From positions 156,531-220,530 of the forward strand of contig CANLQO010000004.1 in NCBI GenBank assembly GCA_947493335.1: a stretch of DNA of 64,000 nt. Direction: 5' to 3'. The stretch is from an uncultured Rhodobacteraceae bacterium (GTDB lineage Bacteria; Pseudomonadota; Alphaproteobacteria; Rhodobacterales; Rhodobacteraceae). Positions 1 through 64,000 of the stretch are shown here, one piece after another. The position numbers and the translations under genes were made by a program. The notes below the pieces were generated by a model. The model was given only the letters and a program-made list of their open reading frames with translations, was not told the origin of the DNA and made no database searches. Positions within the stretch are counted from its first letter, which is position 1. Each line of letters starts with the position of its first letter.

Positions 1-17
1 CAAGTCCCATTTGCGGA

Positions 18-1415
18 TTATTCGGCCGCGGGTGCCAAGGTCATATCCGCCTTGGGAAGCTGGATCGCGAAAGTTGTGCCGCTCTCGTCTGTGCGTTGCA
101 ACTCGAGCCGCCCGCCATGGCCACGCACCAGATCGGCGGCAATCACCAGGCCGAGGCCAGAGCCGCCCTTGCGCACGCCGCCCTGGAATGGCTGGAACAA
201 ATGTTCACGGGCACGGGCGGGCAATCCGGGGCCTGTATCGCTTACCGTGATCCACCAGGCGCCATCATCTTCAAAGCCCTTGATGCAAATCTCACCGGGC
301 TGCCCCGTGGCCATAATCGCCTGACGCGCATTGCGCACAAGGTTAAAGATTGCCCGGAACAGCTGTTCACCGTCTGCCCGCAGCATCAATGACGCAGGAA
401 TATCCTCGGCAAAGGACAATGCGTAGTCCGCTGCCGCCAAACGTTCGCTGTCGATCACATCGTTGACGATCTGTGACAGGTTCACGCGACTAAGCGCCGG
501 GGCCGGTTCATCGACCTTGCCAAAGGCCAGCGTGGTCTCACACAGGTTCACCGCGCGGGTGATGGACCCCACCAGCTTGGGCGCCATGCGCTTGACCAAA
601 GGGTCCTCAGAGCTTTCGATCCGGTCGGTAAAAAGCTGCGCGGAGGTCAGGATGTTGCGCAGATCGTGGCTGACCTTTGCCACGGCGCCACCCAACTGCG
701 CCAACCGATCCTTCTGCTTCAGCGATCCGGTCAACTGGGTCTGCATCGACTGCAGCGCCTCTTCTGCGTCACGCAATTCGCGCACACCCGCGCCCGGCTC
801 AATGATCCGTCGCGCGTCCTCGGGGGCTGCGGCATAGCGCTGCATCGACCCCACGACGCCCTTGATCGGACGGACAAGAAAAACCTGCACCGCCACAAAC
901 AGCAGCCCCGCCGTGATGATCGAGATGATGGCGGACAGGATCAAGACGTTCCGCCCATATTCCCACATCGCCTCTTGTAGCGGGTATTGCATCATCGTGA
1001 CTTCGATCAGCAGCCCGCCATCCTGCACCGGATTGCCGATCACCCTGATCACCCGATCCTCGCCATCCAAAATGGTGCGCATCGCGTCCATGATCAGCGT
1101 CATGCTGGTAGGATCGCGCATGTCATAGGTCTGATAAATTGGCGAAGGGATCGGCGAGGAAAGTGCTAACTGCCGGATCTCGTCGCGGCGCAGTACCACG
1201 TTGAAGACGCCCGCGTTCTTCAAAAGCTCAGCTTCCAGTGCGGGCGAGATCATGTCGTCCGCTTCCAACGCCAGCGATGCGATCTGCGCGCGTTCCAGAC
1301 GGGCCAACAGGTAATCCTGCCGGAACCGCGCAACCGAGGGGACAAAGATGAACACCTCTGCCAGCATCACGAAGATGATGGTCAGGATCAGAAATCGACC
1401 TGAAAGGGTGTTCAT
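18..1415 (-). CDS. Sensor histidine kinase (HisKA + HATPase_c)
   Basis: 465-aa ORF. Hydrophobic N-terminal segments, H-box VSHDLRNIL, N box NLVRNARQA, G boxes DTGPGL and GGSGLGL. Confidence 0.85.
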   Translation of the reverse strand: MNTLSGRFLILTIIFVMLAEVFIFVPSVARFRQDYLLARLERAQIASLALEADDMISPALEAELLKNAGVFNVVLRRDEIRQLALSSPIPSPIYQTYDMRDPTSMTLIMDAMRTILDGEDRVIRVIGNPVQDGGLLIEVTMMQYPLQEAMWEYGRNVLILSAIISIITAGLLFVAVQVFLVRPIKGVVGSMQRYAAAPEDARRIIEPGAGVRELRDAEEALQSMQTQLTGSLKQKDRLAQLGGAVAKVSHDLRNILTSAQLFTDRIESSEDPLVKRMAPKLVGSITRAVNLCETTLAFGKVDEPAPALSRVNLSQIVNDVIDSERLAAADYALSFAEDIPASLMLRADGEQLFRAIFNLVRNARQAIMATGQPGEICIKGFEDDGAWWITVSDTGPGLPARAREHLFQPFQGGVRKGGSGLGLVIAADLVRGHGGRLELQRTDESGTTFAIQLPKADMTLAPAAE

Positions 1416-1430
1416 CGTCTTGCTCGTTCC

Positions 1431-2849
1431 TTACGGGATCCAGCGCTGGACGAAACCGACCACGCGCTTGACCTTGTCGCTTTCAAACAGTCTGGGGCTA
1501 AAGTAGGCCCCTGCCGCCCTTTTGTTAACCTCACTGATTGTGGGGTAAGGTAGCACGGTATTGGCAATTGCCGACATTTTCATATTGTTGGCAATGGCCA
1601 TGGCCCACATGCCGATCAGCTCTCCGGCCGTGTGCCCAACGATGGATGCGCCAACAGGTCGCCCGCGTACCACCATCACCTTAATCAACCCCTTGTTCTT
1701 GCGCTCGGCAATCAGGCGGTCGTTGTGATGGAAATCAAAGCGTACAACCTCTAGCTGGCCGCCATATTTCTTCTTGGCTTGCGCCTTTGTCAGGCCGACC
1801 TGCGCCAGTTCGGGGTCCGTGTAGGTGGCCCAGGGGATATGGGTCGTCTTTTGCTTGGATGGCAGGCCAAACAGCAGCGACCGGATCAGAACGCCCGCGT
1901 GATAGCCCGCCACATGGGTGAACTGCAGACCACCAGCAACGTCTCCTGCCGCATAGACCTTCTTGTTGGTGACCGACCGCAAATCGGGCCCCACCTTCAG
2001 TCCGCGGCGGTCATGGGCAATGCCGCCCGCGTCCAGATCAAGCTTGTCGATATTGACCTTGCGCCCGACAGCCATAAGCAGGTGCGAGCCGGTGAAATCG
2101 CCCTTCGGCGTGTGCACGGTGATCTCATCACCCTTGCCACTGATCTTTTCGGCCTGTGCGCCCTCAACGATCTCCACGCCTTCAGCGCGCAGGTTCTCCA
2201 GCACAATCGCGGCCATCTCTGGGTCATCATTACCCATGGCCTTGGCACCTTCGATCACGGTGACCTTGGACCCAAGCCGCACATGCGCTTGCGCCATTTC
2301 CATGCCAATCGGTCCGCCACCGACAACGATCAGATGATCGGGGCGTTCGCGCAGATCAAAGATATCTTCGTTGGTATAGACCTTCACGTCATCAATGCCG
2401 GGGATCGGCGGCACGAATGGGCCAGAGCCGGTGGCCACCACAAAGCGCCGCGCCTCGATGATCGTGTCGCCTGCCTGCACCTCGGTCTTTGAGATGAAAC
2501 GGCCGAATTCTTCGATCACCTGCACGCCCAGACCCTCAAACCGCTCAACGCTGTCGACGGGTGCGATGGTGGCGATCACGTCATGCACGTGGTCTTTTGC
2601 TGCAGCGTAATCGACCACCGGGGTCGCATCGGCTACGCCGTATTTGGCGGTATGTGACATTGCGTGGGCCTGTTTTGCGCTGGCGATCAGCGCCTTTGAG
2701 GGCACGCAACCGTAGTTCAGGCAATCGCCGCCCATCTTGTGGCCTTCCAGCAGGACAACCTTGGCCCCCATCTGGACCGCACCTGCAGCAACGGACAAGC
2801 CGCCAGAGCCGCCACCGATGACGCAAATATCCGTTTTGATCCGGTTCAT
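1431..2849 (-). CDS. FAD-dependent pyridine nucleotide-disulfide oxidoreductase (dihydrolipoyl dehydrogenase / mercuric reductase-like)
   Basis: 472-aa ORF. GGGSGG FAD fold, redox-active CLNYGCVPSK, second dinucleotide fold VGGGPIGMEMA, C-terminal dimerisation region. Confidence 0.85.
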   Translation of the reverse strand: MNRIKTDICVIGGGSGGLSVAAGAVQMGAKVVLLEGHKMGGDCLNYGCVPSKALIASAKQAHAMSHTAKYGVADATPVVDYAAAKDHVHDVIATIAPVDSVERFEGLGVQVIEEFGRFISKTEVQAGDTIIEARRFVVATGSGPFVPPIPGIDDVKVYTNEDIFDLRERPDHLIVVGGGPIGMEMAQAHVRLGSKVTVIEGAKAMGNDDPEMAAIVLENLRAEGVEIVEGAQAEKISGKGDEITVHTPKGDFTGSHLLMAVGRKVNIDKLDLDAGGIAHDRRGLKVGPDLRSVTNKKVYAAGDVAGGLQFTHVAGYHAGVLIRSLLFGLPSKQKTTHIPWATYTDPELAQVGLTKAQAKKKYGGQLEVVRFDFHHNDRLIAERKNKGLIKVMVVRGRPVGASIVGHTAGELIGMWAMAIANNMKMSAIANTVLPYPTISEVNKRAAGAYFSPRLFESDKVKRVVGFVQRWIP

Positions 2850-2852
2850 GAC

Positions 2853-3584
2853 TTAGATCCTTTTCTGGCCGCGCAGGGCCTTGATGACGATAGGAAGGGC
2901 CGCCAGCACACATAGGCCGACGATGGGCAACAGGATGGCGGGTTCAAAGATGATACCGAGGTTCGGCGTCTCGCCGCGGGCAAAGACCTCGCCCAGCCCA
3001 GCGCCCACGGATGTGTAGACGACGGTGCCAGGGATAATCCCGAAGAAGGTCGAGATCACAAAGCGCCGCAGCGGTACCTCAAGGAAAGACGGCACGAGGT
3101 TGGCCATAAAGAACGGCACCGCGGGCACCAGACGGATAAGGAACAGCATCGACCACTGGTTCTCATCAATGCCGTCCTTGATCTTCTTGACGACCCCTTC
3201 AGAGCCTTCCAGCTTGGCGCCAAGCTTTTCACCAAACCCCCAGCGCGCGGCAAGAAAGATTGCCGTCGCGCCAATGGTGGCTCCGGTGATGTTGAACAGC
3301 GCACCGGGGAAGGTTGCGAACAGAAAACCGCCGGTCAGCGTGGCGATTGTGGCCCCGGGAAGCGAAAACGCAACGATCACGAGATAGGCCGCAATAAATA
3401 CCAGGACAGTCAGTAAGTAGTTGTTATCCCGAAAAGATAGCAGCGCCTCGCGATTGTCGCGCAAAGCATCAAATGTCAGGTAATCACGCAGGAAGAAGGC
3501 CCCGAAAATTGCAACGATGGCAATGATAACCAGCGGCAAACGCCGCAGGATCGGGTTTTCGGCGGGGGCATCGGACATGGACAT
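2853..3584 (-). CDS. TVP38/TMEM64 (DedA-related) family membrane protein
   Basis: 243-aa multi-TM ORF. A 3-nt gap to the downstream oxidoreductase gene suggests an operon. Confidence 0.75.
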   Translation of the reverse strand: MSMSDAPAENPILRRLPLVIIAIVAIFGAFFLRDYLTFDALRDNREALLSFRDNNYLLTVLVFIAAYLVIVAFSLPGATIATLTGGFLFATFPGALFNITGATIGATAIFLAARWGFGEKLGAKLEGSEGVVKKIKDGIDENQWSMLFLIRLVPAVPFFMANLVPSFLEVPLRRFVISTFFGIIPGTVVYTSVGAGLGEVFARGETPNLGIIFEPAILLPIVGLCVLAALPIVIKALRGQKRI

Positions 3585-3860
3585 GGCTTTCTCTCAAGGC
3601 GGTCGTTTCGGTTGCACCTTAGATGGACAATCGGACGCAATCCGCATAGTGCGATCACGGGCGCTTGATGGTAGAGGCCCAATCCCAAGGGTTGCGATCA
3701 CATTCTGTAACATTTCGCCGGTGCAGAAAGTCGGAAATGTTGCAGAAACGCTGGGGGAGAGGCGTTGACAGGGCAAGGTCGTCCCCTTAAACGGCAGGTC
3801 TGAATTGCCTTCGGGCCTCGAATCTCTGACAGGTTCGGCCCCTTTAACCGGAGAGACGCC

Positions 3861-3995
3861 ATGAAGCGGACATTCCAACCATCTAACCGCGTGCGCAAGA
3901 ACCGCCACGGCTTCCGCGCGCGCATGGCCACCAAGGCCGGTCGCAAGATCCTGAACAACCGCCGCGCCAAGGGCCGCGCCAAGTTGAGCGCATAA
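3861..3995 (+). CDS. rpmH: 50S ribosomal protein L34
   Basis: Not in the ORF track (44 aa). ATG 3861, TAA 3993-3995. Translation [44 protein letters not shown] is canonical L34. GGAGAG lies upstream and rnpA follows. Confidence 0.95.
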
Positions 3996-4009
3996 GCGCC
4001 GCTGATCGG

Positions 4010-4429
4010 ATGACAGATTTGGAACCGCCGGTGGACCATAAGGGTGGACCACCGGCGGTTTCCGTTTGTCTGGAGGTGCTCAAGAAACGGGCCGACTTTG
4101 TCGCCACCTCAAAAGGGCGCAGGCACGGGACACAATCCGTACACCTTCAGGGCAGAAAGCGTGCACAACCCGTGCGCATCAAAGGCAAAGAAGATGCACA
4201 TCCCGCGCTGATCCGCGTCGGCTTTACCTGTTCCAAGAAGGTAGGCAATGCTGTCGCCCGCAATCGCGCCAAACGTCGCCTGCGTGAAGTGGCCCGTGCG
4301 GTCCTGCCGACCCATGGCCGCGCCGGTTGGGATTATGTGCTGGTTGGCCGCCCAGATACGACCGGAACCCTGCCACTGCCCCAGCTTCAGGCCGACTTGA
4401 TCCGTGCATTGACCCGGATACACGCATGA
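4010..4429 (+). CDS. rnpA: Ribonuclease P protein component
   Basis: ORF directly after rpmH. Basic motif [18 protein letters not shown] is typical of RnpA. The exact start is uncertain. Confidence 0.85.
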
Positions 4430-4647
4430 CGCCGCTTGCCTATCTGGTTGCACTGCCGGTCCGCGCTTATCGCATGGTGTTGTCCCCGTGGGTCGGTCAC
4501 GGTTGCCGATACCAGCCAACATGTTCCGCATACGCGCTGGAAGCTTTGGAAAAGCATGGCGGCATCAAAGGCGCATGGCTTGCCGCCCGCCGCATCGGGC
4601 GCTGCCACCCCTGGGGCGGGTCGGGCATAGATAACGTCCCCGACTAG
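4426..4647 (+). CDS. yidD: Membrane protein insertion efficiency factor YidD
   Basis: ATG 4426 overlaps the rnpA stop (ATGA). YidD signature: [21 protein letters not shown]...[14 protein letters not shown]...CHPWGG. The ORF-track start 4327 is an in-frame extension. Confidence 0.9.
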
Positions 4648-5525
4648 GGCTTGAGCTGAAGTTCTCCGTTCGGGCGCCGGGACCGGGTCGGCATCGTGGC
4701 TGCATCCTTGCCGGCGAGCGTCAGTGCGACGTCCTGATAGAACAACGGGTCGTCAAAGTAGAAGTTGTGCGATTTCGCCGTGGTCCGGTCCCGCGGCTCT
4801 ACAAAGGTGAAATAGCGCAGGCTGCACGACACATTGCAGACATCAGCATGGGCCCGATCATCGACGCCATCCTTGCCCGCCCTGCGCTTGCCGCCGTTAT
4901 AAACCTTCTGCGACAGATCCAGCACCTGATCCCGCATCGACCGATAGTTCGTCAGCCGCCGCCCGGCTTTGGCCAGCGCATCAGCATAATCCTCGCCTGC
5001 GCGCATATCCCGCCGCGCGACGTCACTGGCTACAAACAGGATCTCATTAAGCGCACCTGCCGAAACCCCGCGCTCCACCAAGGCTTCCGACAACAAAACA
5101 GAGCCCATTGAGTGTACCATCAGGCTGATCTTGGCGGTGGGCCTGTGCTTCCACAGGACACGCAAGCAATCCTCGATCAAGAACGGTGCGGCGGCCTTGG
5201 CAAGTTTCAGATCATCGGGATAAGCGGTCAGCCGGTCGAGGCTGGGCCACTCGAAAGCCACAACCTCGCCAGCAAATTTGGCCCGCCGACAGCCCTGCCG
5301 GATCATGCCAAACCGTTTCATGACTTCTGCGTGGGAATTGTTGTAGCCATGTACAAAGATCAGAATATGGTCGGTCTTGGCCTGCCGAAACACTTCGCGC
5401 GCCCAGAGGGCGGAGCCAAGGTTTCGATATTCGTAAGTCCCAGCCGCAACGCGCACCTTCGCGAGGTGGTAAGTCTTATTTGTTGGCAGGCCGACAAAGG
5501 CGCGGCGCGATGCAAAAAGTTCCAT
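4644..5525 (-). CDS. Alpha/beta hydrolase, DUF900 family
   Basis: 293-aa [16 protein letters not shown] and nucleophile elbow HSMGS match my memory of DUF900. Its stop shares a CTAG with the yidD stop. Confidence 0.7.
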
Positions 5526-5578
5526 GAAAGCCTCCGGTCAAATGCCATCAGCCTAGCATGGAATGTCGGATCGTGCCG

Positions 5579-6115
5579 CTACTTCTCGAACGAGATGATA
5601 ACGTCGCCGATATCCACACCAAACCGCTTGACGTAGGCACGGTTCAGCAAACGGTCGTCGGACAAAAGCCACATCCAGTCATCAAAGGTGACGCGCAGCG
5701 TCTCGACCGTGCCGTCCGCCGCTGGCACAGGCAGATCAATCTCGTATTGCCAGTTGAACCGGTTGTCCTGCTCTTGCCCGGTTGCGGTGCCGATCACGCC
5801 GGGGGCCGTGCCTTGCCAGGTGTCCGGGCCGGTTTTGGTCAGGGTCCAGATCCGTTGTTCGGTCGCGCCATCCTCATAGATGAAATCCTCGACCAGCCGC
5901 AGGCGCTGGCCATCCCAATCGCCATTGATCGTCACCACGAAACTGCGTCGCACCGTGCCAAGCACATCCTGAAACTGGCCATAGGCGACCAATTCACCGT
6001 CAAAGAACTCTTCAAGGTTCAGCTTTCGGTCAGGATCAAGGCTTGCGTCCTGAAACGAAGGCTTGCCCGTACAAGCAGCCAACAGGGTCAGGCACATGGC
6101 AAATATCAGGCGCAT
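5579..6115 (-). CDS. DUF3833 family lipoprotein
   Basis: Start trimmed to ATG 6115 (GGAGGA 5 nt upstream). Signal peptide with lipobox MRLIFAMCLTLLAAC. The body resembles DUF3833. Confidence 0.7.
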   Translation of the reverse strand: MRLIFAMCLTLLAACTGKPSFQDASLDPDRKLNLEEFFDGELVAYGQFQDVLGTVRRSFVVTINGDWDGQRLRLVEDFIYEDGATEQRIWTLTKTGPDTWQGTAPGVIGTATGQEQDNRFNWQYEIDLPVPAADGTVETLRVTFDDWMWLLSDDRLLNRAYVKRFGVDIGDVIISFEK

Positions 6116-6208
6116 CGCAGTCCTCCGGGGTTGGCCTTGACCTAGCGCCACCGCTCAACAGGTCAAAACCCCTTTGATTGTGCCACGCCGCGGGGTAAGA
6201 CGCGGCCC

Positions 6209-7054
6209 ATGTTAGATGAAGCCGACGACATTCACCCGCTGTTCTATGGGGCGCCCAAGACGACGGAGTTCAAGAAACTGCGCAAGCGCATCGTTGCAAA
6301 CGTGCGCGAAGCGGTCGAGCAATACGGCATGGTTGAACGCGATGCGCGATGGCTGGTTTGCCTGTCGGGCGGCAAGGACAGCTATACGCTGCTGGCGATC
6401 CTTTATGAACTTAAGTGGCGCGGTCTTTTGCCCGTTGAGCTGATCGCCTGCAACCTTGATCAGGGGCAACCCGGCTTTCCAGCGACCGTCCTGCCGGAAT
6501 TTCTGGAAAAAATGGGCGTGCCGCACCGGATCGAATATCAGGACACGTATTCCATTGTGATGGACAAAGTGCCCGAGGGGCGGACGTTCTGTGCGCTTTG
6601 TTCGCGGTTGCGGCGTGGCAATCTATATCGAATTGCGCGCGAGGAAGGCTGCTCTGCTGTTGTGCTGGGCCACCACCGCGATGACATTCTTGAGACGTTC
6701 TTTATGAACCTCTTTCATGGTGGCCGTCTGGCGACGATGCCACCCAAGCTTGTGAATGAAGAAGGCGACTTGTTCCTTTATCGTCCGCTGGCGCATGTGG
6801 CCGAGGTTGATTGCGAACGCTTTGCGACCGCGATGAATTACCCCATCATCCCCTGTGATCTGTGCGGTTCTCAGGACGGATTGCAGCGTCAGCAGGTCAA
6901 GGCAATCCTTGACGGATGGGAGAAAAACAGCCCCGGCAGGCGGCAAGTGATGTTCCGCAGCCTGATGAATGCGCGACCCAGTCACCTATTGGACCCCAAG
7001 CTCTTTGATTTTCAGGGTCTATCACTATCTGAGAAAGACCCCGAAAGCCCTTGA
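6209..7054 (+). CDS. ttcA: tRNA 2-thiocytidine(32) synthetase TtcA
   Basis: 281-aa ORF. PP-loop SGGKDS and CxxC pairs (CALC, CDLC). Confidence 0.9.
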
Positions 7055-7117
7055 CCTTTGGGGCTTTCGGGTTGAAGAAACCCCACGTTTTTTGGGACAA
7101 ATGGGCGGCACCTTTCG

Positions 7118-8935
7118 ATGGAAGAGCAAAATAGAAACCTGATCCTCGCCACCGCGTTGAGCTTTCTGGTTATTCTGATCTGGTTCTGGCTGTTCCCCCC
7201 TGAAGAGGTCACGCCCCCCCCTGTTGACGCTGCAGCGACCGAGCAGTCCGAAGTTGGCGTGCCAACGGTCGACGCCACAACAAATGCCGCTGAAACCGCC
7301 CCGGCCGAAGCCGCCGCTGTTGACGCGCCCCGCATTGCGATCGAGACGCCGCAGCTCAATGGCACGATCTCGATGCAGGGTGGCCGGATCGACCAGCTTT
7401 CGCTGACCCAATACAATGAAACACAGGCCGAGGGTTCCCCCACGGTGACGTTGCTTAAGCCCGAGGGCGAGCCAAGCGCCTATTATTCTACCTTCGGCTG
7501 GGCAGGTGTCGAAGGCATTGATGCCGTCCCCGGCCCAGACACGATCTGGTCGGTCGAAAACGGCGAGACGCTGACCCCTGAAACACCTGTGACGCTGGCG
7601 TGGGACAACGGCGCTGGTCAGATTTTCCGCACCGAAATCTCCGTCGATGAAGACTTTATGTTCGCCTTTGCGCAATCGGTTGAAAACACCAGCGGGGATG
7701 CGGTCAGCCTGCGCCCCTATGGTTTGATCCGGCGTCACGGCGAACCACAGGATATGAAGAACTTTTTCATCCTGCAGGAAGGCCCGCTTCAGATGAGCGA
7801 TGGCGTTTTGGAGTCTTATGACTACGACGACATCGCGGGCCTGCGGGTCAACGAACAAGAACGCGTCCCTGCCGAACGGGTTGAGACGACATCCGCCAGT
7901 TGGCTGGGCTATACTGATCATTATTGGCAGACGATCCTGATCCCCGATCAGGCGACACCGTTCAGGTCGGTGCAAAAATACTTCCCCAGCCGCGACATCT
8001 ATCAGGCCGAGGCCGTGATGCCGGTGCAGACCGTGGCCGCGGGTGCATCTGTTACTGTCACCACGCAGCTCTTTGCGGGCGCCAAGGAATGGGAAGCCAT
8101 TCGCAACTATGAACGGGCGGGTGTTGAACGGTTCCTTGATAGCATCGACTGGGGTTGGTTCTTCTTCCTGACAAAGCCGATCTTCTGGCTGCTGCACCAG
8201 CTGAACCTGATCATCGGCAACATGGGCTGGGCGATCATCGCGCTGACCGTCGTTATCAAGGCCGCCGTGCTGCCGCTGGCGTGGAAGTCCTTTGTTTCCA
8301 TGGCCAAAATGAAAGAGCTTCAGCCAGAGATGGAGAAGCTGAAAGAATCTGCTGGCGATGACAAACAGAAGATGCAGCAGGGCATGATGAAGCTTTACAA
8401 GGATAACAAGGTGAACCCCGCCTCGGGTTGTCTGCCGATCCTGTTGCAAATTCCGATCTTCTTCAGCCTATACAAGGTGATCTTTGTCACCATCGAATTG
8501 CGCCATGCGCCGTGGTTCGGCTGGATCAAGGATTTGTCCGCGCCCGATCCTTCGTCCATTTTCAACTTCTACGGACTGGCGCCTTGGGACAGCCCCGAAC
8601 CCGGTTCGATCCTGGCGCTTTTGTTCATCGGTATTCTCCCGCTTCTGCTGGGTATCTCCATGTGGCTGCAGCAAAAGCTGAACCCGGCCCCAACAGACCC
8701 CACGCAAAAGATGATCTTTGCCTGGATGCCGTGGGTCTTCATGTTCATGCTGGGCAGCTTTGCCTCGGGCCTTGTGATCTACTGGATTGCGAACAACGTG
8801 ATCACCTTTGTCCAGCAGTACACCATCATGCGGATGAACGGTGCCAAGCCCGACATCTTTGGCAATATCCGGGAATCCTTCAAACGGGACCCCAAGCCTG
8901 CCAATGACACCAAAGCGCCAAAAGGCGATAAGTGA
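7118..8935 (+). CDS. yidC: Membrane protein insertase YidC
   Basis: 605-aa ORF. N-terminal TM, large periplasmic domain, conserved C-terminal insertase core (GCLPILLQIPIFFSLY). Confidence 0.95.
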   Translation: MEEQNRNLILATALSFLVILIWFWLFPPEEVTPPPVDAAATEQSEVGVPTVDATTNAAETAPAEAAAVDAPRIAIETPQLNGTISMQGGRIDQLSLTQYNETQAEGSPTVTLLKPEGEPSAYYSTFGWAGVEGIDAVPGPDTIWSVENGETLTPETPVTLAWDNGAGQIFRTEISVDEDFMFAFAQSVENTSGDAVSLRPYGLIRRHGEPQDMKNFFILQEGPLQMSDGVLESYDYDDIAGLRVNEQERVPAERVETTSASWLGYTDHYWQTILIPDQATPFRSVQKYFPSRDIYQAEAVMPVQTVAAGASVTVTTQLFAGAKEWEAIRNYERAGVERFLDSIDWGWFFFLTKPIFWLLHQLNLIIGNMGWAIIALTVVIKAAVLPLAWKSFVSMAKMKELQPEMEKLKESAGDDKQKMQQGMMKLYKDNKVNPASGCLPILLQIPIFFSLYKVIFVTIELRHAPWFGWIKDLSAPDPSSIFNFYGLAPWDSPEPGSILALLFIGILPLLLGISMWLQQKLNPAPTDPTQKMIFAWMPWVFMFMLGSFASGLVIYWIANNVITFVQQYTIMRMNGAKPDIFGNIRESFKRDPKPANDTKAPKGDK

Positions 8936-9690
8936 TGGCCCGTGTCGCCAATCTCTGGCGGCATCCGATCAAGAGCCACGGACGCGAGGCGCTTGAGCGT
9001 GTCGCGCTGACTGCCGGCGAAGCCATGCCGTGGGACCGTCATTGGGCCGTCACGCACGGACAGTCGAAGTTTGACCATGACGATCCGCAATGGGTCATGT
9101 GCCGCAACTTCATGATCGGCGTTGTCGTCCCCGGTCTTGCGGGCATCTGGGCCAATCTGGACGAAAAAACCGGTCGGATCACGCTGCGCCACATCGCCTT
9201 GGGTGAGATCACGTTCAGCCCGGATGACGCCTCCGACACGGCCCGCTTTCTTGACTGGGTCGCACCGCTGAGCGCCGATGTCTCGACCAAACCCACCGGG
9301 CTTGCGTCTGTGGGGCGACGGGGGATGACCGACAGCGCCTATCCTTCGGTTTCGGTGATGAACCTGGCCAGCCATGCCGCGGTGTCGGCCCGCCTTGGCG
9401 GTGCGCTTGAGCCTGAGCGGTGGCGCGGGAATATCTGGCTCGACGGGCTTGCCCCATGGGAAGAAATGGAATGGACCGGTCGCGAGTTGTCCATCGGTGG
9501 CGCACGTCTCGTCGTGCGTGAACCCATCCGCCGTTGCAAGCACACCATGGCCAACCCAGTGACCGGCAAACGTGACGCCGACACGCTGGAGGTGTTGGAA
9601 AATACCTTTGGTCACCAACACTTTGGCATGTATTGCGAAGTCATCGCTGGCGGTGATATCGCCCTTCAGGACGAAGCAAAGGTGCTGTGA
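8935..9690 (+). CDS. MOSC domain-containing protein
   Basis: ATG 8935 overlaps the yidC stop (TGATG). MARVANLWRHPIKSHGRE N-terminus and conserved Cys in PIRRCKHT are typical of MOSC. Confidence 0.8.
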   Translation: MARVANLWRHPIKSHGREALERVALTAGEAMPWDRHWAVTHGQSKFDHDDPQWVMCRNFMIGVVVPGLAGIWANLDEKTGRITLRHIALGEITFSPDDASDTARFLDWVAPLSADVSTKPTGLASVGRRGMTDSAYPSVSVMNLASHAAVSARLGGALEPERWRGNIWLDGLAPWEEMEWTGRELSIGGARLVVREPIRRCKHTMANPVTGKRDADTLEVLENTFGHQHFGMYCEVIAGGDIALQDEAKVL

Positions 9691-10340
9691 TGGAACTGCG
9701 GTTTCCCGAAATTGAAACACCCGATGACGCGGCCCTTGAAAAAGGGCGGCTGCTTTTCGCGGGTGAGACCGAATTCCTCAAGGGCGTCGTTGCGATGAAC
9801 GGACTGCCGCCCGCTGACCGGGTCGAAGTGTGCTTTGCAGGGCGATCCAATGTGGGAAAATCCAGCCTTATCAACGCACTTACGGGTCGCAAAGGCCTTG
9901 CGCGCGCCTCCAACACGCCGGGCCGCACGCAGGAAATCAACTTTTTCACCGCAGGCGAGATCTATGTCGTCGACTTGCCCGGCTACGGTTTTGCCAATGC
10001 CCCCGTGGCGGTGGTGGAAAAGTGGCAAAGGCTGCTGAAACAATACCTGTCAGGTCGCCAGACCTTGCGGCGGGTCTTTGTCCTGATTGACGCGCGCCAT
10101 GGTGCAAAGGCCGTGGACGAAGAGATCATGACGCTGCTTGATCGTTCCGCGGTCACCTTTCAGGTGGTCATGACCAAGATCGACAAGGTCAAGGGCCCCG
10201 CTCTGGCCGAGGCGTTAACGCGAACCCGCACCGCACTTGCCAAGCATCCGGCGGCCTTTCCCGAACTGATCCTGACCAGCTCTGAAAAGGGCGACGGCAT
10301 CGCCAACCTGCGCGCTGTGATCGCAGGGATCGAAGCATGA
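9690..10340 (+). CDS. engB: Ribosome biogenesis GTP-binding protein EngB/YihA
   Basis: ATG 9690 overlaps the MOSC gene stop. G1 [10 protein letters not shown]3 DLPGYG, G4 TKIDK. Confidence 0.9.
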
Positions 10341-10351
10341 GGAAGCAAGAC

Positions 10352-11212
10352 ATGAACCGCGACTGGATCGCCACCGCCCGCACCCTGTCCGAAGCACTGC
10401 CCTATCTGCAGCGCTATTCCGGCGCCGTGGTGGTGGTAAAGTTTGGTGGCAACGCCATGGGTGATGCGGACGCCATGGCCGAGTTTGCCCGCGATATCGT
10501 GCTGATGCGGCAGGTGGGCATGAACCCCGTAGTGGTGCATGGCGGCGGCCCGATGATCAATGAAATGCTTGATAAGCTTGGGATAAAATCCGAATTCATC
10601 CGTGGCAAGCGCGTGACCGATCAGGCCACTGTCGAGGTGGTCGAGATGGTGCTGACCGGTCTTGTGAACAAGCGGATCGTGCAGGCAATCATGGATGAAG
10701 GTGGCCGTGCAGTAGGTCTGTCCGGAAAGGACGATGACCTGATGGTGGCAGAGGCTGATGATCCCGAATTGGGTTATGTCGGCCGTCCGATCGAGATGAA
10801 CGTGCAGGTTCTGCGCGACCTTTACGACGCGGGCATTATCCCGGTTGTCGCCCCCGTCGCGACCGGCATGGACCCGCTGGAAACCTTCAACGTCAACGGC
10901 GATACCGCCGCCGGGGCGATTGCCGGTGCGCTGAAAGCCGACCGGCTCTTGCTGCTGACCGACGTGACCGGCGTAAAGGACGAAAGCGGTGAGGTTGTCA
11001 CGCAACTTAGCCCAGAACAGGTGCGCGAGATGACGGAAAGCGGCGTCATCGCGGGCGGCATGATCCCCAAAACCGAGACCGCGCTGAAGGCCATCGAAGA
11101 GGGTGTCCGCGCCGTGGTCATCCTTGACGGGCGCATCCCGAACGCCTGCCTGATTGAGCTTTTCACCGAGCATGGCGCGGGGTCGATCATACGCACCGCA
11201 CGCCCCGAATAA
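10352..11212 (+). CDS. argB: Acetylglutamate kinase
   Basis: AAK family motifs VVKFGGNAM and HGGGP. GAGGAAG lies 6 nt upstream of ATG 10352. An alternative ATG at 10337 overlaps the engB stop. Confidence 0.9.
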
Positions 11213-11284
11213 GGCGGTCACACCCCGTCGGGATTGCGTGCACAAACCATACACAATCCATGCATACGAAAGTCTTAAGCGGCG

Positions 11285-12256
11285 TTAACCGACTTTCAGG
11301 ACAATTTTGCCAATGTGTGCGCTGCTTTCCATTCGGATATGCGCAGCGGCGGCTTCTGCCAGCGGAAACTCCTGATCCATCACCGGCGCCACCGCGCCAG
11401 AGGCCAGCAGCGGCCAGACCTTTGTACGCAGCTCGTCCGCGATCCGCACCTTGGCGAGGTCTGACTGCGGCCGCAGGGTTGACCCGGTGATGGTTAAGCG
11501 GCGGGCCATCATTTGCACCAGATTCAACTCTGCCTTTGGGCCCTGCAGGAAGGCGATCTGCACAAGGCGGCCATCGTCGGCAAGCGCCTTGATGTTGCGC
11601 TGGATATAGGGGCCGCCAACCATGTCGAGGATCAGGTCCGCCCCGCCTTGCCCGCGCATCACCTCGACGAAATCCGCGTCGCGGTAATTGATCGCCTGTT
11701 CAGCGCCGAGCGACATACAGGCGGCACATTTGTCGTCTGATCCGGCCGTGGCAAAGACCCGCGCGCCAAAGGTCCGCGCGAGCTGGATCGCGGTTGTGCC
11801 GATCCCGGATGAACCGCCGTGGACAAGAAACTTTTCGCCCGCTTGCAGCCCGCCCCGCATGAACACGTTGGACCAGACGGTAAAGAATGTCTCTGGCAGG
11901 CAAGCGGCCTGTTTCAGGCTCAGACCATCGGGCACCGGCAAACAATGGGCGGCGGGGGTGGCGACGTATTCCGCATATCCACCACCGGGAAGAAGGGCGC
12001 AGACCCGATCCCCTAGGGCCAGATCGGTCACGCCCGCACCAAGGGCCACGACCTCGCCCGAGGCCTCAAGCCCCGGCAAGTCACTGGCCCCTTTGGGTGG
12101 GTTGTAAAGGCCTGCGCGCTGCAGCGCATCAGGACGGTTGACCCCGGCATAGGCTACTTTGAGCACGACCTGATCGTGTTCCGGTTCAGGCATCGGGCGG
12201 TCGGCCAGTTGCAAGACATCCGGTCCGCCGGGCTGGGTGATTTCGATGGCTTGCAT
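11285..12256 (-). CDS. NAD(P)H:quinone oxidoreductase (MDR superfamily)
   Basis: True start is ATG 12256 (MQAIEITQPGGPDVL). GGSSGIGTTAIQLA nucleotide fold. The 131 upstream codons of the ORF-track call are low-complexity read-through. Confidence 0.85.
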   Translation of the reverse strand: MQAIEITQPGGPDVLQLADRPMPEPEHDQVVLKVAYAGVNRPDALQRAGLYNPPKGASDLPGLEASGEVVALGAGVTDLALGDRVCALLPGGGYAEYVATPAAHCLPVPDGLSLKQAACLPETFFTVWSNVFMRGGLQAGEKFLVHGGSSGIGTTAIQLARTFGARVFATAGSDDKCAACMSLGAEQAINYRDADFVEVMRGQGGADLILDMVGGPYIQRNIKALADDGRLVQIAFLQGPKAELNLVQMMARRLTITGSTLRPQSDLAKVRIADELRTKVWPLLASGAVAPVMDQEFPLAEAAAAHIRMESSAHIGKIVLKVG

Positions 12257-12471
12257 GGGCCGTCCTTTTTGATGTGCTACGCCATGGATATGGCGGCAGC
12301 GGCCGGTTGCCAAGGTGGCGATGGCCTTGGGCCGACCACGTTTGGCCGTGCTACGCGGGGCTTTCTCCGACCTACAGGTGGCCGGTCGGAGGGGGTCCGG
12401 CAACCTTGGTTCGATCCCGCTCCAGATGCGCGTTGATCGCAAGGGGGTTTTAGCTCTTATTGACACAAGGC

Positions 12472-12609
12472 CAAGTCCGGGGACTGCCCGACATGGAGGG
12501 CTCCGCAACTGCCCTGTGGCACGGGGCCTCACCACAGATCTGACGTCTGTTCGCGTTGAAAGGTTGCAAATCTGCCCACCTGGGGGAGGTCGGGCAGTGC
12601 CCGGACTCG
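12472..12609. repeat. 21-nt near-perfect inverted repeat pair flanking a 96-nt spacer (MITE-like unit or long RNA helix)
   Basis: CAAGTCCGGGGACTGCCCGAC (12472-12492) against GTCGGGCAGTGCCCGGACTCG (12589-12609), 19 of 21 complementary. It lies inside a 478-bp non-coding gap. Confidence 0.5.
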
Positions 12610-12733
12610 CGCCGGGCGATTGCGCTTTGGCTGTTTTGATTCGAGCCAAACAAACGATAGAAAATTCCGCCGAAAGTCCACGCCCAATGTCCCAACCCGC
12701 CCTGGATCGGAAGCAAAGTTCCGCAAACCCAAC

Positions 12734-13423
12734 CTATTGCTCGCGCCAGACCCCCGGAAGATCATTGAAATCCGGCATCCGGTTTGGCGCTTTCACCCGC
12801 GCGGCAAGCTGGCCCAAGGGACCCGTCAATGGCTTGAGGAGCGGGTTGTCTCGTAACTGCGCCTTCACCTTCTCAAACTGCATCACATCGGCAATCCGCC
12901 GGTCGATGAAGGCATCAGTGGCAGACCCATCGGGCGAGGTATCGCCCAGCCAATAGAGCACCACCGTGCCATAAACCGCCGAAAGCGTGGCCCGTTTGGA
13001 ATACCAGTTGATGTCATCAGAGGTGTCCCCCAGCGCGGTCCAGATCGCATCTGCGGTGCCCCAGATCAGGCGTGCGCCGTCGGGTGACATATGCGGCAGG
13101 GCAAACAGCGCTGTGGCGCGGCGCACGGCCTCTTTGTCCGGCACCGCCGCAAGGCGCAGGCGGATCGCATGGGCCACTTTTTCGCTATAGCGCATGTCTG
13201 ACAGGTCCGCCGCTTTCATCGCGTCGATCATGGCCGCATCGCCCTGTTCGTGCGAAAGGATCGCCAGATCAACCGACCCGCGCGGACACAGCGTGGCGGC
13301 ATGGGCCGGGTCAAGGCCGACCTCTGCCACGGCCGCGTCAAAGGTGGCGGGCGACCAGCCGTCAAAGGCCACATGGGGCAGAGCTGCATCCAGCAGTTGC
13401 AGTTTGACGGGGTCGGTTTGCAT
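12734..13423 (-). CDS. COQ9 family protein (rpsU-divergently transcribed protein)
   Basis: ATG 13423 has GGAGAA upstream, whereas the ORF-track start 13456 is TTG. The sequence resembles the COQ9 / TIGR02396 family, and the gene is divergent from rpsU as the family name implies. Confidence 0.8.
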   Translation of the reverse strand: MQTDPVKLQLLDAALPHVAFDGWSPATFDAAVAEVGLDPAHAATLCPRGSVDLAILSHEQGDAAMIDAMKAADLSDMRYSEKVAHAIRLRLAAVPDKEAVRRATALFALPHMSPDGARLIWGTADAIWTALGDTSDDINWYSKRATLSAVYGTVVLYWLGDTSPDGSATDAFIDRRIADVMQFEKVKAQLRDNPLLKPLTGPLGQLAARVKAPNRMPDFNDLPGVWREQ

Positions 13424-13531
13424 GGCGTTCTCCGGCGGTGTCAGATGACTCGACAAGATAGGGCGACCTTGCTATAGGGCCACTTCCTGCAACTTATTGC
13501 AAATCCAGATTAGAAAGGTGGTGTCAACCAC

Positions 13532-13738
13532 ATGCAGGTAAGTGTTCGTGATAACAACGTCGATCAGGCGTTGCGTGCCCTGAAGAAAAAGCTTCAGCGT
13601 GAGGGCGTTTTTCGTGAAATGAAGCTCAAGCAGCATTTCGAAAAACCGTCCGTCCGCAAGGCGCGCGAAAAGGCCGAAGCGATCCGCCGTCAGCGCAAGC
13701 TGGCCCGGAAGAAGGCCCAGCGTGAGGGTCTGCTTTAA
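13532..13738 (+). CDS. rpsU: 30S ribosomal protein S21
   Basis: [40 protein letters not shown] is canonical S21. Confidence 0.95.
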
Positions 13739-13764
13739 AAGCACCCCAAGACGTTACGAATAAG

Positions 13765-13796
13765 CCCCCGTCAGAGCGATCTGGCGGGGGTTTTTT
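13765..13796 (+). terminator. Rho-independent terminator of rpsU
   Basis: 10-bp stem CCCCCGTCAG / CTGGCGGGGG, 6-nt loop, then TTTTTT. Confidence 0.85.
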
Positions 13797-13825
13797 GTTG
13801 CTGACAATCCGATTCTGATCACTGC

Positions 13826-14263
13826 CTACCAGCCACCGACTTCTGGATCTGCAGGCAGCAGGAGCGGGTCACCGTAAGTGGGTCCGCGGAGCACGCGCGT
13901 TTTGAAGGGCAGGTAAAGCGCTGCACAAAACCCGTCGCGGTGTTCGACCAGCACTTTGATTGCGGGGGCCAAGTCGTCGCCGATGAGCACGCTTTCGCAG
14001 ACGGCAACCGCCTGCGTTCCGGCCTTTGCCGACAATGTCCGCAACCCGTCGTGCAAAAGCGGCAGAACCTCGGTCGCGTCGGTGATATCGTTTTCGGGGG
14101 CCGCCGCAACATAATTGATCTCGCCGGAGGTGTCCAACATGGCCCCGTGCGGCAGGAAATTTCCGCTTGATTTGATGAAGGTTTCGGACATTTCCAAAAG
14201 CCCTTCCATCATCGGGTTCATAGCATCAAGCTGGGCCTGCGCCTGACCTAGTGTCAGTTCCAT
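13826..14263 (-). CDS. Hypothetical protein (145 aa)
   Basis: Clean ORF with GC-rich third positions. No family recognised. Confidence 0.55.
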   Translation of the reverse strand: MELTLGQAQAQLDAMNPMMEGLLEMSETFIKSSGNFLPHGAMLDTSGEINYVAAAPENDITDATEVLPLLHDGLRTLSAKAGTQAVAVCESVLIGDDLAPAIKVLVEHRDGFCAALYLPFKTRVLRGPTYGDPLLLPADPEVGGW

Positions 14264-14360
14264 TCGTGGTCCTCATCATGGGTGCCCAAGGCTTTGGCGC
14301 GGCATGACGGCGTGGACACGGCCATAATCGGACATCTTCAGGGCGCACCGCTTTACGGCT

Positions 14361-14714
14361 CTAACGTTTGGTATATTGCGTCTGTTTGCCGCGACCCTGA
14401 TCGCGCACCGTGACCAGCGCGTTGCCATCCACCAGCACCACGATGCAATCAGCGGGCAGATCTTCGCCGCCCAGTGCGCGGTTAAAGCAGGCCATGCCGT
14501 TCTGATAGCGCCAGGTGCCAGTCAGGTCCTTGCCGTCCGCGCCACCCGACAGTGTGCCGTTGCTGTTGAACTGGAACCAGCTACCGTTCGCATCGGCATA
14601 GGCGTTGTCGACAACCTCTGCCCGGAATGTGTCGCGGTCCCCGATCTGTTGCCACTCGGCCAAGGCGGGGCTGGCGGCCAAAATTGCCGTCAAACTCAAG
14701 AAAAAGCGCATCAA
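14361..14714 (-). CDS. Secreted hypothetical protein (117 aa)
   Basis: Signal peptide MMRFFLSLTAILAASPALA followed by a Gly/Asn/Asp-rich body. No family recognised. Confidence 0.6.
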   Translation of the reverse strand: MMRFFLSLTAILAASPALAEWQQIGDRDTFRAEVVDNAYADANGSWFQFNSNGTLSGGADGKDLTGTWRYQNGMACFNRALGGEDLPADCIVVLVDGNALVTVRDQGRGKQTQYTKR

Positions 14715-14830
14715 TTGATCCTCTCAAATGCTTGAGTCTGAGGTGGTGTTTCCGCTGCCGAGGGTCAACCCCCCGGGATGGCGGGCGGGGCGTTTTGCGC
14801 GGGCTTTTGCCCGTGCAAGAGCGGCGCTCG

Positions 14831-15298
14831 TCAGACCGGCAGGGCCGTCGTCTGCCGCACCGTGCGCAACGCGAATGAGGACTGCATTTGCGCCACGCCG
14901 GGCAGGGTCGCAAGGTAGCGGCGATGGATGCGGGCGAAATCCTCTGTATCGCCCGCCACAACCTTCAAGAGGTAATCCGCCGTGCCCGCCATCAGGTGAC
15001 ATTCCAGCACATCAGGCACACGCGCCACGGCACGTTCAAAGGCATCAAGCACTTCATCCGCCTGCCCTGAAAGCGTGATTTCAACAAACACCGTCGTCGG
15101 ACGCCCCATTTTGCGCGGGTTCAAGAGTGCTACATAGCCCGAGATGATCCCGTCCTTTTCCATGCGCTGAATACGGCGATGGCACGCCGAGGGCGAAAGG
15201 TTCACTTTGTCCGAAAGCTCTGCATGGGACATGCGCCCCTGCTTTTGCAGAACTTCGAGGATTCGGCGATCTATGTGATCAATCTCCATTTGGCGCAT
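14831..15298 (-). CDS. Lrp/AsnC family transcriptional regulator
   Basis: 155-aa ORF. HTH DRRILEVLQKQGRMSHAELSDKVNLSPSACHRRIQRME plus a RAM domain. Divergent from ald, the classic AldR-ald arrangement. Confidence 0.9.
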   Translation of the reverse strand: MRQMEIDHIDRRILEVLQKQGRMSHAELSDKVNLSPSACHRRIQRMEKDGIISGYVALLNPRKMGRPTTVFVEITLSGQADEVLDAFERAVARVPDVLECHLMAGTADYLLKVVAGDTEDFARIHRRYLATLPGVAQMQSSFALRTVRQTTALPV

Positions 15299-15425
15299 GT
15301 TCCTTTTGGCAATCGGCAGTTCGGCGCAAGATTCCGCCGCTGTTGGCGCTCACGCCGCATAATCAAAGCTGAGACATTGCGCAAGACTGCGCAGATATTA
15401 GCGCCAGTCGGTGAGGAGACAGACC

Positions 15426-16544
15426 ATGCATATCGGATGCCCCAAAGAGATCAAACCACAAGAATTTCGCGTCGGCATGACGCCCAACGCCGCCAGAGAG
15501 GCCGTGGCGCACGGACATACCGTCACGATCGAGGCCGGTGCCGGGGTTGGCGCAGGTTTCACCGATGCCGACTATACCGACGCCGGTGCCAAGCTGGCAG
15601 AGACGGCGGCAGAGGTTTTTGCCACCGCTGACATGATCGTGAAGGTGAAAGAGCCGCAAGCGGTCGAGCGCAAGATGCTGCGCGAGGGACAGATCCTGTT
15701 TACCTATCTGCATCTGGCGCCGGACCCCGAGCAAACGAAGGACTTGCTGGCCTCTGGTGCAACTTGCATCGCCTATGAGACGGTGACCGACGACCGGGGC
15801 GGACTACCCCTGCTTGCGCCGATGTCGGAAGTTGCCGGTCGTCTGGCCCCGCAAGTCGGGGCCTGGACCCTGCAAAAGGCCAATGGCGGGCGCGGCGTGC
15901 TGATGGGGGGTGTGCCCGGTGTTGGGCCGGCCCGTGTCGTCGTGATCGGTGGCGGCGTGGTCGGCACCCATGCAGCCAAGATCGCCGCCGGAATGGGCGC
16001 GGATGTGACGGTGTTGGACCGGTCACTGCCCCGGTTGAGATACCTTGACGATGTCTTTGGCGGACAATTCAAGACATCCTACGCAAGCGCGGGCAATACG
16101 GTCGAGCTGGCCGCAGAGGCGGACATGATCATCGGTGCTGTGCTGATCCCCGGTGCCGCGGCGCCCAAGCTGATCAGCCGGGCGCAACTGGCTAATCTCA
16201 AGCCCGGTGCGGCACTGGTGGACGTGGCGATTGATCAGGGCGGTTGCTTTGAGACTTCGCGTGCCACAACGCACCAGGACCCGATCTACGACGTGGATGG
16301 GATCATGCATTATTGCGTGGCGAATATGCCGGGTGCGGTGGCGCGCACCTCGACCATCGCGCTTGGCAATGCGACGATGCCCTTCATGCTGGCATTGGCG
16401 GACAAGGGTTGGCGGCAGGCCTGCGCGGATGATCCACATCTATTGAACGGATTGAACGTCCATGCCGGGCAGCTGACCTATTACGCCGTCGGCAAGGCGC
16501 TGGGGATCGACGTTCTGGCGCCCAGCCTTGCCTTGAAAAACTAA
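15426..16544 (+). CDS. ald: Alanine dehydrogenase
   Basis: Start trimmed to ATG 15426 (MHIGCPKEIKPQEFRVGMTP). VIGGGVVGTHAAKIA NAD fold. Confidence 0.95.
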   Translation: MHIGCPKEIKPQEFRVGMTPNAAREAVAHGHTVTIEAGAGVGAGFTDADYTDAGAKLAETAAEVFATADMIVKVKEPQAVERKMLREGQILFTYLHLAPDPEQTKDLLASGATCIAYETVTDDRGGLPLLAPMSEVAGRLAPQVGAWTLQKANGGRGVLMGGVPGVGPARVVVIGGGVVGTHAAKIAAGMGADVTVLDRSLPRLRYLDDVFGGQFKTSYASAGNTVELAAEADMIIGAVLIPGAAAPKLISRAQLANLKPGAALVDVAIDQGGCFETSRATTHQDPIYDVDGIMHYCVANMPGAVARTSTIALGNATMPFMLALADKGWRQACADDPHLLNGLNVHAGQLTYYAVGKALGIDVLAPSLALKN

Positions 16545-16555
16545 AGCCAAAGCAA

Positions 16556-16594
16556 AGACGCCGCGCGGTCCTTACCCGCGCGGCGTCTCTTTTT
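16556..16594 (+). terminator. Rho-independent terminator of ald
   Basis: 13-bp stem AGACGCCGCGCGG / CCGCGCGGCGTCT, 7-nt loop, then CTTTTT. Confidence 0.85.
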
Positions 16595-16629
16595 GATATC
16601 AACGGCTTACAACTTTTTTGGCTTTTCAG

Positions 16630-16654
16630 GGAACCCAAGGCAAAGTGCTGCGTT
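16630..16654 (+). promoter_or_regulatory. EcfG-type (general stress sigma) promoter motif, orphan, pointing into the phyR 3' end
   Basis: GGAAC (16630-16634), 16-nt spacer, CGTT (16651-16654). No + strand CDS lies downstream. Confidence 0.55.
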
Positions 16655-16660
16655 TTGTCC

Positions 16661-16726
16661 GTTCAAAGGCGCCTGTCCCCGTGCCTCGTCGATCGGCAAC
16701 GCGCCTTCCCTGACACGCGCGTTGCC
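16661..16726 (+). ncRNA. Candidate EcfG-dependent small RNA with C-rich hairpin loops (GsrN-like); ends not defined
   Basis: Downstream of the 16630 motif there is a 4-bp hairpin with loop GCCUGUCCCCGU. A 10-bp hairpin GGCAACGCGC/GCGCGUUGCC (16695-16726) follows, with loop CUUCCCUGACAC. No canonical U-tail is visible. Confidence 0.35.
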
Positions 16727-16742
16727 GGTCGCAACCCCTGCG

Positions 16743-17561
16743 TCAGGCAAGCAGCGTCTCGGTCGAGGCAAAGAACATCGCCTGACCCACAGCAGAGCGG
16801 ACCTGCTCTTCGGCATAGGGTTTTGTGATCAAGAAGGCCGGTTCGGGCTTGGCACCCGTCAGCAGGCGCTCCGGGAAGGCGGTTATGAAGATCACCGGAC
16901 GTTCGCCCAGTTCCATCAACAGATCATTGACCGCATCAATGCCCGAAGATTTGTCGGCCAATTGAATATCCGCGAGGATCAAATCCGGCTGAGCCGCCTG
17001 TGCCAGCTTGACCGCGCCGTCGCGGGTGCGCGCGACGCCCGTGACCTCATGGCCCATTTCCGTGACGATGGATTGCAAGTCCATGGCGATGATCGGCTCA
17101 TCCTCGATAATCAGGATCCGGCCTGCCACGCTGGCGGCCATCTCAAGATGGGCGATGTCGATCAGAGCGGACACCTCTGACGCGGATTGCCCCATGATCT
17201 GGGCGATCTCTTGTGTGCTGAAGCCTTCAACCGTGCTCAGAAGCAGCGCCTCGCGGGTGTCCGGGGTCAGTTTGGCCAGATGAGCCTGCGCGGCAGCTTC
17301 GATCCCGCTGGGCGCAAGGCCGGCACTAATGGGCGCGCTTGTGGTCCAGATTGCATGCATCGCCTGAAACAGCGCCACCTTGGGCGGCAGATCGGTGCGA
17401 AAGCTGTCGCGATCGGCTAGGATCATTTCCAGCGTCGCGACCGCATAAGTGTCGCCGCTGCTTTGCGATCCTGTCAGCGCACGCGCATAGCGGCGCAGGT
17501 AAGGTAAATGAGCCGCAACCGCGGAGGAAATGTCGGCCTGTAGTGTCGATGTCATCATCAA
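16743..17561 (-). CDS. phyR: PhyR anti-anti-sigma factor (sigma-like N-domain + receiver domain)
   Basis: 272-aa ORF. The N-terminal ECF-sigma-like region (LPYLRRYARALTG, LLLSTVEGFSTQEIAQIMG) is fused to a C-terminal receiver (ILIIEDEPIIAMDL...ILADIQL). It is divergent from nepR-ecfG. Confidence 0.9.
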   Translation of the reverse strand: MMMTSTLQADISSAVAAHLPYLRRYARALTGSQSSGDTYAVATLEMILADRDSFRTDLPPKVALFQAMHAIWTTSAPISAGLAPSGIEAAAQAHLAKLTPDTREALLLSTVEGFSTQEIAQIMGQSASEVSALIDIAHLEMAASVAGRILIIEDEPIIAMDLQSIVTEMGHEVTGVARTRDGAVKLAQAAQPDLILADIQLADKSSGIDAVNDLLMELGERPVIFITAFPERLLTGAKPEPAFLITKPYAEEQVRSAVGQAMFFASTETLLA

Positions 17562-17587
17562 CCGTTCCCAATTTGTAATGTAGTTAT

Positions 17588-17612
17588 GGAACTCAACCCC
17601 TCATGAGGCGTT
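17588..17612 (+). promoter_or_regulatory. EcfG-type promoter of nepR-ecfG
   Basis: GGAAC (17588-17592), 16-nt spacer, CGTT (17609-17612), about 48 nt upstream of the nepR ATG. Confidence 0.6.
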
Positions 17613-17619
17613 TAGTTCC
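17595..17619 (-). promoter_or_regulatory. EcfG-type promoter of phyR (face-to-face with the nepR promoter)
   Basis: On the minus strand: GGAAC (rc of 17615-17619), 16-nt spacer, GGTT (rc of 17595-17598). It is part of a 32-nt near-palindrome. Confidence 0.45.
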
Positions 17620-17659
17620 TAACAATCGCATTCACCCTCATTGTGTGGCACAACATAGC

Positions 17660-17824
17660 ATGTCGAACACCGAACCCAGCAAAAAGGTCAAGGAATTGAT
17701 CGACGCCAACCTGCGCCGGGTTTTTTCGGAAGCAGAGAGTGAAGAACTGCCCGACCGGTTCCGGGTGTTGCTGGATCAGTTGAAAGAGACCCCGCCGCCG
17801 CAGGACGACGGATCAGAACAATGA
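17660..17824 (+). CDS. nepR: NepR anti-sigma factor
   Basis: Start trimmed to ATG 17660. The 54-aa product MSNTEPSKKVKELIDANLRRVFSEAESEELPDRFRVLLDQL matches the NepR pattern. Its stop overlaps the ecfG start (ATGA). Confidence 0.8.
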   Translation: MSNTEPSKKVKELIDANLRRVFSEAESEELPDRFRVLLDQLKETPPPQDDGSEQ

Positions 17825-18381
17825 CCGCAGCATTGCCCCCTGAGGAGGAGCTGGTCAGCCATCTGCCTGCCCTGCGGGCCTTTGCCATCAGCCTGACCCG
17901 CAACAAAAGCACGGCCGACGACATGGTGCAGGACACGATCGTCAAGGCCTGGACAAACATTCAGAAGTTCAAACCGGGCACGAATATGCGTGCCTGGTTG
18001 TTCACCATTCTGCGCAACAACTTTTATTCAGAGCGGCGAAAGATGCGGCGCGAAGTGGCCGACATCGACGGAGAGATCACAGCGTCACTGGCGGAAAAGC
18101 CCGCGCACGACGGTCGGTTGCAATTGCAGGACTTCAAACGGGCGTTTGACACCTTGCCGGTGGAGCAGCGCGAGACGCTTATTCTGGTCGGCGCATCGGG
18201 GTTTTCCTACGAAGAGGCAGCCGAAATGTGCGGCGTGGCCATCGGCACGATCAAAAGTCGTGCCAACCGGGGTCGCAAGCGGTTGAGTGAGTTGATGCAC
18301 ATTGGCGAAGATGGCCCTGTTGAATTAACGGACCGGCCGACCATGGCCGTTGTGGCCAGCAACAGCGGCAAATCCTTCTGA
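17821..18381 (+). CDS. ecfG: ECF sigma factor EcfG (general stress response)
   Basis: 186-aa ORF. Sigma-70 region 2 (DMVQDTIVKAWTN) and region 4 (LILVGASGFSYEEAAEMCGVAIGTIKSRANRGRKRL). It sits in a phyR/nepR context. Confidence 0.9.
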   Translation: MTAALPPEEELVSHLPALRAFAISLTRNKSTADDMVQDTIVKAWTNIQKFKPGTNMRAWLFTILRNNFYSERRKMRREVADIDGEITASLAEKPAHDGRLQLQDFKRAFDTLPVEQRETLILVGASGFSYEEAAEMCGVAIGTIKSRANRGRKRLSELMHIGEDGPVELTDRPTMAVVASNSGKSF

Positions 18382-20096
18382 TGACACAAACGCGCACGGG
18401 ATGGGATTTGCCTGTGCGGGTTATGGTGTTGCTGACTTTGGCACTGTTGCCGCTGGGATATCTGGGTGTGATCCAGACGGGGGTCCTTGCCGAAACGTCC
18501 GAGGTCCGGCTGCGCCTGTCCCTGATCGCCGCAACAGAGGCGGTGACACAGGGCGAAACCCAAATGCTGGAACGTGCCTTGGGCGCTGCAGAGTCCCTGT
18601 CGGGACCGGCCGGACAGCTGGCGGATGACCCCGCAACATGTTCGGCGGCCATGATCCGGTTTTTACGCCATCACCCGACCTATAGCTTTGCCGGTTTTTT
18701 GGAGATCAGCGGGCGGATGCGCTGTGGCACGGTCAGCGAAGATCTTGATTTCTCGCTTGATCCGGGGCTGGCGTCTTTGCAGGCCGCACCTGTCGTCGCG
18801 ATCAGGCCCGAGCCGAATTCTATCGTCGATCAGAGCCCGGTCGCGATGGTATTTGCGCCAGTGCACGGCGCCGACGACACCCTGATCGGCCATATTGTCC
18901 TGTCGATCCCTGCCAAGACCTTGGCCGGGAGCCGCGACATGGAGAATGCGCAGGCCCCGCTTGGCATGGCGATATACACGCGAGAGGGGCGCATTTTGCA
19001 GGTGCAGGGACGCGCGCCAGATATTGGCGCTTTGCAAAGTCTGGGCGACCTCTGGGCACTGGAGGCCGCGGCGACACAGGATGTGATCGACGGCGACGGC
19101 GTGCACCGGATTGCTGTGGTTCTACCGATGATCCCCGGACAGGTGCACGCAGTAGCCTTGTGGCCACGAGCAGAGGCAGAGCCAACATTGCTGGGCTTTG
19201 CGCTGCCTGCGCGCCTGTTTCCGGTGTTGATGTGGTTGGCCAGTCTGGCGGTGGCCTATCTGGCGATCCATCGTCTGGTGGTGCGGCACATCCAGCGGCT
19301 GGACGGCCAGATGGCCCAATTCGGCCGCCATCGTAAAATTTTCAAACCACAGGATGACCCGGCAATCCCCGCTGAAATCCGCGCGCTGGAGGCAACGTTT
19401 CAGGGCATGGCGCTGGATCTGATCAGCGAAGAAGCCCGGATGGAGGATGCGCTGCGGGAAAAGAACATCCTGATCAAAGAGGTCCATCATCGGGTCAAGA
19501 ATAATCTTCAACTGATCTCGTCCATCATGAACCTGCAGTTGCGGGACATCGAAAACCCCGAGACACGGACGATCCTGCGGCGGTTGCAGGACAGAGTGCG
19601 GGGATTGGCGACGGTCTACGGCTATCTCTATCAGACCGACCGGGTTGAGCGGACAAGTGCGGCGCAGCTTCTGGAGGACGTTTTCGGGCAAGTGCTTGAC
19701 CCGGACACGCTGCCGAAGATCGGCATCGAGATCGAACAGCATTTTGATGACGCTGCGCTGACCGCAGATCAGGCCGTGCCTCTGGCGCTGCTGGCCAGCG
19801 AATTGGCGGCCAATGCGCTGACAACCGTTTTGACCGCCCCGGATGAGGCGCACCGGATCGCGCTGCGGTTTGAGCATCTTCCGGGACGACGCGCGCGGCT
19901 CGCGTGTCGCAACTCATTGCCCCGTTCCGCCTCGGATCAGCCCCCTGAAGGCGAGGGCGGGCTTGGCAGCAAACTGGTGCAGGCCTTTGCCCAACAGTTG
20001 AATGCCACACCACACACCGACATTCAGGACGGGCAATTCAACGTGACAATCACCTTTGATTTGCAGGATTTCGAATTCGAAGACCGGAGCTATTGA
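18381..20096 (+). CDS. HisKA_2-type sensor histidine kinase (PhyK-like GSR kinase)
   Basis: ATG overlaps the ecfG stop (TGATG). Two TM segments flank a periplasmic domain of about 250 aa. H-box EVHHRVKNNLQLISSIMNLQ is typical of HisKA_2/HWE kinases. Confidence 0.8.
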   Translation: MTQTRTGWDLPVRVMVLLTLALLPLGYLGVIQTGVLAETSEVRLRLSLIAATEAVTQGETQMLERALGAAESLSGPAGQLADDPATCSAAMIRFLRHHPTYSFAGFLEISGRMRCGTVSEDLDFSLDPGLASLQAAPVVAIRPEPNSIVDQSPVAMVFAPVHGADDTLIGHIVLSIPAKTLAGSRDMENAQAPLGMAIYTREGRILQVQGRAPDIGALQSLGDLWALEAAATQDVIDGDGVHRIAVVLPMIPGQVHAVALWPRAEAEPTLLGFALPARLFPVLMWLASLAVAYLAIHRLVVRHIQRLDGQMAQFGRHRKIFKPQDDPAIPAEIRALEATFQGMALDLISEEARMEDALREKNILIKEVHHRVKNNLQLISSIMNLQLRDIENPETRTILRRLQDRVRGLATVYGYLYQTDRVERTSAAQLLEDVFGQVLDPDTLPKIGIEIEQHFDDAALTADQAVPLALLASELAANALTTVLTAPDEAHRIALRFEHLPGRRARLACRNSLPRSASDQPPEGEGGLGSKLVQAFAQQLNATPHTDIQDGQFNVTITFDLQDFEFEDRSY

Positions 20097-20138
20097 GGCA
20101 AGTTTCCGCCGACGTCAACACACGGACCCAATCATGAT

Positions 20139-20163
20139 GGAACCGGACCCGCACGGGCGTGTT
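20139..20163 (+). promoter_or_regulatory. Weak EcfG-like motif upstream of a small membrane-peptide ORF
   Basis: GGAAC (20139-20143), 16-nt spacer, TGTT (20160-20163). The -10 element deviates from CGTT. Confidence 0.3.
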
Positions 20164-20192
20164 GTACCTGCGTGAAACACGGGGTGATTGTT

Positions 20193-20312
20193 ATGTCAAA
20201 TGTTGCAAATCTTATCGCAATTGCAGGGCTGATCCTAGCTGCGGCGGCCATCTTTCTGCTGACCCGAAGTGAACGCAAGGCGCGCAGGCCACATAATCAG
20301 ACCAAATCATAA
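20193..20312 (+). CDS. Small single-TM membrane peptide (39 aa)
   Basis: Not in the ORF track. GGGGTGA lies upstream of ATG 20193. Product is MSNVANLIAIAGLILAAAAIFLLTRSERKARRPHNQTKS. A strong hairpin follows. Confidence 0.45.
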   Translation: MSNVANLIAIAGLILAAAAIFLLTRSERKARRPHNQTKS

Positions 20313-20319
20313 GCCCAAT

Positions 20320-20352
20320 AAAAAAGGCCCGCCAAGCTGGCGGGCCCTCGTT
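20320..20352. terminator. Bidirectional terminator (small ORF / mscL)
   Basis: GGCCCGCCA / TGGCGGGCC 9-bp stem flanked by AAAAAA upstream. That run reads as a U-run for minus-strand mscL. Confidence 0.8.
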
Positions 20353-20368
20353 TCGTTACCATGATGGC

Positions 20369-20749
20369 TTACTTGGCCAGCGAGTCGCGGATTTCCTTGA
20401 GGATATCCAGCTCTGACGGGCCGGGGTCTTCGGCAGGTGCTTCTTCTGCCGGGCTTTCCGCAGCCGCTTTGACCTTGTTGACATAGCGCACAAGCATGAA
20501 CACCACGAAGGCGATGATCAGGAAGTTGATGATCGCCATGATGAAGTTACCGTAGGTGAACGTCGCTTCGCCCACAGTCGCCGTCAGGCCGCCAAAATCG
20601 ACGCCGCCCATGAAGACGCCGATGATCGGGTTGATCAGATCCTCGACCAGTGATGTGACGATGGCGGTAAAGGCCGCACCGATGATGATACCAACGGCCA
20701 TGTCCATGACATTGCCCTTGGCGATGAAGTCCTTGAATTCAGAAAGCAT
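20369..20749 (-). CDS. mscL: Large-conductance mechanosensitive channel
   Basis: [44 protein letters not shown] is canonical MscL. Confidence 0.95.
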
Positions 20750-20906
20750 AGTGTCCCCAGTTCCCTTGTTTGTTGTTGCGCGCAGGATGGTTCTGCGCGG
20801 GCGTGCACAGTCCTATCGCATTTCGTTAACAAACCAAGGGGTTTTATTCGGTTGGTTTTCCCCCCACCTTGGAACATCTGCTTTTCATGCAAAGGATGCG
20901 TTCCGA

Positions 20907-21605
20907 ATGACCGATCTTTCCAACTTTCCGATCACCGCCCGTTGGCCCGCCAAGGACCCTTCGGTGATCCAGTTGTATTCCTTCCCGACGCCAAACGGCG
21001 TCAAGGTCTCTATCGCCCTTGAGGAGATGGAACTACCGTATGAGCCACATCTGGTCACGCTGGCCGATGCGGACGTAAAAAGCGACGCGTTCCTGTCGCT
21101 GAACCCCAACAACAAAATCCCCGCCATCATTGACCCCAATGGTCCCGACGGGCCACTGACGCTGTTCGAAAGCGGCGCGATCCTGCTGTATCTGGCTGAA
21201 AAGTCTGGCAAATTCATCGGCAAGACAGCAAATGAGAAGGCCCACATCACGCAATGGCTGATGTTCCAGATGGGCGGTATTGGCCCAATGTTGGGGCAGT
21301 TGGGCTTTTTCTACAAATTCGCGGGCAAGGACATCGAAGATCCGCGCCCACGCGAACGCTATGTTGGTGAAGCCAAGCGCCTGCTGGCGGTTGTTGAAAA
21401 GCAACTTGAAGGGCAGGACTGGATCGCAGGCGATTATTCGATCGCCGATATGGCGATTGCGCCGTGGTTGAATGCGCTGGAGTTCTACGGCGCGAAGGAA
21501 ATCACAGGTTACAACAATCTGAAAAATGTGCCGGCGTATGTAGAGCGGTTTATGGCGCGCCCGGCTGTGGACAAGGCACGGAACATACCGGCCCGTCCCG
21601 CATAA
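20907..21605 (+). CDS. Glutathione S-transferase (YghU/Nu-class-like)
   Basis: Start trimmed to ATG 20907, because the ORF-track N-terminus is antisense to mscL. FPTPNGVKVSIALEE...NPNNKIPAIIDP...LFESGAILLYLAEK is a thioredoxin-like GST N-domain. Confidence 0.9.
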   Translation: MTDLSNFPITARWPAKDPSVIQLYSFPTPNGVKVSIALEEMELPYEPHLVTLADADVKSDAFLSLNPNNKIPAIIDPNGPDGPLTLFESGAILLYLAEKSGKFIGKTANEKAHITQWLMFQMGGIGPMLGQLGFFYKFAGKDIEDPRPRERYVGEAKRLLAVVEKQLEGQDWIAGDYSIADMAIAPWLNALEFYGAKEITGYNNLKNVPAYVERFMARPAVDKARNIPARPA

Positions 21606-21622
21606 CCTGGTCCGACCCCGGG

Positions 21623-22069
21623 CTAAGGCAGCTTGCCCGACAGCACGTAGGTCAGGATGTGCACAACTTGCTGCGGCGTTTCCACAACGGCTAACGCCGC
21701 GGCATCCACCTCTTTCAGCGCGTGCTGATGGTCTGCGCCGTGCATGACGATCAGCGACTTGCCAAGCGCGGCGGCATAGCCTGCGTCAAAGGCCGCGTTC
21801 CATTGCTTGTATTTCTCACCAAAGCGGACAACGACGATATCGGCCTTCTCAATCCCGTGGCGGGTGCGGATGGCATTGAGCCGCGCGCCTTTGTTGTCAT
21901 GCCAGAACTTGTCGGGTTCTGCGCCCATGATCGTGACACCACAGTCGTCCGAGGCATCGTGGTCCGTGACGGGCGCGTCAAAGGTCACATCCAGCCCGGC
22001 CGCTCCGGCGGTGATCTGGTCGCGCCAGTCGGTGTGGATTTCGCCGGACAAATAGATGCGCAAGGTCAT
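21623..22069 (-). CDS. YtoQ family protein (nucleoside 2-deoxyribosyltransferase-like fold)
   Basis: IYLSGEIHTDWR and RFGEKYKQWNAAFDAGYA match B. subtilis YtoQ as I remember it. Confidence 0.8.
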   Translation of the reverse strand: MTLRIYLSGEIHTDWRDQITAGAAGLDVTFDAPVTDHDASDDCGVTIMGAEPDKFWHDNKGARLNAIRTRHGIEKADIVVVRFGEKYKQWNAAFDAGYAAALGKSLIVMHGADHQHALKEVDAAALAVVETPQQVVHILTYVLSGKLP

Positions 22070-22084
22070 GGGTGTTCCCTTTCG

Positions 22085-22516
22085 TTACAGTTGAAAGGCC
22101 ATGTAGACCTTGTTGCCGTCTTGCCCAGCCTCTTGCCAGCCGAGGCGGGCATAAAAGGCGCGCGTGGCGGCCATGTCTTTATGCGTGGTCAGGTGGATTT
22201 TGCTGTGACCCGCGTGCCGTGCGGAGTCCGTCGCGAGGTCTACCAGCTTGCGACCCAGCCCTTGCCCCTTGATGGTCGGATCAACGGCAAGGTTGGCGAT
22301 TTTGGGCGGGTCCGAAAGGATCACAACGATGCCCCCGACGACTTTGCCGTCAAGTTCCGCGACCCAGACCGCATGATCGCGGATATCTTCGTCCAACCCC
22401 TCCGCAACAGGCGGCAGGTCAAGATCGGCAAAGTCCGCATAGGCCGCCGTCACAACCTGACCAAGGCCCTGCGCATCAGAGGGCACCGCCCGGCGCAGGA
22501 TCAGCGGATCAGCCAC
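22085..22516 (-). CDS. GNAT family N-acetyltransferase
   Basis: 143-aa ORF. Acetyl-CoA motif IKGQGLGRKLV. It overlaps the pheT stop by 8 nt. Confidence 0.85.
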   Translation of the reverse strand: MADPLILRRAVPSDAQGLGQVVTAAYADFADLDLPPVAEGLDEDIRDHAVWVAELDGKVVGGIVVILSDPPKIANLAVDPTIKGQGLGRKLVDLATDSARHAGHSKIHLTTHKDMAATRAFYARLGWQEAGQDGNKVYMAFQL

Positions 22517-24905
22517 GCAGAACCCCGCCGGTGGCCTTTGTCACCTTCTCGACGATCTTGGCGCCCACCGCGGCGATATCATCGTCCTTGAGCGTGGCAT
22601 CGGAGGGCTGCATCCGCACCGTAATGGCGAGCGATTTCTTGCCCTCGCCCAGACTGCCGCCGATGAATTCGTCGAAGACGCGCACATCGGTAATCAGAGC
22701 CTTGTCGGCCCCGGCGGCGGCATTCACCAGCGTCAGCGCCTCAACGCCGGCATCAACGACAAAGGCAAAGTCACGCTCTACCGCTTGCAGGTCATTGATG
22801 CGGGCTGCACCTTTGTTGGTGGTGCGGTTCTTGGGCTGCGGGATTTCATCAGGCCAGAGGGTAAAGCCCATGGCGGGGCCTTTCACATCCATCTCGCGCA
22901 GGATTTTCGGGTGAATCTCACCAAAGACGCCCAGCACCTTTTTCGGCCCCAGACAGATCATGCCGTGACGCCCCGGGTGCCACCAATCAGCCGCACCGCG
23001 CAGGATTTGTACCTTGGCGGGCGCGCCCATGGCAGAAAGGACCGCCTCTGCGTCGGCCTTGGCGTCAAAGACGTCAACCGGACGAGAGGCGCCAAGCACG
23101 TCCTTCGGACCGGTGCGGCCAATCAGAAGGCCCGTAACAAGCGTGTGCTGCTCACCCGGTTCACCGCCGTGGAAAGCATCACCCACTTCAAACAGCGCCA
23201 TGTCCATGAAACCGCGTGCCTGATTGCGGGCGGCAGCTTGCAAAAGGCCCGGCAGCAGAGCGGGGCGCATATGGCTCATCTCGCTCGAGATCGGGTTGTC
23301 CAGCATGGTGGCATCGTCACCACCTTTGAACAATGCGGCGGTCTTCTGATCGATGAAGCTGTAGGTCACGCATTCATTGTAGCCCAGCGCCGCAGCCGTG
23401 CGCCGCGCGGTGCGGGCGCGGGACTGACCGGGGGTCAGGATGGGTTTGGGGACACCGGAATTGACGCGCGGCAGAGGCGTGCCTTCCAGCTTGGTCAATG
23501 AGGCGATGCGGGCGACTTCTTCGACCAGATCGGCCTCTCCCTGCACGTCGGGCCGCCAGGACGGCACATGGGCCATGTCACCTTCGAGCCGAAAGCCGAG
23601 GGCTGTCAGGGTTTGGCGCTGGGTTGCTTCGGGAATGTCCATGCCGACGAGGCTGATCACCCGCTTGGCGTCCAGTTTGTAGGCGCGCGCGGTGTCGGGC
23701 ACCTTGCCTGCCTGAATGAAATTCGAAGCCTCACCCCCGGCATATTCGAGGATCATCGCTACGGCATGATCGACGCCTTCGGGTGTGAAAGCCGGGTCGA
23801 CGCCACGCTCAAACCGGTAGCGGGCATCAGAGTTGATCTTGAGGGCACGGCCCGCATAAGCGATCTGCACAGGGTCCCAATAGGCGCTTTCGACAAAGAC
23901 GTTGACCGTTTCGGGGGTGCAGCCCGTTTCGGCCCCGCCCATGATGCCAGCGATGCTTTCGGGTCCATTCTCATCGGAAATGACCATCTGTCCCGCCTGC
24001 AGGGAGTAGGTCTTGTCATCAAGCGCCACGATCTCCTCACCACCTGCGGCGCGGTGAACGCGCAGGTTGCCGGAGACCTTGTCTGCGTCAAAGACGTGCA
24101 GCGGGCGGTTAAGGTCGTAGGTGAAGAAATTCGTCACATCCACAAGAAAGGAAATCGGGCGCAGGCCAATTGCGCGCAGCCGATCCTGCAGCCACTGCGG
24201 GCTGGGGCCGTTTTGCACGCCCTTGATCAGGCGACCGCAGAAGACAGGGCAACCGTCCAGCGTGTTGTCATCAATGCTGACTGTCAGGTCGGACTGAAAA
24301 CCGCTTTCGACTGCGGGGCTGGCGAGAGGTTTCAGCGTGCCAAGACCGCGCGCGGCGAGGTCACGGGCAATGCCGCGCACGCCAAGCGCGTCCGGGCGAT
24401 TGGGGGTGATTGCGATCTCAATCACCGGATCAACCTTGGCGGGGTCGTTCTGCGCCAACCAATCGGTGAAGGACTGCCCGACTTCGCCCGATGGCAATTC
24501 AATGATGCCGTCGTGTTCGTCTGACAGCTCCATCTCGCGTTCTGACGCCATCATGCCGTAGCTTTCGATGCCGCGGATTTTGCCAACACCGATGGTGGTG
24601 TCGATGCCGGGGACATAAACGCCGGGCTTGGCGACAACAACGGTGATGCCTTCGCGGGCATTGGGCGCACCACAGATGATCTGCAATTCACCCTCATCAG
24701 TGTTGACCTTGCAGACCCGCAGTTTGTCGGCATCGGGGTGCTTTTCGGCGTGCGTGACATAGCCGAGCGTGAAGTCGCGCAGCTTTTCGGCCAGGTTTTC
24801 AATGCCTTCCACCTCAAGCCCCAGATCGGTCAAGGCTTCGGCGATGGCGTCGACATCCGCGTCCGTATCAAGGTGCGATTTCAGCCAGGAGAGAGTGAAT
24901 TTCAT
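22509..24905 (-). CDS. pheT: Phenylalanine--tRNA ligase beta subunit
   Basis: Start trimmed to ATG 24905 (MKFTLSWLKSHLDTDA). 798 aa with tRNA-binding, B3/4, B5 and anticodon-binding-like regions. Confidence 0.95.
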   Translation of the reverse strand: MKFTLSWLKSHLDTDADVDAIAEALTDLGLEVEGIENLAEKLRDFTLGYVTHAEKHPDADKLRVCKVNTDEGELQIICGAPNAREGITVVVAKPGVYVPGIDTTIGVGKIRGIESYGMMASEREMELSDEHDGIIELPSGEVGQSFTDWLAQNDPAKVDPVIEIAITPNRPDALGVRGIARDLAARGLGTLKPLASPAVESGFQSDLTVSIDDNTLDGCPVFCGRLIKGVQNGPSPQWLQDRLRAIGLRPISFLVDVTNFFTYDLNRPLHVFDADKVSGNLRVHRAAGGEEIVALDDKTYSLQAGQMVISDENGPESIAGIMGGAETGCTPETVNVFVESAYWDPVQIAYAGRALKINSDARYRFERGVDPAFTPEGVDHAVAMILEYAGGEASNFIQAGKVPDTARAYKLDAKRVISLVGMDIPEATQRQTLTALGFRLEGDMAHVPSWRPDVQGEADLVEEVARIASLTKLEGTPLPRVNSGVPKPILTPGQSRARTARRTAAALGYNECVTYSFIDQKTAALFKGGDDATMLDNPISSEMSHMRPALLPGLLQAAARNQARGFMDMALFEVGDAFHGGEPGEQHTLVTGLLIGRTGPKDVLGASRPVDVFDAKADAEAVLSAMGAPAKVQILRGAADWWHPGRHGMICLGPKKVLGVFGEIHPKILREMDVKGPAMGFTLWPDEIPQPKNRTTNKGAARINDLQAVERDFAFVVDAGVEALTLVNAAAGADKALITDVRVFDEFIGGSLGEGKKSLAITVRMQPSDATLKDDDIAAVGAKIVEKVTKATGGVLRG

Positions 24906-25031
24906 GGGACGTATCCGGTCAATCTTTGGTTGGCGCGTTCTTAGCGCAAGTCTGGCCGGTGCGAAAGCCAAAGGGCTTAACCCGGTCTTTACCACGACAG
25001 CCTATTTGAGAGGCCAACTGGAGGACCCGCC

Positions 25032-25295
25032 ATGCAGCTTTCCGGCCGCAGCTATATCTTTGTTGCCGCAACGCTTTTGCTGTTGGCGGGCGCGTTGAAG
25101 TTCTACGATGACTACGCTCAAACCCCTGCCGGACAGGCGCGGGTCTATGCAGTGAAAACAGCTTTTTGCGACTGGGCCTCGGTCGACGCGATCAACCTGC
25201 GGATTGGCTGCCAGTCGAGCCTGATTTCAGCGCCAAGCGGCGGCGCGGCGATCCTGGCCGGTGGCGGTGGCAGCACGCTACGGATGGGGGAGTAA
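25032..25295 (+). CDS. Hypothetical small protein (87 aa, one TM)
   Basis: ORF with a hydrophobic N-terminus. Coding status uncertain. Confidence 0.35.
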   Translation: MQLSGRSYIFVAATLLLLAGALKFYDDYAQTPAGQARVYAVKTAFCDWASVDAINLRIGCQSSLISAPSGGAAILAGGGGSTLRMGE

Positions 25296-25403
25296 CTGTC
25301 CCGCACTCAACGTTTTTTCGCCAAATATCGCAAATTTGCCCGGCATCGGCAGCGTAGGAATGATGTGAATGCGTTGGTCGGCAAAGACCATTCGGTCAGG
25401 GCG

Positions 25404-25595
25404 TTAGTCCCGCCGTTTAAGTGCTGCCCATTTCGCGACACCATACGCAGGCAGAATGACAACCGCCCAACCCAATGCGTTGATGAGTGTGAGCTTCAGT
25501 GCAAGCTCGCGTGGCATATCAGAAGTCCACATTGCGATGTGACCAAGCACGACGGCCAGAATGAGGATCGTTATGGCGACGCGTTGCAGGGTCAT
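25404..25595 (-). CDS. Small two-TM membrane protein (63 aa)
   Basis: MTLQRVAITILILAVVLGHIAMW...LINALGWAVVILPAYGVAKW. It sits between pheS and pheT on the same strand. Confidence 0.5.
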   Translation of the reverse strand: MTLQRVAITILILAVVLGHIAMWTSDMPRELALKLTLINALGWAVVILPAYGVAKWAALKRRD

Positions 25596-25655
25596 GTCGT
25601 CAACCTAGCGCCGGACGCGCGACCAGCGCAATACTGCGGCCGCCACAAGACGCCC

Positions 25656-26729
25656 TTAGCACGACAGACCACCGTGCAGCGTTGGCACGTCCAGTGCAGC
25701 AAAACCGTAGTGCCGCAGCCAGCGCAGGTCGGAATCGAAGAAGGCGCGCAGGTCGGGGATGCCGTATTTCAGCATCGCGATCCGGTCGATGCCCATGCCA
25801 AAGGCAAAGCCCTGCCACTCTGCGGGATCAATACCACCGGCCTGCAGGACCTTGGGATGCACCATGCCGGACCCGAGGATTTCAAGCCAATCATCGCCCT
25901 CGCCGACTTTCAACGTGCCGCCTTCCCAAGAACAGCGGATGTCGACCTCTGCCGAGGGTTCGGTGAAGGGAAAGTGCGAAGCGCGGAAGCGGATATCGAC
26001 GTTGTCGACTTCAAAATAGGACTTCACGAACTCTTCCAGCACCCATTTGAGGTTCGCCATTGAGATATCGCGGTCAATCGCCAGCCCTTCGACCTGATGG
26101 AACATCGGGGTGTGGGTCTGGTCATAGTCGGCGCGGTACACACGGCCCGGGCAAATGATCCGTGTTGGTGCACCGGTTTTTTCCATCGAACGGATCTGCA
26201 CCGGGCTTGTGTGCGTGCGCAGCACGTGCGGCGGTCGGTTATCGCCCTCAGCCCGGTGGGTGTAGAACGTGTCCATCTCGGCCCGTGAAGGATGGTGGCC
26301 GGGGATATTCAGCGCATCGAAGTTGTACCAATCGCTTTCGATCTGCGGGCCCTCTGCCACGCTGAACCCCATGTCCGCAAAGATCGCGGTCACTTCTTCG
26401 GTGACCTGGCTGATCGGGTGGATCGTGCCCGCGGGGCGGACCCGGCTGGGAAGCGTCACATCAAGCCATTCGTCGCGCAGGCGCGCATCAAGGGCAGCAT
26501 CTGCAAGCGCGGATTTCTTAGCAACAAGGGCGCTGTTGATCTCATCCTTCAGGGCATTCAACGCAGGCCCAGCAACCTGACGCTCCTCGGGCGTCATTTT
26601 GCCCAGCTCACGCATCTGCAAGCTGATCTCACCCTTTTTGCCCAAGGCGGCAACACGCAGGTCTTCCAACGCGGCCTCATCCCCGGCTTTGCCAATCAGG
26701 TCCAGATACTTTGCTTTCAGATCGTCCAT
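25656..26729 (-). CDS. pheS: Phenylalanine--tRNA ligase alpha subunit
   Basis: Start trimmed to ATG 26729 ([12 protein letters not shown]). Class II motifs ([46 protein letters not shown]). Confidence 0.95.
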
Positions 26730-26869
26730 AACGCGCCCTTTAGTGCCTGAACGCTCTGCTACCGCGCCCCGAAGGGCCATGCAAGCCGCAGAGCGGCGAA
26801 GCCTCGCAAAGCATACAGATTTGGCTTGATACCTTAAGAAACCGGCGCCTGTGGATCATATGCCCCGAC

Positions 26870-27079
26870 ATGCAACAAGAGAAACACTCCTGGCATTGGG
26901 ATGCCGCCGGGTCTGACCTGCAGAACATCGGGCTGAGGCGATCAACGCCATTCTGGCGGCCGAAGGGTTTGATGCGTCCCGGATCGAACCGCTTAGGTTT
27001 GGCGCACGTAAGCTGCTGGATATCTCTGACACACCAGAACGGGATGGGTTATGCGCGCGCGGAGCTTTCCTTCTGGTGA
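26870..27079 (+). pseudogene. Remnant of an OmpA/MotB C-terminal-like (peptidoglycan-binding) domain, 5' truncated and frameshifted
   Basis: One frame gives WHWDAAGSDLQNIGL (compare OmpA TDRIGSDAYNQGL). A second frame (26920-27045) gives AEHRAEAINAILAAEGFDASRIEPLRFGARK (compare [28 protein letters not shown]). The first frame resumes with ARAELSFW-stop. The best-matching frame has no usable start. Confidence 0.35.
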
Positions 27080-27241
27080 CAGAAGATTTGGAGACCGCGG
27101 GTTCTAAACCCCTGCACCAATTGCGATTTTGGACCCTGTCGCATCGAAAACGACACCGCCATGTGACCGGCAAATCGTTGCTATCCATTTGGTCAGACCC
27201 CGCAAGCAGCTTTGCGGATAACCAGTTTGAAAGGGACGAAC

Positions 27242-28045
27242 ATGAAACGGATCATTATTGCATTGGCTGGCTGTGTTGCACTGAGCGCCTGCGGTGGCGG
27301 CGGTGGCGGTGGCGGCACCACGATACAAACGGCCACATTTTCCCCGGTCGAGGCCTATAGCGGCGACACCCAGGGCGAACTTGAGCTCAACAGTGCGGGC
27401 GACCGCATCAAAGTGGACATCGACGGTGTGACCGCGACGTTGACCGCGGGTTCCATCACGTCTGCCGGGACATTCGTGGGCGGGCAGCAAACCGGCACCG
27501 AGCAGATCACGGCATTTGTCAGCGAAACCGCGAATTCGCGGGCTGGAGTTGCCCATATTCGCGATGGTTCTGACCCGCAGAACCTGTCGTCGCAATTTGC
27601 CCGCCTGACCAAGACCGAAGTGCCGACGACCGGCACCGCAACGGTTTCCGGTGATTACGTTGGCTTGCTGACCTACAATAACCGTGCCATCGGCCGTATG
27701 ACCGGTGAGGCACGCATGGTCGCAAACTTCGGGAGCGAGACAGTGCGCGGTCGGATCACAGACCGGAAGTATGGCAGCGTGACGACGGGCGATGCATTCA
27801 GCACCGTGTCGGTCAACGATATTGTGCTGGAGGAAACCGGCTTTAACAAGAATGGCCGCTTCAACGGCGACATCACAGGTGGCGCGTTCTCGACCTCAAC
27901 GATCACGGGAACATCGAACGGCGGCAGCTTTGCCGGTGTCATCGCTGGACGGACCGGCGACGAGATTGTCGGTGGCGTGCGGGTGAACACCACCTACGGC
28001 AGCCGCGACTTTGTCGAACAAGGTGCTTTTGCTGCCGGTCAGTGA
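27242..28045 (+). CDS. Lipoprotein with TbpB-like (transferrin-binding protein B type) C-terminal beta-barrel
   Basis: Start trimmed to ATG 27242. Lipobox ALSAC is followed by a Gly8 linker. The C-terminal pattern TATVSGDYVG...GEARMVANFG...GSFAGVIAG...EIVGGVRV...QGAFAAGQ resembles the TbpB/fHbp-type barrel. Confidence 0.7.
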   Translation: MKRIIIALAGCVALSACGGGGGGGGTTIQTATFSPVEAYSGDTQGELELNSAGDRIKVDIDGVTATLTAGSITSAGTFVGGQQTGTEQITAFVSETANSRAGVAHIRDGSDPQNLSSQFARLTKTEVPTTGTATVSGDYVGLLTYNNRAIGRMTGEARMVANFGSETVRGRITDRKYGSVTTGDAFSTVSVNDIVLEETGFNKNGRFNGDITGGAFSTSTITGTSNGGSFAGVIAGRTGDEIVGGVRVNTTYGSRDFVEQGAFAAGQ

Positions 28046-28064
28046 CGATCACGGACAGCGAGCA

Positions 28065-28100
28065 CAAAAAAGGCCCGGATGAGCGATCATCCGGGCCTTT
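28065..28100. terminator. Bidirectional terminator (lipoprotein gene / rplT)
   Basis: 11-bp stem GGCCCGGATGA / TCATCCGGGCC, 4-nt loop, A-run upstream and TTT downstream. Confidence 0.85.
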
Positions 28101-28121
28101 CAGTATCTGGTGCCTTTGGCC

Positions 28122-28481
28122 TTAGGCCATTGCCGCCTTGGCTTTGCCAACGATGGCGGCAAACGCCTCGGGCTCGTTCACGGCGAGGTCTGCCAGCACT
28201 TTGCGGTCAACCTCGATCCCGGCCAGTGTCAGGCCGTTGATGAACTTTGAATAGGTCAGCGATTCGTCAATCGAGCGAACGCCAGCGTTGATCCGCTGGA
28301 TCCAGAGCGAGCGGAAGTTCCGCTTGCGGTTATGACGGTCGCGGGTCGCATACTGATTGGCTTTGTCGACGGCCTGCTTGGCGACCTTGAAGGTCTTGGA
28401 GCGGCGATCGTAATAGCCCTTGGCAGCGTCGAGAACTTTCTTGTGACGACGGTGCGTGACGGTTCCACCTTTAACGCGCAT
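28122..28481 (-). CDS. rplT: 50S ribosomal protein L20
   Basis: [38 protein letters not shown] is canonical L20. Confidence 0.97.
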
Positions 28482-28493
28482 TTCAAATTCTCC

Positions 28494-28694
28494 TTATCTT
28501 GCGTAGGGCATCATAGGCTTGATGATACCTTCATCAGCCTTGCACAGGGTTGTTGTGCCGCGTGCATTACGCAGGAACTTGTTGGTGCGCTTGATCATAC
28601 CGTGGCGCTTGCCCGCCTGGGCGGCGACCACGCGGCCAGAGGCCGTCACTTTGAACCGCTTTTTGCAGCTCGATTTCGTCTTCATCTTCGGCAT
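28494..28694 (-). CDS. rpmI: 50S ribosomal protein L35
   Basis: Start trimmed to ATG 28694. [37 protein letters not shown] is canonical L35. Confidence 0.95.
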
Positions 28695-28803
28695 TTCCGT
28701 CTCCGTCTTTTGGGTCGGTGAACGCGCGACTCGGCATGCCATTTTGGCCGGACGCGCGGGTGAAGTCGCCCCTATAAAAGGGGCCTGCCCACTTGGCAAG
28801 GGG

Positions 28804-29028
28804 TTAGTTGGTATAGCGCGCGATCACCCGGACCACGACATCGGGGATGGTGTCGAAACCATAGGATGTTGGGCGCTGCTGGATTGCATAGCCGACCATC
28901 AGGCCACCAATGATAAACAGATAGGCCGGCAACCGGGGCGCACGGCCATCCAGAAGGGCGCTGAAGATCGCCGGGATCGCCAGCACAGCCATCGCCAGCC
29001 CTGCCACAAAGAAGAGATCGGGGTCCAT
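28804..29028 (-). CDS. Small two-TM membrane protein (74 aa)
   Basis: [26 protein letters not shown]...[14 protein letters not shown]. It sits between pyk and rpmI on the same strand. Confidence 0.55.
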
Positions 29029-29062
29029 GGATTACCTTTACCACACATACTTTGTGAAAGGC

Positions 29063-30511
29063 TTACTCTGGATCGGCGGCGTAAATCAATCGTTCTGCAC
29101 AGGGTGCTACGCGCAGGATGTTGGTGGAGCCCGGTGTGTTAAAGGGCACACCTGCGGTGACGACCACAAGATCCTTGTCGGTTGCCATCTCTTGTTCCAG
29201 CGCTGCGCGCACCGCGGCAATCACCGCATCTTTGAAGCGGTCAACTGGGCCGGTGACCACGCAGTTGGTCCCCCAGGTGAGGCACAGACGCCGCGCGGTG
29301 GAGCGGTAATTGGTCAATGCAACAATCGGCACGCGCGGGCGTTCGCGCGCCACGAGCGACGCTGTCGCGCCGGATTGCGAAAAGCAGCAGATCGCCTTGA
29401 TGTCAGTCGTCTCTGCGATTTCGCGCGCGGCGGCCACGATACCGTCAGCGACGGACTGGCGTTTTGCGGTGCGAGAGGCCTCGATAATCTCGGTGTAGGT
29501 CGGATCGCCTTCGACCTCGCGGGCGACGTTGTCCATAGTCGTGACCGCCTCGATCGGGAAATCGCCTGCGGCACTTTCCGCTGACAGCATGACCGCGTCC
29601 GCGCCTTCATAGATTGCGGCAGCAACGTCAGAGACCTCTGCCCGCGTCGGCATCGGGCTTTCGATCATGGATTCAAGCATTTGCGTCGCGACGATCACAG
29701 GCTTGGCGGCAGCGCGGCACTTGCGCACCAATTGCTTTTGAATAGGTGGGACGTTCTGAACGGGAAGTTCCACGCCAAGATCGCCACGGGCCACCATGAT
29801 CCCATCGCTGACGGCAAGAATGTCGTCAAAGGCCTTCACGGCAGCAGGCTTTTCGATTTTGGACAGGATCGCCGCGCGTCCCTTGCTTAGCGCGCGTGCC
29901 TCTTCCACGTCGGCGGGGCGCTGCACAAAAGACAGCGCCAGCCAGTCCACACCAAGATCACACACGAAGTCGAGGTCCTTGCGGTCCTTTTCCGACAGCG
30001 CCGCCAGCGGCAGCACGACGTCGGGCACGTTGACGCCCTTGCGGTTGGAAATCGTGCCGCCCACGATCACTTCGCAATCGGCGAAGTCGGCACCGCAATC
30101 CTTGACCTGCAGCTTGATCTTCCCGTCATTGACCAGCAGGTGCGAGCCCGGCTCGAGCGCATCGAAAATCTCTTTGTGGGGCAATTGCACGCGGGTCGCA
30201 TCCCCGGGCGCATCCGACAGATCAAGCCGGAAAGACGCGCCGACCTCAAGCTCTTCGCCGTCGTCATTGGCAAAGACACCGACGCGCAGTTTGGGCCCCT
30301 GCAAATCCGCAAGGATCGCAATCGGGCTGTTAAGGTCCTTTTCGATCTGGCGAATGATCTCGTGCCGTGCACGGATTTCAGCGTGGTCGCCATGGCTCAT
30401 GTTCAGACGGAAAACATCTGCGCCTGCTTCGTGCAGCTTGCGGATCATCTCATAATCATTGGAGGCAGGGCCAAGCGTTGCTGTGATCTTGACGTTGCGG
30501 TGGCGTCTCAT
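29063..30511 (-). CDS. pyk: Pyruvate kinase
   Basis: Start trimmed to ATG 30511 (MRRHRNVKITATLGPAS). Motifs FRLNMSHG, KIEK and MVARGDLGVE. Confidence 0.95.
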   Translation of the reverse strand: MRRHRNVKITATLGPASNDYEMIRKLHEAGADVFRLNMSHGDHAEIRARHEIIRQIEKDLNSPIAILADLQGPKLRVGVFANDDGEELEVGASFRLDLSDAPGDATRVQLPHKEIFDALEPGSHLLVNDGKIKLQVKDCGADFADCEVIVGGTISNRKGVNVPDVVLPLAALSEKDRKDLDFVCDLGVDWLALSFVQRPADVEEARALSKGRAAILSKIEKPAAVKAFDDILAVSDGIMVARGDLGVELPVQNVPPIQKQLVRKCRAAAKPVIVATQMLESMIESPMPTRAEVSDVAAAIYEGADAVMLSAESAAGDFPIEAVTTMDNVAREVEGDPTYTEIIEASRTAKRQSVADGIVAAAREIAETTDIKAICCFSQSGATASLVARERPRVPIVALTNYRSTARRLCLTWGTNCVVTGPVDRFKDAVIAAVRAALEQEMATDKDLVVVTAGVPFNTPGSTNILRVAPCAERLIYAADPE

Positions 30512-30647
30512 GCGGTCATCCTTCAGAGTCTTCGGCGCCAACAACGGGAGCATCGTTAGCGGTAACGCGAATGTTGCGTTCTTATTGCGCAATTCCATTC
30601 CGGTCACAACTGGCCTAAAGGCGGTAACAGGGGAATGACAGGTTGAA

Positions 30648-31382
30648 ATGAAACAGGATGCCTTTGAGATCAGCGGGGCTGGGCGCACGGGCCGCTGGCT
30701 GGTGACATGCGATCACGCCAGCAACCGGGTGCCTGATTGGGTCGCAAACGGCGACTTGGGTCTGCCCGCAGAAGATATGGACCGCCACATTGCCTATGAT
30801 GTGGGCGCGGCGGGGCTGTCGCTTGCTTTGGCCGAGGCGTTGGATTCGCCAGCGATCCTGTCGCGATTCTCGCGTCTGGTCATTGACCCCAATCGCGGGC
30901 CGAATGACCCAACGCGCCTGATGCGGCTATATGACGGGACCATCATCCCTGCGAACGCCTATGCGGATGCCGCCGAAAAGGCCCGCAGGGAAGCCGGGCT
31001 TTACGATCCTTACCACGCAGCACTTGCAAAGCTTGCCGCACGCCCCAACACGGCGATTTGCGCGGTGCACAGCTTTACGCCGCAGTTGCGGGGGCGGCCC
31101 CCCCGGCCATGGGAAATTGGCATCCTTTATGCCCATGACGACCGCCTTGCACGCCCCCTGATTGCGGCCTGCGAGGAACAGGGCTGGGTGACAGGAGATA
31201 ATGAGCCATATCTGGGGCATTTGCCCGGCGACAGCATCGATCGCCACGCTTTGCGCGATGGGCGGCCCAATGTCCTGATCGAGTTGCGCAACGACCTGAT
31301 TGCGGATGATGCCGGGCAGGCCCTTTGGGCAGGCCGACTGGCCCCTATATTAATGCGGATACTGGCCGAAAGCGGCCTATGA
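30648..31382 (+). CDS. N-formylglutamate amidohydrolase family protein
   Basis: 244-aa ORF. The CDHASNRVP N-terminal motif and HSFTP match the FGase family. Confidence 0.8.
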   Translation: MKQDAFEISGAGRTGRWLVTCDHASNRVPDWVANGDLGLPAEDMDRHIAYDVGAAGLSLALAEALDSPAILSRFSRLVIDPNRGPNDPTRLMRLYDGTIIPANAYADAAEKARREAGLYDPYHAALAKLAARPNTAICAVHSFTPQLRGRPPRPWEIGILYAHDDRLARPLIAACEEQGWVTGDNEPYLGHLPGDSIDRHALRDGRPNVLIELRNDLIADDAGQALWAGRLAPILMRILAESGL

Positions 31383-31393
31383 GGGAGAACAAC

Positions 31394-31693
31394 ATGGATG
31401 ACCAAACCCGGATCGAAATTGAAGCCGCCGCCTTTCGCCGGCTGCAACAACACCTGATGCAAGACCGCCCCGATGCGCAGAACATCGACATGATGAATCT
31501 GGCCGGGTTTTGCCGCAACTGTCTCAGCCGCTGGTATCAGGAAGCCGCAAATGAACGCGGGATCGAAATGTCGAAAGATGAGGGGCGAGCGGCCTTTTAC
31601 GGGATGCCCTTTGCCGATTGGAAAGCCCGGCATCAAACAGATGCTTCGGACGCGGCCAAAGCGGCCTTTGCGGAAAGCCACCCCAAGGATTGA
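31394..31693 (+). CDS. DUF1244 domain-containing protein
   Basis: GAGGGAGA lies upstream of ATG 31394. An alternative ATG at 31379 overlaps the upstream stop. AAAFRRLQQHL...NLAGFCRNCLSRWY...YGMPFADWKARHQ is the DUF1244 pattern. Confidence 0.8.
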   Translation: MDDQTRIEIEAAAFRRLQQHLMQDRPDAQNIDMMNLAGFCRNCLSRWYQEAANERGIEMSKDEGRAAFYGMPFADWKARHQTDASDAAKAAFAESHPKD

Positions 31694-31712
31694 TCATCGG
31701 GGTGGCATCGGC

Positions 31713-32330
31713 CTAGCCGCGCTTGTTGGTCTCCGCCAGGATATTGAATTTGATGTTGTCGATCGCGCCGCCCGCGCGCAGATCGTTCAGGATGACGGTG
31801 GTTGTTTCGCCAACGTCGTCCGTCACGATCCACTGACGGAGCTCAACAGGGTTGGCGGTGAACACCATCTTGATGTTGCCGTATTGCGGGTTGTCGGGGT
31901 CCTGCGCAGTGATGGTGGTCGTCGTTCCGTCGCTGGTATGCCCGGTCACCATGCGCGCGCGGCCCAGATTGACGTTCTGTTCCAGAATGATCTTCAGCGG
32001 CGTCTGATTGAGCGGATAGCGTTCTGGCCCTGTGTTCGAGCGGGGATCAAAAACTGCGACCGAACCGCCACCTGCCATCACAAGGCTGTTGTCCGGGGGA
32101 TTGTATTCGAACCGGATGCGACCCGGGCGCTTGATATAGATCTGGCCGGTCGACAGGGTGCCGTCGCCGTTGATCTGCGTAAATCCACCCTGTGCGGTTT
32201 GCAGCCGGTTGAGGTAGTTTGACACCTCTGCCAGCGAAAGCTGCTGTGCCTGCGCAGGTCCGGCAAAACCAACCATCGCGGTTGCCGCGGCCCCTGCCAA
32301 GAATTTGCGTCGTGTTGTCATGTCGTTCAC
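31713..32330 (-). CDS. lolA: Outer-membrane lipoprotein carrier protein LolA-like
   Basis: 205-aa ORF. Signal peptide TRRKFLAGAAATAMVGFAGPAQA. FTQINGDGTLSTGQIYIKRPGRIRFEY is typical of LolA. Confidence 0.75.
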   Translation of the reverse strand: MNDMTTRRKFLAGAAATAMVGFAGPAQAQQLSLAEVSNYLNRLQTAQGGFTQINGDGTLSTGQIYIKRPGRIRFEYNPPDNSLVMAGGGSVAVFDPRSNTGPERYPLNQTPLKIILEQNVNLGRARMVTGHTSDGTTTTITAQDPDNPQYGNIKMVFTANPVELRQWIVTDDVGETTTVILNDLRAGGAIDNIKFNILAETNKRG

Positions 32331-32485
32331 CTGACTTGTCGTCTGTTGCGTGCTTGATGCACCTTAGCAATATGGGGGCACAACACCCGATTGTCGTATG
32401 CTAAGCGATAACATGCTGGTGTGAAGCGATGACGGGTGCTGTGAATGGCCGGTTTGAGCCCAAATTGGCGGATGCTGCAAAGCAG

Positions 32486-32938
32486 CTAGATGATCCTTTG
32501 CTCTAGCTCGGCAGGATCGGCGACATCGACATGCCAGAAGTCGCGCGCTTCAGCCGGTAGCTTCGCTAACACGCGCTCGAAGTCCCTCCGGTTGGTGAAT
32601 CGCCGAACCGCCCATGCCGTTGCCTCGATAGCATTGTCCGGCGTTAGGTTGTGGTTCACCCTCACCGCTTTGACCTCGGAAACGAGCTTTTCGCAGTCAT
32701 AAAATTCCGCGCGGGGTTCCGTAACATCCCAGTTGTGCACGAAAATCGCACGCAGAACGCTCGGCAGGACACTTGCGAATTCCAATCCCTCTTGAGCGTT
32801 CAAACGACGCCGAAACACCTGTAGGACCGCATCGACCGCCGTGTACGCCATGTTGTCGGACTCAAGGGACATGCGCTCTTTCACATCATCGAGGAAAGCG
32901 CGCCATTCCTTGGAAGCGTGTCGATATGTCCACGGCAT
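32486..32938 (-). CDS. DUF2267 domain-containing protein
   Basis: Start trimmed to ATG 32938, because the ORF-track N-terminus overlaps puuD out of frame. Two helical repeats end in ..VLPSVLRAIF.. and ..LAKLPAEARDFW, as in DUF2267. Confidence 0.6.
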   Translation of the reverse strand: MPWTYRHASKEWRAFLDDVKERMSLESDNMAYTAVDAVLQVFRRRLNAQEGLEFASVLPSVLRAIFVHNWDVTEPRAEFYDCEKLVSEVKAVRVNHNLTPDNAIEATAWAVRRFTNRRDFERVLAKLPAEARDFWHVDVADPAELEQRII

Positions 32939-33047
32939 TGGCACGGGTAGCTGGTTCCCTTCAACAGCATCGTCTCCCACACCGATATCGAAATTCACAA
33001 GATTTGTCGAAGAAACGAACGTCGGGTTTGTCCCGCAGATCAGCCCT

Positions 33048-34271
33048 CTATTCAGTTCCCGATTGATACCAGGCGGCCAATACCCGGCGATCCTCTGCGG
33101 GCAGATTGGTGATATTGGCAGGCGGCATCGCATGGCTGACGGCCGCATGCAGGTAGATCTCACGCGCACGGCCCGCGACATCCGCGCGGGTCTCAAGAAA
33201 CACGCCCTTGGGCGCCCATTGCATGTTGCCCCAGACCGGCGCGCGTGCGTGGCACATGCTGCAACGGCCCCGCACAATATCATGGGCCTGCTCAAACCCT
33301 TCGGCTTGGGCAAAGCGTTCCTCATATGCGGTCAGGGCGCGGGCTTCGGACGCCTCATAGCTTTCGTGCCCCGGATAGGTCGACAGCCAGGCAATCGAGA
33401 TGAATAACAACACGGTCAGCGCCCAGGTCCAGTGCGGCTGCCCCTGCCGGGCGTGCATGGAATTGAAATAATGCCGGATCGTGACCCCCATCAGAAAGAC
33501 AAGTGCTGCGATAATCCAGGCATACTGCGTGCCAAACGCCAATGGATAGTGGTTCGACAGCATCAGGAAGATCACCGGCAAAGTGAGATAGTTGTTATGC
33601 GTCGACCGCAGTTTGGCAATCTTGCCGTACTTGGGATCAGGCGTGCGCCCGGCCTGCAGGTCGGCCACCACGACGCGCTGGTTCGGCATGATGATAAGGA
33701 ACACGTTCGCCGTCATGATCGTTGCGGTAAAGGCCCCAAGGTGCAGCAGTGCCGCACGGCCCGTGAAGATCTGATTATAGCCCCAGGACATCACAACCAG
33801 CACCACAAACAAAAGCACCATCAGCGTTGTCGGTGTTTCGCCCAACGGCGATTTGCAAAGCGCGTCGTAAATGACCCAGCCAACCGCAAGTGAGGCCGCC
33901 GAAATCGCGATGCCTTGCCAGATCGCCAGATCGGCCTTTGCCGGATCGATCAGATAAAGCTCTGCCCCGACCCAATAGACCACCGCCAGCATCGCAAAGC
34001 CCGACAGCCAGGTTGCGTAGCTTTCCCATTTGAACCAGGTCAGATGCGCTGGCATCTCTTCGGGCGCGACAAGGTATTTCTGGATATGATAAAAACCGCC
34101 GCCATGAACCTGCCATTCCTCGCCGTCTGCGGGGCCCTTGATGTCTCGGTTCAGCCCCAGATCCAGCGCGATAAAGTAGAACGATGACCCGATCCAGGCG
34201 ATGGCCGTAATGACATGGAGCCAACGCACCGCAAAAGCGATCCAGTCCCACAGAATGGCGACGTCATACAT
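33048..34271 (-). CDS. puuD: Urate hydroxylase PuuD (membrane protein with C-terminal cytochrome c domain)
   Basis: Start ATG 34271 (MYDVAILWDWIAFAVRWLHVITAIAWIGSSFYFIALD). Multi-TM body. C-terminal CSMCHA haem-binding motif. Confidence 0.85.
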   Translation of the reverse strand: MYDVAILWDWIAFAVRWLHVITAIAWIGSSFYFIALDLGLNRDIKGPADGEEWQVHGGGFYHIQKYLVAPEEMPAHLTWFKWESYATWLSGFAMLAVVYWVGAELYLIDPAKADLAIWQGIAISAASLAVGWVIYDALCKSPLGETPTTLMVLLFVVLVVMSWGYNQIFTGRAALLHLGAFTATIMTANVFLIIMPNQRVVVADLQAGRTPDPKYGKIAKLRSTHNNYLTLPVIFLMLSNHYPLAFGTQYAWIIAALVFLMGVTIRHYFNSMHARQGQPHWTWALTVLLFISIAWLSTYPGHESYEASEARALTAYEERFAQAEGFEQAHDIVRGRCSMCHARAPVWGNMQWAPKGVFLETRADVAGRAREIYLHAAVSHAMPPANITNLPAEDRRVLAAWYQSGTE

Positions 34272-34332
34272 TTTGGGTTCCCTTTCCCCATGGCTTGGCC
34301 CCATAAATTCACCACAAGCAAGGGAAGTCCAG

Positions 34333-35724
34333 ATGAACCGTTACCCCCGTGATATGACCGGCTACGGCGCAACACCGCCAGAGGCGAACTGGCCGGGGGG
34401 CGCACGTATCGCGGTGCAGATCGTCGTGAACTATGAAGAAGGTGGCGAAAACAATCTGCTCCATGGTGATCCTGCGTCAGAGGCGTTCCTGTCCGAAATC
34501 GTCGGCGCTGCCGCTTGGCCCGGCCAGCGGCACTGGAACATGGAAACGATTTATGAATATGGCGCGCGGGCCGGGTTCTGGCGCTTGCATCGGGCTCTGA
34601 GCGATTTGCCGGTGACGGTTTTTGGCGTGGCAACTGCGCTGGCCCGCTCGCCCGATCAGGTTGCCGCAATGAAGGCCAGCGGTTGGGACATGGCAACCCA
34701 CGGGCTGAAGTGGATCGAACACAAGGACATGTCCGAGGACGAGGAACGCGCCCATATCAAAGAGGCCGTGCGCCTGCACACAGAGGTCGTGGGCATCCCA
34801 CCCTCTGGTTTCTACCAAGGCCGCGCGAGCATGAACACGCTGCGGCTGGGGGCAGAGGCCGGGTTTGACTGGCTTGCCGACAGTTATGCCGACGACCTGC
34901 CCTATTGGCAGCGGATCGGACGGAGTGACCATCTGGTCGTCCCTTATACGCTTGATTGCAACGATATGCGCTTTGCCACCCCGCAAGGGTTTAACGCCGG
35001 GGCGCAGTTTCTCGACTACCTCAAGGCAACGTTCGACTGTCTCTACCGCGAAGGCGGGCGGATGATGTCGATCGGACTGCACTGCCGCCTTGCCGGGCGG
35101 CCGGGTCGGGCCGAGGCGCTGCGTGAATTCATCGCGTATGCTCAAGGCCATGCCGACGTCTGGTTTGCGAGCCGTAGCGACATCGCTGATCACTGGCGCC
35201 GCCACCACCCTGCGCCTGGCGTGCCGCGTCCGTCTCAGATGGATGAGGCAACCTTTGTCGATCAGTTCGGCGGTGTTTTCGAACACTCGCCCTGGATCGC
35301 TGCGCGTGCGCATGCGCTGGAACTGGGCGCAGCCCACGACACGGCAACCGGGGTGCACAACGCGCTTTGCCGGATGTTCCGCAGCGCGTCAGAGGATGAA
35401 CGGCTGGGCGTCCTGACCGCACACCCTGATCTGGCGGGCAAATTGGCCGCCGCCAAACGTCTGACAGCACATTCTGCCGCAGAACAGGCCAGTGTCGGCC
35501 TCGATGCCCTGACGGATGCAGAGCGTGAAACGTTCGAAAAGGCCAATGCGGCTTACGTCGATAAGTTCGGCTTCCCTTTCATTATCGCAGTGCGTGACAA
35601 CACCAAGGACGACATCCTGCGCGCGTTCGAGACCCGGTTGCAAAACGACCGGGACGCCGAATTCGCCACCGCCTGCGGTCAAGTTGAACGGATCGCGGAA
35701 TTGCGTTTGCGGGACATGTTATGA
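34333..35724 (+). CDS. puuE: Fusion of allantoinase PuuE (polysaccharide deacetylase fold) and OHCU decarboxylase
   Basis: ATG 34333 with AAGGGAAG upstream. The N-part is YPRDMTGYGATPPEANWPGGARIAVQIVVNYEEGGE (PuuE). The C-part is FGGVFEHSPWIA...HPDLAGK...KFGFPFIIAV (UraD-like). Confidence 0.85.
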   Translation: MNRYPRDMTGYGATPPEANWPGGARIAVQIVVNYEEGGENNLLHGDPASEAFLSEIVGAAAWPGQRHWNMETIYEYGARAGFWRLHRALSDLPVTVFGVATALARSPDQVAAMKASGWDMATHGLKWIEHKDMSEDEERAHIKEAVRLHTEVVGIPPSGFYQGRASMNTLRLGAEAGFDWLADSYADDLPYWQRIGRSDHLVVPYTLDCNDMRFATPQGFNAGAQFLDYLKATFDCLYREGGRMMSIGLHCRLAGRPGRAEALREFIAYAQGHADVWFASRSDIADHWRRHHPAPGVPRPSQMDEATFVDQFGGVFEHSPWIAARAHALELGAAHDTATGVHNALCRMFRSASEDERLGVLTAHPDLAGKLAAAKRLTAHSAAEQASVGLDALTDAERETFEKANAAYVDKFGFPFIIAVRDNTKDDILRAFETRLQNDRDAEFATACGQVERIAELRLRDML

Positions 35725-36215
35725 AGATCGCCGCGCAGCGTCTGACCGCCGCCGCCTTTGCACCGTTTGGTGACGTGTTGGACTGCGCGGGCGAACCCGA
35801 CAAGGTCATCAACGCCGGGCTTTGCGACCGCTACAACGACCGCGCCAATCTTGATTTTGGCGACGGCCGTGCCGGTATCAGCCTCTTTGAAGCCAAGCCC
35901 CGAAGCTTTCCTTACACCTGTGATCTGCTGGAGCGCCATCCGGACGGTAGTCAGGCCTTCATTCCGATGCACATGCACCCCTTCCTCGTGATCGTCGCGC
36001 CGGACAACAAGGGCGTGCCGGACAAACCAATCGCTTTTTTGACCAACGTCGGCCAAGGCATCAACTTCCACCGCAATACGTGGCACGGCGTACTGACGCC
36101 GCTATATGAACATGGACTTTTCGCCGTCATTGACCGGATCGGTGCGGGTCCGAACTTGCAAGAACATCGTCTGGCGACGCCAGTAACAATCCTCGCCCCC
36201 GCTTCTTCTGGTTGA
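35721..36215 (+). CDS. allA: Ureidoglycolate lyase
   Basis: ATG overlaps the puuE stop (ATGA). MKIAAQRLTAAAFAPFGDVLD...INAGLCDRYND matches AllA. Confidence 0.9.
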   Translation: MKIAAQRLTAAAFAPFGDVLDCAGEPDKVINAGLCDRYNDRANLDFGDGRAGISLFEAKPRSFPYTCDLLERHPDGSQAFIPMHMHPFLVIVAPDNKGVPDKPIAFLTNVGQGINFHRNTWHGVLTPLYEHGLFAVIDRIGAGPNLQEHRLATPVTILAPASSG

Positions 36216-36266
36216 AAATACTTTCGGGGGGCGCCGGCTTGCCGGCGTGGGGGCAGACAGCCCCCA
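36216..36266 (+). repeat. Tandem-hairpin intergenic repeat, copy 3 of 3
   Basis: AAATACTTTC-GGGGGG-[CGCCGGC TT GCCGGCG]-T-[GGGGGC AGACA GCCCCC]A. It fills the whole gap between the allA stop and the convergent GAPDH-paralog stop. Confidence 0.75.
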
Positions 36267-36267
36267 C

Positions 36268-37245
36268 CTACCCTGCCATCCGGCGCACCATATCGATCAT
36301 CCGGGCCGAAAATCCCCATTCATTGTCGTACCATCCAAAAATCCGCACTTGATTTGGTGTTGTTGTCATCGTTTCCGGCGTTGCCACGATCAGGCTTTCG
36401 GGTCGGCTGCGCAGATCAGATGAGACAAGCGGCAAATCCGTCACCCCGATTATTCCGGGCGCGGCGCGCGACAACATGTCATTCAGCCCCGCAACCGTCA
36501 CATCCGTTTTCAATGTTGCTGTCAGATCAATGGCTGAAACGCTCGCAACCGGCACCCTGACCGCCGCTCCGGTCAACCGCTTGCGGAGGTGCGGCAGCAC
36601 GACCTTGACCATCTCGGTCGCACTTGTGGTCGTGGGCACCATCGACAGCGCCCCTGCCCGACTGCGGGCAAAGTCACCTCGCGGTGCGTCGATCATGGGC
36701 TGGCTGGTCGTGTAACAGTGGATCGTTGTCATATGCGCGGCGTCGACACCAAAAGCCTCGTCCAGCACCCGCACCAGCGGCGCAAGCGCATTGGTGGTAC
36801 AGGACGCGTTCGAGATGATCTTTTGTTCCGCAAGCGCAGCCTCATTCGCGCCCAAAACCACGGTTTCATCCGCAGCAGGTGACGGGCCCGAGATCAGCAC
36901 CCTTCGCGCCCCGGCCTGCAGGCCGCGCGTTGCAATGACACGGGTTTTGGCATGGCCCGCGCATTCGAGCCAAAGGTCGATACCACTCAGGTCTGTCTTG
37001 CTCAGATCACTGTCTGAGACAAAGCGAATGCGCCGCCCGTCGACTACCAGCATATCGCCCTGAACCGTCACGGCCCCCGGATAGGGGCCAAAGACGCTGT
37101 CATAGGCAAAAAGATGGGTGCAAAGCGCGACTTCTGCGATGTCGTTGATCAGCGCCACCTCGATATCCGGATGACCCGCGAGAACCTGCCGCAGGATTGT
37201 GCGCCCGATCCGGCCAAAGCCGTTGATTCCAATGCGAATTGTCAT
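36268..37245 (-). CDS. Glyceraldehyde-3-phosphate dehydrogenase family protein (divergent paralog)
   Basis: Start trimmed to ATG 37245, overlapping the upstream stop (ATGA). INGFGRIGR, catalytic SNASCTTNALAP and WYDNEWGFS are present. The TTIHCYTTSQ and TSATEMV regions deviate from canonical GapA. Confidence 0.85.
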   Translation of the reverse strand: MTIRIGINGFGRIGRTILRQVLAGHPDIEVALINDIAEVALCTHLFAYDSVFGPYPGAVTVQGDMLVVDGRRIRFVSDSDLSKTDLSGIDLWLECAGHAKTRVIATRGLQAGARRVLISGPSPAADETVVLGANEAALAEQKIISNASCTTNALAPLVRVLDEAFGVDAAHMTTIHCYTTSQPMIDAPRGDFARSRAGALSMVPTTTSATEMVKVVLPHLRKRLTGAAVRVPVASVSAIDLTATLKTDVTVAGLNDMLSRAAPGIIGVTDLPLVSSDLRSRPESLIVATPETMTTTPNQVRIFGWYDNEWGFSARMIDMVRRMAG

Positions 37246-38057
37246 AACCCCAGCGCTGCGTGTCGGTTCACGTCCTTGTACAGCAAATAGCGGAATGGCC
37301 CTTCGCCCGTGGCGCGACAGGCTTGCGGACAAAAGGCGCGCAGCCACATGTAATCCCCCGGACCAACGCTGACCCAATCATCGTTCAATCGGTATTCAGC
37401 GGTGCCCTCGAGCACATACAGCCCGTGTTCCATCACATGCGTTTCCATAAAGGGGATCACACCGCCCGGAAGGAAATTCACGATATTGACGTGCATGTCG
37501 TGCGCCATATCCGTTGGGCTGACAAAGCGCGTCGTGGACCAACGCCCGTCGGTGTCGGGCATTTCGATCACCGGGGCTTCTGTTTCATGCGTGACAAAAG
37601 CGGCAGGCGCCGCGACGTGGTCAGAGGGCACATAGGCCTTGCGCAGCCAATGAAACGTGACGGGGTCTGCATGGTCATTCCTGATCGTCCAGCCCGCGCC
37701 TGCGGGAAGATACGCATATGAACCGGGGCGCAGCAGATGGGTCTGCCCGTCAATCGTCAACTCACCATGACCTGCGACCACAAAAATCACGCCTTCAGCG
37801 CCGGGATGTACTTCTGGGCTGTCGCTGCCGCCCAGATGGTCAAGTTCCACGATGTAATGGCTGAACGTCTCGGCAAAGCCGGTCATGGGCCGGGCGATGA
37901 TCCACATCCGCATCCCGGTCCAGCCGGGCAGAAAGCTGGTTGTGATGTCGCGCATCGTGTCGGCGGGAATATAGGCGTAGGCCGCGGTAAAGACCGCGCG
38001 TTCATCCAGCGGCTTGTCCTGCGGCGGCAACCCGCCTGGTGGTGTCGCATATGTCAT
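37242..38057 (-). CDS. (S)-ureidoglycine aminohydrolase (bicupin)
   Basis: 271-aa ORF. The two-cupin architecture and the N-terminal AVFTAAYAYIPADTM motif resemble UGlyAH/AllE. Confidence 0.8.
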   Translation of the reverse strand: MTYATPPGGLPPQDKPLDERAVFTAAYAYIPADTMRDITTSFLPGWTGMRMWIIARPMTGFAETFSHYIVELDHLGGSDSPEVHPGAEGVIFVVAGHGELTIDGQTHLLRPGSYAYLPAGAGWTIRNDHADPVTFHWLRKAYVPSDHVAAPAAFVTHETEAPVIEMPDTDGRWSTTRFVSPTDMAHDMHVNIVNFLPGGVIPFMETHVMEHGLYVLEGTAEYRLNDDWVSVGPGDYMWLRAFCPQACRATGEGPFRYLLYKDVNRHAALGL

Positions 38058-38107
38058 AACTTTGACCCTTGTCGTTCCTTGACATTAAGGGGGCATCGCC
38101 CGGCAAT

Positions 38108-38135
38108 GAAAAGGGCCGATCTTTTGATCGGCCCC
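38108..38135 (-). terminator. Rho-independent terminator of ftsK
   Basis: On the minus strand: GGGCCGATC AAAA GATCGGCCC followed by TTTT. Confidence 0.85.
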
Positions 38136-38162
38136 TTCAAGACTTGTGATGAATGCGGATTT

Positions 38163-41135
38163 CTAATGCTGCTCTGGCACCAAAATCTCACGCTTGCCCA
38201 CGTGGTTCGCGGCAGAGACGACGCCTTCGTCTTCCATCTGCTCAACCAGACGCGCCGCCTTGTTATAACCAATGGCAAGTTTGCGCTGGATGTAGCTGGT
38301 CGAACATTTGCGATCCTTGATCACGATGGCTACGGCCGTGTCATAAAGCGCGTTTTCGCTGTCGGATCCGTCACCCAAACCCAACACCAGATCAATGCTG
38401 CTTTCCGCATCTTCATCGGGGCCATCGACCACACCGGACATGTATTCTGGCGGACCGAAACCCTTGAGGAAGTTGACGATTTCCTCGACCTCCTCATCGC
38501 TACAGAACGGCCCATGCACGCGGGTAATCTTGGACCCACCCGCCATGTACAGCATGTCGCCCATGCCCAATAGCTGCTCTGCGCCCATTTCACCCAGAAT
38601 GGTGCGGCTGTCGATTTTAGAGGTCACCTGGAACGAAATCCGCGTCGGGAAGTTCGCCTTAATCGTCCCGGTGATCACATCGACCGATGGGCGCTGCGTG
38701 GCCATGATCAGGTGGATACCTGACGCACGGGCCATTTGCGCCAGACGCTGAATGCAGGCCTCGATCTCTTTGCCGGCGACCATCATCAGGTCGGCCATCT
38801 CGTCCACGATCACAACGATATACGGCAGGATTTCGGGCTGGAACTCTTCCGTTTCAAAGACCGGATCGCCGGTTTCATCGTCAAAGCCGGTCTGCACCGT
38901 GCGGCTGAACATCTCGTCCTTGGCCAGCGCATCCTTCACCCGGCCATTGTAGCCGTCGATGTTGCGCACGCCCATCTTGGACATCTTGCGGTAACGTTCC
39001 TCCATCTCGCCAACGACCCACTTCAAGGCCACCACAGCTTTCTTTGGGTCGGTCACGACCGGCGAGAGGAGGTGCGGAATGCCGTCATAGACGGACAATT
39101 CCAGCATCTTGGGGTCGATCATGATCATCCGACACTCTTCCGGTGTCAGTTTATACAAGAGCGACAGGATCATGGTGTTGATCGCGACGGACTTACCCGA
39201 ACCTGTGGTCCCGGCGATCAGCAAGTGCGGCATCTTGGCAAGGTTGGCAATGATCGGCTCACCACCGATGTCCTTGCCCAGCGCCAGCGGCAATTTCTGG
39301 TTGCCATCGCCAAAGTCGCGGTGGCTCAGGATTTCGCGCAGGACCACCTTTTCGCGGTTCTCATTGGGCAATTCGATGCCGATGACCGAGCGGCCCGGCA
39401 CGGTCGAGACACGGGCAGACAGCGCCGACATGGAGCGTGCAATATCGTCTGCCAGACCGATCACGCGGCTGGCCTTAAGGCCCGGCGCAGGTTCCAGTTC
39501 ATACATGGTGACAACCGGGCCGGGACGGACGCTGACGATCTCGCCCTTCACACCGTAATCATCCAGCACGCTTTCCAACATGCGCGCGTTTTCTTCGAGC
39601 GCTTCATCGGACAAAACGTGGCGCTGGATCTCGACCGGGTTGGTCAAAAGGTTCAGCGGCGGGTGTTCGTAGTCGGCGTATTTGTCTTCAAACTGAAGCT
39701 TGGGCTGCGCTTCGGCCTTGGCCTGCTTTGAGGGCGCGGCCTTGGGGGTCGTGTGCACAACCTTTTTCGTGGCAGGCGCATCGGGGTTGAACAGTGGCTC
39801 TGCGACCAGCGGCTTTGCTTCGGTCTGCGGCATCGCACTGCGCTGATAGACCGAAGGTGCAGGCGTGGCAGCTGGCGTATCCTCAATCACCGGGTCCTCG
39901 ACCACGGCCATCTCGGTCACGTCGGGCTCTGCAGCCGGTGCATTTGTGTCAAGGATCATCGGACGCGGGCCCTTGCCTGCGGTCAGTGACGGTTCAATCC
40001 GCACGCCGGTTAGCGTGGGTGGCACGATCGGGGCGACACGGGCGCGGATCGCGTCGGAAATGCGGGCTTTGACCCTGTCTTCGCTGCCGGGCGTTTCGTC
40101 AAATGTGCGGGGTTCCTGTGCCACCAGTTCTGGATCCGGCATCGCGTCATTGCGGCGCAAAAGGCCCGACAGCAAGCCTTTTGGCGCTGGAGCGGGTTCA
40201 GGTGCGCGGGCTGGGGCAACCAGTGGCGGCTCTTCGGCGTAGCCTGCCGGGCGTACGACGGGCGGCATCTTGCGGGCATGCGGATCGGCGTCACGGGTCG
40301 GCATGACGGGGTTGGCGCGTACAACAGCAGCTGCCCGGGCCTTGACGTCAGGATCGGGGATCAGGGCGCGCGCGGCCTCTTCTTCTGCTGCTTCGCGCGC
40401 CATCGCTTCACGCGTTGCGCGGCGTTCTTCCATCCGGGCCGCCATGCCAGAGCGCAGACCATCTGCCATCTTGGCAGAGGCACCCGCACCGCTTCCCAAA
40501 ACCTTGAGGATCCCGGCATAGAGCATCACCGTACCCAGCAGCACAAACCGTCCACCAACGCGCAGCTCTGGCCGTGTGAAGCCCAGCGCGAAGGCCAAAA
40601 GCGCCAATGAAATCAATCCGGTGACCAGAGACATCAGCTTGATCGAGAAGACGTCGCCAAAAGGCACAACAGTCAAAACGACCCCAAGTGCAGTGTCACC
40701 CACCATGCCGCCAAGGCCAAAGTTCGGCGGCCATGCGGCCCCCGGCACCAATGTCGCGGCATAGACGGAAGCCGCTGCAATCGCCATCGGCGCATAAAGC
40801 AGCCGACCAATTGCGCGGTCCTGGCCCCAGTGGCCGACAAAGCGCAGACCCCATGCGATCAAAACCATCGGCAGGACCCAAATCCCCTTACCCACCACCA
40901 TCATCAGCGGGGCCGCGGTCGAGGCGCCAAAGCGACCCAGCCAATTTTGCACGGGCGCGTCGGTGGCGGAGATCCAGCTTGGATCGTCAGGCGTGTAGCT
41001 GATGAACATCGCAGCGGCCATCAGGCCCATCACAATCAGGCCAATCCCCAACAACTCCTTGCTACGTTTTTCCAACGCAGCCTGCGTGTCGCTGTCCAAA
41101 AGCGGGTCGCGCTGCCGTGATTGATAAGATGCCAT
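38163..41135 (-). CDS. ftsK: DNA translocase FtsK
   Basis: 990-aa ORF. N-terminal TM bundle, Pro/Ala-rich linker, motor domain with Walker [10 protein letters not shown]-terminal gamma wHTH domain. Confidence 0.95.
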
Positions 41136-41147
41136 GCTACTCTTCCC

Positions 41148-42326
41148 TTAGTTCGTGATGCAGTCGCGGATCGCTTCCAATCCGCGCTGCACGTCTTGTT
41201 TTGGGGCGACAAGGGCCACCCGAACATAGTTCGCACCGGGGTTCCCGGCCTTTGTGTCGCGGCTGAGGTAGGCCCCCGGCAATGTCCGCACGCCGGTATC
41301 CCGCCATAGTTTCAGCGCTGTCGCCTCGCCATCGCCCACGGGCAACCACAGGAAAAATCCCGCAGGCGGTGACCGATAGCCGGGCAAATTTCCCAGAACT
41401 TCATCCGCCACATCGAATTTCTCGGTATAAAGGGCACGGCTCGCGGCCACGTGCGCGTCATCGGCCCATGCCCGCGCCGATACCGCCTGAACCGGGCCGG
41501 GAACCGGTGCACCAGCGTAGGCGCGCAAGGATCTGATCCGCTTTATGTTTTCAGGGCCGCTGGCCACGAAACCCGACCGCAAGCCGGCGAGGTTTGACCG
41601 TTTGGACAGCGAATGGAAGCTGACAACGCGTTCCGGATCAGCGCCGACCGCCCTGGCCACCTCCAGCGCGCCCACAGGCGGCATTTCGCGATAGACCTCG
41701 GCATAGCACTCATCGGCGAAAATAATGAAATCGTGCTTTTCGGCCAAAGCAATCAGTCCAGACCAATAGGCCGCATCAGCAACGGCCCCTTGCGGGTTCG
41801 CGGGGCTGCAGATGTAGGCAATCGCGGTGCGGTCCAGCACATCGGCGGGCAGGCTTTCAAAATCGGGCAGATGGCCATTCTCTGCGGTGGCATTCACATA
41901 GATCGGCTCTGCCCCAACCGACAAAGCCGCGACTGCGTAAACCTGATAGAATGGGTTTGGGGTAAGGACCGCAGGCTTCTGGCCGTTCTTCTGCTCTGGG
42001 CAAAGCGCCATGGCTGCGTTGTAAAGCGCCTCTCGCGTGCCATTTGCAACGATCAGGTTTTCATGCGCCATATCAACGTCATAGCGACGCTTCAGATAGC
42101 CCGAGATCGCATCCAAAAGTGGTGGTTCGCCGTTGTTGTCTGGATACTTCTTGAACCGGTTGAGGTCATCGGCCAGCACCTCGCCCACAAAATCGGGGAA
42201 ATCGTGCTGGGGTTCACCAATGGTCATGTTGATCACGTCACCGCCCGGCTGGACAGCATCCAGCAGCCCACGCAAACGGGGCCACGTCGCAACCGGAAGG
42301 TTCGCAAACCGCTCAGGGTAAACCAT
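41148..42326 (-). CDS. Class I/II PLP-dependent aminotransferase
   Basis: 392-aa ORF. The pattern NPANPQG-like (SPANPQGAV) and SLSKRSNLAGLRSG (PLP lysine) is present. Confidence 0.85.
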   Translation of the reverse strand: MVYPERFANLPVATWPRLRGLLDAVQPGGDVINMTIGEPQHDFPDFVGEVLADDLNRFKKYPDNNGEPPLLDAISGYLKRRYDVDMAHENLIVANGTREALYNAAMALCPEQKNGQKPAVLTPNPFYQVYAVAALSVGAEPIYVNATAENGHLPDFESLPADVLDRTAIAYICSPANPQGAVADAAYWSGLIALAEKHDFIIFADECYAEVYREMPPVGALEVARAVGADPERVVSFHSLSKRSNLAGLRSGFVASGPENIKRIRSLRAYAGAPVPGPVQAVSARAWADDAHVAASRALYTEKFDVADEVLGNLPGYRSPPAGFFLWLPVGDGEATALKLWRDTGVRTLPGAYLSRDTKAGNPGANYVRVALVAPKQDVQRGLEAIRDCITN

Positions 42327-42446
42327 AACTGCCTCAACTTACGGGATCATTTTCGCCCCGCTTTGGGTGCAGAGTAGCCCGAGGCAGCGCGGCCTGTCCA
42401 GAATAAGGCAGGTCGAGACAGCGCGAAGCGGGCAAAATTGTGTCTT

Positions 42447-43778
42447 TTAGGCCAGCGCCTGTTCGGCGGCGGCAGAAAGCCGCAAAAGCCGGTCGTCTTG
42501 ACCGCCCGGTACGTTCAGCATGATCCCACAGGACGGCACACCCGTCGGCAGCGTCAGCGATGCGCCCCCCATCAGGTTCATCACCCGCGTATTGCGCAGC
42601 GCGAGCAGGTTTTCGGCCTTGTAGTAATCCTCGTCGCTCAACAATCGGGCGACATTGGGTGGCAAAATGGGGGCCGACGGCATGATGACGGCTTCATAGC
42701 CCGCGGTGGCCTCCGCATAATCCGCCCGAATAACTTGCAGCCGCTGCCAAGCCGCGACGTAATCTGCTGCCATCACATCCCGCCCCGCCCTGATCCGTTC
42801 AAGGATTTGCGGGAACATCTTGTCAGGTGCGGCCTCTACCCGGTCGCGCCACCAGGCATAGCTATCGGCTGTATAAAGGACGCCTGCATAGCCAAAGGCC
42901 TCTGACATCGCCGGAAAGTCGAAGACTTCGACATGCGCCCCGGCGTTTTGCAGGCGTTCCTTGGCCGAGGTAAATGCCGCCCGGGGCGCGTCGCGCAAGT
43001 CCTCCATGGCAATGGTGTTCAGGATTCCAAAACGAACGCCCTTCAGCGTGGCGCCTGTCAGATCAGGGGCTTTAGAGCCTTCCATCGCAGCAGTCAAAAG
43101 GGCCGCGTCCGTGACAGAACGGCAAAGCGGCCCGACGGTATCGAAAGTCAGACAAAGCGGCACAACATTCCCAAGCGACAGCCGTCCATGGGTCGTTTTG
43201 AAGCCGACAATATCGTTCCAGGCTGCGGGTATCCGCACCGAACCGCCGGTATCCGATCCGATGCCCGCGGCAGCCAATCCAAAGGCGACGGAGGCTGCGG
43301 CACCCGAGGATGAACCGCCTGCCACAGCCTCAACATCATTGATGCAGGGTGGCGTGGCGGTCATCGGGTTCAGGCCCAGCCCTGAAAAGGCGATTTCGGA
43401 CAGATGGGTTTTGCCCAGGCAGACCAGACCGGCGGAACTTGCGTTTTCAAGCACCTCTGCGTCGGCATCTGGCACCCGACCTTCCATCAGCTTGGTGCCT
43501 GCCTCTGTCCCAATCCCTGCCGTGTCAAAGAGGTCTTTCCAACTGATTGGCACGCCATCAAGCGGGCCGCGACGCAGGCCCGTCCTGGCCCGTTCGCCTG
43601 CGGCTTTCGCTTCTGCCCGGGCGCGATCATGCGTCACGCGAGCGTAGATGCGGTCGCGGTATTCGTGGGCATCGATTGCGGACAAAAAGACCTCTGTCAG
43701 GTCCACCGGATTGATCTCACCTGCAGCAATACCTTGCCCAAGTGCCTCTGCCGTCATCCACCGCCATTGATCCATCAT
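42447..43778 (-). CDS. Amidase (amidase-signature family)
   Basis: Start region ATGATG at 43778/43775 after GGAGGA. AS signature GGSSSGAAASVA and catalytic Ser-cisSer-Lys context. Confidence 0.85.
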   Translation of the reverse strand: MMDQWRWMTAEALGQGIAAGEINPVDLTEVFLSAIDAHEYRDRIYARVTHDRARAEAKAAGERARTGLRRGPLDGVPISWKDLFDTAGIGTEAGTKLMEGRVPDADAEVLENASSAGLVCLGKTHLSEIAFSGLGLNPMTATPPCINDVEAVAGGSSSGAAASVAFGLAAAGIGSDTGGSVRIPAAWNDIVGFKTTHGRLSLGNVVPLCLTFDTVGPLCRSVTDAALLTAAMEGSKAPDLTGATLKGVRFGILNTIAMEDLRDAPRAAFTSAKERLQNAGAHVEVFDFPAMSEAFGYAGVLYTADSYAWWRDRVEAAPDKMFPQILERIRAGRDVMAADYVAAWQRLQVIRADYAEATAGYEAVIMPSAPILPPNVARLLSDEDYYKAENLLALRNTRVMNLMGGASLTLPTGVPSCGIMLNVPGGQDDRLLRLSAAAEQALA

Positions 43779-43854
43779 ATCCTCCGTCCTTGGCGCGACG
43801 GTAGCGGGCGCATGTCGCATGGACAATCCCGCGCGCATCCCCATATTGCGCGGC

Positions 43855-45060
43855 ATGGATGCGGATATCATCATCGTCGGCGGCGGACTGAATGGCCCGG
43901 CCCTTGCCCTGGCCACTGCGCAGGCTGGGTTTCGCGTGACCATCATCGACGCTTTGCCCTTGAACACCCGCAAGGACCCGGCGTTTGACGGGCGGTCCTA
44001 CGCGCTGGCGCTTGGGTCGCAACGCCTGCTCAGGGGCATTGGCATCTGGCCCGCCATCGCCGATGACGCGCAATCGATGCTTGAGATCAAGGTCACAGAT
44101 GGTCGCGCGGGCGAAGGGCCAAGCCCTTGGATGATGCACTTTGACCATGCTGAAATAGAAGAAGGCCCAATGGGCTATATGGTCGAAGACCGGCACCTGC
44201 GGCGCGCCTTTCTGGATGCCATGGCTGCGGATGATCGGATCACGCATATGGCCGGTGAAACTGTCGTGGATCAAGCGGTTGGCACGACTGCAGACGTTTC
44301 ATTGGCCAGCGGTGCTACGCTGACGGGCAAGGTGCTGATCGGGTCGGATGGCCGTGCCTCTGGCACTGCTGCGCGCGCCGGGATCAAGCGCACTGGTTGG
44401 GGCTATGACCAGACTGCTTTGGTCTGTTGTGTCGCCCATGAAAAGCCGCATGACGGCATCGCGCATCAGTTCTTTATGCCCGGCGGGCCACTTGCGATCC
44501 TGCCGCTGACCGGGAACCGCAGTGCCATCGTCTGGTCAGAAGAGGCGACACGTGCCAAGACGCTCGCCGCCTTGGATGATGACGCATTCCTTGCGGCGCT
44601 CAAACCCGCCTTCGGCAGCTTTTTGGGAGAGATTTCCCTGACTGGCGCGCGCTTTACCTATCCGCTGGGGCTAACGCTCGCCGATAGCTTTATCGCTCCG
44701 CGTGTCGCCCTGATTGGCGACGCGGCCCACGGCGTACATCCGATTGCCGGCCAGGGTCTGAATGCAGGCCTGCGCGATGTCGCCGCGCTTGCGCAGGTCC
44801 TGACTGAAGCGCAGCGCCGAGGCGAGGACATTGGCGCACCGCTGGTGTTAGAACGATACCAGACATGGCGCCGACCAGATGCTGCCAAACTGGCGCTGGC
44901 CACAGATACATTCAACCGTCTGTTTTCAAACGATAACCCGCTCCTGCGCGCCGCACGCGATCTTGGGATGGGGGCCATCAATGCCATGCCCGGGCTGCGC
45001 CGAAGCTTCATTCGGGAGGCCGCTGGCCTCAACGGTGAACTGCCCGCGCTGATGCGCTAG
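43855..45060 (+). CDS. UbiH/UbiF/VisC/COQ6 family ubiquinone biosynthesis hydroxylase
   Basis: Start trimmed to ATG 43855 ([20 protein letters not shown]). Flavin monooxygenase motifs, including the LIGDAAH-type motif ([18 protein letters not shown]). Confidence 0.85.
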
Positions 45061-45233
45061 TCCAACACCCGCGCTTCATCGACCAGCATGACAGGGATGC
45101 CATCGCGGATCGGATAGGCGAGCCCGGCCTGTTTTGACACCAGTTCCTGGTTTTCGGCGTCATAGCGCAGCGTTGCCTGCGTCTGTGGGCACACCAGCGC
45201 CTCGACCATTTTGGGATCAAATTCGTCGCTCAT
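45057..45233 (-). CDS. Trm112 family protein (UPF0434)
   Basis: Not in the ORF track (58 aa). Product is [58 protein letters not shown]. The ATG overlaps the upstream stop (ATGA). Its TAG shares a CTAG with the ubiH-family stop. Confidence 0.85.
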
Positions 45234-45868
45234 TGCATCACCTCGTTGGCGTCACCGCGTCTTAGCGCAAATTCGATCAGGGTGACCAGCGTCTCGCGTC
45301 GGGTCGTCAGCGAGGGCGCTTCCAGCAGGGCCTGTTTATCTTCAGGATCAAAGGGACATAGCATCGAGAGTGAATTGATCAGCAATTCGTCCTCTGCCTC
45401 TCCCAGCGACTCCCAATCGGTCTTGAGCCCCTGATCGTCGAAGAACCGCCCAAGCAGGTCCATGAAATCATCTCGCTGAAAGCCGGGGTCAAGTTCCACT
45501 TGTCCCAGATCACGTTCAAACCCGGACCAATCCACTGTGCACCGGCGGTATGGCGTAAAACCATCCACCTCTTTCTGGATCCGAAACCGCGACATGCCCG
45601 AAAGCGTCACCATATAGCGGCCATCCTCTGTCTCGGAAAACGCAGTTAACCGCCCTGCGCAGCCAATGCTGTGCAGCGTTCCTGCCGCACCGGGGGCGTC
45701 ATAGGGCTGCACCATGCCAATCAGGCGGTCCTGCGTTTTCAACACGTCATCCAACATCGCCAGATAGCGTGGCTCAAAAATATGAAGCGGCAGTCGCGCA
45801 CGCGGCAGCAAAAGTGCACCGGGCAAGGGAAAGACCGGGATCGTCTCTGGCAGGTCGGTCGGTGTCAT
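45230..45868 (-). CDS. LON peptidase substrate-binding (Lon N-terminal) domain protein
   Basis: [32 protein letters not shown] is the Lon N-domain signature. 212 aa, with no ATPase or protease part. Confidence 0.85.
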
Positions 45869-45894
45869 ACGATGAAGTTAGCCCGCCAATGGGA

Positions 45895-46803
45895 TCAGGC
45901 AAATATCATCGACGACAATTTGCGGCGCCCGTTCAGCGCGATGGGATCCTTGGCGTCGAGCGCATCAAACACCTTGAAAAGCTGCGCCTTTGCGGCGCCG
46001 TCATTCCACTCTCGGTCGCGGCGGAAAAGCTCCAAAAGCGCATCGACAGCATCCTCTGTCTGGCCCGCCGCATGCAATGCGGTCGCCAGATCAAGGCGTG
46101 CCTGATGGTTGTCGGGGTCCGCCTCGACCTGCGCCTGCAACTCGGCCACAGGTCCCGCATCCGCCGCTTCGCGCGCAAGTGCGATCTGGGCCGCGACAGC
46201 CTCTAACAACGGATCGGTTGAGATTTCGGCCGGCGCGCCATTCAGGATCGCCTCGGCCTGATCGACATCGTCCAGCGCCAGATAGGCCTTGACCAGACCG
46301 GCGTAGGCCGCGGCATTGTTGGGGTCTTCCTGCAGGATCGCGGCAAATGTCTCTGCCGCATCAGAAGCGGCGCCTTCTTCCAGCATCGCCTCGGCAGCCG
46401 CGATGGCGTCCGCAAGACCATTGTCCGGCTCGCCAGCAAGGGAAGCCACCTTTTCGACAAAGGCATTCACTTCGGATGCAGGCAGTGCCCCCTGAAACCC
46501 GTCAACCGGCTGGCCCTGATAAAAGGCATAAACCGTCGGGATCGATTGCACGCGAAGCTGACCAGCATAGCCCGGGTTGGCATCAACGTCGATCTTGACC
46601 AGTTTCACGCGCCCGCCCGCCGCTGTCACAGCCGCCTCAATTGCTGGGCCAAGTGTCTTGCAAGGGCCGCACCAAGGGGCCCAGAAGTCGACGATGACAG
46701 GTACCGTCTGCGATGTCTCGATCACATCCTGCATGAAGGTGTTGTCGCTGCCGTCGATGATGTTGTCGCCTGCAGGGGCCTGCGTTTGGCCAAGTTCCAG
46801 CAT
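45895..46803 (-). CDS. Thioredoxin domain + TPR co-chaperone (YbbN-like)
   Basis: Start trimmed to ATG 46803. FWAPWCGPCK active site followed by a TPR-like helical domain. Confidence 0.9.
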   Translation of the reverse strand: MLELGQTQAPAGDNIIDGSDNTFMQDVIETSQTVPVIVDFWAPWCGPCKTLGPAIEAAVTAAGGRVKLVKIDVDANPGYAGQLRVQSIPTVYAFYQGQPVDGFQGALPASEVNAFVEKVASLAGEPDNGLADAIAAAEAMLEEGAASDAAETFAAILQEDPNNAAAYAGLVKAYLALDDVDQAEAILNGAPAEISTDPLLEAVAAQIALAREAADAGPVAELQAQVEADPDNHQARLDLATALHAAGQTEDAVDALLELFRRDREWNDGAAKAQLFKVFDALDAKDPIALNGRRKLSSMIFA

Positions 46804-46900
46804 GTCAGCCTCCAGTTTCCGGTGTTGCGCCCTATATGTGCGCAAAGCGGGCAGAGTCCAAGGGGTAGCGTGCCGCGCGCCGCTGACCTAGGCTGGACCG

Positions 46901-47539
46901 ATGAAAACGATCCTGACTTTTGGCGACAGCAACACCTATGGCACCCCGCCCATGACCGAGCGTGGCACCGGCGCGCGGTTTGACGCCGCAACGCGCTGGC
47001 CGCAGGTCATGCGGGCCGCGTTAGACTGTAATCTGATTGAAGAGGGTCTGCCGGGACGCACGGCAAACCCCGTGACAGACCCCGTGATGGGGCCGCATAT
47101 GAACGGTCATCTGGGGTTGCGCATAGCACTGCAAAGTCACGGCCCGATTGATTTGCTGATGATCATGCTGGGCACTAACGATCAAAAGGCCCACTTTGGC
47201 CTGCCCCCCGAAGGCATCACCGCCGGTGTCGCAGGTCTTTTGGGGCTGGCACTTGGAGATGAATACCAAACGCGGCACAACGGCTTTCAGGTCCTGTTGA
47301 TCTGCCCGCCTGCCGTGAAAGAGGCTGGCGTTCTTGCTGCCGAGTTTCAGGGGGCTGCGATCAAAAGTCAGGAATTGCCCGCGCGCTATGCCGCGCTGGC
47401 GCAGGCGCGTGGTACCGGGTTTCTGGACGCGGGAACGATCATTCAAACCAGCGCAATCGACGGCGTCCACTTCGCCGCGGATGATCATGTCACGCTAGGT
47501 CAGGCCATCGCCGGGACATTGGCTTCTTCTGACGAATGA
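46901..47539 (+). CDS. SGNH/GDSL hydrolase family protein
   Basis: Block I MKTILTFGDSNTYG, block III GTND, C-terminal DGVH. Confidence 0.85.
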   Translation: MKTILTFGDSNTYGTPPMTERGTGARFDAATRWPQVMRAALDCNLIEEGLPGRTANPVTDPVMGPHMNGHLGLRIALQSHGPIDLLMIMLGTNDQKAHFGLPPEGITAGVAGLLGLALGDEYQTRHNGFQVLLICPPAVKEAGVLAAEFQGAAIKSQELPARYAALAQARGTGFLDAGTIIQTSAIDGVHFAADDHVTLGQAIAGTLASSDE

Positions 47540-47600
47540 ACCTGCGCCCATAGCCACGGAGGAAGTCGCCCCTTCCGTCCCGGAACGACATCAAGGCTCG

Positions 47601-48389
47601 CTAAAGATCAAACGTTGCGAAAACCGGGGCGTGGTCGCTTGGCTGCTCCCAACCGCGCACGTGGCGCAGAACCCGACTGGAATGTGCTGCGTTCGAGATG
47701 TCGGGTGTGGCCCAGACGTGATCCAGACGCCGCCCCTTATCTGCGGCATCCCAGTCAGGTGAACGATAGGACCACCAGCTGTAGAGCCGTCCATCGGGTA
47801 TGTCGGCACGGGTTACATCGACCCACTTTCCCGCATCCTGCACGTCGGCCAAATGCTCTACCTCGACGGGCGTGTGGCTGACGACCTTCAGCAGTTTCTT
47901 GTGGTCCCAAACGTCGTCTTCGCGCGGAGCAATATTCAGATCACCAACCAGAATTGATTTCTGTGGCGCAGTTGCGTGAAAGGCATCCCGCATCTCGGTC
48001 AGATAGTCGAGCTTTTGGCCGAATTTTTCGTTCACGGTCCGGTCCGGTTTGTCACCACCCGCAGGCACGTAGAAGTTATGGACCGTCACGCCATTCTCTA
48101 GCCGCCCAGCGATATGACGGGCGTGGCCCAGGTTTGCGTAGTCCTCGGCGCCCGCCTCTTCCATCGGCAGTTTGGAAAAGATGCCGACGCCATTGTAGCC
48201 CTTTTGCCCGCGCCCGACGAAGTGGTGGTAGCCAAGGCTTTGGAACTGCTCCATCGGGATCTTCTCAACGGGGCTTTTGCATTCCTGCAGGCACAACACA
48301 TCGGGGGCCTCTTCGCGCATCAATTGCGCAACAAGGTTTTCGCGCAAGCGCACAGAATTGATGTTCCAGGTTGCGAGGGTGAATGTCAT
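47601..48389 (-). CDS. xthA: Exodeoxyribonuclease III
   Basis: MTFTLATWNINSVRLR...LCLQECK...SDHAPV are EEP/ExoIII motifs. Confidence 0.95.
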   Translation of the reverse strand: MTFTLATWNINSVRLRENLVAQLMREEAPDVLCLQECKSPVEKIPMEQFQSLGYHHFVGRGQKGYNGVGIFSKLPMEEAGAEDYANLGHARHIAGRLENGVTVHNFYVPAGGDKPDRTVNEKFGQKLDYLTEMRDAFHATAPQKSILVGDLNIAPREDDVWDHKKLLKVVSHTPVEVEHLADVQDAGKWVDVTRADIPDGRLYSWWSYRSPDWDAADKGRRLDHVWATPDISNAAHSSRVLRHVRGWEQPSDHAPVFATFDL

Positions 48390-48399
48390 GGCAGGTCCT

Positions 48400-49395
48400 T
48401 CAGGTCAAAGCGGCGACAGGGCGCAACTGCCCCGTGACAAAGCCGCGTCGGTTCAAAATATCGGGTGACATGTGGCGCAAGGCGGCGGGATGTGCAGCGT
48501 CAAGAACACCCAGCCGCACCAGCAGGGCTGCGATGGCGGCGTTTGACGCACGGGTGCCGCCGTCGGTGATCTTGAGGGCAACGCCCAGCTTCTTCTCGGG
48601 GATGATCGCGACAAAGACGCCCTCTGCCCCGGTCTTGATCGCGACACGGCCGTCCATCGCCTGCATCAATTCGGTGCAGGCCCGCTTTTCGCCCGCGACC
48701 AAATCAGGGTGGGCGACCATTGCCTGCACCAGTTTTGTCGCTGCATTGGCACGCGTGTCGCCACGGCTTTGCGCCGTGGCAAAAAAGGCCATTGCGCGAG
48801 CCAGACCTTGCAGGGTGCAGGCGTGATTGGGCGCAGAGCATCCATCGCGCGCCCAAAGTGGGCTTTCCTCACCAGTCACCTCTTCAAATGCGGCTTTCAC
48901 GGCAATCTGAACGGGATGGTCAATCAGGTCATAGTCAGCATGTCCGCCCAGATGTTTGGAAAGCGTCAGAAAACCAGTGTGCTTGCCAGAGCAGTTGTTG
49001 TGGATCTGGCACGGTGCGGTATCGGTCTTGATCAATTCCTCGCGCGCGTCCCGATCATCAGGCACTTGCGGCCCGCAGCGCAGGTCCTCATTGGCCAGTC
49101 CCAACGCCGCGAGCCAGGTCCTGACCCGATCCGTATGAATCGCCGCGCCTTGATGCGATGCGCAGGCCAATGCCAGATGCTCGCTTGTGAGGCCGAATGC
49201 ATCGGCCGCACCGCTTTCAATCAGCGGCAGCGCCTGGATCATCTTGCAGGCGGACCGCGGATAAATCAGCGCACCCGGGTCGCCCCAGGATGCGATGACC
49301 TGTCCCAATTCGTCGCAAACAACGGCATGGCCCTGATGCACTGATTCCAGAAGATCACCACGCCAGACCTCTACCAGATCAACAGGATTGCTCAT
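48400..49395 (-). CDS. Asparaginase (L-asparaginase II / Rhizobium-type family)
   Basis: 331-aa ORF. YPRSACKMIQALPLIESGA and NNCSGKH resemble the PF06089 family. Confidence 0.8.
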   Translation of the reverse strand: MSNPVDLVEVWRGDLLESVHQGHAVVCDELGQVIASWGDPGALIYPRSACKMIQALPLIESGAADAFGLTSEHLALACASHQGAAIHTDRVRTWLAALGLANEDLRCGPQVPDDRDAREELIKTDTAPCQIHNNCSGKHTGFLTLSKHLGGHADYDLIDHPVQIAVKAAFEEVTGEESPLWARDGCSAPNHACTLQGLARAMAFFATAQSRGDTRANAATKLVQAMVAHPDLVAGEKRACTELMQAMDGRVAIKTGAEGVFVAIIPEKKLGVALKITDGGTRASNAAIAALLVRLGVLDAAHPAALRHMSPDILNRRGFVTGQLRPVAALT

Positions 49396-49581
49396 CTTGC
49401 CCCCTTCGTCCCGGCAACCACACGGGTTTGTGCCCGATTGGGGCTTTCCCCATTGGGCGGTTTTTTGCTACGGTCATGGCTATCGAGTTGAAAGACAACC
49501 TGCCAGTCGAAAAGGTGCCGCCAGATGCACCACTGCTGAACAGGTGGACCCAGAGGCAAGGACAGCTTGGAGGCTGTAGGA

Positions 49582-50112
49582 ATGATTTTGAAATTGTCGC
49601 GTGTGTTTGGTGTGGCTTTGGCCCTGACAGCAGCCGGTGCGCTTTCCGCGCAGGAAACATCAGATAACCGTGTGGACGCCAACACCGACTGGAGCGTCTT
49701 CGTTGAAGACAATCCCACAGAATGCTGGGGTGTCTCGGCGCCAAAGGAAACGGTCAACCGCCGGGATGGACAGGTTGTACAAGCAAGGCGCGGCGATATC
49801 CTGTTATTCGTCTTCTATCGGCCCAGCGCGTCGGTTCAGGGTCAGGTGGCGTTCACCGGTGGGTACCCCTTTGCCAGCGGGTCAACCGCAGCGCTGACCA
49901 TCGCCGGGACCGAGTTTCAGTTGTTCACCGAAGGCGAATGGGCGTGGCCCGCCACGCCCGAGGATGACGCCAAGATCGTGGCGGCGATGAAACGCGGCGC
50001 GGATGCCACCGTCGTGGCGCGCTCCGGTCGCGGCACCGTCACGACCGACAAGTTCAGCCTCTTGGGCTTTACGGCAGCGGTCGAGGAAGCGGCCAAGCGT
50101 TGCGCGGGGTAG
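49582..50112 (+). CDS. Invasion-associated locus B (IalB)-like periplasmic protein
   Basis: Start trimmed to ATG 49582. Signal peptide MILKLSRVFGVALALTAAGALSA. Family call is from overall resemblance only. Confidence 0.65.
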   Translation: MILKLSRVFGVALALTAAGALSAQETSDNRVDANTDWSVFVEDNPTECWGVSAPKETVNRRDGQVVQARRGDILLFVFYRPSASVQGQVAFTGGYPFASGSTAALTIAGTEFQLFTEGEWAWPATPEDDAKIVAAMKRGADATVVARSGRGTVTTDKFSLLGFTAAVEEAAKRCAG

Positions 50113-50113
50113 C

Positions 50114-50158
50114 AAAATCCTTTCAAGGATTTTGACAAGGCTTTTTGCAAAAGCCTTG
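50114..50158. promoter_or_regulatory. Two adjacent AT-rich perfect palindromes (terminator and/or operator)
   Basis: AAAATCCTT tc AAGGATTTT (50114-50133) and CAAGGCTTTT tgc AAAAGCCTTG (50136-50158). A TTGACA overlaps the junction. Confidence 0.4.
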
Positions 50159-50267
50159 CGCCTCCGGCGGGCATATTTTCATTCAAAAGAAAGAGCGGGC
50201 GGTTTTTCATTGGAAACCGTCCCTTTTGCCTTATATGGGGCGCAATTCCTGATCCAAAGGTGACGCC

Positions 50268-51443
50268 ATGACGGCCAAGGCCCCGATTACCCAAGACGTG
50301 CATACCATTCCGCGCCATCTGCCGGACGGAAAGCCAAATCTTGTGGGGATGACGCGCGACCAGATGCGTGACGCCCTGATCACCGCTGGCACGCCCGAAA
50401 AGCAGGCCAAGATGCGCATGGGGCAGGTCTGGCAGTGGGTGTATCACTGGGGTGTGCGCGACTTTGATGCGATGACCAATCTCAGCAAAGATTATCGGAC
50501 GATGCTGGCCGAGACATTTGTGATTGCACTGCCGGAAGTCGTAACCCGGCAGGTGTCCGGGGACGGCACCCGTAAGTATCTTGTGCGGATCGCAGGAGGG
50601 CATGAGGTCGAGGTCGTATATATCCCAGAAGAAGATCGCGGGACGCTGTGCATCTCAAGTCAGGTCGGCTGCACGTTGACCTGCACCTTCTGTCATACTG
50701 GAACGCAAAAGCTGGTCCGCAATCTGACCACGTCCGAAATTGTGGGCCAGATCATGGTGGCCCGCGACGATCTGGGCGAATGGCCGACACCGGGCGCGCC
50801 CAAGGATGAAACCCGGCTTTTGTCCAACATCGTTTTGATGGGAATGGGTGAGCCGCTTTACAACTTCGAAAACGTGCGCGACGCGATGAAGATCGCCATG
50901 GACCCGCATGGCATTCAGCTCTCGCGCCGCCGGATCACTCTGTCGACGTCAGGTGTCGTGCCAGAAATTGCGCGCACGGCCGAAGAGATCGGTTGCCAGT
51001 TGGCCGTGTCATTCCACGCCACCACCGATGAGGTCCGCGATGTGCTGGTGCCGATCAACAAGCGCTGGAACATCTCAGCATTGCTGGACGCGCTACGCAG
51101 CTATCCCAAGGTCAGCAATTCAGAGAGGATCACCTTTGAATATGTGATGTTGGATGGCGTGAATGACAGTGATGAAGATGCGCGCCGGTTGATCAAGCTG
51201 ATCGACGGCATTCCGGCCAAGATCAACCTGATCCCGTTCAACGAATGGCCCGGCGCACCCTATAGACGGTCGTCAAACAACCGCATCCGCAAGTTCGCAG
51301 ATATCATCTACAAGGCAGGTTATGCCTCGCCTATTCGCACGCCTCGGGGCGAGGACATCATGGCCGCCTGCGGTCAGTTGAAGTCCGCGACCGAGCGCGC
51401 GCGCAAGAGCCGGGCGCAGATTGCGCAGGAGGCCGGGCTTTAA
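50268..51443 (+). CDS. rlmN: 23S rRNA (adenine2503-C2)-methyltransferase RlmN
   Basis: Radical [14 protein letters not shown], plus the downstream conserved Cys in MAACGQL. Confidence 0.95.
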
Positions 51444-51916
51444 GGTCGTGTTAACCCTGTTTGCGCAGGGTTGAGGCATGCGATTCCAACTTGAAATGCC
51501 GTTAGAGACCGTACGGGCCTTCCCGCGATCGTGCGGCGGCGTGACGTCACGGTTGGGCAGTTGGTGCGCACGGATGTTGCCGCTGATCTTTGCCGTCGCC
51601 GCCGCCGAACGCCGAAGAAGGACAATCGGAGTGATGGGGCGCGCCTCGCCTCTCTGCGCTCGCTCCTCGCGCAGGATCTGGCTGACGCGCAGAATTGGGT
51701 AGATCTGGCCGGTCGCCTTTAGCAGCACGGATTTGCAGTACGCCCCGCAGGCGGAAGACTGATCCTTACCCGTGTGTCCACCCGGGAAAGGCTATGCAAA
51801 GCCACTGACCTGGGTCACGCACACAGCGTCCTTGCGCGCAGGTTCGGGCCCGCAGTCCCCGGACTTCCACATGCCCACCTGTTTGAACTACAAGTGGATT
51901 TTGCCGTCCTCGAAGA

Positions 51917-52768
51917 CTAGCGCCCCGGTATCACCCCACGCTTTTCACCTTTGCCTTCCCAGGCATCGAGCGCAGCGATTGCCTCGTCGGCGGTTTCCAC
52001 GAACCGGAACAGCTCCAGATCATCGGCAGAGATCGTGCCGGCGTCCGACAATGCCTCCCAATTGATGATGCGCTCCCAGAAATCTTTGCCGAACAGCAGG
52101 AACGGCACGCGCGCCATGCGGCCGGTCTGGATCAGCGTCAGCGCCTCAAACGTCTCATCCAATGTCCCAAAACCGCCCGGGAAGACGCAGATCACCGAGG
52201 CCCGCATCAGAAAGTGCATCTTGCGGATCGCGAAATAGTGGAAGTTGAAACACAGTTCCGGCGTCACGTATGGGTTAGGGGCCTGCTCGTGCGGCAGCAC
52301 GATGTTCAGGCCGACAGAACGACCGCCCGCCTCTTCAGCGCCGCGATTGCCGGCTTCCATGACGCCGGGGCCTCCGCCTGTGACGATGATGTCTTCGGTG
52401 CCACCATTTGCCAGCGACCGCTTGGTCATCAGATAGGCAAAGCGCTGCGCTTCCGCATAATAGGTCGACAGTTCCGCGAGCGTTTGGGTTCGCGCAGTTT
52501 CTTTGGCCTCGGGCGCGGGAATGCGGGCGCCTCCGAACATCACCACTGTCGATTCCACATTTGCCTCGTCCAGCATCAGCTCTGGCTTGAGGAGTTCCAA
52601 CTGCAACCGCACAGGCCGCAATTCTTCACGACAGAGAAAGTCTTCATCTGCAAAGGCCAGGCGATAGGAAGGTGCGCGCGTTTGTGGCGTATCGGGCACA
52701 TGGCGGGCCTCTTCGCGGTCCTGATGACTGCGGCGGAAGGGATGCGTGCGGTTCGGTTCGTCTTTCAT
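51917..52768 (-). CDS. LOG family protein (TIGR00730; nucleotide 5'-monophosphate nucleosidase-like)
   Basis: Start trimmed to ATG 52768 (AAGGAGAA upstream). GGGPGVMEA and PGGFGTLDE motifs. Confidence 0.85.
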   Translation of the reverse strand: MKDEPNRTHPFRRSHQDREEARHVPDTPQTRAPSYRLAFADEDFLCREELRPVRLQLELLKPELMLDEANVESTVVMFGGARIPAPEAKETARTQTLAELSTYYAEAQRFAYLMTKRSLANGGTEDIIVTGGGPGVMEAGNRGAEEAGGRSVGLNIVLPHEQAPNPYVTPELCFNFHYFAIRKMHFLMRASVICVFPGGFGTLDETFEALTLIQTGRMARVPFLLFGKDFWERIINWEALSDAGTISADDLELFRFVETADEAIAALDAWEGKGEKRGVIPGR

Positions 52769-52911
52769 GGATTTCTCCTTTAGGTCCTGCGACCCTACCC
52801 TGCGGAGCCAAAAGGGCCAGCCCAAAAGGCGCACCAAAAACGCGACCGTGATTGCACAAGCACGATCAGCCGCCTATAGCCATGCGCAACACCAGCATGC
52901 AGGAGAATCCG

Positions 52912-53739
52912 ATGTCCAATGCCGCCCTTGAGACCGCTATCGAAGCCGCGTGGGACGCCCGCGACCAGATCACCCCTGCAACGACGGGTGAGACACGCGA
53001 AGCCATCGAAGATACGCTGAATGCGCTCGACAGCGGCACCTTGCGGGTGGCCGAACCACGCGAGAACGGCCATTGGCATGTGAACCAATGGGCCAAAAAG
53101 GCGGTCCTCTTGTCGTTCCGCCTGAATGACATGGAACCGATCTCGGGCGGCAACGGCGGCTCGGACTGGTGGGACAAGGTGCCTTCCAAGTTTCAGGGCT
53201 GGGGTGAAAACCAGTGGAAAGATGCAGGATTCCGTGCCGTGCCGGGTTCGATCGTGCGCCGCTCTGCCTTCATCGCACCGGGCGTGGTGCTGATGCCGTC
53301 CTTCGTGAACATTGGCGCTTATGTCGACGAAGGATCCATGGTTGATGGCTGGGCCACGGTCGGCTCTTGCGCGCAAATCGGCAAGAACGTCCACCTTTCG
53401 GGTGGTGTCGGGATCGGCGGCGTGCTGGAGCCGATGCAGGCTGGCCCGACCATCATCGAAGACAACTGCTTTATCGGGGCCCGTTCAGAGGTGGTCGAAG
53501 GCTGCATCGTCCGCGAAGGATCGGTGCTGGGGATGGGCGTGTTCATCGGCCAGTCCACCAAGATCGTCGACCGCGAAACCGGAGAAGTCTTTTATGGTGA
53601 GGTCCCGCCCTATTCGGTGGTTGTCGCAGGCTCCATGCCGACGAAGAACAATATCAATCTGTATTGCGCGGTGATCGTTAAGCGAGTTGACGAAAAGACC
53701 CGCTCCAAGACCGGCATCAATGAACTATTGCGGGATTAA
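52912..53739 (+). CDS. dapD: 2,3,4,5-tetrahydropyridine-2,6-dicarboxylate N-succinyltransferase
   Basis: Start trimmed to ATG 52912 (AGGAGAA upstream). Hexapeptide repeats and the WWDK motif. Confidence 0.95.
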
Positions 53740-53757
53740 TTTGCGCCCGCGCGTCGC

Positions 53758-54042
53758 ATGATTATCTCCTACACCATCGCCCGCCGCCGGATCGCGGCGG
53801 GGCAGCGACCAAGCTGGATTGGCGCATGGGGACTTGTCGGGGTGGACGCGCTGGCACTCGCCCTGTTGTTCGGGCTGCTCTGGACCCCATTTCAGGCCCT
53901 AACTCAAAACTTCAATTTTCCCACCTGGGCAACCATCGCCGCGCTCTTCGCGGTGTGTTTCATCCCCATGCAAGCGGTACTGATCCTGTCGTCACTTTGG
54001 GCCGCAAAGTCGCGTTGGGATGACAGCGACACTGGGAAATAG
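53758..54042 (+). CDS. Hypothetical membrane protein (94 aa, 2-3 TM)
   Basis: Hydrophobic ORF. No family recognised. Confidence 0.5.
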   Translation: MIISYTIARRRIAAGQRPSWIGAWGLVGVDALALALLFGLLWTPFQALTQNFNFPTWATIAALFAVCFIPMQAVLILSSLWAAKSRWDDSDTGK

Positions 54043-54092
54043 GGCAGAAAGCCCCCATATTCCGAATAACCGCAGCAAACAGGAGCATTCAG

Positions 54093-54338
54093 ATGGGCCT
54101 TGGATTTTTCCTTAGCATTATCGTCGGCGGCCTCGCTGGCTGGATCGCCACGACCTACATGAAAGCCAACACCGGCATCATCGCAAACGTGATCCTTGGC
54201 ATCGTCGGCGCAACCGTCCTGAACGCGATCCTGGGTTGGATCGGGATCTACGCCGAACGCAGCTTTCTGCCGCAATTGATTGTGGGTGCCCTTGGCGCGG
54301 CGGGCCTCATCGCTGCCTACCGCCGCCTCTCGGCTTGA
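54093..54338 (+). CDS. GlsB/YeaQ/YmgE family stress-response membrane protein
   Basis: MGLGFFLSIIVGGLAGWIA...NVILGIVGATVLNAILG is typical of the transglycosylase-associated family. Confidence 0.85.
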   Translation: MGLGFFLSIIVGGLAGWIATTYMKANTGIIANVILGIVGATVLNAILGWIGIYAERSFLPQLIVGALGAAGLIAAYRRLSA

Positions 54339-54369
54339 CAAGCCGGCAGACCACCCGCACCACAGGCCC

Positions 54370-54708
54370 ATGAAAAAGCCAAGCAAACAACAGGTCTATA
54401 CACTGCTGGTCGAGGTCGGTCGTGGTACGGATGACGGCCTGCCCAAGGGTGCGACAGGTGCCGCTCTGATGTGCTATGCCTCTGGTGTGGACGAAGCCGA
54501 GGCCGTGCGGGAAACCGTCGCAATCCTGAAACAGGCCGACCTCGCACCTCTGGACGTTTCCGGCTACGGCACGCTCAAGGAGCGTTTGGCAGAAGGGCAC
54601 GACATTAGCGACGACGAACGAAGCCTGATGCAACGCGCGCTGGACGAAAACAGCGTGATTGTCGCGCAGATGACGCCGTTTTTTGACGAGGTTGAGGGCC
54701 AAGACTAG
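54370..54708 (+). CDS. Hypothetical protein (112 aa)
   Basis: Start trimmed to ATG 54370 (MKKPSKQQVYTLLVEV). Acidic soluble protein. No family recognised. Confidence 0.55.
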   Translation: MKKPSKQQVYTLLVEVGRGTDDGLPKGATGAALMCYASGVDEAEAVRETVAILKQADLAPLDVSGYGTLKERLAEGHDISDDERSLMQRALDENSVIVAQMTPFFDEVEGQD

Positions 54709-55007
54709 GGCAGCAACCCCCAATCCTTGAGGGTCGAAGCTCCGGCCCCTCGCGTGGGAAACTCAGCTTCCAGACGTGATAATTCGGCAAACAGGTCTTC
54801 TGCCGACAAATGCGGACGTGCTGACAGACCGGCGACCTTGGTCTTTGCGGCCGCGATGGTGTCGCGCTGCGCCCTGAGATGCGGATTGTCAGGAAAGCTC
54901 TGACACAGACCCGCAAAAACATCCTCTAACCGGGTCAGCATGTCTATCTTATTGCCGAGCGACGGACGCTCGGCCGCCGCACGCATGTGATCAAATGTAT
55001 CGGTCAT
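54705..55007 (-). CDS. Hypothetical protein (100 aa)
   Basis: C-terminal portion of a 412-aa ORF-track call whose upstream part is antisense to dapE. The ATG 55007 product [31 protein letters not shown] looks protein-like. Confidence 0.4.
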
Positions 55008-55151
55008 CTTCTTAATCCGTCGCGCTTCAATAGGTGGAACTTCGCGTGTCTGCTTGACCGAAATATGGCGCCCGTCAGACGATGTTGCGACTGCTGCGGC
55101 GATTGCATCCGTCCCGTCTGCACGATAGCCATGCGCCCAAAAGGAGCCGCA

Positions 55152-56294
55152 ATGCCCATTGATCCTGTTGCCCTGACCGCAGACCTCGTGCGCTGCAATT
55201 CGATCACCCCCGCAGAGGGCGGCGCGTTGGTGCTGCTGGAAGACCTGTTGACCGCTCACGGCTTTAATTGCACCCGCGTCGACCGAGGAGGCATCGCCAA
55301 CCTTTACGCCCGCTGGGGCCGCAAAGGTGCAAATCGCACCTTTGGCTTCAATGGCCACACCGACGTCGTGCCTTTGGGGGATGAGGCTGCGTGGACGGTT
55401 GATCCCTTCGGGGCCGAGATTAGGGATGGCTTTCTTTGGGGCCGCGGTGCCACAGACATGAAATCCGGCGTCGCTGCCTTTGCCGCTGCCGCCTGCGACT
55501 TTGTCGATGCCACGCCGCCTGATGGCGCTTTGGTACTGGCAATCACCGGCGACGAAGAAGCCGACGCGCTTCATGGCACGACCGCGATCCTCGATTGGAT
55601 GGCCGAAAACGGCGAACAAATGACCCACTGTCTGGTGGGCGAACCGACCTCCCCCAACCACATGGGCGAGGCGATGAAAATCGGACGTCGGGGCAGCTTG
55701 AACGCGCGCTTTTCCTTCACCGGAACGCAGGGCCATTCCGCATATCCACACCGTGCCAAAAATCCCACCCATGCCATGGCAGCATTGATGCACCGGTTGG
55801 CCAGCCACGCGCTCGACGACGGCACGGATCATTTTGACGCATCCACTTTGGCCATTGTGACCATGGACACGGGCAACCCCGCAACCAACGTGATCCCGGC
55901 CACCTGCACCGCGGGGGTCAACATTCGTTTCAATGACCTGCACTCCGGCGACGGTCTCACCGCGTGGTTGCAGGTCGAGGCCAACAAGATCGCCGCGGAA
56001 ACCGGCATCGACATCGATCTGCGCGTCAAAGTCTCGGGCGAGGCGTTTCTGACACCTCCCGGTGACCTCTCAGACCTGATTGCAAAGGCCGTGCAGGCCG
56101 AACTGGGCGTCACACCCGCACTCTCCACCTCGGGCGGCACTTCTGATGCGCGGTTCGTCAAGAGCCATTGCCCGGTGGTTGAATTTGGCCTCGTCGGGAA
56201 GACCATGCATCAGGTCGACGAAAAGGTCCCGGTCGCGGACATCAAGACCCTCAAATCCATCTACACCCGCATCCTGACCGACTACTTCGCCTGA
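55152..56294 (+). CDS. dapE: Succinyl-diaminopimelate desuccinylase
   Basis: Start trimmed to ATG 55152 (AAGGAG upstream). M20 peptidase motifs GHTDVVP and GRGATDMKS. Confidence 0.95.
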
Positions 56295-56314
56295 TCTACC
56301 TTTCTTTTGAATAG

Positions 56315-56365
56315 AAATATGCTGGGGGAGTCCGCCTTGGCGGACGGGGGCATAGCCCCCAAAAA
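56315..56365 (+). repeat. Tandem-hairpin intergenic repeat, copy 1 of 3
   Basis: AAATATGC-TGGGGG-A[GTCCGCC TT GGCGGAC]-[GGGGGC ATA GCCCCC]AAAAA, located between dapE and rnr. Confidence 0.75.
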
Positions 56366-56381
56366 GGGGTGGGTGGGCGGG
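56366..56381 (+). other. Canonical G-quadruplex motif in the rnr leader region
   Basis: GGGGTGGGTGGGCGGG: four G3+ tracts with 1-nt loops on the coding strand, 52 nt upstream of the rnr ATG. Confidence 0.5.
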
Positions 56382-56432
56382 CCCACACACAATCCAAATG
56401 ACGCGCTGCGCCAAGCGTGCTAGGCGCAAAGC

Positions 56433-58673
56433 ATGACACAAATCCCTTCCAAGGCGGAGGTCCTGCAATGGATCGCCGACCACCCGACCAAGACCAGCAA
56501 ACGCGACATCGCCAAAGCCTTTGGCATCAAAGGTGCCGCCCGCATCGACCTCAAAGCCTTGCTCAAGGAACTCGAAGCGGATGGCCACCTGCAAAAGCGC
56601 CGCAACAGCTATCGCGACCCCGAAAGCCTGCCGCCCGTTTCCGTGCTTGAGGTATCCGGCCCCAATGCCGACGGCGACCTTTACGCCCGTCCCTTGGAAT
56701 GGTCCGGCAAAGGGCCAGAGCCGCGCATTCTGCTGACCTTACGTAATTCTGACCCCGCCCTTGGCGCAGGTGACCGCATCCTTGGCCGTCTGACCGAGAT
56801 TACCGGCGAACCACATTCCCACATCGCCCGCCTGATCCGGCGCATCGGCACCAATCCGCAACGCATTCTTGGTGTGTTTCGCGCAGGCTCCGAAGGGGGC
56901 CGGGTCGCGCCCATCGACAAAGGCTCTGACAAGCAATGGACTGTCCCCGCCGGTGCCACCCATGATGCCAAAGACGGCGAATTGGTCGAAGCGGAACAAT
57001 CTGGGCCCAAGGGGCGGATGGGCCTGCCCAAGGCACGTATTATCGCGCGTCTTGGCGATCCGACCGCGCCACGGGCCGTCAGCCTGATCGCCATTCACCA
57101 ACATGGCATCCCCGACCATTTTCCTGATGACGTGATTGCCGAAGCCGACGCCAAGACGCCTGCCCCCCTGGGTAACCGAACCGACCTGCGCGACAAACCT
57201 TTCGTGACCATCGACCCCGCAGATGCCCGCGACCGCGACGACGCCTGCCTTGTCGAACCCGACGGTGATGGCTTTACCCTCTGGGTCGCCATCGCCGATG
57301 TCGCTGCCTATGTTACACCGGGTTCAGAACTTGACCGCGAGGCACGAAAACGCGGCAACTCCACCTATTTCCCTGACCGCGTCGTTCCCATGCTGCCTGA
57401 TGTTCTTTCGAGTGATCTGTGCAGCTTGCACGAACATGTCGACCGCGCCGTGCTTGCCGTCGCGATGAAGATCGACGCAAAGGGCAACAAGACCGCCCAT
57501 TCCTTCCACCGCGCAATGATCCGCTCTGTTGCCTCGCTGGAATATGCCCAGGTCCAGAACGCCGTCGAAGGTCGCCCGGACGATGTCACCGCACCGCTGG
57601 TCGATGACGTCCTCAAACCTCTTTTTGCTGCCTATGAGGCGCTGAAAATTGCGCGCGCAGTCCGCCAACCCCTCGAACTCGACTTGCCGGAACGCCGCAT
57701 CGAGCTCAGCGAAGAAGGCAAGGTCACCGGCGTCGCCTTCAAAGACCGCCTTGATGCCCACCGCCTGATCGAAGAGTTCATGGTCCTCGCCAATGTCGCC
57801 GCAGCCGAAACCCTGCTTGCCAAAAAGACACCGCATCTGCTGCGCGTCCATGAAGAGCCCGCGCCCGAAAAGCTCGACGCGCTGCGCGAGGTCGCCAACG
57901 GCTCTGGCCTGCAACTGGCCAAGGGACAGGTCCTCAAAACCGCGCATCTCAACCGCTTGTTGAGGCAGGCAGCGGGCACAGACCACGACGAACTGATCAA
58001 TATGGCCACGCTGCGGTCGATGACGCAGGCCTATTATGCGCCCGAAAACTTCGGCCACTTCGGCCTTGCCCTGCGGGCTTATGCGCATTTCACCTCACCC
58101 ATCCGCCGCTACGCAGATCTGATTGTGCACCGCGCCCTGATCGCGACGCATGGCTGGGGCAAGGATGGCCTTTCCCCTGAAGACATCGAACGCCTGCGCG
58201 ACACCGGTGAAAAGATTTCCGCCACTGAACGCCGCTCGATGATGGCCGAACGCGACACGACCGACCGCTACCTTGCCGCCTTCATGGCAGATCGGATCGG
58301 GGCGGAACTGACGGGCCGCATCGCGGGGATCGCCAAGTTTGGGGTCTTTGTTAAACTGGACGAAACCGGTGCCGACGCGATGATCCCGATCCGCACTTTG
58401 GGCGGGGAATACTTTCATTATGACGCCGAGACCCAAACGCTGATGGGCGCGGATTCCGGTCGTGTCATTGGCCTTGGCATGCGCGCGACCGTCAAGCTGG
58501 CAGAGGCCGCACCGGTAACCGGGGGCCTCATCGTTGAACTCCTCACCCTTGACGGCGCCACCATGCCGCGCGGCGCGGCACGAGGCCGCGGCAAACCACC
58601 CAAACGCAAATTGGGATCAGCGCGCAAGAAGGCTGCCAAAACTGCCCGAAAGGTCAAACGCACCCGCAAGTAG
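56433..58673 (+). CDS. rnr: Ribonuclease R
   Basis: 746-aa ORF. RNB catalytic domain (DPADARDRDDA), C-terminal S1 domain and a Lys/Arg-rich tail. Confidence 0.95.
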   Translation: MTQIPSKAEVLQWIADHPTKTSKRDIAKAFGIKGAARIDLKALLKELEADGHLQKRRNSYRDPESLPPVSVLEVSGPNADGDLYARPLEWSGKGPEPRILLTLRNSDPALGAGDRILGRLTEITGEPHSHIARLIRRIGTNPQRILGVFRAGSEGGRVAPIDKGSDKQWTVPAGATHDAKDGELVEAEQSGPKGRMGLPKARIIARLGDPTAPRAVSLIAIHQHGIPDHFPDDVIAEADAKTPAPLGNRTDLRDKPFVTIDPADARDRDDACLVEPDGDGFTLWVAIADVAAYVTPGSELDREARKRGNSTYFPDRVVPMLPDVLSSDLCSLHEHVDRAVLAVAMKIDAKGNKTAHSFHRAMIRSVASLEYAQVQNAVEGRPDDVTAPLVDDVLKPLFAAYEALKIARAVRQPLELDLPERRIELSEEGKVTGVAFKDRLDAHRLIEEFMVLANVAAAETLLAKKTPHLLRVHEEPAPEKLDALREVANGSGLQLAKGQVLKTAHLNRLLRQAAGTDHDELINMATLRSMTQAYYAPENFGHFGLALRAYAHFTSPIRRYADLIVHRALIATHGWGKDGLSPEDIERLRDTGEKISATERRSMMAERDTTDRYLAAFMADRIGAELTGRIAGIAKFGVFVKLDETGADAMIPIRTLGGEYFHYDAETQTLMGADSGRVIGLGMRATVKLAEAAPVTGGLIVELLTLDGATMPRGAARGRGKPPKRKLGSARKKAAKTARKVKRTRK

Positions 58674-58685
58674 CGGATACCGCTA

Positions 58686-59162
58686 TCATTCAAGCAATTG
58701 CGCGTCGCAGTCGCCGTTGATGCAGGCAATTGCCTGCCGCTCCATCGCGCGATTGACGTTGTAGAAGATGTTTCCGCCGCAGGGGCTGGCCTCAATCACC
58801 AGATCAGCGCCCACGACCTTGGCAAAAATAATCGCCTCTTCGCCCGACGCGGCACCACCGCACCAGGGACCAAAACACAAAGGCTGAAGCGTCACCGCGC
58901 GCTCATATCGCGTCGTAAACCCGTCCCGGTTCAGTGCATGGCCCTTGAACCGCGCAGCGATGGGTGCCGGGGTCTGCTCCTGATTAAGCATATCTGTCTC
59001 TGGCAGAAGCCTTTCATCAAAGGTCAATCTGCCTTTGAGCAAATAGACATCTTCAGGCACTTTCTCGGCGCGGGCAAAGCTGTCTGGAATGGTCGGCCTC
59101 AGGCACGACAGCGCGGCCAAATCCGTTGCCACCAGCGTCAGGGCCGCTGCCAGCCACCTCAC
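58686..59162 (-). CDS. Hypothetical secreted/lipoprotein-like protein (158 aa)
   Basis: Proposed GTG 59162 overlaps the rppH stop (GTGA). N-terminus [20 protein letters not shown] is signal or lipobox-like. Six further Cys residues. The ORF-track start 59258 would overlap rppH by 100 nt. Confidence 0.5.
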
Positions 59163-59662
59163 AGCTTGCCCTCGAACTCTGCCAAAACGCGGGCATAAAC
59201 CTCGCGCTTGAAGGGCACGATATTGGCGACCAGCTCCTCTTTTGGCATCCACTTCCACTTGGAAAACTCAGGATGCGCCGTGGCGATATTGATCTGATCG
59301 TCGGTGCCGTGGAACCGGAACAGGAACCACTTCTGCTCTTGCCCGCGATACTTGCCTTTCCAGATCTTTGGTACAATTTCGTGCGGCAGATCGTAGGCAA
59401 TCAGTTCGCGGCTTTCCGCCTCAAGCGTCACAAGCTTTTCAGTCACCCCGGTTTCTTCCCACAACTCCCGGATCGCGGCATCAAGCGTCTTTTCGCCGGC
59501 GTCCACGCCACCCTGTGGCATTTGCCAGGCGTCGGTGTCACGATCCATGCGCTGGCCCACAAAGATGTGCCCCCTTGGATTGGCCAGCATGATGCCGACA
59601 CAGGGGCGATAAGGAAGCTGGGCGATGTCGTCTGGGGTCATGAATTGGCCTTGGTGCTGCAT
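59159..59662 (-). CDS. rppH: RNA pyrophosphohydrolase (NUDIX)
   Basis: Nudix box [23 protein letters not shown] and the [10 protein letters not shown]-terminus. Confidence 0.9.
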
Positions 59663-59711
59663 AGGTCTGCTCCTGTCACGTTTGGCCCAAGTTTTGGGTC
59701 AACGTCCAGCG

Positions 59712-60206
59712 CTATGCGATAACAAGCCGGGTGTTATGCGCTATCCTTGCTGCGATCCAGCGCAAATGATCGCGTCTGAACGCCACGCACCCCGCCGTGG
59801 GCCGCCCTGGCCCGCGCCATTGATGCACAAAGATCGCTGATCCCCGTCCCTTGACAGCATAAGGCCAATTCCAGTCGGTCAGGATGATCAAATCATACAT
59901 CGGATCGGCCCGCCTCAGCACTTCGTGGCTAAACCCATGCGGCGCGCGCACCATCATATTGTAGTCGGGATCTTTCACATCATCGGACCAAAGATCAGAC
60001 AGTCCAATCGGCAGCGCCCAATCGGCAGGCCGGGCCATCCGGTCGGGCCGATAAAGCATCCCCACGATTCGATGCACACCTTTAGGCGTGACGCCATCAC
60101 CTTCCACTTTGCGCGCTGCGATCCCGCCGCGCCCAATTGTGCAAGGGAATCGCCGCCCGCGAAACCGCACACCGCGGCTGGTCAAAACCAGATCCGTCGC
60201 GCCCAT
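59712..60206 (-). CDS. L,D-transpeptidase (YkuD) family protein
   Basis: Start trimmed to ATG 60206. GSAIFVHQW...TAGCVAF is the YkuD catalytic His/Cys motif. The ORF-track N-terminal extension runs through a repeat element. Confidence 0.8.
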   Translation of the reverse strand: MGATDLVLTSRGVRFRGRRFPCTIGRGGIAARKVEGDGVTPKGVHRIVGMLYRPDRMARPADWALPIGLSDLWSDDVKDPDYNMMVRAPHGFSHEVLRRADPMYDLIILTDWNWPYAVKGRGSAIFVHQWRGPGRPTAGCVAFRRDHLRWIAARIAHNTRLVIA

Positions 60207-60228
60207 CACCCCGCCTTCTTCTGGTCGT

Positions 60229-60276
60229 AAATACTTTGGGGGAGTCCGCTTGCGGACGGGGGCAAAGCCCCCAAAG
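60229..60276 (+). repeat. Tandem-hairpin intergenic repeat, copy 2 of 3
   Basis: AAATACTTT-GGGGG-A[GTCCGC TT GCGGAC]-[GGGGGC AAA GCCCCC]AAAG, located between ribA and the YkuD-like gene. Confidence 0.75.
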
Positions 60277-60336
60277 TCCGGGACGGCGGGCGGGGCGCCT
60301 TGGCCAGCACGCTGGCCAAGAGCGGCGCGCGACGGC

Positions 60337-61410
60337 TCATAGCAAATGGCCCGACTTCGCGGCCTTGGTCGCCAGATAGGCCTGATTGTGGGCGTTCCCA
60401 CCCACCAAAAGCGGCACGCGTTCCACCACAGTAATCCCGCAGCCTTCCATGCGTGTGATCTTGGCGGGATTGTTGGTCATCAACCTTACGGCGCCAAATC
60501 CCATCTTGCGTAAAATCTCGGCTCCAATCCGAAAATCGCGCTCATCATCCTCAAACCCCAACCGATGGTTCGCTTCCACCGTATCAAAACCTTGATCCTG
60601 AAGCGCATAGGCCCGCATCTTGTTGGTCAGACCGATCCCCCGCCCCTCTTGATTGAGATAAAGCAGCACACCCGCCCCTTCCGCTCCCATCTGCGCCAGC
60701 GCACCGTTCAATTGCGGCCCGCAATCACATTTCAAAGACCCGAGCAGATCGCCGGTGAAACAGGCCGAATGCAGTCTGGCCAGCACCGGTTTTGACCGGT
60801 CAGGCTGGCCAATCTCGACGGCGTAATGCTCTTCCCCGCCATCCTCGGGCCGGAAGATGTGCAACCGGCCCGCGTCCGACACCCGCAATGGGACCCGTGC
60901 GGAAACCACCGCATCCAGCGCTGCCATTGTGGTGTCCATCACAGCCCCGGCCTCAACCACCGTCAGCGCATGCTCTGCGGCAAATCCAGCGGGGTCCGAC
61001 AAGGGTGCAATGACGGCCGCAGGCAACAGGCGTGCTGCCTTGCAAAGCGTGATGCCCGCCCGCGCCAACTCTGCGTCACCTTCGCGCAACGACACCAAGG
61101 GGCCCTTCATCGGATTGGCAAGATCGTCCGCTGGGTCCGCAAGCGCCTGCACCCAGCCCAACCTTGCCTCAACGGGCAAGGCGATCCTTGCCACATCACC
61201 GTCATAGGCCCGGGCCTTCAGCGTCGCCGCGCGCCAATCGGTGATCGCCAGCGCCGCGCCGCCCAGCGCCAGCACATCCGTCAGCCGAGCGGCGCTAAGC
61301 GTCTCGGCCGCCAGCACCAAACCCTGTCCGGCCACCACAACCGGCACACCCATGCGCAGATCTGCCCGCGCGCGGGCCAGCCGTTCTGTTACATCGGGGG
61401 CGAATGTCAT
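60337..61410 (-). CDS. ribA: GTP cyclohydrolase II with a degenerate DHBP-synthase-like N-domain
   Basis: Start trimmed to ATG 61410. The C-half has RLHSACFTGDLLGSLKCDCGPQL and YLNQEGRGIGL (RibA). The N-half is RibB-like but lacks the acidic catalytic motif. Confidence 0.85.
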   Translation of the reverse strand: MTFAPDVTERLARARADLRMGVPVVVAGQGLVLAAETLSAARLTDVLALGGAALAITDWRAATLKARAYDGDVARIALPVEARLGWVQALADPADDLANPMKGPLVSLREGDAELARAGITLCKAARLLPAAVIAPLSDPAGFAAEHALTVVEAGAVMDTTMAALDAVVSARVPLRVSDAGRLHIFRPEDGGEEHYAVEIGQPDRSKPVLARLHSACFTGDLLGSLKCDCGPQLNGALAQMGAEGAGVLLYLNQEGRGIGLTNKMRAYALQDQGFDTVEANHRLGFEDDERDFRIGAEILRKMGFGAVRLMTNNPAKITRMEGCGITVVERVPLLVGGNAHNQAYLATKAAKSGHLL

Positions 61411-61480
61411 GGGTTTGCGCTGCCTTTCTGCGACATCACGTAGCGATCTTCGTGAGGAATTGAAACATTTGCCCGTCAAA

Positions 61481-61496
61481 TCACACGTCCGTGTGA
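61481..61496. promoter_or_regulatory. Palindrome in the ribA / response-regulator divergent region (possible operator)
   Basis: TCACACG tc CGTGTGA, 7-bp arms. Confidence 0.25.
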
Positions 61497-61567
61497 AATA
61501 TTTGCAGCACAACTTGCCAGCGCCGTGTCTGCATCACACTTCTAATCGCAAGACACCACAGGAGGCC

Positions 61568-62257
61568 ATGATGGCACAACTCAAGAAAATTCTGCTCGTC
61601 GATGATGACGAGGACCTGCGCGAGGCGCTGGGTGAACAGCTCTTGATGACTGAGGATTTCGACGTTTTCGAGGCAGGCGATGGCTCTGAGGCGATGACCA
61701 AGGCTAAGGAACAGCTTTACGATCTGATGATTTTGGACGTGGGCCTGCCCGACACCGATGGGCGCGAGCTTTGCCGCCTGATGCGCAAGCAGGGCGTCAA
61801 ATGCCCGATCGTGATGCTGACGGCGCAGGATTCGGATGCCGACACCATCTATGGACTTGATGCCGGGGCAAACGATTACGTCTCTAAGCCCTTCAAATTC
61901 CCCGTTCTTCTGGCCCGCATCCGCAGCCAACTGCGCACGCATGAGCAGTCAGAAGATGCCGTATTCCAGCTTGGGCCCTACACCTTCAAGCCCGCCCAGA
62001 AGATGCTGGTGACCGAAGAAGACAAAAAGGTTCGCCTGACCGAAAAAGAGACGAATATCCTCAAATTCCTCTACCGCGCCACCGAAGGTGTGGTGGCCCG
62101 CGACGTGCTTTTGCACGAGGTTTGGGGCTACAATGCCGGTGTCACAACCCACACACTTGAGACACACATTTACCGTCTTCGGCAGAAAATAGAACCAGAT
62201 CCGTCAAATGCCCGCCTTCTTGTGACCGAATCCGGCGGTTACCGTCTGGTGGCATAG
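61568..62257 (+). CDS. OmpR/PhoB family response regulator
   Basis: Start ATG 61568 or 61571 after CAGGAGG. Receiver ILLVDDDEDL...LMILDVGLPDTDG and a winged-helix output domain (LTEKETNILKFLY...THIYRLRQKIE). Confidence 0.9.
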   Translation: MMAQLKKILLVDDDEDLREALGEQLLMTEDFDVFEAGDGSEAMTKAKEQLYDLMILDVGLPDTDGRELCRLMRKQGVKCPIVMLTAQDSDADTIYGLDAGANDYVSKPFKFPVLLARIRSQLRTHEQSEDAVFQLGPYTFKPAQKMLVTEEDKKVRLTEKETNILKFLYRATEGVVARDVLLHEVWGYNAGVTTHTLETHIYRLRQKIEPDPSNARLLVTESGGYRLVA

Positions 62258-62266
62258 TGTGAGATT

Positions 62267-62382
62267 CCAGCGCGCGGAACATCCTCCCATGTTCGCGCGT
62301 TGGATACGTAGCCCCCGACAGAGGGTCAAATCTGTCAACCTCCCTGTTGGACTGGCCCGAGCCTCGTGCTCGGGCTTTTTTT
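62267..62382 (+). ncRNA. Candidate small RNA: two hairpins with CCUCCC loops plus an intrinsic terminator (cuckoo/CcsR-like architecture)
   Basis: Hairpin 1 is CGCGCGGAACAT [CCTCCC] ATGTTCGCGCG (62271-62299). Hairpin 2 is GTCAAC [CTCCCT] GTTGGAC (62334-62352). The terminator is GCCCGAGC ctcgt GCTCGGGC plus T7 (62355-62382). No CDS covers the interval. Confidence 0.45.
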
Positions 62383-62466
62383 CTTGTGAACGTCAGGGAA
62401 GCAGGGGTGGATTCCGCTCACCTTGTCCTGTCAAATGCCATATTCCGTACCAACAGGAGAACCACA

Positions 62467-62841
62467 TTGAAAACCGCCAAAGATTATCTTGATGACGCCA
62501 ACGCCGTCGTGACACGCATTTCCAGCGAAGAGGCCGTGGCGCGCCACGCCACCGGCAGCGGCGTCTGGATCGACGTGCGCGACAGCAGCGACATTGCCGC
62601 CTCTGGGACGATCAAAGGTGCCGAACGCGTGCCACGCGGGTTCATGGAGTTCGCAGCAGACCCGGCACTCCCTTTTCACAAACCCTTTCTGCAAAAGGAC
62701 GCCGAGATCTATCTGGTCTGCGGTGCGGGTGGTCAGGCGGCACTTGCGGGCAAGACCCTCAAGGACATGGGCTATACCAATGTCACCAATGTCGGCGGTA
62801 TCGGGGACTGGAAAGAAGCAGGTGGCCCGACAGAGGCCTGA
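62467..62841 (+). CDS. Rhodanese-like domain protein
   Basis: TTG 62467 lies 5 nt after AGGAGAA. The ORF-track TTG 62347 lies inside a terminator hairpin. Active-site loop YLVCGAGGQAA. Confidence 0.8.
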   Translation: MKTAKDYLDDANAVVTRISSEEAVARHATGSGVWIDVRDSSDIAASGTIKGAERVPRGFMEFAADPALPFHKPFLQKDAEIYLVCGAGGQAALAGKTLKDMGYTNVTNVGGIGDWKEAGGPTEA

Positions 62842-62850
62842 ACTCAAACA

Positions 62851-62880
62851 AAAGGGCCCCGCAATCGCGAGGCCCTTTCT
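62851..62880. terminator. Bidirectional terminator (rhodanese / DUF1013 gene)
   Basis: AAA GGGCCcCGC aatc GCGaGGCCC TTTCTT. Confidence 0.75.
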
Positions 62881-62897
62881 TGAGACTTAGCTCTGTA

Positions 62898-63653
62898 TCA
62901 GTCGTCGCTGCCTGAATCCTCGGGCAGGTTAAAGAAGCTGTCCGCATCGGCCACGTCGCGGGTATCTTCCTCTTCGCCGTCTTCGTCGCGCGGGTCAGAC
63001 AGGCTAAAGGTTTCCAGCCCGGCAATGGCACTTGGCATCTTGGGCTCTGGCTCCATACCCAGCGACTGTTCGGTGCTCACCAACTTGCGGCGCTCGTCAT
63101 CGGTCATGACCTCACCCTCTTTCGCCTTCTTGGCGTTGGCTTTTTGTACGGCAGCGTCCAGTTCGGACTGCTTGCACAAGCCAAGGGCCACAGGGTCGAT
63201 CGGCTCAAGATTGTTGATGTTCCAGTGCGTCCGCTCGCGGATGGCCTGAATCGTCGGTTTCGTCGTGCCCACCAGCTTGGAAATCTGGCCGTCCGACAGT
63301 TCGGGGTGGAACTTCACCAGCCAGTAGATAGAGGCCGGGCGATCCTGCCGCTTGGACAAAGGCGTGTACCGCGGACCGCGGCGCTTTTCCTCGCCAGCAG
63401 AGGCGGGATTATAAAGCAGCTTCAGCTTATGAGCCGGGTCAGCTTCGCCCTTGTCGATCTCTTCCTGAGTCAGCTGTTTGTTGGCAATCGGGTCAAACCC
63501 TTTGACGCCAGCGGCGACATCACCGTCGGCGATGCCCTGCACCTCAAGTTCGTGCAGGCCGCAGAAATCCGCGATCTGCTTGAAGGTCATCGTTGTATTG
63601 TCGCACAGCCAAACCGCAGTTGCCTTGGCCATAATTGGCAGATTGTTCGCCAT
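62898..63653 (-). CDS. DUF1013 domain protein (TrcR-type cell-cycle transcriptional regulator family)
   Basis: Start trimmed to ATG 63653 (MANNLPIMAKATAVWLCDNTTMTFKQIADFCGLHELEVQGIADG). Acidic C-terminal tail. Confidence 0.85.
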   Translation of the reverse strand: MANNLPIMAKATAVWLCDNTTMTFKQIADFCGLHELEVQGIADGDVAAGVKGFDPIANKQLTQEEIDKGEADPAHKLKLLYNPASAGEEKRRGPRYTPLSKRQDRPASIYWLVKFHPELSDGQISKLVGTTKPTIQAIRERTHWNINNLEPIDPVALGLCKQSELDAAVQKANAKKAKEGEVMTDDERRKLVSTEQSLGMEPEPKMPSAIAGLETFSLSDPRDEDGEEEDTRDVADADSFFNLPEDSGSDD

Positions 63654-63782
63654 CCGTCTTACTCCTAATTCAAACAAGCCTCTCCCGCGCCCTTGAGGGG
63701 GCTGACCGCTGGGGCCGGGTTCGCATTGTCGGGGAACTTGAGGCGTATATAGTCAGCATGACCCCAGTTGGAAAGACCCCAA

Positions 63783-64000
63783 ATGCGCTACCTGATTGCC
63801 TTGATGATGACCTTTGCCGCGCCGCTGTCCGCCCAGGATGTCGCCGGAGAATTTGACTACTATGTTCTGTCCCTGTCGTGGTCGCCCAATTGGTGCGATC
63901 TGGAAGGCCGCGAACGCGGATCGCCGCAATGCGCCGAGGACGCGGATTTTGGCTGGGTATTGCATGGCCTCTGGCCGCAGTATGAACGCGGCTGGCCTGC
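63783..64000 (+). CDS. Ribonuclease T2 family protein (3' end beyond window)
   Basis: Open-ended, so absent from the ORF track. Signal peptide MRYLIALMMTFAAPLSA, then FDYYVLSLSWSPNWC and the CAS I motif VLHGLWPQ. Confidence 0.8.
   Translation, partial: MRYLIALMMTFAAPLSAQDVAGEFDYYVLSLSWSPNWCDLEGRERGSPQCAEDADFGWVLHGLWPQYERGWP

Follow-up and report, generated by a model that had tools for sequence, protein, structure and literature searches.

A candidate EcfG-dependent small RNA with C-rich loops, convergent with phyR, in marine Rhodobacterales

Post-transcriptional control of the alphaproteobacterial general stress response by a small RNA (sRNA) that depends on the sigma factor EcfG has been established only for GsrN (CCNA_R0081) of Caulobacter crescentus. 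This experimentally defined RNA is produced from a SigT-dependent promoter, is stabilised by Hfq and is processed to a 5' isoform. Its C-rich 5' loop pairs with G-rich leaders, e.g., that of katG, which is activated by this interaction, and the 5' part of the RNA, which does not include the terminator, is sufficient for function (PMC5869019). Homologues of gsrN usually adjoin ecfG-nepR-phyR and expose a C-rich 5' loop, as the original prediction for the locus described here had supposed and as the published survey states (PMC5869019). Outside the Caulobacteraceae, GsrN-like RNAs are recognised by an EcfG site, by proximity to this locus and by an exposed C-rich 5' loop, and sRNAs of this type have been predicted in Rhizobiaceae and Bradyrhizobiaceae (Fig. 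9 in PMC5869019); the Rhodobacterales were not included in that survey. This order comprises the Roseobacter group, which is abundant in marine habitats. General stress regulation by PhyR-NepR-EcfG has hardly been studied in the order, and according to a paper of 2018 the role of PhyR had not been analysed in any of its members before the work reported there (PMC5830050). We found no EcfG-dependent sRNA of the Rhodobacterales described in the literature. Stress sRNAs of the order include CcsR1-4 and SorX of Rhodobacter sphaeroides. The CcsR RNAs have C-rich loops that presumably interact with ribosome-binding regions. CcsR1-4 and SorX depend on RpoHI/RpoHII, and RNase E releases them from 3' UTRs (PMC8625941).

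The stretch of DNA analysed here (64 kb, referred to as the window) comes from an uncultured Rhodobacteraceae bacterium and contains a general stress response core locus at 17660-20096 of the + strand, formed by nepR (17660-17824; Pfam NepR), ecfG (17821-18381; Pfam ECF sigma and PhyR_sigma2-like region 2) and a gene for a HWE/HisKA_2 kinase (18381-20096; assigned by Pfam). The phyR gene (16743-17561; Pfam PhyR_sigma2, PhyR_sigma-like and Response_reg) is located on the - strand and converges with the alanine dehydrogenase gene ald (15411-16544, + strand; Pfam AlaDh). The latter is followed by an intrinsic terminator, a hairpin with a T-tract at 16556-16588 that is terminator-like on either strand and that represents, according to the terminator scan, the sole terminator-like site downstream of phyR. 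A block composed of an EcfG-type promoter and two hairpins with C-rich loops is situated between this terminator and the stop codon of phyR, at a distance of about 1 kb from nepR-ecfG. The coordinates bear out the original prediction that the promoter motif is situated in the convergent gap past the ald terminator and faces the 3' end of phyR. Read from the sequence of the + strand, the predicted -35 element GGAAC (16630-16634) and the -10 element CGTT (16651-16654) are separated by a 16-nt spacer and match the pattern GGAAC-N16/17-CGTT exactly, as had been proposed.

The same motif precedes nepR, also in agreement with the original prediction (17588-17612, GGAAC-N16-CGTT, + strand), and overlaps there with the divergent promoter of phyR on the - strand (GGAAC at 17619-17615, a spacer of 16 nt and GGTT at 17598-17595). 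For the EcfG motif, these overlapping nepR/phyR promoters (17588-17619) are internal positive controls. In the complete 64-kb window GGAAC-N16/17-CGTT occurs four times, the expected number being 1.26, and four occurrences are also attained in 4 of 100 shuffles, an excess over chance that by itself is only suggestive; the motif at 16630-16654 is judged to be above chance because it is conserved in relatives and not because of the window count. Apart from this motif and the nepR promoter, one match (62276-62301) is found immediately upstream of a SorX homologue, which the Rfam scan located in the same window, and the other lies antisense within an ORF for a 418-aa membrane protein, where it is probably due to chance. 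The 16630-16654 promoter is predicted to be EcfG-dependent; a GGAAC/CGTT promoter could in principle be read by other ECF sigma factors. Transcription is predicted to start at 16661-16665, 7-11 nt past the -10 element. This placement derives from the fixed 11-nt gap between the -10 element and the first hairpin and from the start of gsrN in Caulobacter, whose position 1 lies 9 nt past CGTT, as deduced from gene-block and probe coordinates (Suppl. file 1 in PMC5869019).

Past the predicted start, the + strand is modelled to fold into two simple hairpins. Hairpin 1 (16666-16687) has a stem of 6-7 bp with one G·U pair (16667-16672 with 16681-16686, extendable to 16666/7-16672 with 16681-16686/7) and an 8-nt loop, CUGUCCCC (16673-16680), which is located 12 nt from the predicted start, is predicted to be exposed as a C-rich 5' loop and constitutes a candidate seed. 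Hairpin 2 (16690-16731) consists of a 15-bp stem (16690-16704 with 16717-16731) and a 12-nt loop, CUUCCCUGACAC (16705-16716), that contains CUUCCC and within it the conserved UCCC. In the original prediction hairpin 1 had been drawn with a 5-bp stem and a 12-nt loop and hairpin 2 with a 10-bp stem at 16695-16726; both hairpins are present and the 12-nt loop of the second one is real, but the first is better drawn with the longer stem and the shorter loop, and the second stem exceeds its predicted length. Hairpin 2 is followed by a C-rich 3' tail without a U-tract, CAACCCCUGCG (16732-16742, + strand), and then by the stop codon of phyR (TCA, 16743-16745), which is located 88 nt past the -10 element and 11 nt past hairpin 2. 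The 78-nt RNA has a folding energy of -37.6 kcal/mol (z = -5.7), and none of 200 shuffles folds as well. Both the window sequence and the terminator scan lack a U-tract after hairpin 2 on either strand, the minus-strand sequence past the hairpin being GAUCGACGAGG. A coding function was considered and rejected: the conserved part has no start codon, the listed + strand ORFs are antisense to phyR, and no reading frame is conserved because the loop lengths differ between relatives, by non-multiples of three. The original statement that no + strand CDS exists here thus holds in the sense that there is no conserved one.

Closer relatives of the locus were obtained by protein search and contig look-ups, which provided five lineages besides the window, so that six distinct, related sequences in total, the window's included, could be compared. 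The block is present in L081 (PhyR 81% identical to that of the window), L082/L083 (74%), L084/L085 (72%), L086, i.e., Yoonia sp. R2331 (70%), and L087/L088 (68%), and it is convergent with phyR in five of these five further lineages. Since L082/L083 keep the block and have no ald, it is to phyR that the RNA is linked. An alignment of the gap between relatives, which had been suggested as a check, reveals a promoter footprint: across the six lineages sequence identity amounts to 29% in the 60 nt upstream of the -35 element, 100% in GGAAC (identical in 6/6 lineages), 29% in the spacer, 87% in the -10 element, (C/G)GTT, and 90% in hairpin 1. The GTT of the -10 element is invariant and its first base is C or G, the resulting GGTT being the variant that the phyR promoter of the window itself carries, and the distance from the -10 element to the AAGG of hairpin 1 is constant at 11 nt in 6/6 lineages. 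The loop of hairpin 1 is kept except for one lineage in which it reads CUGUCCGC, and that of hairpin 2 retains UCCC in all six; stems and loop lengths vary. The promoter had been described as orphan, which is not strictly so, as the element that it precedes behaves as a conserved gene. This conservation also bears on the idea that the block is fortuitous or a relic, namely a promoter, now functionless, left behind by a stress gene that has since disappeared, such as the gene for a DUF1328-like peptide or dps that relatives have at this position. Such an origin would fit with the modest motif excess in the window (4 against 1.26) and with the protein genes of related genera that, downstream of phyR, are preceded by a convergent EcfG motif. 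However, promoter and RNA are conserved at PhyR identities of 68-81% in the midst of randomised flanking DNA, the stem shows compensatory changes, and no remnant of a peptide or dps coding sequence is found, which makes a relic or chance origin hardly credible.

RNAalifold predicts exactly hairpins 1 and 2 from the six distinct sequences. Over the 22 pairs, 97.7% of cells are paired, in comparison with 88.3 +/- 1.5% after shuffling and 29-47% when the partners are slid, and compensatory double changes occur in 9 pairs, in comparison with 3.4 +/- 1.4 after shuffling; none of 500 shuffles reaches the observed values. Hairpin 2 shows compensatory double changes in 9 of its 15 pairs and has 98.9% of its cells paired. 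Hairpin 1 shows no covariation, its single stem substitution yielding a U·G pair, and its proposed fold is drawn from energy and G·U pairs only. The expectation that the loops would be conserved and the stems covary was realised for the C-rich loops and the long stem, and the other sequence-level predictions that had been put forward as tests were borne out as well. A covariance model (R1) matches the window at 16661-16745 with 85.2 bits. As regards orientation, the + strand allows 129 of 132 cells to pair and the phyR-sense strand 115 of 132, and because 15 G·U pairs are found on the + strand versus a single A·C, the fold is assigned to the strand antisense to phyR. The original prediction had conceded that the hairpin could turn out to be merely the 3' stem-loop of phyR, and a broader form of this reading is that the block works in the phyR-sense direction, as 3' UTR, terminator or stabilising stem-loop, and that GGAAC/CGTT is incidental. 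Indeed, hairpin 2 begins 11 nt past the phyR stop codon and its perfect stem folds on both strands, the hairpin 2 part of the covariance model scoring weakly (19.6 bits) on the other one. Nevertheless, on the phyR-sense strand the 15 G·U pairs become C·A mismatches, a 161-nt fold is no better than shuffles (z = -0.71) and no U-tract follows the hairpin, and invariant -35 and -10 elements around an unconserved spacer would be left unexplained. A phyR-sense function is considered very improbable. By the same comparative evidence, we hold it to be highly probable that 16630-16742 of the + strand is a real gene for a structured RNA driven by an EcfG promoter. The original interpretation is supported as far as sequence, conservation and structure are concerned.

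How this RNA ends differs between the lineages. An intrinsic terminator after hairpin 2 is found neither in the window nor in four of the five other lineages, and L081, L082, L084 and L086 share with the window the tight arrangement of RNA and phyR without a terminator. In L087/L088 the RNA is longer by a C-rich single-stranded stretch, a third hairpin and an intrinsic terminator of canonical form (z = -9.2), and because of this addition the RNA appears to be an independent transcription unit on the + strand. The terminator of L087/L088 is bidirectional, is shared with phyR and sits between the RNA and phyR. For the genome of the window, antisense read-through into phyR is plausible but secondary, and is deduced from the absence of a U-tract terminator past hairpin 2.

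These arrangements are central to the question of whether the RNA is mainly a cis-antisense regulator. As such, the EcfG-driven transcript would enter phyR or pair with its 3' UTR and tune the phyR mRNA via RNase III cleavage or transcriptional interference, the hairpins would only stabilise the 5' end, and a feedback loop on the anti-anti-sigma factor would result. In support of this, the interval between hairpin 2 and the phyR stop codon, 11 nt away, contains no terminator, and an equally tight arrangement in L081, L082, L084 and L086 makes overlap likely in five lineages. In addition, since the RNA gene is situated between phyR and the sole terminator-like site past it, the 3' UTR of phyR would be complementary to the whole RNA. 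However, the L087/L088 terminator excludes overlap although these lineages, too, have conserved hairpins 1 and 2 with their loops, and near-invariant loops are not needed by a perfectly complementary antisense pair. Moreover, convergent EcfG promoters at this place drive stress genes elsewhere in the Rhodobacterales (a 56-aa membrane protein, Dps), so that convergence with phyR needs no antisense rationale. A mainly cis-acting role thus seems unlikely. A cis effect on phyR, which had been thought conceivable, is possible in this clade; it is not family-wide because the bidirectional terminator of L087/L088 separates the RNA from phyR, and it does not account for the conserved loops.

Instead, we favour, with moderate confidence, the reading that the block encodes an EcfG-dependent small RNA acting in trans through its C-rich loops. 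In the proposed model, RNA polymerase containing sigma-EcfG would start near 16661-16665 from GGAAC-N16-CGTT, and the nascent RNA would fold at once into the two hairpins, thereby exposing the C-rich loops CUGUCCCC in hairpin 1 and CUUCCC in hairpin 2. The most likely partners of these loops are G-rich stretches that resemble Shine-Dalgarno sequences in mRNAs of the stress regulon, with which they would pair in trans in the manner of the C-rich loop of Caulobacter GsrN. The primary transcript probably continues antisense into phyR, where Rho or a collision would stop it; trimming as far as the stable hairpin 2 would then leave a mature species of about 70-85 nt. Because the transcript overlaps the 3' region of phyR, a cis effect particular to the lineage may come in addition. 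When three accessible segments were compared with the 64-kb window using RNAduplex, only GC-driven background was obtained besides self-complementarity. Likewise, the only GGGGACA-type site in the six syntenic loci is the complement of the RNA itself, and neither katG nor any other target can be assigned from 64 kb.

Beyond the close clade, homologues of the RNA were sought in species-representative genomes with PhyR (80 loci, PhyR at most 66% identical). Model R1 gave no convincing homologue at these 80 phyR loci, the best score being 18 bits (E = 0.064) in L064 (Alsobacter), and ald adjoins phyR at 0 of the 80 and at none of the fetched loci outside the close clade. According to R1, the element is also absent from L089-L092, from Loktanella DSM 29012 (L111) and from L112 and L113, in which PhyR is 65-69% identical but the neighbourhood is a different one. 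Two metagenome scans yielded no true homologue, with 0 matches to the invariant 22-mer and 18 to the promoter plus hairpin 1 pattern, which is about the estimated chance number and includes none that fits R1, and blastn produced no match among the PLSDB plasmids. Judged from these searches, the RNA family is narrow. EcfG-type motifs as such are common at the phyR 3' flank among the wider loci. In Roseovarius-like genomes a convergent EcfG motif precedes a gene for a 56-aa membrane peptide or for Dps, and genes for small membrane or secreted proteins are preceded by a co-directional one in sphingomonads and further Rhodobacterales. An enrichment of UGUCCC past EcfG motifs in Rhodobacterales loci was considered and dropped as too weak (11 of 170 downstream versus 5 upstream, not de-duplicated).

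In further clades the neighbourhood of phyR contains additional sRNA-like units that combine an EcfG motif with C-rich 5' loops, in keeping with the favoured reading. A bolder and rather doubtful proposal is that the general stress response loci of Rhodobacterales harbour a fast-evolving superfamily of EcfG-driven sRNAs that have a UGUCCC-type loop seed in common although their scaffolds are unrelated. Candidate members are the family of the window, L012/L014/L015, Roseicyclus L024 and perhaps Pseudorhodobacter L045. In this view, the RNA of the Yoonia-like clade would have lost its terminator, become fused to the 3' end of phyR and be active both in trans and in cis. If so, a single EcfG-dependent transcript would act on the regulon in trans and on the phyR mRNA as a cis antisense RNA, and a post-transcriptional feedback loop would be closed on the master anti-anti-sigma factor.

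The window RNA resembles Caulobacter GsrN in several respects. It has the GGAAC-N16-CGTT promoter of the SigT/EcfG type directly upstream, within the pattern of GGAAC, 15-17 nt and CGTT used to define GsrN-like RNAs; it adjoins ecfG-nepR-phyR, as gsrN homologues typically do, with a linkage to phyR that survives the loss of ald; and it is small (~100 nt), with a 5'-proximal C-rich loop that is predicted to be exposed and is a candidate seed. An intrinsic terminator of its own, a further trait looked for in such RNAs, is lacking in the window and present only in the L087/L088 homologue, and the 5' part of GsrN is likewise functional without one. In contrast to GsrN, in which a long 5' stem encloses the C-rich loop and a small hairpin, the window RNA consists of two simple hairpins; its loops carry UGUCCCC or UCCC where GsrN has CCCCCC; and it has no intrinsic terminator and abuts and converges with phyR. 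The resemblance does not extend to the sequence. In Smith-Waterman comparisons with the Caulobacter GsrN sequence given in PMC5869019 (Suppl. file 1), the scores of the window RNA and of all relatives but L081 are within the shuffled range (0.16-0.65 of shuffles score equally high or higher). L081 scores higher (22 against a shuffle mean of 14.8, reached by 0.012 of shuffles), which is not significant once six comparisons are allowed for. With alignment A2 as an nhmmer profile, nothing is detected at the gsrN locus. The proposed check against Rfam was negative as well: Rfam 15, which may or may not hold a GsrN model, has no match at the element in the window, none on 16600-16760 at E <= 10, and nothing at the element in the six related loci. 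The term GsrN-like, as used in the original prediction, is therefore appropriate as an analogy based on operational criteria but not as a statement of sequence similarity or of an Rfam match.

The predicted GsrN-like sRNAs of Rhizobiaceae and Bradyrhizobiaceae conform to the same operational criteria as the window RNA (Fig. 9 in PMC5869019). They belong to another order and are unrelated in sequence, and some of them have transcriptome support, whereas the window RNA is predicted from sequence; conversely, the family of the window has covariation support, and none was reported for those predictions (PMC5869019). CcsR1-4 and SorX are stress-induced sRNAs of Rhodobacterales, as the window RNA is predicted to be, and C-rich loops are a further similarity; the window RNA differs from them in that the RNA at 16661-16745 matches no Rfam family. 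Taken as a whole, this comparison suggests that the window RNA represents a new family, of the GsrN-type kind and not of the GsrN sequence family, and a candidate for a new, unannotated counterpart of GsrN in marine Rhodobacterales.

In all, the locus offers a covariation-supported candidate sRNA gene whose promoter is defined and whose two loops are candidate seeds. It also occurs in the cultured genus Yoonia and lends itself to the founding of a new Rfam family. The candidate gene raises the question of whether a GsrN-type RNA layer is general to the alphaproteobacterial stress response, which mRNAs such a layer would control in marine bacteria, and how the convergent placement might feed back on the phyR switch. 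With unusually good comparative support, the candidate would extend a predicted principle of stress regulation to an ecologically important order.

The EcfG motif (GGAAC-N16/17-CGTT, with the -10 variant GGTT) also precedes sRNA-like units in phyR loci of other genomes. As in the window, the motif faces phyR in a Pseudorhodobacter sp. (locus L045, 3984-3800, minus strand), where the convergent motif is followed by approximately 160 nt without an ORF. This unit is predicted to consist of a first hairpin with GCCUGUCC, a second hairpin with the loop UCCCUC, UUUCCCCCC and a terminator, in that order. The unit may be distantly related to the window RNA, but a search of L045 with R1, the covariance model of the window RNA family, did not detect it. 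In Roseicyclus salinarum (L024, 184-330, plus strand), an sRNA-like unit of 117 nt lies downstream of GGAAC-N16-GGTT; its predicted fold contains, from 5' to 3', a hairpin with the loop UCUUGUCCCUC, a second hairpin, an unpaired CUCCCCCUG stretch and an intrinsic terminator (predicted folding energy -55.5 kcal/mol, z = -6.3). Three Rhodobacterales MAGs share an ORF-less unit driven by an EcfG motif about 2 kb downstream of phyR (L012 at 5810, L014 at 5873 and L015 at 5845, all on the minus strand), in which the 5' hairpin loop GAUGUCCCUC(C/U)C is conserved among the three and is followed by a T-tract hairpin within approximately 150 nt. A conserved EcfG-motif-driven unit of approximately 95 nt occurs in Alsobacter spp. 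(L051 at 4961, L064 at 5031 and L074 at 4968, minus strand), located about 1.2 kb from phyR with several more EcfG motifs around. It has a strong terminator, and its 5' hairpin loop, (A/U)GCCCCCUCUU, resembles the loop ACGCCCCCCGAC of the SigT/EcfG-dependent sRNA GsrN of Caulobacter.

EcfG motifs beside phyR also precede protein genes. In loci of Roseovarius, Rhodovulum, Pseudooceanicola and related bacteria (L001, L002, L003, L010, L018, L019 and L020), a convergent motif downstream of phyR, on the minus strand, drives a conserved small membrane peptide of 56 aa in most loci (MLYWAL...GRAP) and 69 aa in L003, and this unit and phyR end at a common terminator. In L023 and L029 the position of the membrane peptide is occupied by a Dps-like gene instead. 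In sphingomonad loci, among them L040, L044 and L075, the motif is co-directional (plus strand) and lies directly after phyR, approximately 45 nt past its stop; in these three it drives a peptide of 43-51 aa whose C-terminal segment is hydrophobic, while in L052 the co-directional motif runs directly into a larger ORF rather than such a peptide.

Within the window, the divergent nepR and phyR promoters (17588-17619) are overlapping, nearly palindromic EcfG motifs that read GGAACTCAACCCCTCATGAGGCGTT (plus strand) and GGAACTAAACGCCTCATGAGGGGTT (minus strand), an arrangement that recurs in many related loci. A fourth match, GGAAC-N17-CGTT at 33698-33723 (plus strand), lies antisense within the ORF of a 418-aa membrane protein (33048-34304, minus strand) and probably arose by chance. 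The motif GGAAC-N17-CGTT at 62276-62301 (plus strand) precedes a homologue of SorX (62310-62381, plus strand; Rfam match of 65.5 bits versus a gathering score of 46.6). An OmpR-type regulator ORF (61241-62257) is located upstream, and the position of SorX 3' of such a gene is common to the window and to R. sphaeroides, in which the ompR-1 3' UTR is cut to yield SorX (PMC8625941). Because the motif stops 8 nt before the SorX start, SorX may have its own EcfG-type promoter in the window organism.

Follow-up and report, generated by a model that had tools for sequence, protein, structure and literature searches.

Within the 64,000-nucleotide stretch of DNA analyzed here (the window), the + strand carries the gene cenR (61571 to 62257), the orthologue of ompR-1/RSP_0847, which encodes an OmpR-family response regulator of 228 amino acids made of a receiver domain and a winged-helix domain. 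The original prediction had placed the stop of a response-regulator gene at 62257, and the cenR TAG codon indeed occupies positions 62255 to 62257. Residues D11 to D13, D51, and D56 have the same numbering as in the published description of Rhodobacter sphaeroides CenR, and the 80 Rhodobacteraceae orthologues that we kept, from 597 found, are 84 to 95% identical to the protein of the window. With neither of its candidate start codons does this protein have an identical entry in the records searched. The gene is followed by a long hairpin (hairpin 1, 62266 to 62304), a single-stranded linker with the sequence UACGU (62305 to 62309), and a homologue of the mature form of the small RNA SorX (62310 to 62382), which ends in a Rho-independent terminator (62354 to 62382). 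The next gene encodes a rhodanese, whereas the 3' neighbor of R. sphaeroides SorX is xthA.

Conserved blocks also precede cenR. A TGAAACA box (61461 to 61467) occupies a fixed position (median, −109 from the start codon) in 74 of 81 loci, versus 0.9 in shuffles. Further downstream, the palindrome TCACACGTCCGTGTGA (61481 to 61496) is a candidate CenR-box-like autoregulatory site: ACACG-N4-CGTGTGA-like palindromes occur at approximately −87 upstream of cenR in 75 of the 81 loci, and that of the window is similar to ACACGAGCGCGTGAG, the site given for the R. sphaeroides CenR ChIP peak at RSP_0847 itself (PMC9275681). We infer that CenR of the window may likewise bind its own upstream palindrome. 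A candidate RpoH (sigma-32)-type promoter for the cenR-SorX transcript, CTTG-N18-CACACTT, lies at 61513 to 61541, and elements of the form CTTG-N16-19-SNCAHNT recur at approximately −57 in 56 of the 81 loci (0.85 in shuffles). No sigma-70 promoter was found between 61350 and 62950. The cenR Shine-Dalgarno (SD) sequence is AGGAGG (61560 to 61565). The conserved upstream blocks are consistent with the published RpoHI/II-dependent co-transcription and the binding of CenR at its own gene.

The 3' part of the unit was assigned by covariance models. The Rfam SorX model (RF02784) matches positions 62310 to 62381 on the + strand over its full length (model positions 1 to 73 of 73), with a score of 65.5 bits, 19 bits above the gathering score of 46.6, and an E value of 1e-13 in the 64-kb window, in which SorX is the sole Rfam family over threshold. 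The SorX core ACCTCCCTGTTGGAC is found at most 300 nt 3' of the cenR stop in 68 of the 80 orthologous loci, and 17 of 20 representative cenR loci contain a SorX that passes Rfam's own threshold; locus L004 lacks it. SorX, the "singlet oxygen resistance RNA X" of R. sphaeroides, is an Hfq-dependent RNA of 3' untranslated region (UTR) origin that represses potA, encoding a spermidine-uptake ATPase, and confers protection from singlet oxygen and organic peroxides (PMC9438474, PMC6238624, PMC8625941). Judging by the model match, the unit of the original prediction represents SorX in this bacterium, a stress-response sRNA already known from behind cenR in Rhodobacteraceae. The R. sphaeroides RNA has the same architecture (stem-loop 1, a single-stranded CCUCCCUGUUGG seed, and a terminator) and likewise sits at the 3' end of cenR/ompR-1, a gene preceded in both by a CenR-like box and by an RpoH-type promoter, which in the window is a candidate. 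The original prediction of a terminator-capped, trans-acting-type sRNA with an anti-SD-like C-rich element behind an OmpR-type regulator gene was correct in kind, and the RNA of about 70 nt that it described, containing the second C-rich motif and the terminator, corresponds to mature SorX (62310 to 62381 in the Rfam match; 75 nt in R. sphaeroides).

SorY of R. sphaeroides (RF02651) shares with the RNA of the window the ACCUCCCUGUUGGACU seed and a similar terminator. Its model aligns with 62319 to 62383, but the score of 36.8 bits falls far short of the gathering threshold (111), the window has no SorY 5' domain, and SorY has its own promoter at a different locus. What the two RNAs have in common, as far as the alignment tells, is a 3' module and not family membership. 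For SorX, the proposed paralogy with a candidate hairpin at 16695 to 16726 was not borne out, as neither SorX nor SorY matches that segment at an E value of ≤10.

Covariation and pairing counts over 66 SorX homologues support the Rfam structure, that is, a variable stem 1, an invariant single-stranded CCUCCCUGUUGG seed, and a terminator. In stem-loop 1 (62317 to 62336; loop, GGGUCAAA), the helix GACAGA/UCUGUC joins positions 62317 to 62322 with 62331 to 62336, and all six pairs show double-sided changes, in 10 to 19 sequences per pair. This helix is 85.6% paired and stem 1 and the terminator together are 89.2% paired, versus approximately 41% or less when the whole structure is slid to other registers. 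Double-sided changes in stem 1 and the terminator number 146, against 49.6 in shuffles, and none of 500 shuffles reaches 146. Since the GACAGA/UCUGUC helix is supported by covariation, the anti-SD-like segment ACCUCCCUGUUGGAC (62338 to 62352) is left single-stranded; it forms a nearly invariant block for which no sequestering pairing is supported, and CCUCCCUGUU is identical in all 66 homologues. The terminator had been described as an 8-bp stem with a T7 tail, and this holds: the stem (62354 to 62376) comprises eight Watson-Crick pairs and a terminal G-U pair around a CUCGU loop, covaries, and is followed by seven U residues (62376 to 62382).

The second C-rich hairpin, with a CUCCCU loop, is a part of the original prediction that did not hold. 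The pairing UCAAC/GUUGG, of 4 to 5 bp, can be drawn in the window, yet over the 66 homologues it is kept at 62.9%, versus 63.0% in shuffled controls. The 7-bp stem CCGACAG/CUGUUGG of the ViennaRNA minimum free energy structure is kept at 61.2% versus 61.0% over the same homologues. Both pairings were rejected because neither exceeds the shuffled controls. An H-type pseudoknot between the CCC at the SorX 5' end and the loop GGG reaches at least four contiguous pairs in 37 of 60 homologues, versus about 32 with shuffled flanks, with a single clear compensatory case (ACCGC/GCGGU in L034), and was not retained. As to coding potential, the open reading frames at 62259 to 62492 and 62347 to 62841 are mechanical, since conservation takes the form of stem covariation and one invariant block and is not codon-like. 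The entire 128-nt stretch folds better than 200 of 200 shuffles (z = −4.39); the unit is real, non-random, and far beyond chance. Its first hairpin, its terminator, and its promoter motif were confirmed.

Past the cenR stop, the + strand shows no terminator-like site except that of SorX, and none lies between the stop and SorX. As cenR, judged by its sequence, has no terminator of its own, the SorX terminator would close its transcript: RNAs starting at the RpoH-type promoter (61513 to 61541) would run through hairpin 1 and SorX and end at 62376 to 62382. In R. sphaeroides, a 116-nt pre-SorX is converted into the 75-nt SorX, whose 5' end is made by RNase E (PMC6238624). By analogy, an endonuclease, presumably RNase E, would cleave the linker at 62305 to 62309 (the alternative role predicted for this linker is a transcription start), and relatives show A/U-containing linkers at the equivalent place. 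Cleavage would release an RNA of approximately 73 nt (62310 to 62382) consisting of stem-loop 1, the single-stranded CCUCCCUGUUGG seed, and the terminator hairpin with its U-tail, a layout typical of Hfq-binding RNAs. The seed would then bind the ribosome-binding regions of targets, as for potA in R. sphaeroides; no potA-type gene (encoding a PotA-type Walker-A protein) is present in the 64-kb window for seed pairing. The 5' end, processing, Hfq dependence, and targets proposed for this organism are all extrapolated from R. sphaeroides. Hairpin 1 would most likely constitute the 5' domain of a precursor of about 117 nt (62266 to 62382), close to the 116 nt of R. sphaeroides pre-SorX, and could add another anti-SD loop, of cuckoo type, and/or a structured end with a protective role. 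That the unit is a SorX orthologue in the cenR 3' UTR, processed from the cenR transcript, with hairpin 1 as an accessory, is in our opinion the best explanation and very probably the right one.

Hairpin 1 has the apical loop CCUCCC (62283 to 62288) that had been proposed; its stem, described as 12/11 nt, is longer and counts 16 bp, with 11 and 5 bp on the two sides of a bulged G62277 and one G-U pair (62270/62300). It folds with a ΔG of −24 to −25 kcal/mol (z = −4.05). Of 69 unbiased loci, 6 have a comparable hairpin (0.35 in shuffles), and about 16 distinct cenR-SorX spacers contain counterparts with divergent stems, apical CCUCCC-type loops, and z values mostly between −2 and −5. The hairpin was seen only in the Yoonia/Loktanella neighborhood and a few other loci. 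Equally close relatives (L146, L007, and L005) lack hairpin 1, which is therefore dispensable, and since it is not followed by a U-tract, it is not a terminator. We also considered a REP-like repeat, but there is no other copy in the 64-kb window. Separately, it may be mentioned that only the basal stem of hairpin 1 is similar to the hairpin at 16695 to 16726, a comparison made after seeing both sequences. Hairpin 1 also lies outside the Rfam model and would set the window apart from R. sphaeroides, a comparison made through that model and the published features of SorX. Seen across the relatives, hairpin 1 is an accessory module specific to the Yoonia/Loktanella neighborhood and apparently of cuckoo type. 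The SorX of this bacterium is thus a member of a known family carrying a lineage-specific accessory hairpin, and it is ordinary save for that hairpin and a possible stress promoter inside it.

This promoter is the subject of the alternative that survives best, namely that SorX here is mainly an independent gene whose EcfG-dependent promoter, with a start at approximately 62308 to 62310, directly yields the RNA of about 73 nt, a reading compatible with co-transcription and processing. GGAAC (62276 to 62280) and CGTT (62298 to 62301), separated by N17, lie in the DNA of hairpin 1 exactly where they had been reported (62276 to 62301, + strand), and the predicted start coincides with position 1 of the SorX model, that is, with the mature 5' end. 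EcfG-dependent promoters are recognized by GGAAC-N16/17-CGTT before a transcript start in a genome with EcfG, and here the motif and the genes are both present: phyR, nepR, and ecfG lie in the window at 16743 to 18381, with the identical canonical motif directly 5' of nepR-ecfG at 17588. The sole bulge of the stem (G62277) and its sole wobble (U62300) fall on bases without which GGAAC and CGTT would be incomplete, and random hairpins of equal architecture contain the strict motif with a frequency of 4e-4. Elsewhere, ECF-like motifs are seen only in more distant lineages (L007, L025, L038, L044, L052, L067, L075, and L080). GGAAC-N15-18-NGTT is present in eight other cenR-SorX spacers from several genera, where the sequence background of these loci would give 0.32 (P of ~2e-9), and in Loktanella salsilacus (L007), the motif lies 37 nt from SorX, compared with 36 nt in the window.

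Against this reading, none of the close relatives bearing hairpin 1, metagenomic loci included, has the motif (L001 to L003, L008, L088, L097, L112, L118, L134, L140, L142, L144, and L145), L144 and L145 having GGAAC on the other arm of the hairpin. Chance alone would give about one strict match in 64 kb (1.26), and of the four strict matches in the window, one (33698) is antisense within an open reading frame. Moreover, in the motif-bearing relatives, the motif lies anywhere between 28 and 76 nt from SorX. The EcfG assignment therefore keeps its motif, its geometry, its phyR-nepR-ecfG context, and its enrichment in other lineages, but not conservation among the nearest relatives. We consider the EcfG promoter a plausible candidate, one that may fire at the SorX 5' end under general stress, and we give SorX as an independently transcribed gene somewhat less than even credence. 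With the ECF-type motif present, the short RNA may be a primary transcript instead of a processing product.

A dedicated SorX promoter is not without precedent. FNR-type boxes precede SorX in 22 relatives, in 15 of them at a fixed distance that would put the start at the SorX 5' end, and a FnrL ChIP-seq peak in R. sphaeroides has been assigned to RSs2461, the SorX locus; the FNR-type box would agree with this otherwise unexplained peak. Upstream of SorX, the window has no FNR box and displays the ECF-type motif instead. The 3' UTR-derived sRNAs of enterobacteria are divided into own-promoter (type I) and processed (type II) classes, and SorX has been classed as processed (PMC9438474). Compared with these classes, our survey suggests that many SorX loci have a dedicated promoter too, of a type that appears to vary by Rhodobacteraceae lineage (FNR-type, ECF-type, or none recognizable), and the candidate promoter of the window shares its DNA with a conserved RNA hairpin.

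An anti-SD motif in the 3' UTR of Staphylococcus aureus icaR pairs with the mRNA's own ribosome-binding site and tunes translation. In the same way, hairpin 1 could act in cis on the cenR mRNA, outside the sRNA, either as a protective 3' stem-loop after the cut at 62305 to 62309 or through pairing of its loop with the cenR ribosome-binding site (61560 to 61565). The location of hairpin 1, immediately 3' of the stop codon and 5' of the inferred cleavage site, would suit such a role, as would the conservation of its structure, with stems that turn over around a retained C-rich loop, and the complementarity of the loop CCUCC to the GGAGG of the cenR SD; in R. sphaeroides, cenR is moreover essential and autoregulated (PMC9275681). 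However, the complementarity is merely a generic 5-nt anti-SD match, and many relatives with the same cenR gene and SD sequence lack hairpin 1. We regard the cis-acting role as unlikely.

The cuckoo/αr14/CcsR family, to which the unit had been ascribed on the basis of two anti-SD hairpin loops and a terminator, is defined by two to four adjacent hairpins, each with CCUCCUCCC in the loop (PMC4615179). Hairpin 1 taken alone does resemble a single module of this family (CcsR1-4, RF02344), with its variable stem, anti-SD C-rich apical loop, and heavy compensatory turnover, and its homologues in L002 (ACCUCCUCCC) and L008 (CUCCUCCC) bear the full or nearly full CCUCCUCCC motif; CcsR RNAs, too, are matured from a 3' UTR with the involvement of RNase E and share with SorX the oxidative-stress network of R. 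sphaeroides. However, the window has a single hairpin of this kind, with the shorter loop CCUCCC, and the second C-rich motif lies outside any loop, in a single-stranded linker. CcsR1-4 lie in tandem downstream of the DUF1127 gene ccaF1, in its 3' UTR, while the window holds one copy behind cenR, and the 3' 73 nt are a full-length SorX. The Rfam covariance-model check proposed for cuckoo, ar14, and CcsR returned SorX instead: cuckoo-type models are absent from the 12 matches obtained at an E value of ≤10 in 62100 to 62500, and at the gathering threshold they have no match in the 64-kb window or in 20 related loci. Membership in the cuckoo family is thus refuted, and we consider it extremely improbable. 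The recurrence of hairpin 1 with different stems implies, rather, that it resembles one cuckoo-type module added 5' of SorX. Finally, the proposal that the unit is nothing but the region of the cenR terminator, structured incidentally and without an sRNA function of its own, takes account of the terminator at 62354 to 62382, which does close the cenR transcription unit, but it is scarcely credible given the covariation of stem 1 and a 15-nt single-stranded block that is near-invariant across genera while its flanks diverge, neither of which is needed for termination, and given that the homologous RNA is an experimentally characterized regulator.

Returning to the SorX orthologue processed from the cenR transcript, its identification alone is routine annotation: a known stress sRNA and its host gene cenR are now located in a genome of the marine Roseobacter group, and a family misassignment is corrected from cuckoo to SorX. 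What the comparisons yielded besides is of modest interest to specialists, SorX being cited as a textbook processed 3' UTR sRNA. Taken jointly, they may be read as a two-seed composite SorX in Yoonia/Loktanella, a repeated exchange of private promoters across Rhodobacteraceae, and an ECF promoter set in the two imperfections of a hairpin stem. The first part would mean that a cuckoo-type anti-SD hairpin module may have been fused 5' of the SorX core within the cenR 3' UTR, and the second that lineages may rely on an FNR-type box at −41.5, on an ECF/EcfG-type promoter, or on processing alone. We offer this joint reading as speculative and rather doubtful. If true, SorX would have been rewired between low-oxygen, general-stress, and RpoH inputs, and one 39-bp stretch of the window would serve as both an RNA structural module and a promoter. 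Since promoter-like boxes directly precede SorX in many genera, the ECF type recurs in other genera, and one clade has an extra anti-SD hairpin, our data suggest that the input signals and precursor architecture of SorX evolve fast while its 15-nt seed is frozen. The cenR-SorX locus may therefore offer a convenient natural series for studying how 3' UTR sRNAs gain independent regulation.

On sequence grounds, the unit that follows the response-regulator gene cenR (61571-62257, +) is another member of the known sRNA family SorX; roles of Hfq, RNase E and potA are predicted for this copy. When the whole window was scanned against Rfam 15, SorX (RF02784) was the only above-threshold match, located at 62310-62381 on the forward strand (65.5 bits, gathering score 46.6; E = 1e-13; the 73-position model aligned in full, 1-73), and every sequence-level feature of SorX membership was found. 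A permissive scan of 62100-62500 (E≤10) returned only subthreshold additional matches; the best, SorY (36.8 bits), has the ACCUCCCUGUUGGACU block and the terminator in common with the window RNA and scores below the SorY gathering score of 111. The original prediction had recognized a structured, regulatory unit here, and in this it was right; the full-length SorX match replaces the family to which it had assigned that unit. SorX, formerly RSs2461, is a 75-nt Hfq-dependent sRNA of Rhodobacter sphaeroides that is cut from a 116-nt precursor in the RSP_0847 (ompR-1) 3' UTR and represses potA, which encodes a spermidine transporter subunit (PMC9438474, PMC6238624, PMC8625941). Its mature 5' end is made by RNase E (PMC6238624), and several stresses induce its expression. 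RSP_0847 was later identified as CenR, an essential cell-envelope response regulator (PMC9275681), and the window protein carries D11-D13, D51 and D56 at the same residue numbers as CenR.

The window unit lacks the features that define the family originally proposed, cuckoo/αr14/CcsR. Cuckoo-type RNAs comprise two to four adjacent hairpins with CCUCCUCCC in each loop (PMC4615179), whereas the second C-rich motif of the window RNA does not lie in a loop; the cuckoo/αr14-type covariance model gave no match in 62100-62500 at E≤10, and the host gene of CcsR is ccaF1 rather than cenR. The functional resemblance is genuine but of a general kind: an anti-Shine-Dalgarno (aSD) seed, an oxidative-stress network, and derivation from a 3' UTR.

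Between the cenR stop codon (TAG, 62255-62257), which ends the OmpR-type regulator ORF, and the next gene, encoding a rhodanese-domain protein (start ~62467), the ViennaRNA fold of 62258-62385 comprises three elements (z = -4.39). These are hairpin 1 (62266-62304; 16 bp, loop CCUCCC at 62283-62288, with G62277 bulged and a single G-U pair at 62270/62300), a middle domain, and a terminator (stem 62354-62376, U7 tail to 62382); the first and last correspond to the C-rich-loop hairpin and the T7-tailed GC stem already predicted. The terminator at 62354-62382 is the sole terminator-like site on the forward strand after the cenR stop. None was found between that stop and SorX, so that cenR lacks a terminator of its own. 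Upstream of cenR, a comparison of block positions over 81 loci with shuffled expectation revealed three elements at fixed positions: TGAAACA (61461-61467; 74/81 loci versus 0.9), a CenR-box-like palindrome, CACACG-N4-CGTGTG (61481-61496; 75/81 versus 4.6), and an RpoH-like candidate promoter, CTTG-N16-19-SNCAHNT (61513-61541; 56/81 versus 0.85), which in the window takes the form CTTG-N18-CACAyyT. The window palindrome resembles ACACGAGCGCGTGAG, the site given for the CenR ChIP peak at RSP_0847 (PMC9275681). Together with the missing cenR terminator, these putative control elements fit the published picture of co-transcription in R. sphaeroides.

The linkage of SorX to cenR extends across relatives. 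With the regulator protein as the query and one genome per species, 597 relatives were found, of which the top 80 loci were retained; these all belong to Rhodobacteraceae (84-95% identity), with Yoonia and Loktanella the closest among them. In 68 of these 80 loci, ACCTCCCTGTTGGAC (≤2 mismatches) occurs within 300 nt past the cenR stop, and several of the remaining 12 carry degenerate versions; the block was not found within that distance in Loktanella fryxellensis (L004) or an Octadecabacter MAG (L010), where SorX is missing altogether. At Rfam's own threshold, SorX was called behind cenR in 17 of 20 representative loci. When 66 homologues were aligned, CCUCCCUGUU proved invariant between variable flanks, and the RNAalifold consensus reproduces the Rfam SorX architecture. 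Stem 1 and the terminator are paired in 89.2% of cells (shuffled, 73.0%; slid registers, 28-42%), with 146 double-sided changes versus 49.6 in shuffles, none of 500 being as high. Two other stems were ruled out, their pairing equaling that of shuffled controls and their covariation not exceeding it: the ViennaRNA minimum-free-energy stem CCGACAG/CUGUUGG (61.2% versus 61.0%) and UCAAC/GUUGG (62.9% versus 63.0%), with which the original prediction had formed a second C-rich-loop hairpin. Since only stem 1 and the terminator exceed shuffled pairing, the second C-rich motif (62338-62352) is a single-stranded seed flanked by two helices, with no hairpin loop. The 5' CCC(G) of SorX and the CGGG opening loop 1 (window 62312-62325, alignment A1) have a possible H-type pseudoknot geometry, compensatory in one locus (L034, ACCGC/GCGGU); the frequency of this pairing (37/60) is not higher than that in composition-matched controls (~32).

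Hairpin 1 lies in a variable segment. The distance from the cenR stop to SorX ranges from ~5 to 162 nt depending on the lineage, the flank is indel prone even among close relatives, and in three compact loci (L005, L015, and L146) SorX begins a few nucleotides past the stop codon. When this segment was folded in every locus, a hairpin of ≥4 bp with CCUCC or CUCCC in its loop was found in 6 of the 69 loci of the unbiased genome set (the window, L001, L002, L003, L008, and L056), versus 0.35 in shuffled spacers (maximum, 2). The two closest relatives found (L144 and L145; CenR 96% identical, synteny ribA/cenR/rhodanese shared) have the hairpin; the equally close L146 lacks it. Among the 12 cenR-linked metagenome stretches described below, those whose CenR is 92-98% identical to that of the window also carry a long hairpin with a C-rich apical loop, on differing stems. 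About 16 distinct versions were collected in all (z mostly -2 to -5), and some loops contain the full cuckoo motif (e.g., ACCUCCUCCC in L002). Hairpin 1 has no U-tract and no second copy within the 64-kb window, where the only other longer-stem C-rich-loop hairpin is at 30536-30561 (-; 10 bp, loop GCUCCC). We read hairpin 1 as a probable lineage-specific, dispensable accessory module resembling one cuckoo RNA unit. Compared by length alone, the 117 nt that run from the start of hairpin 1 through the terminator U-tract are close to the 116 nt of R. sphaeroides pre-SorX; RSs2461 (2,598,179-2,598,300) is annotated entirely inside the RSP_0847-xthA intergenic region.

A metagenome scan with CCTCCC-N38-64-CCTCCCTGTTGGAC yielded 63 stretches, 12 of them with a cenR orthologue immediately upstream. 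In the other 51, no such orthologue was detected there; a few of these are truncated by a contig edge, but most appear to put the block in other contexts. These contexts, together with the partial SorY match, suggest that the seed-plus-terminator module may be common to other sRNAs or loci.

The window also contains a complete general-stress-response locus (16630-18381), with phyR (16743-17561, -), nepR (17603-17824, +) and ecfG (17821-18381, +), followed by a sensor-kinase-like ORF (18381-20096). Two GGAAC-N16-CGTT matches occur here: one, at 17588, precedes nepR, and the other, at 16630, points toward a phyR-adjacent hairpin and converges on the phyR 3' end. The proposed paralogy between the 62262-62382 unit and 16695-16726 found no support for SorX, as neither the SorX nor the SorY model matched at the 16.7-kb site. 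Hairpin 1 (62268-62302) and the phyR-adjacent hairpin (16697-16724, loop CUUCCCUGACAC) have in common a basal stem, CA[A/G]CGCGC...GCGCGUUG, that has no further occurrence in the window (0.02 expected). Because this pattern was set after seeing both sequences, the likeness is only a lead that the two may be related single aSD hairpin modules.

It is possible, though somewhat doubtful, that SorX is also made from an EcfG-type promoter, as the exact GGAAC-N17-CGTT match at 62276-62301, inside the hairpin 1 DNA and where originally predicted, would imply; such a promoter would be compatible with cenR co-transcription. Its predicted start (~62308-62310) falls on SorX position 1, phyR, nepR and ecfG are present in the genome, with the same motif in front of nepR, and in Loktanella salsilacus (L007) the motif is spaced from SorX as it is in the window. 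Moreover, the only two imperfections of the hairpin 1 stem are motif bases, and random hairpins of the same architecture contain the strict motif at a frequency of 4e-4. However, no close relative bearing hairpin 1 has the motif, GGAAC sits on the opposite hairpin arm in L144 and L145, about one strict match (1.26) is expected per window by chance, and one of the four window matches (33698) is clearly spurious. That fourth match (GGAAC-N17-CGTT, 33698-33723, +) is antisense within a 418-aa ORF (33048-34304, -) and probably a chance occurrence. A functional promoter at 62276-62301 seems to us the less favored outcome.

Promoter-like motifs are enriched in the cenR stop-to-SorX spacers of relatives, the expected counts being set by the genomic background at those loci. 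An FNR-type box (TTGAT-N4-ATCAA, ≤2 mismatches), absent from the window, occurs in 22 of 69 spacers versus 3.1 expected (P = 2e-12). Fifteen of the 22 (L017 [3198-3211], L021, L024, L029, L031, L034, L036, L040, L043, L050, L053, L055, L061, L068, and L079) have the box centered 70-72 nt ahead of the core, or 41.5 nt ahead of SorX position 1, a predicted class-II promoter geometry. The box has an experimental counterpart in R. sphaeroides, where FnrL ChIP-seq gave a peak with the motif TTGATCTCACGCAA that was assigned to RSs2461 (PMC4263372). ECF-type motifs (GGAAC-N15-18-NGTT) occur in eight spacers from several genera (L007, L025, L038, L044, L052, L067, L075, and L080), 28 to 76 nt from SorX, versus 0.32 expected (P = 2e-9). 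Because both motif types are enriched, we propose that SorX loci often carry a putative private promoter, whose type varies by lineage. Only two aspects go beyond the routine: the aSD hairpin specific to the clade, and promoters that appear to turn over upstream of SorX.
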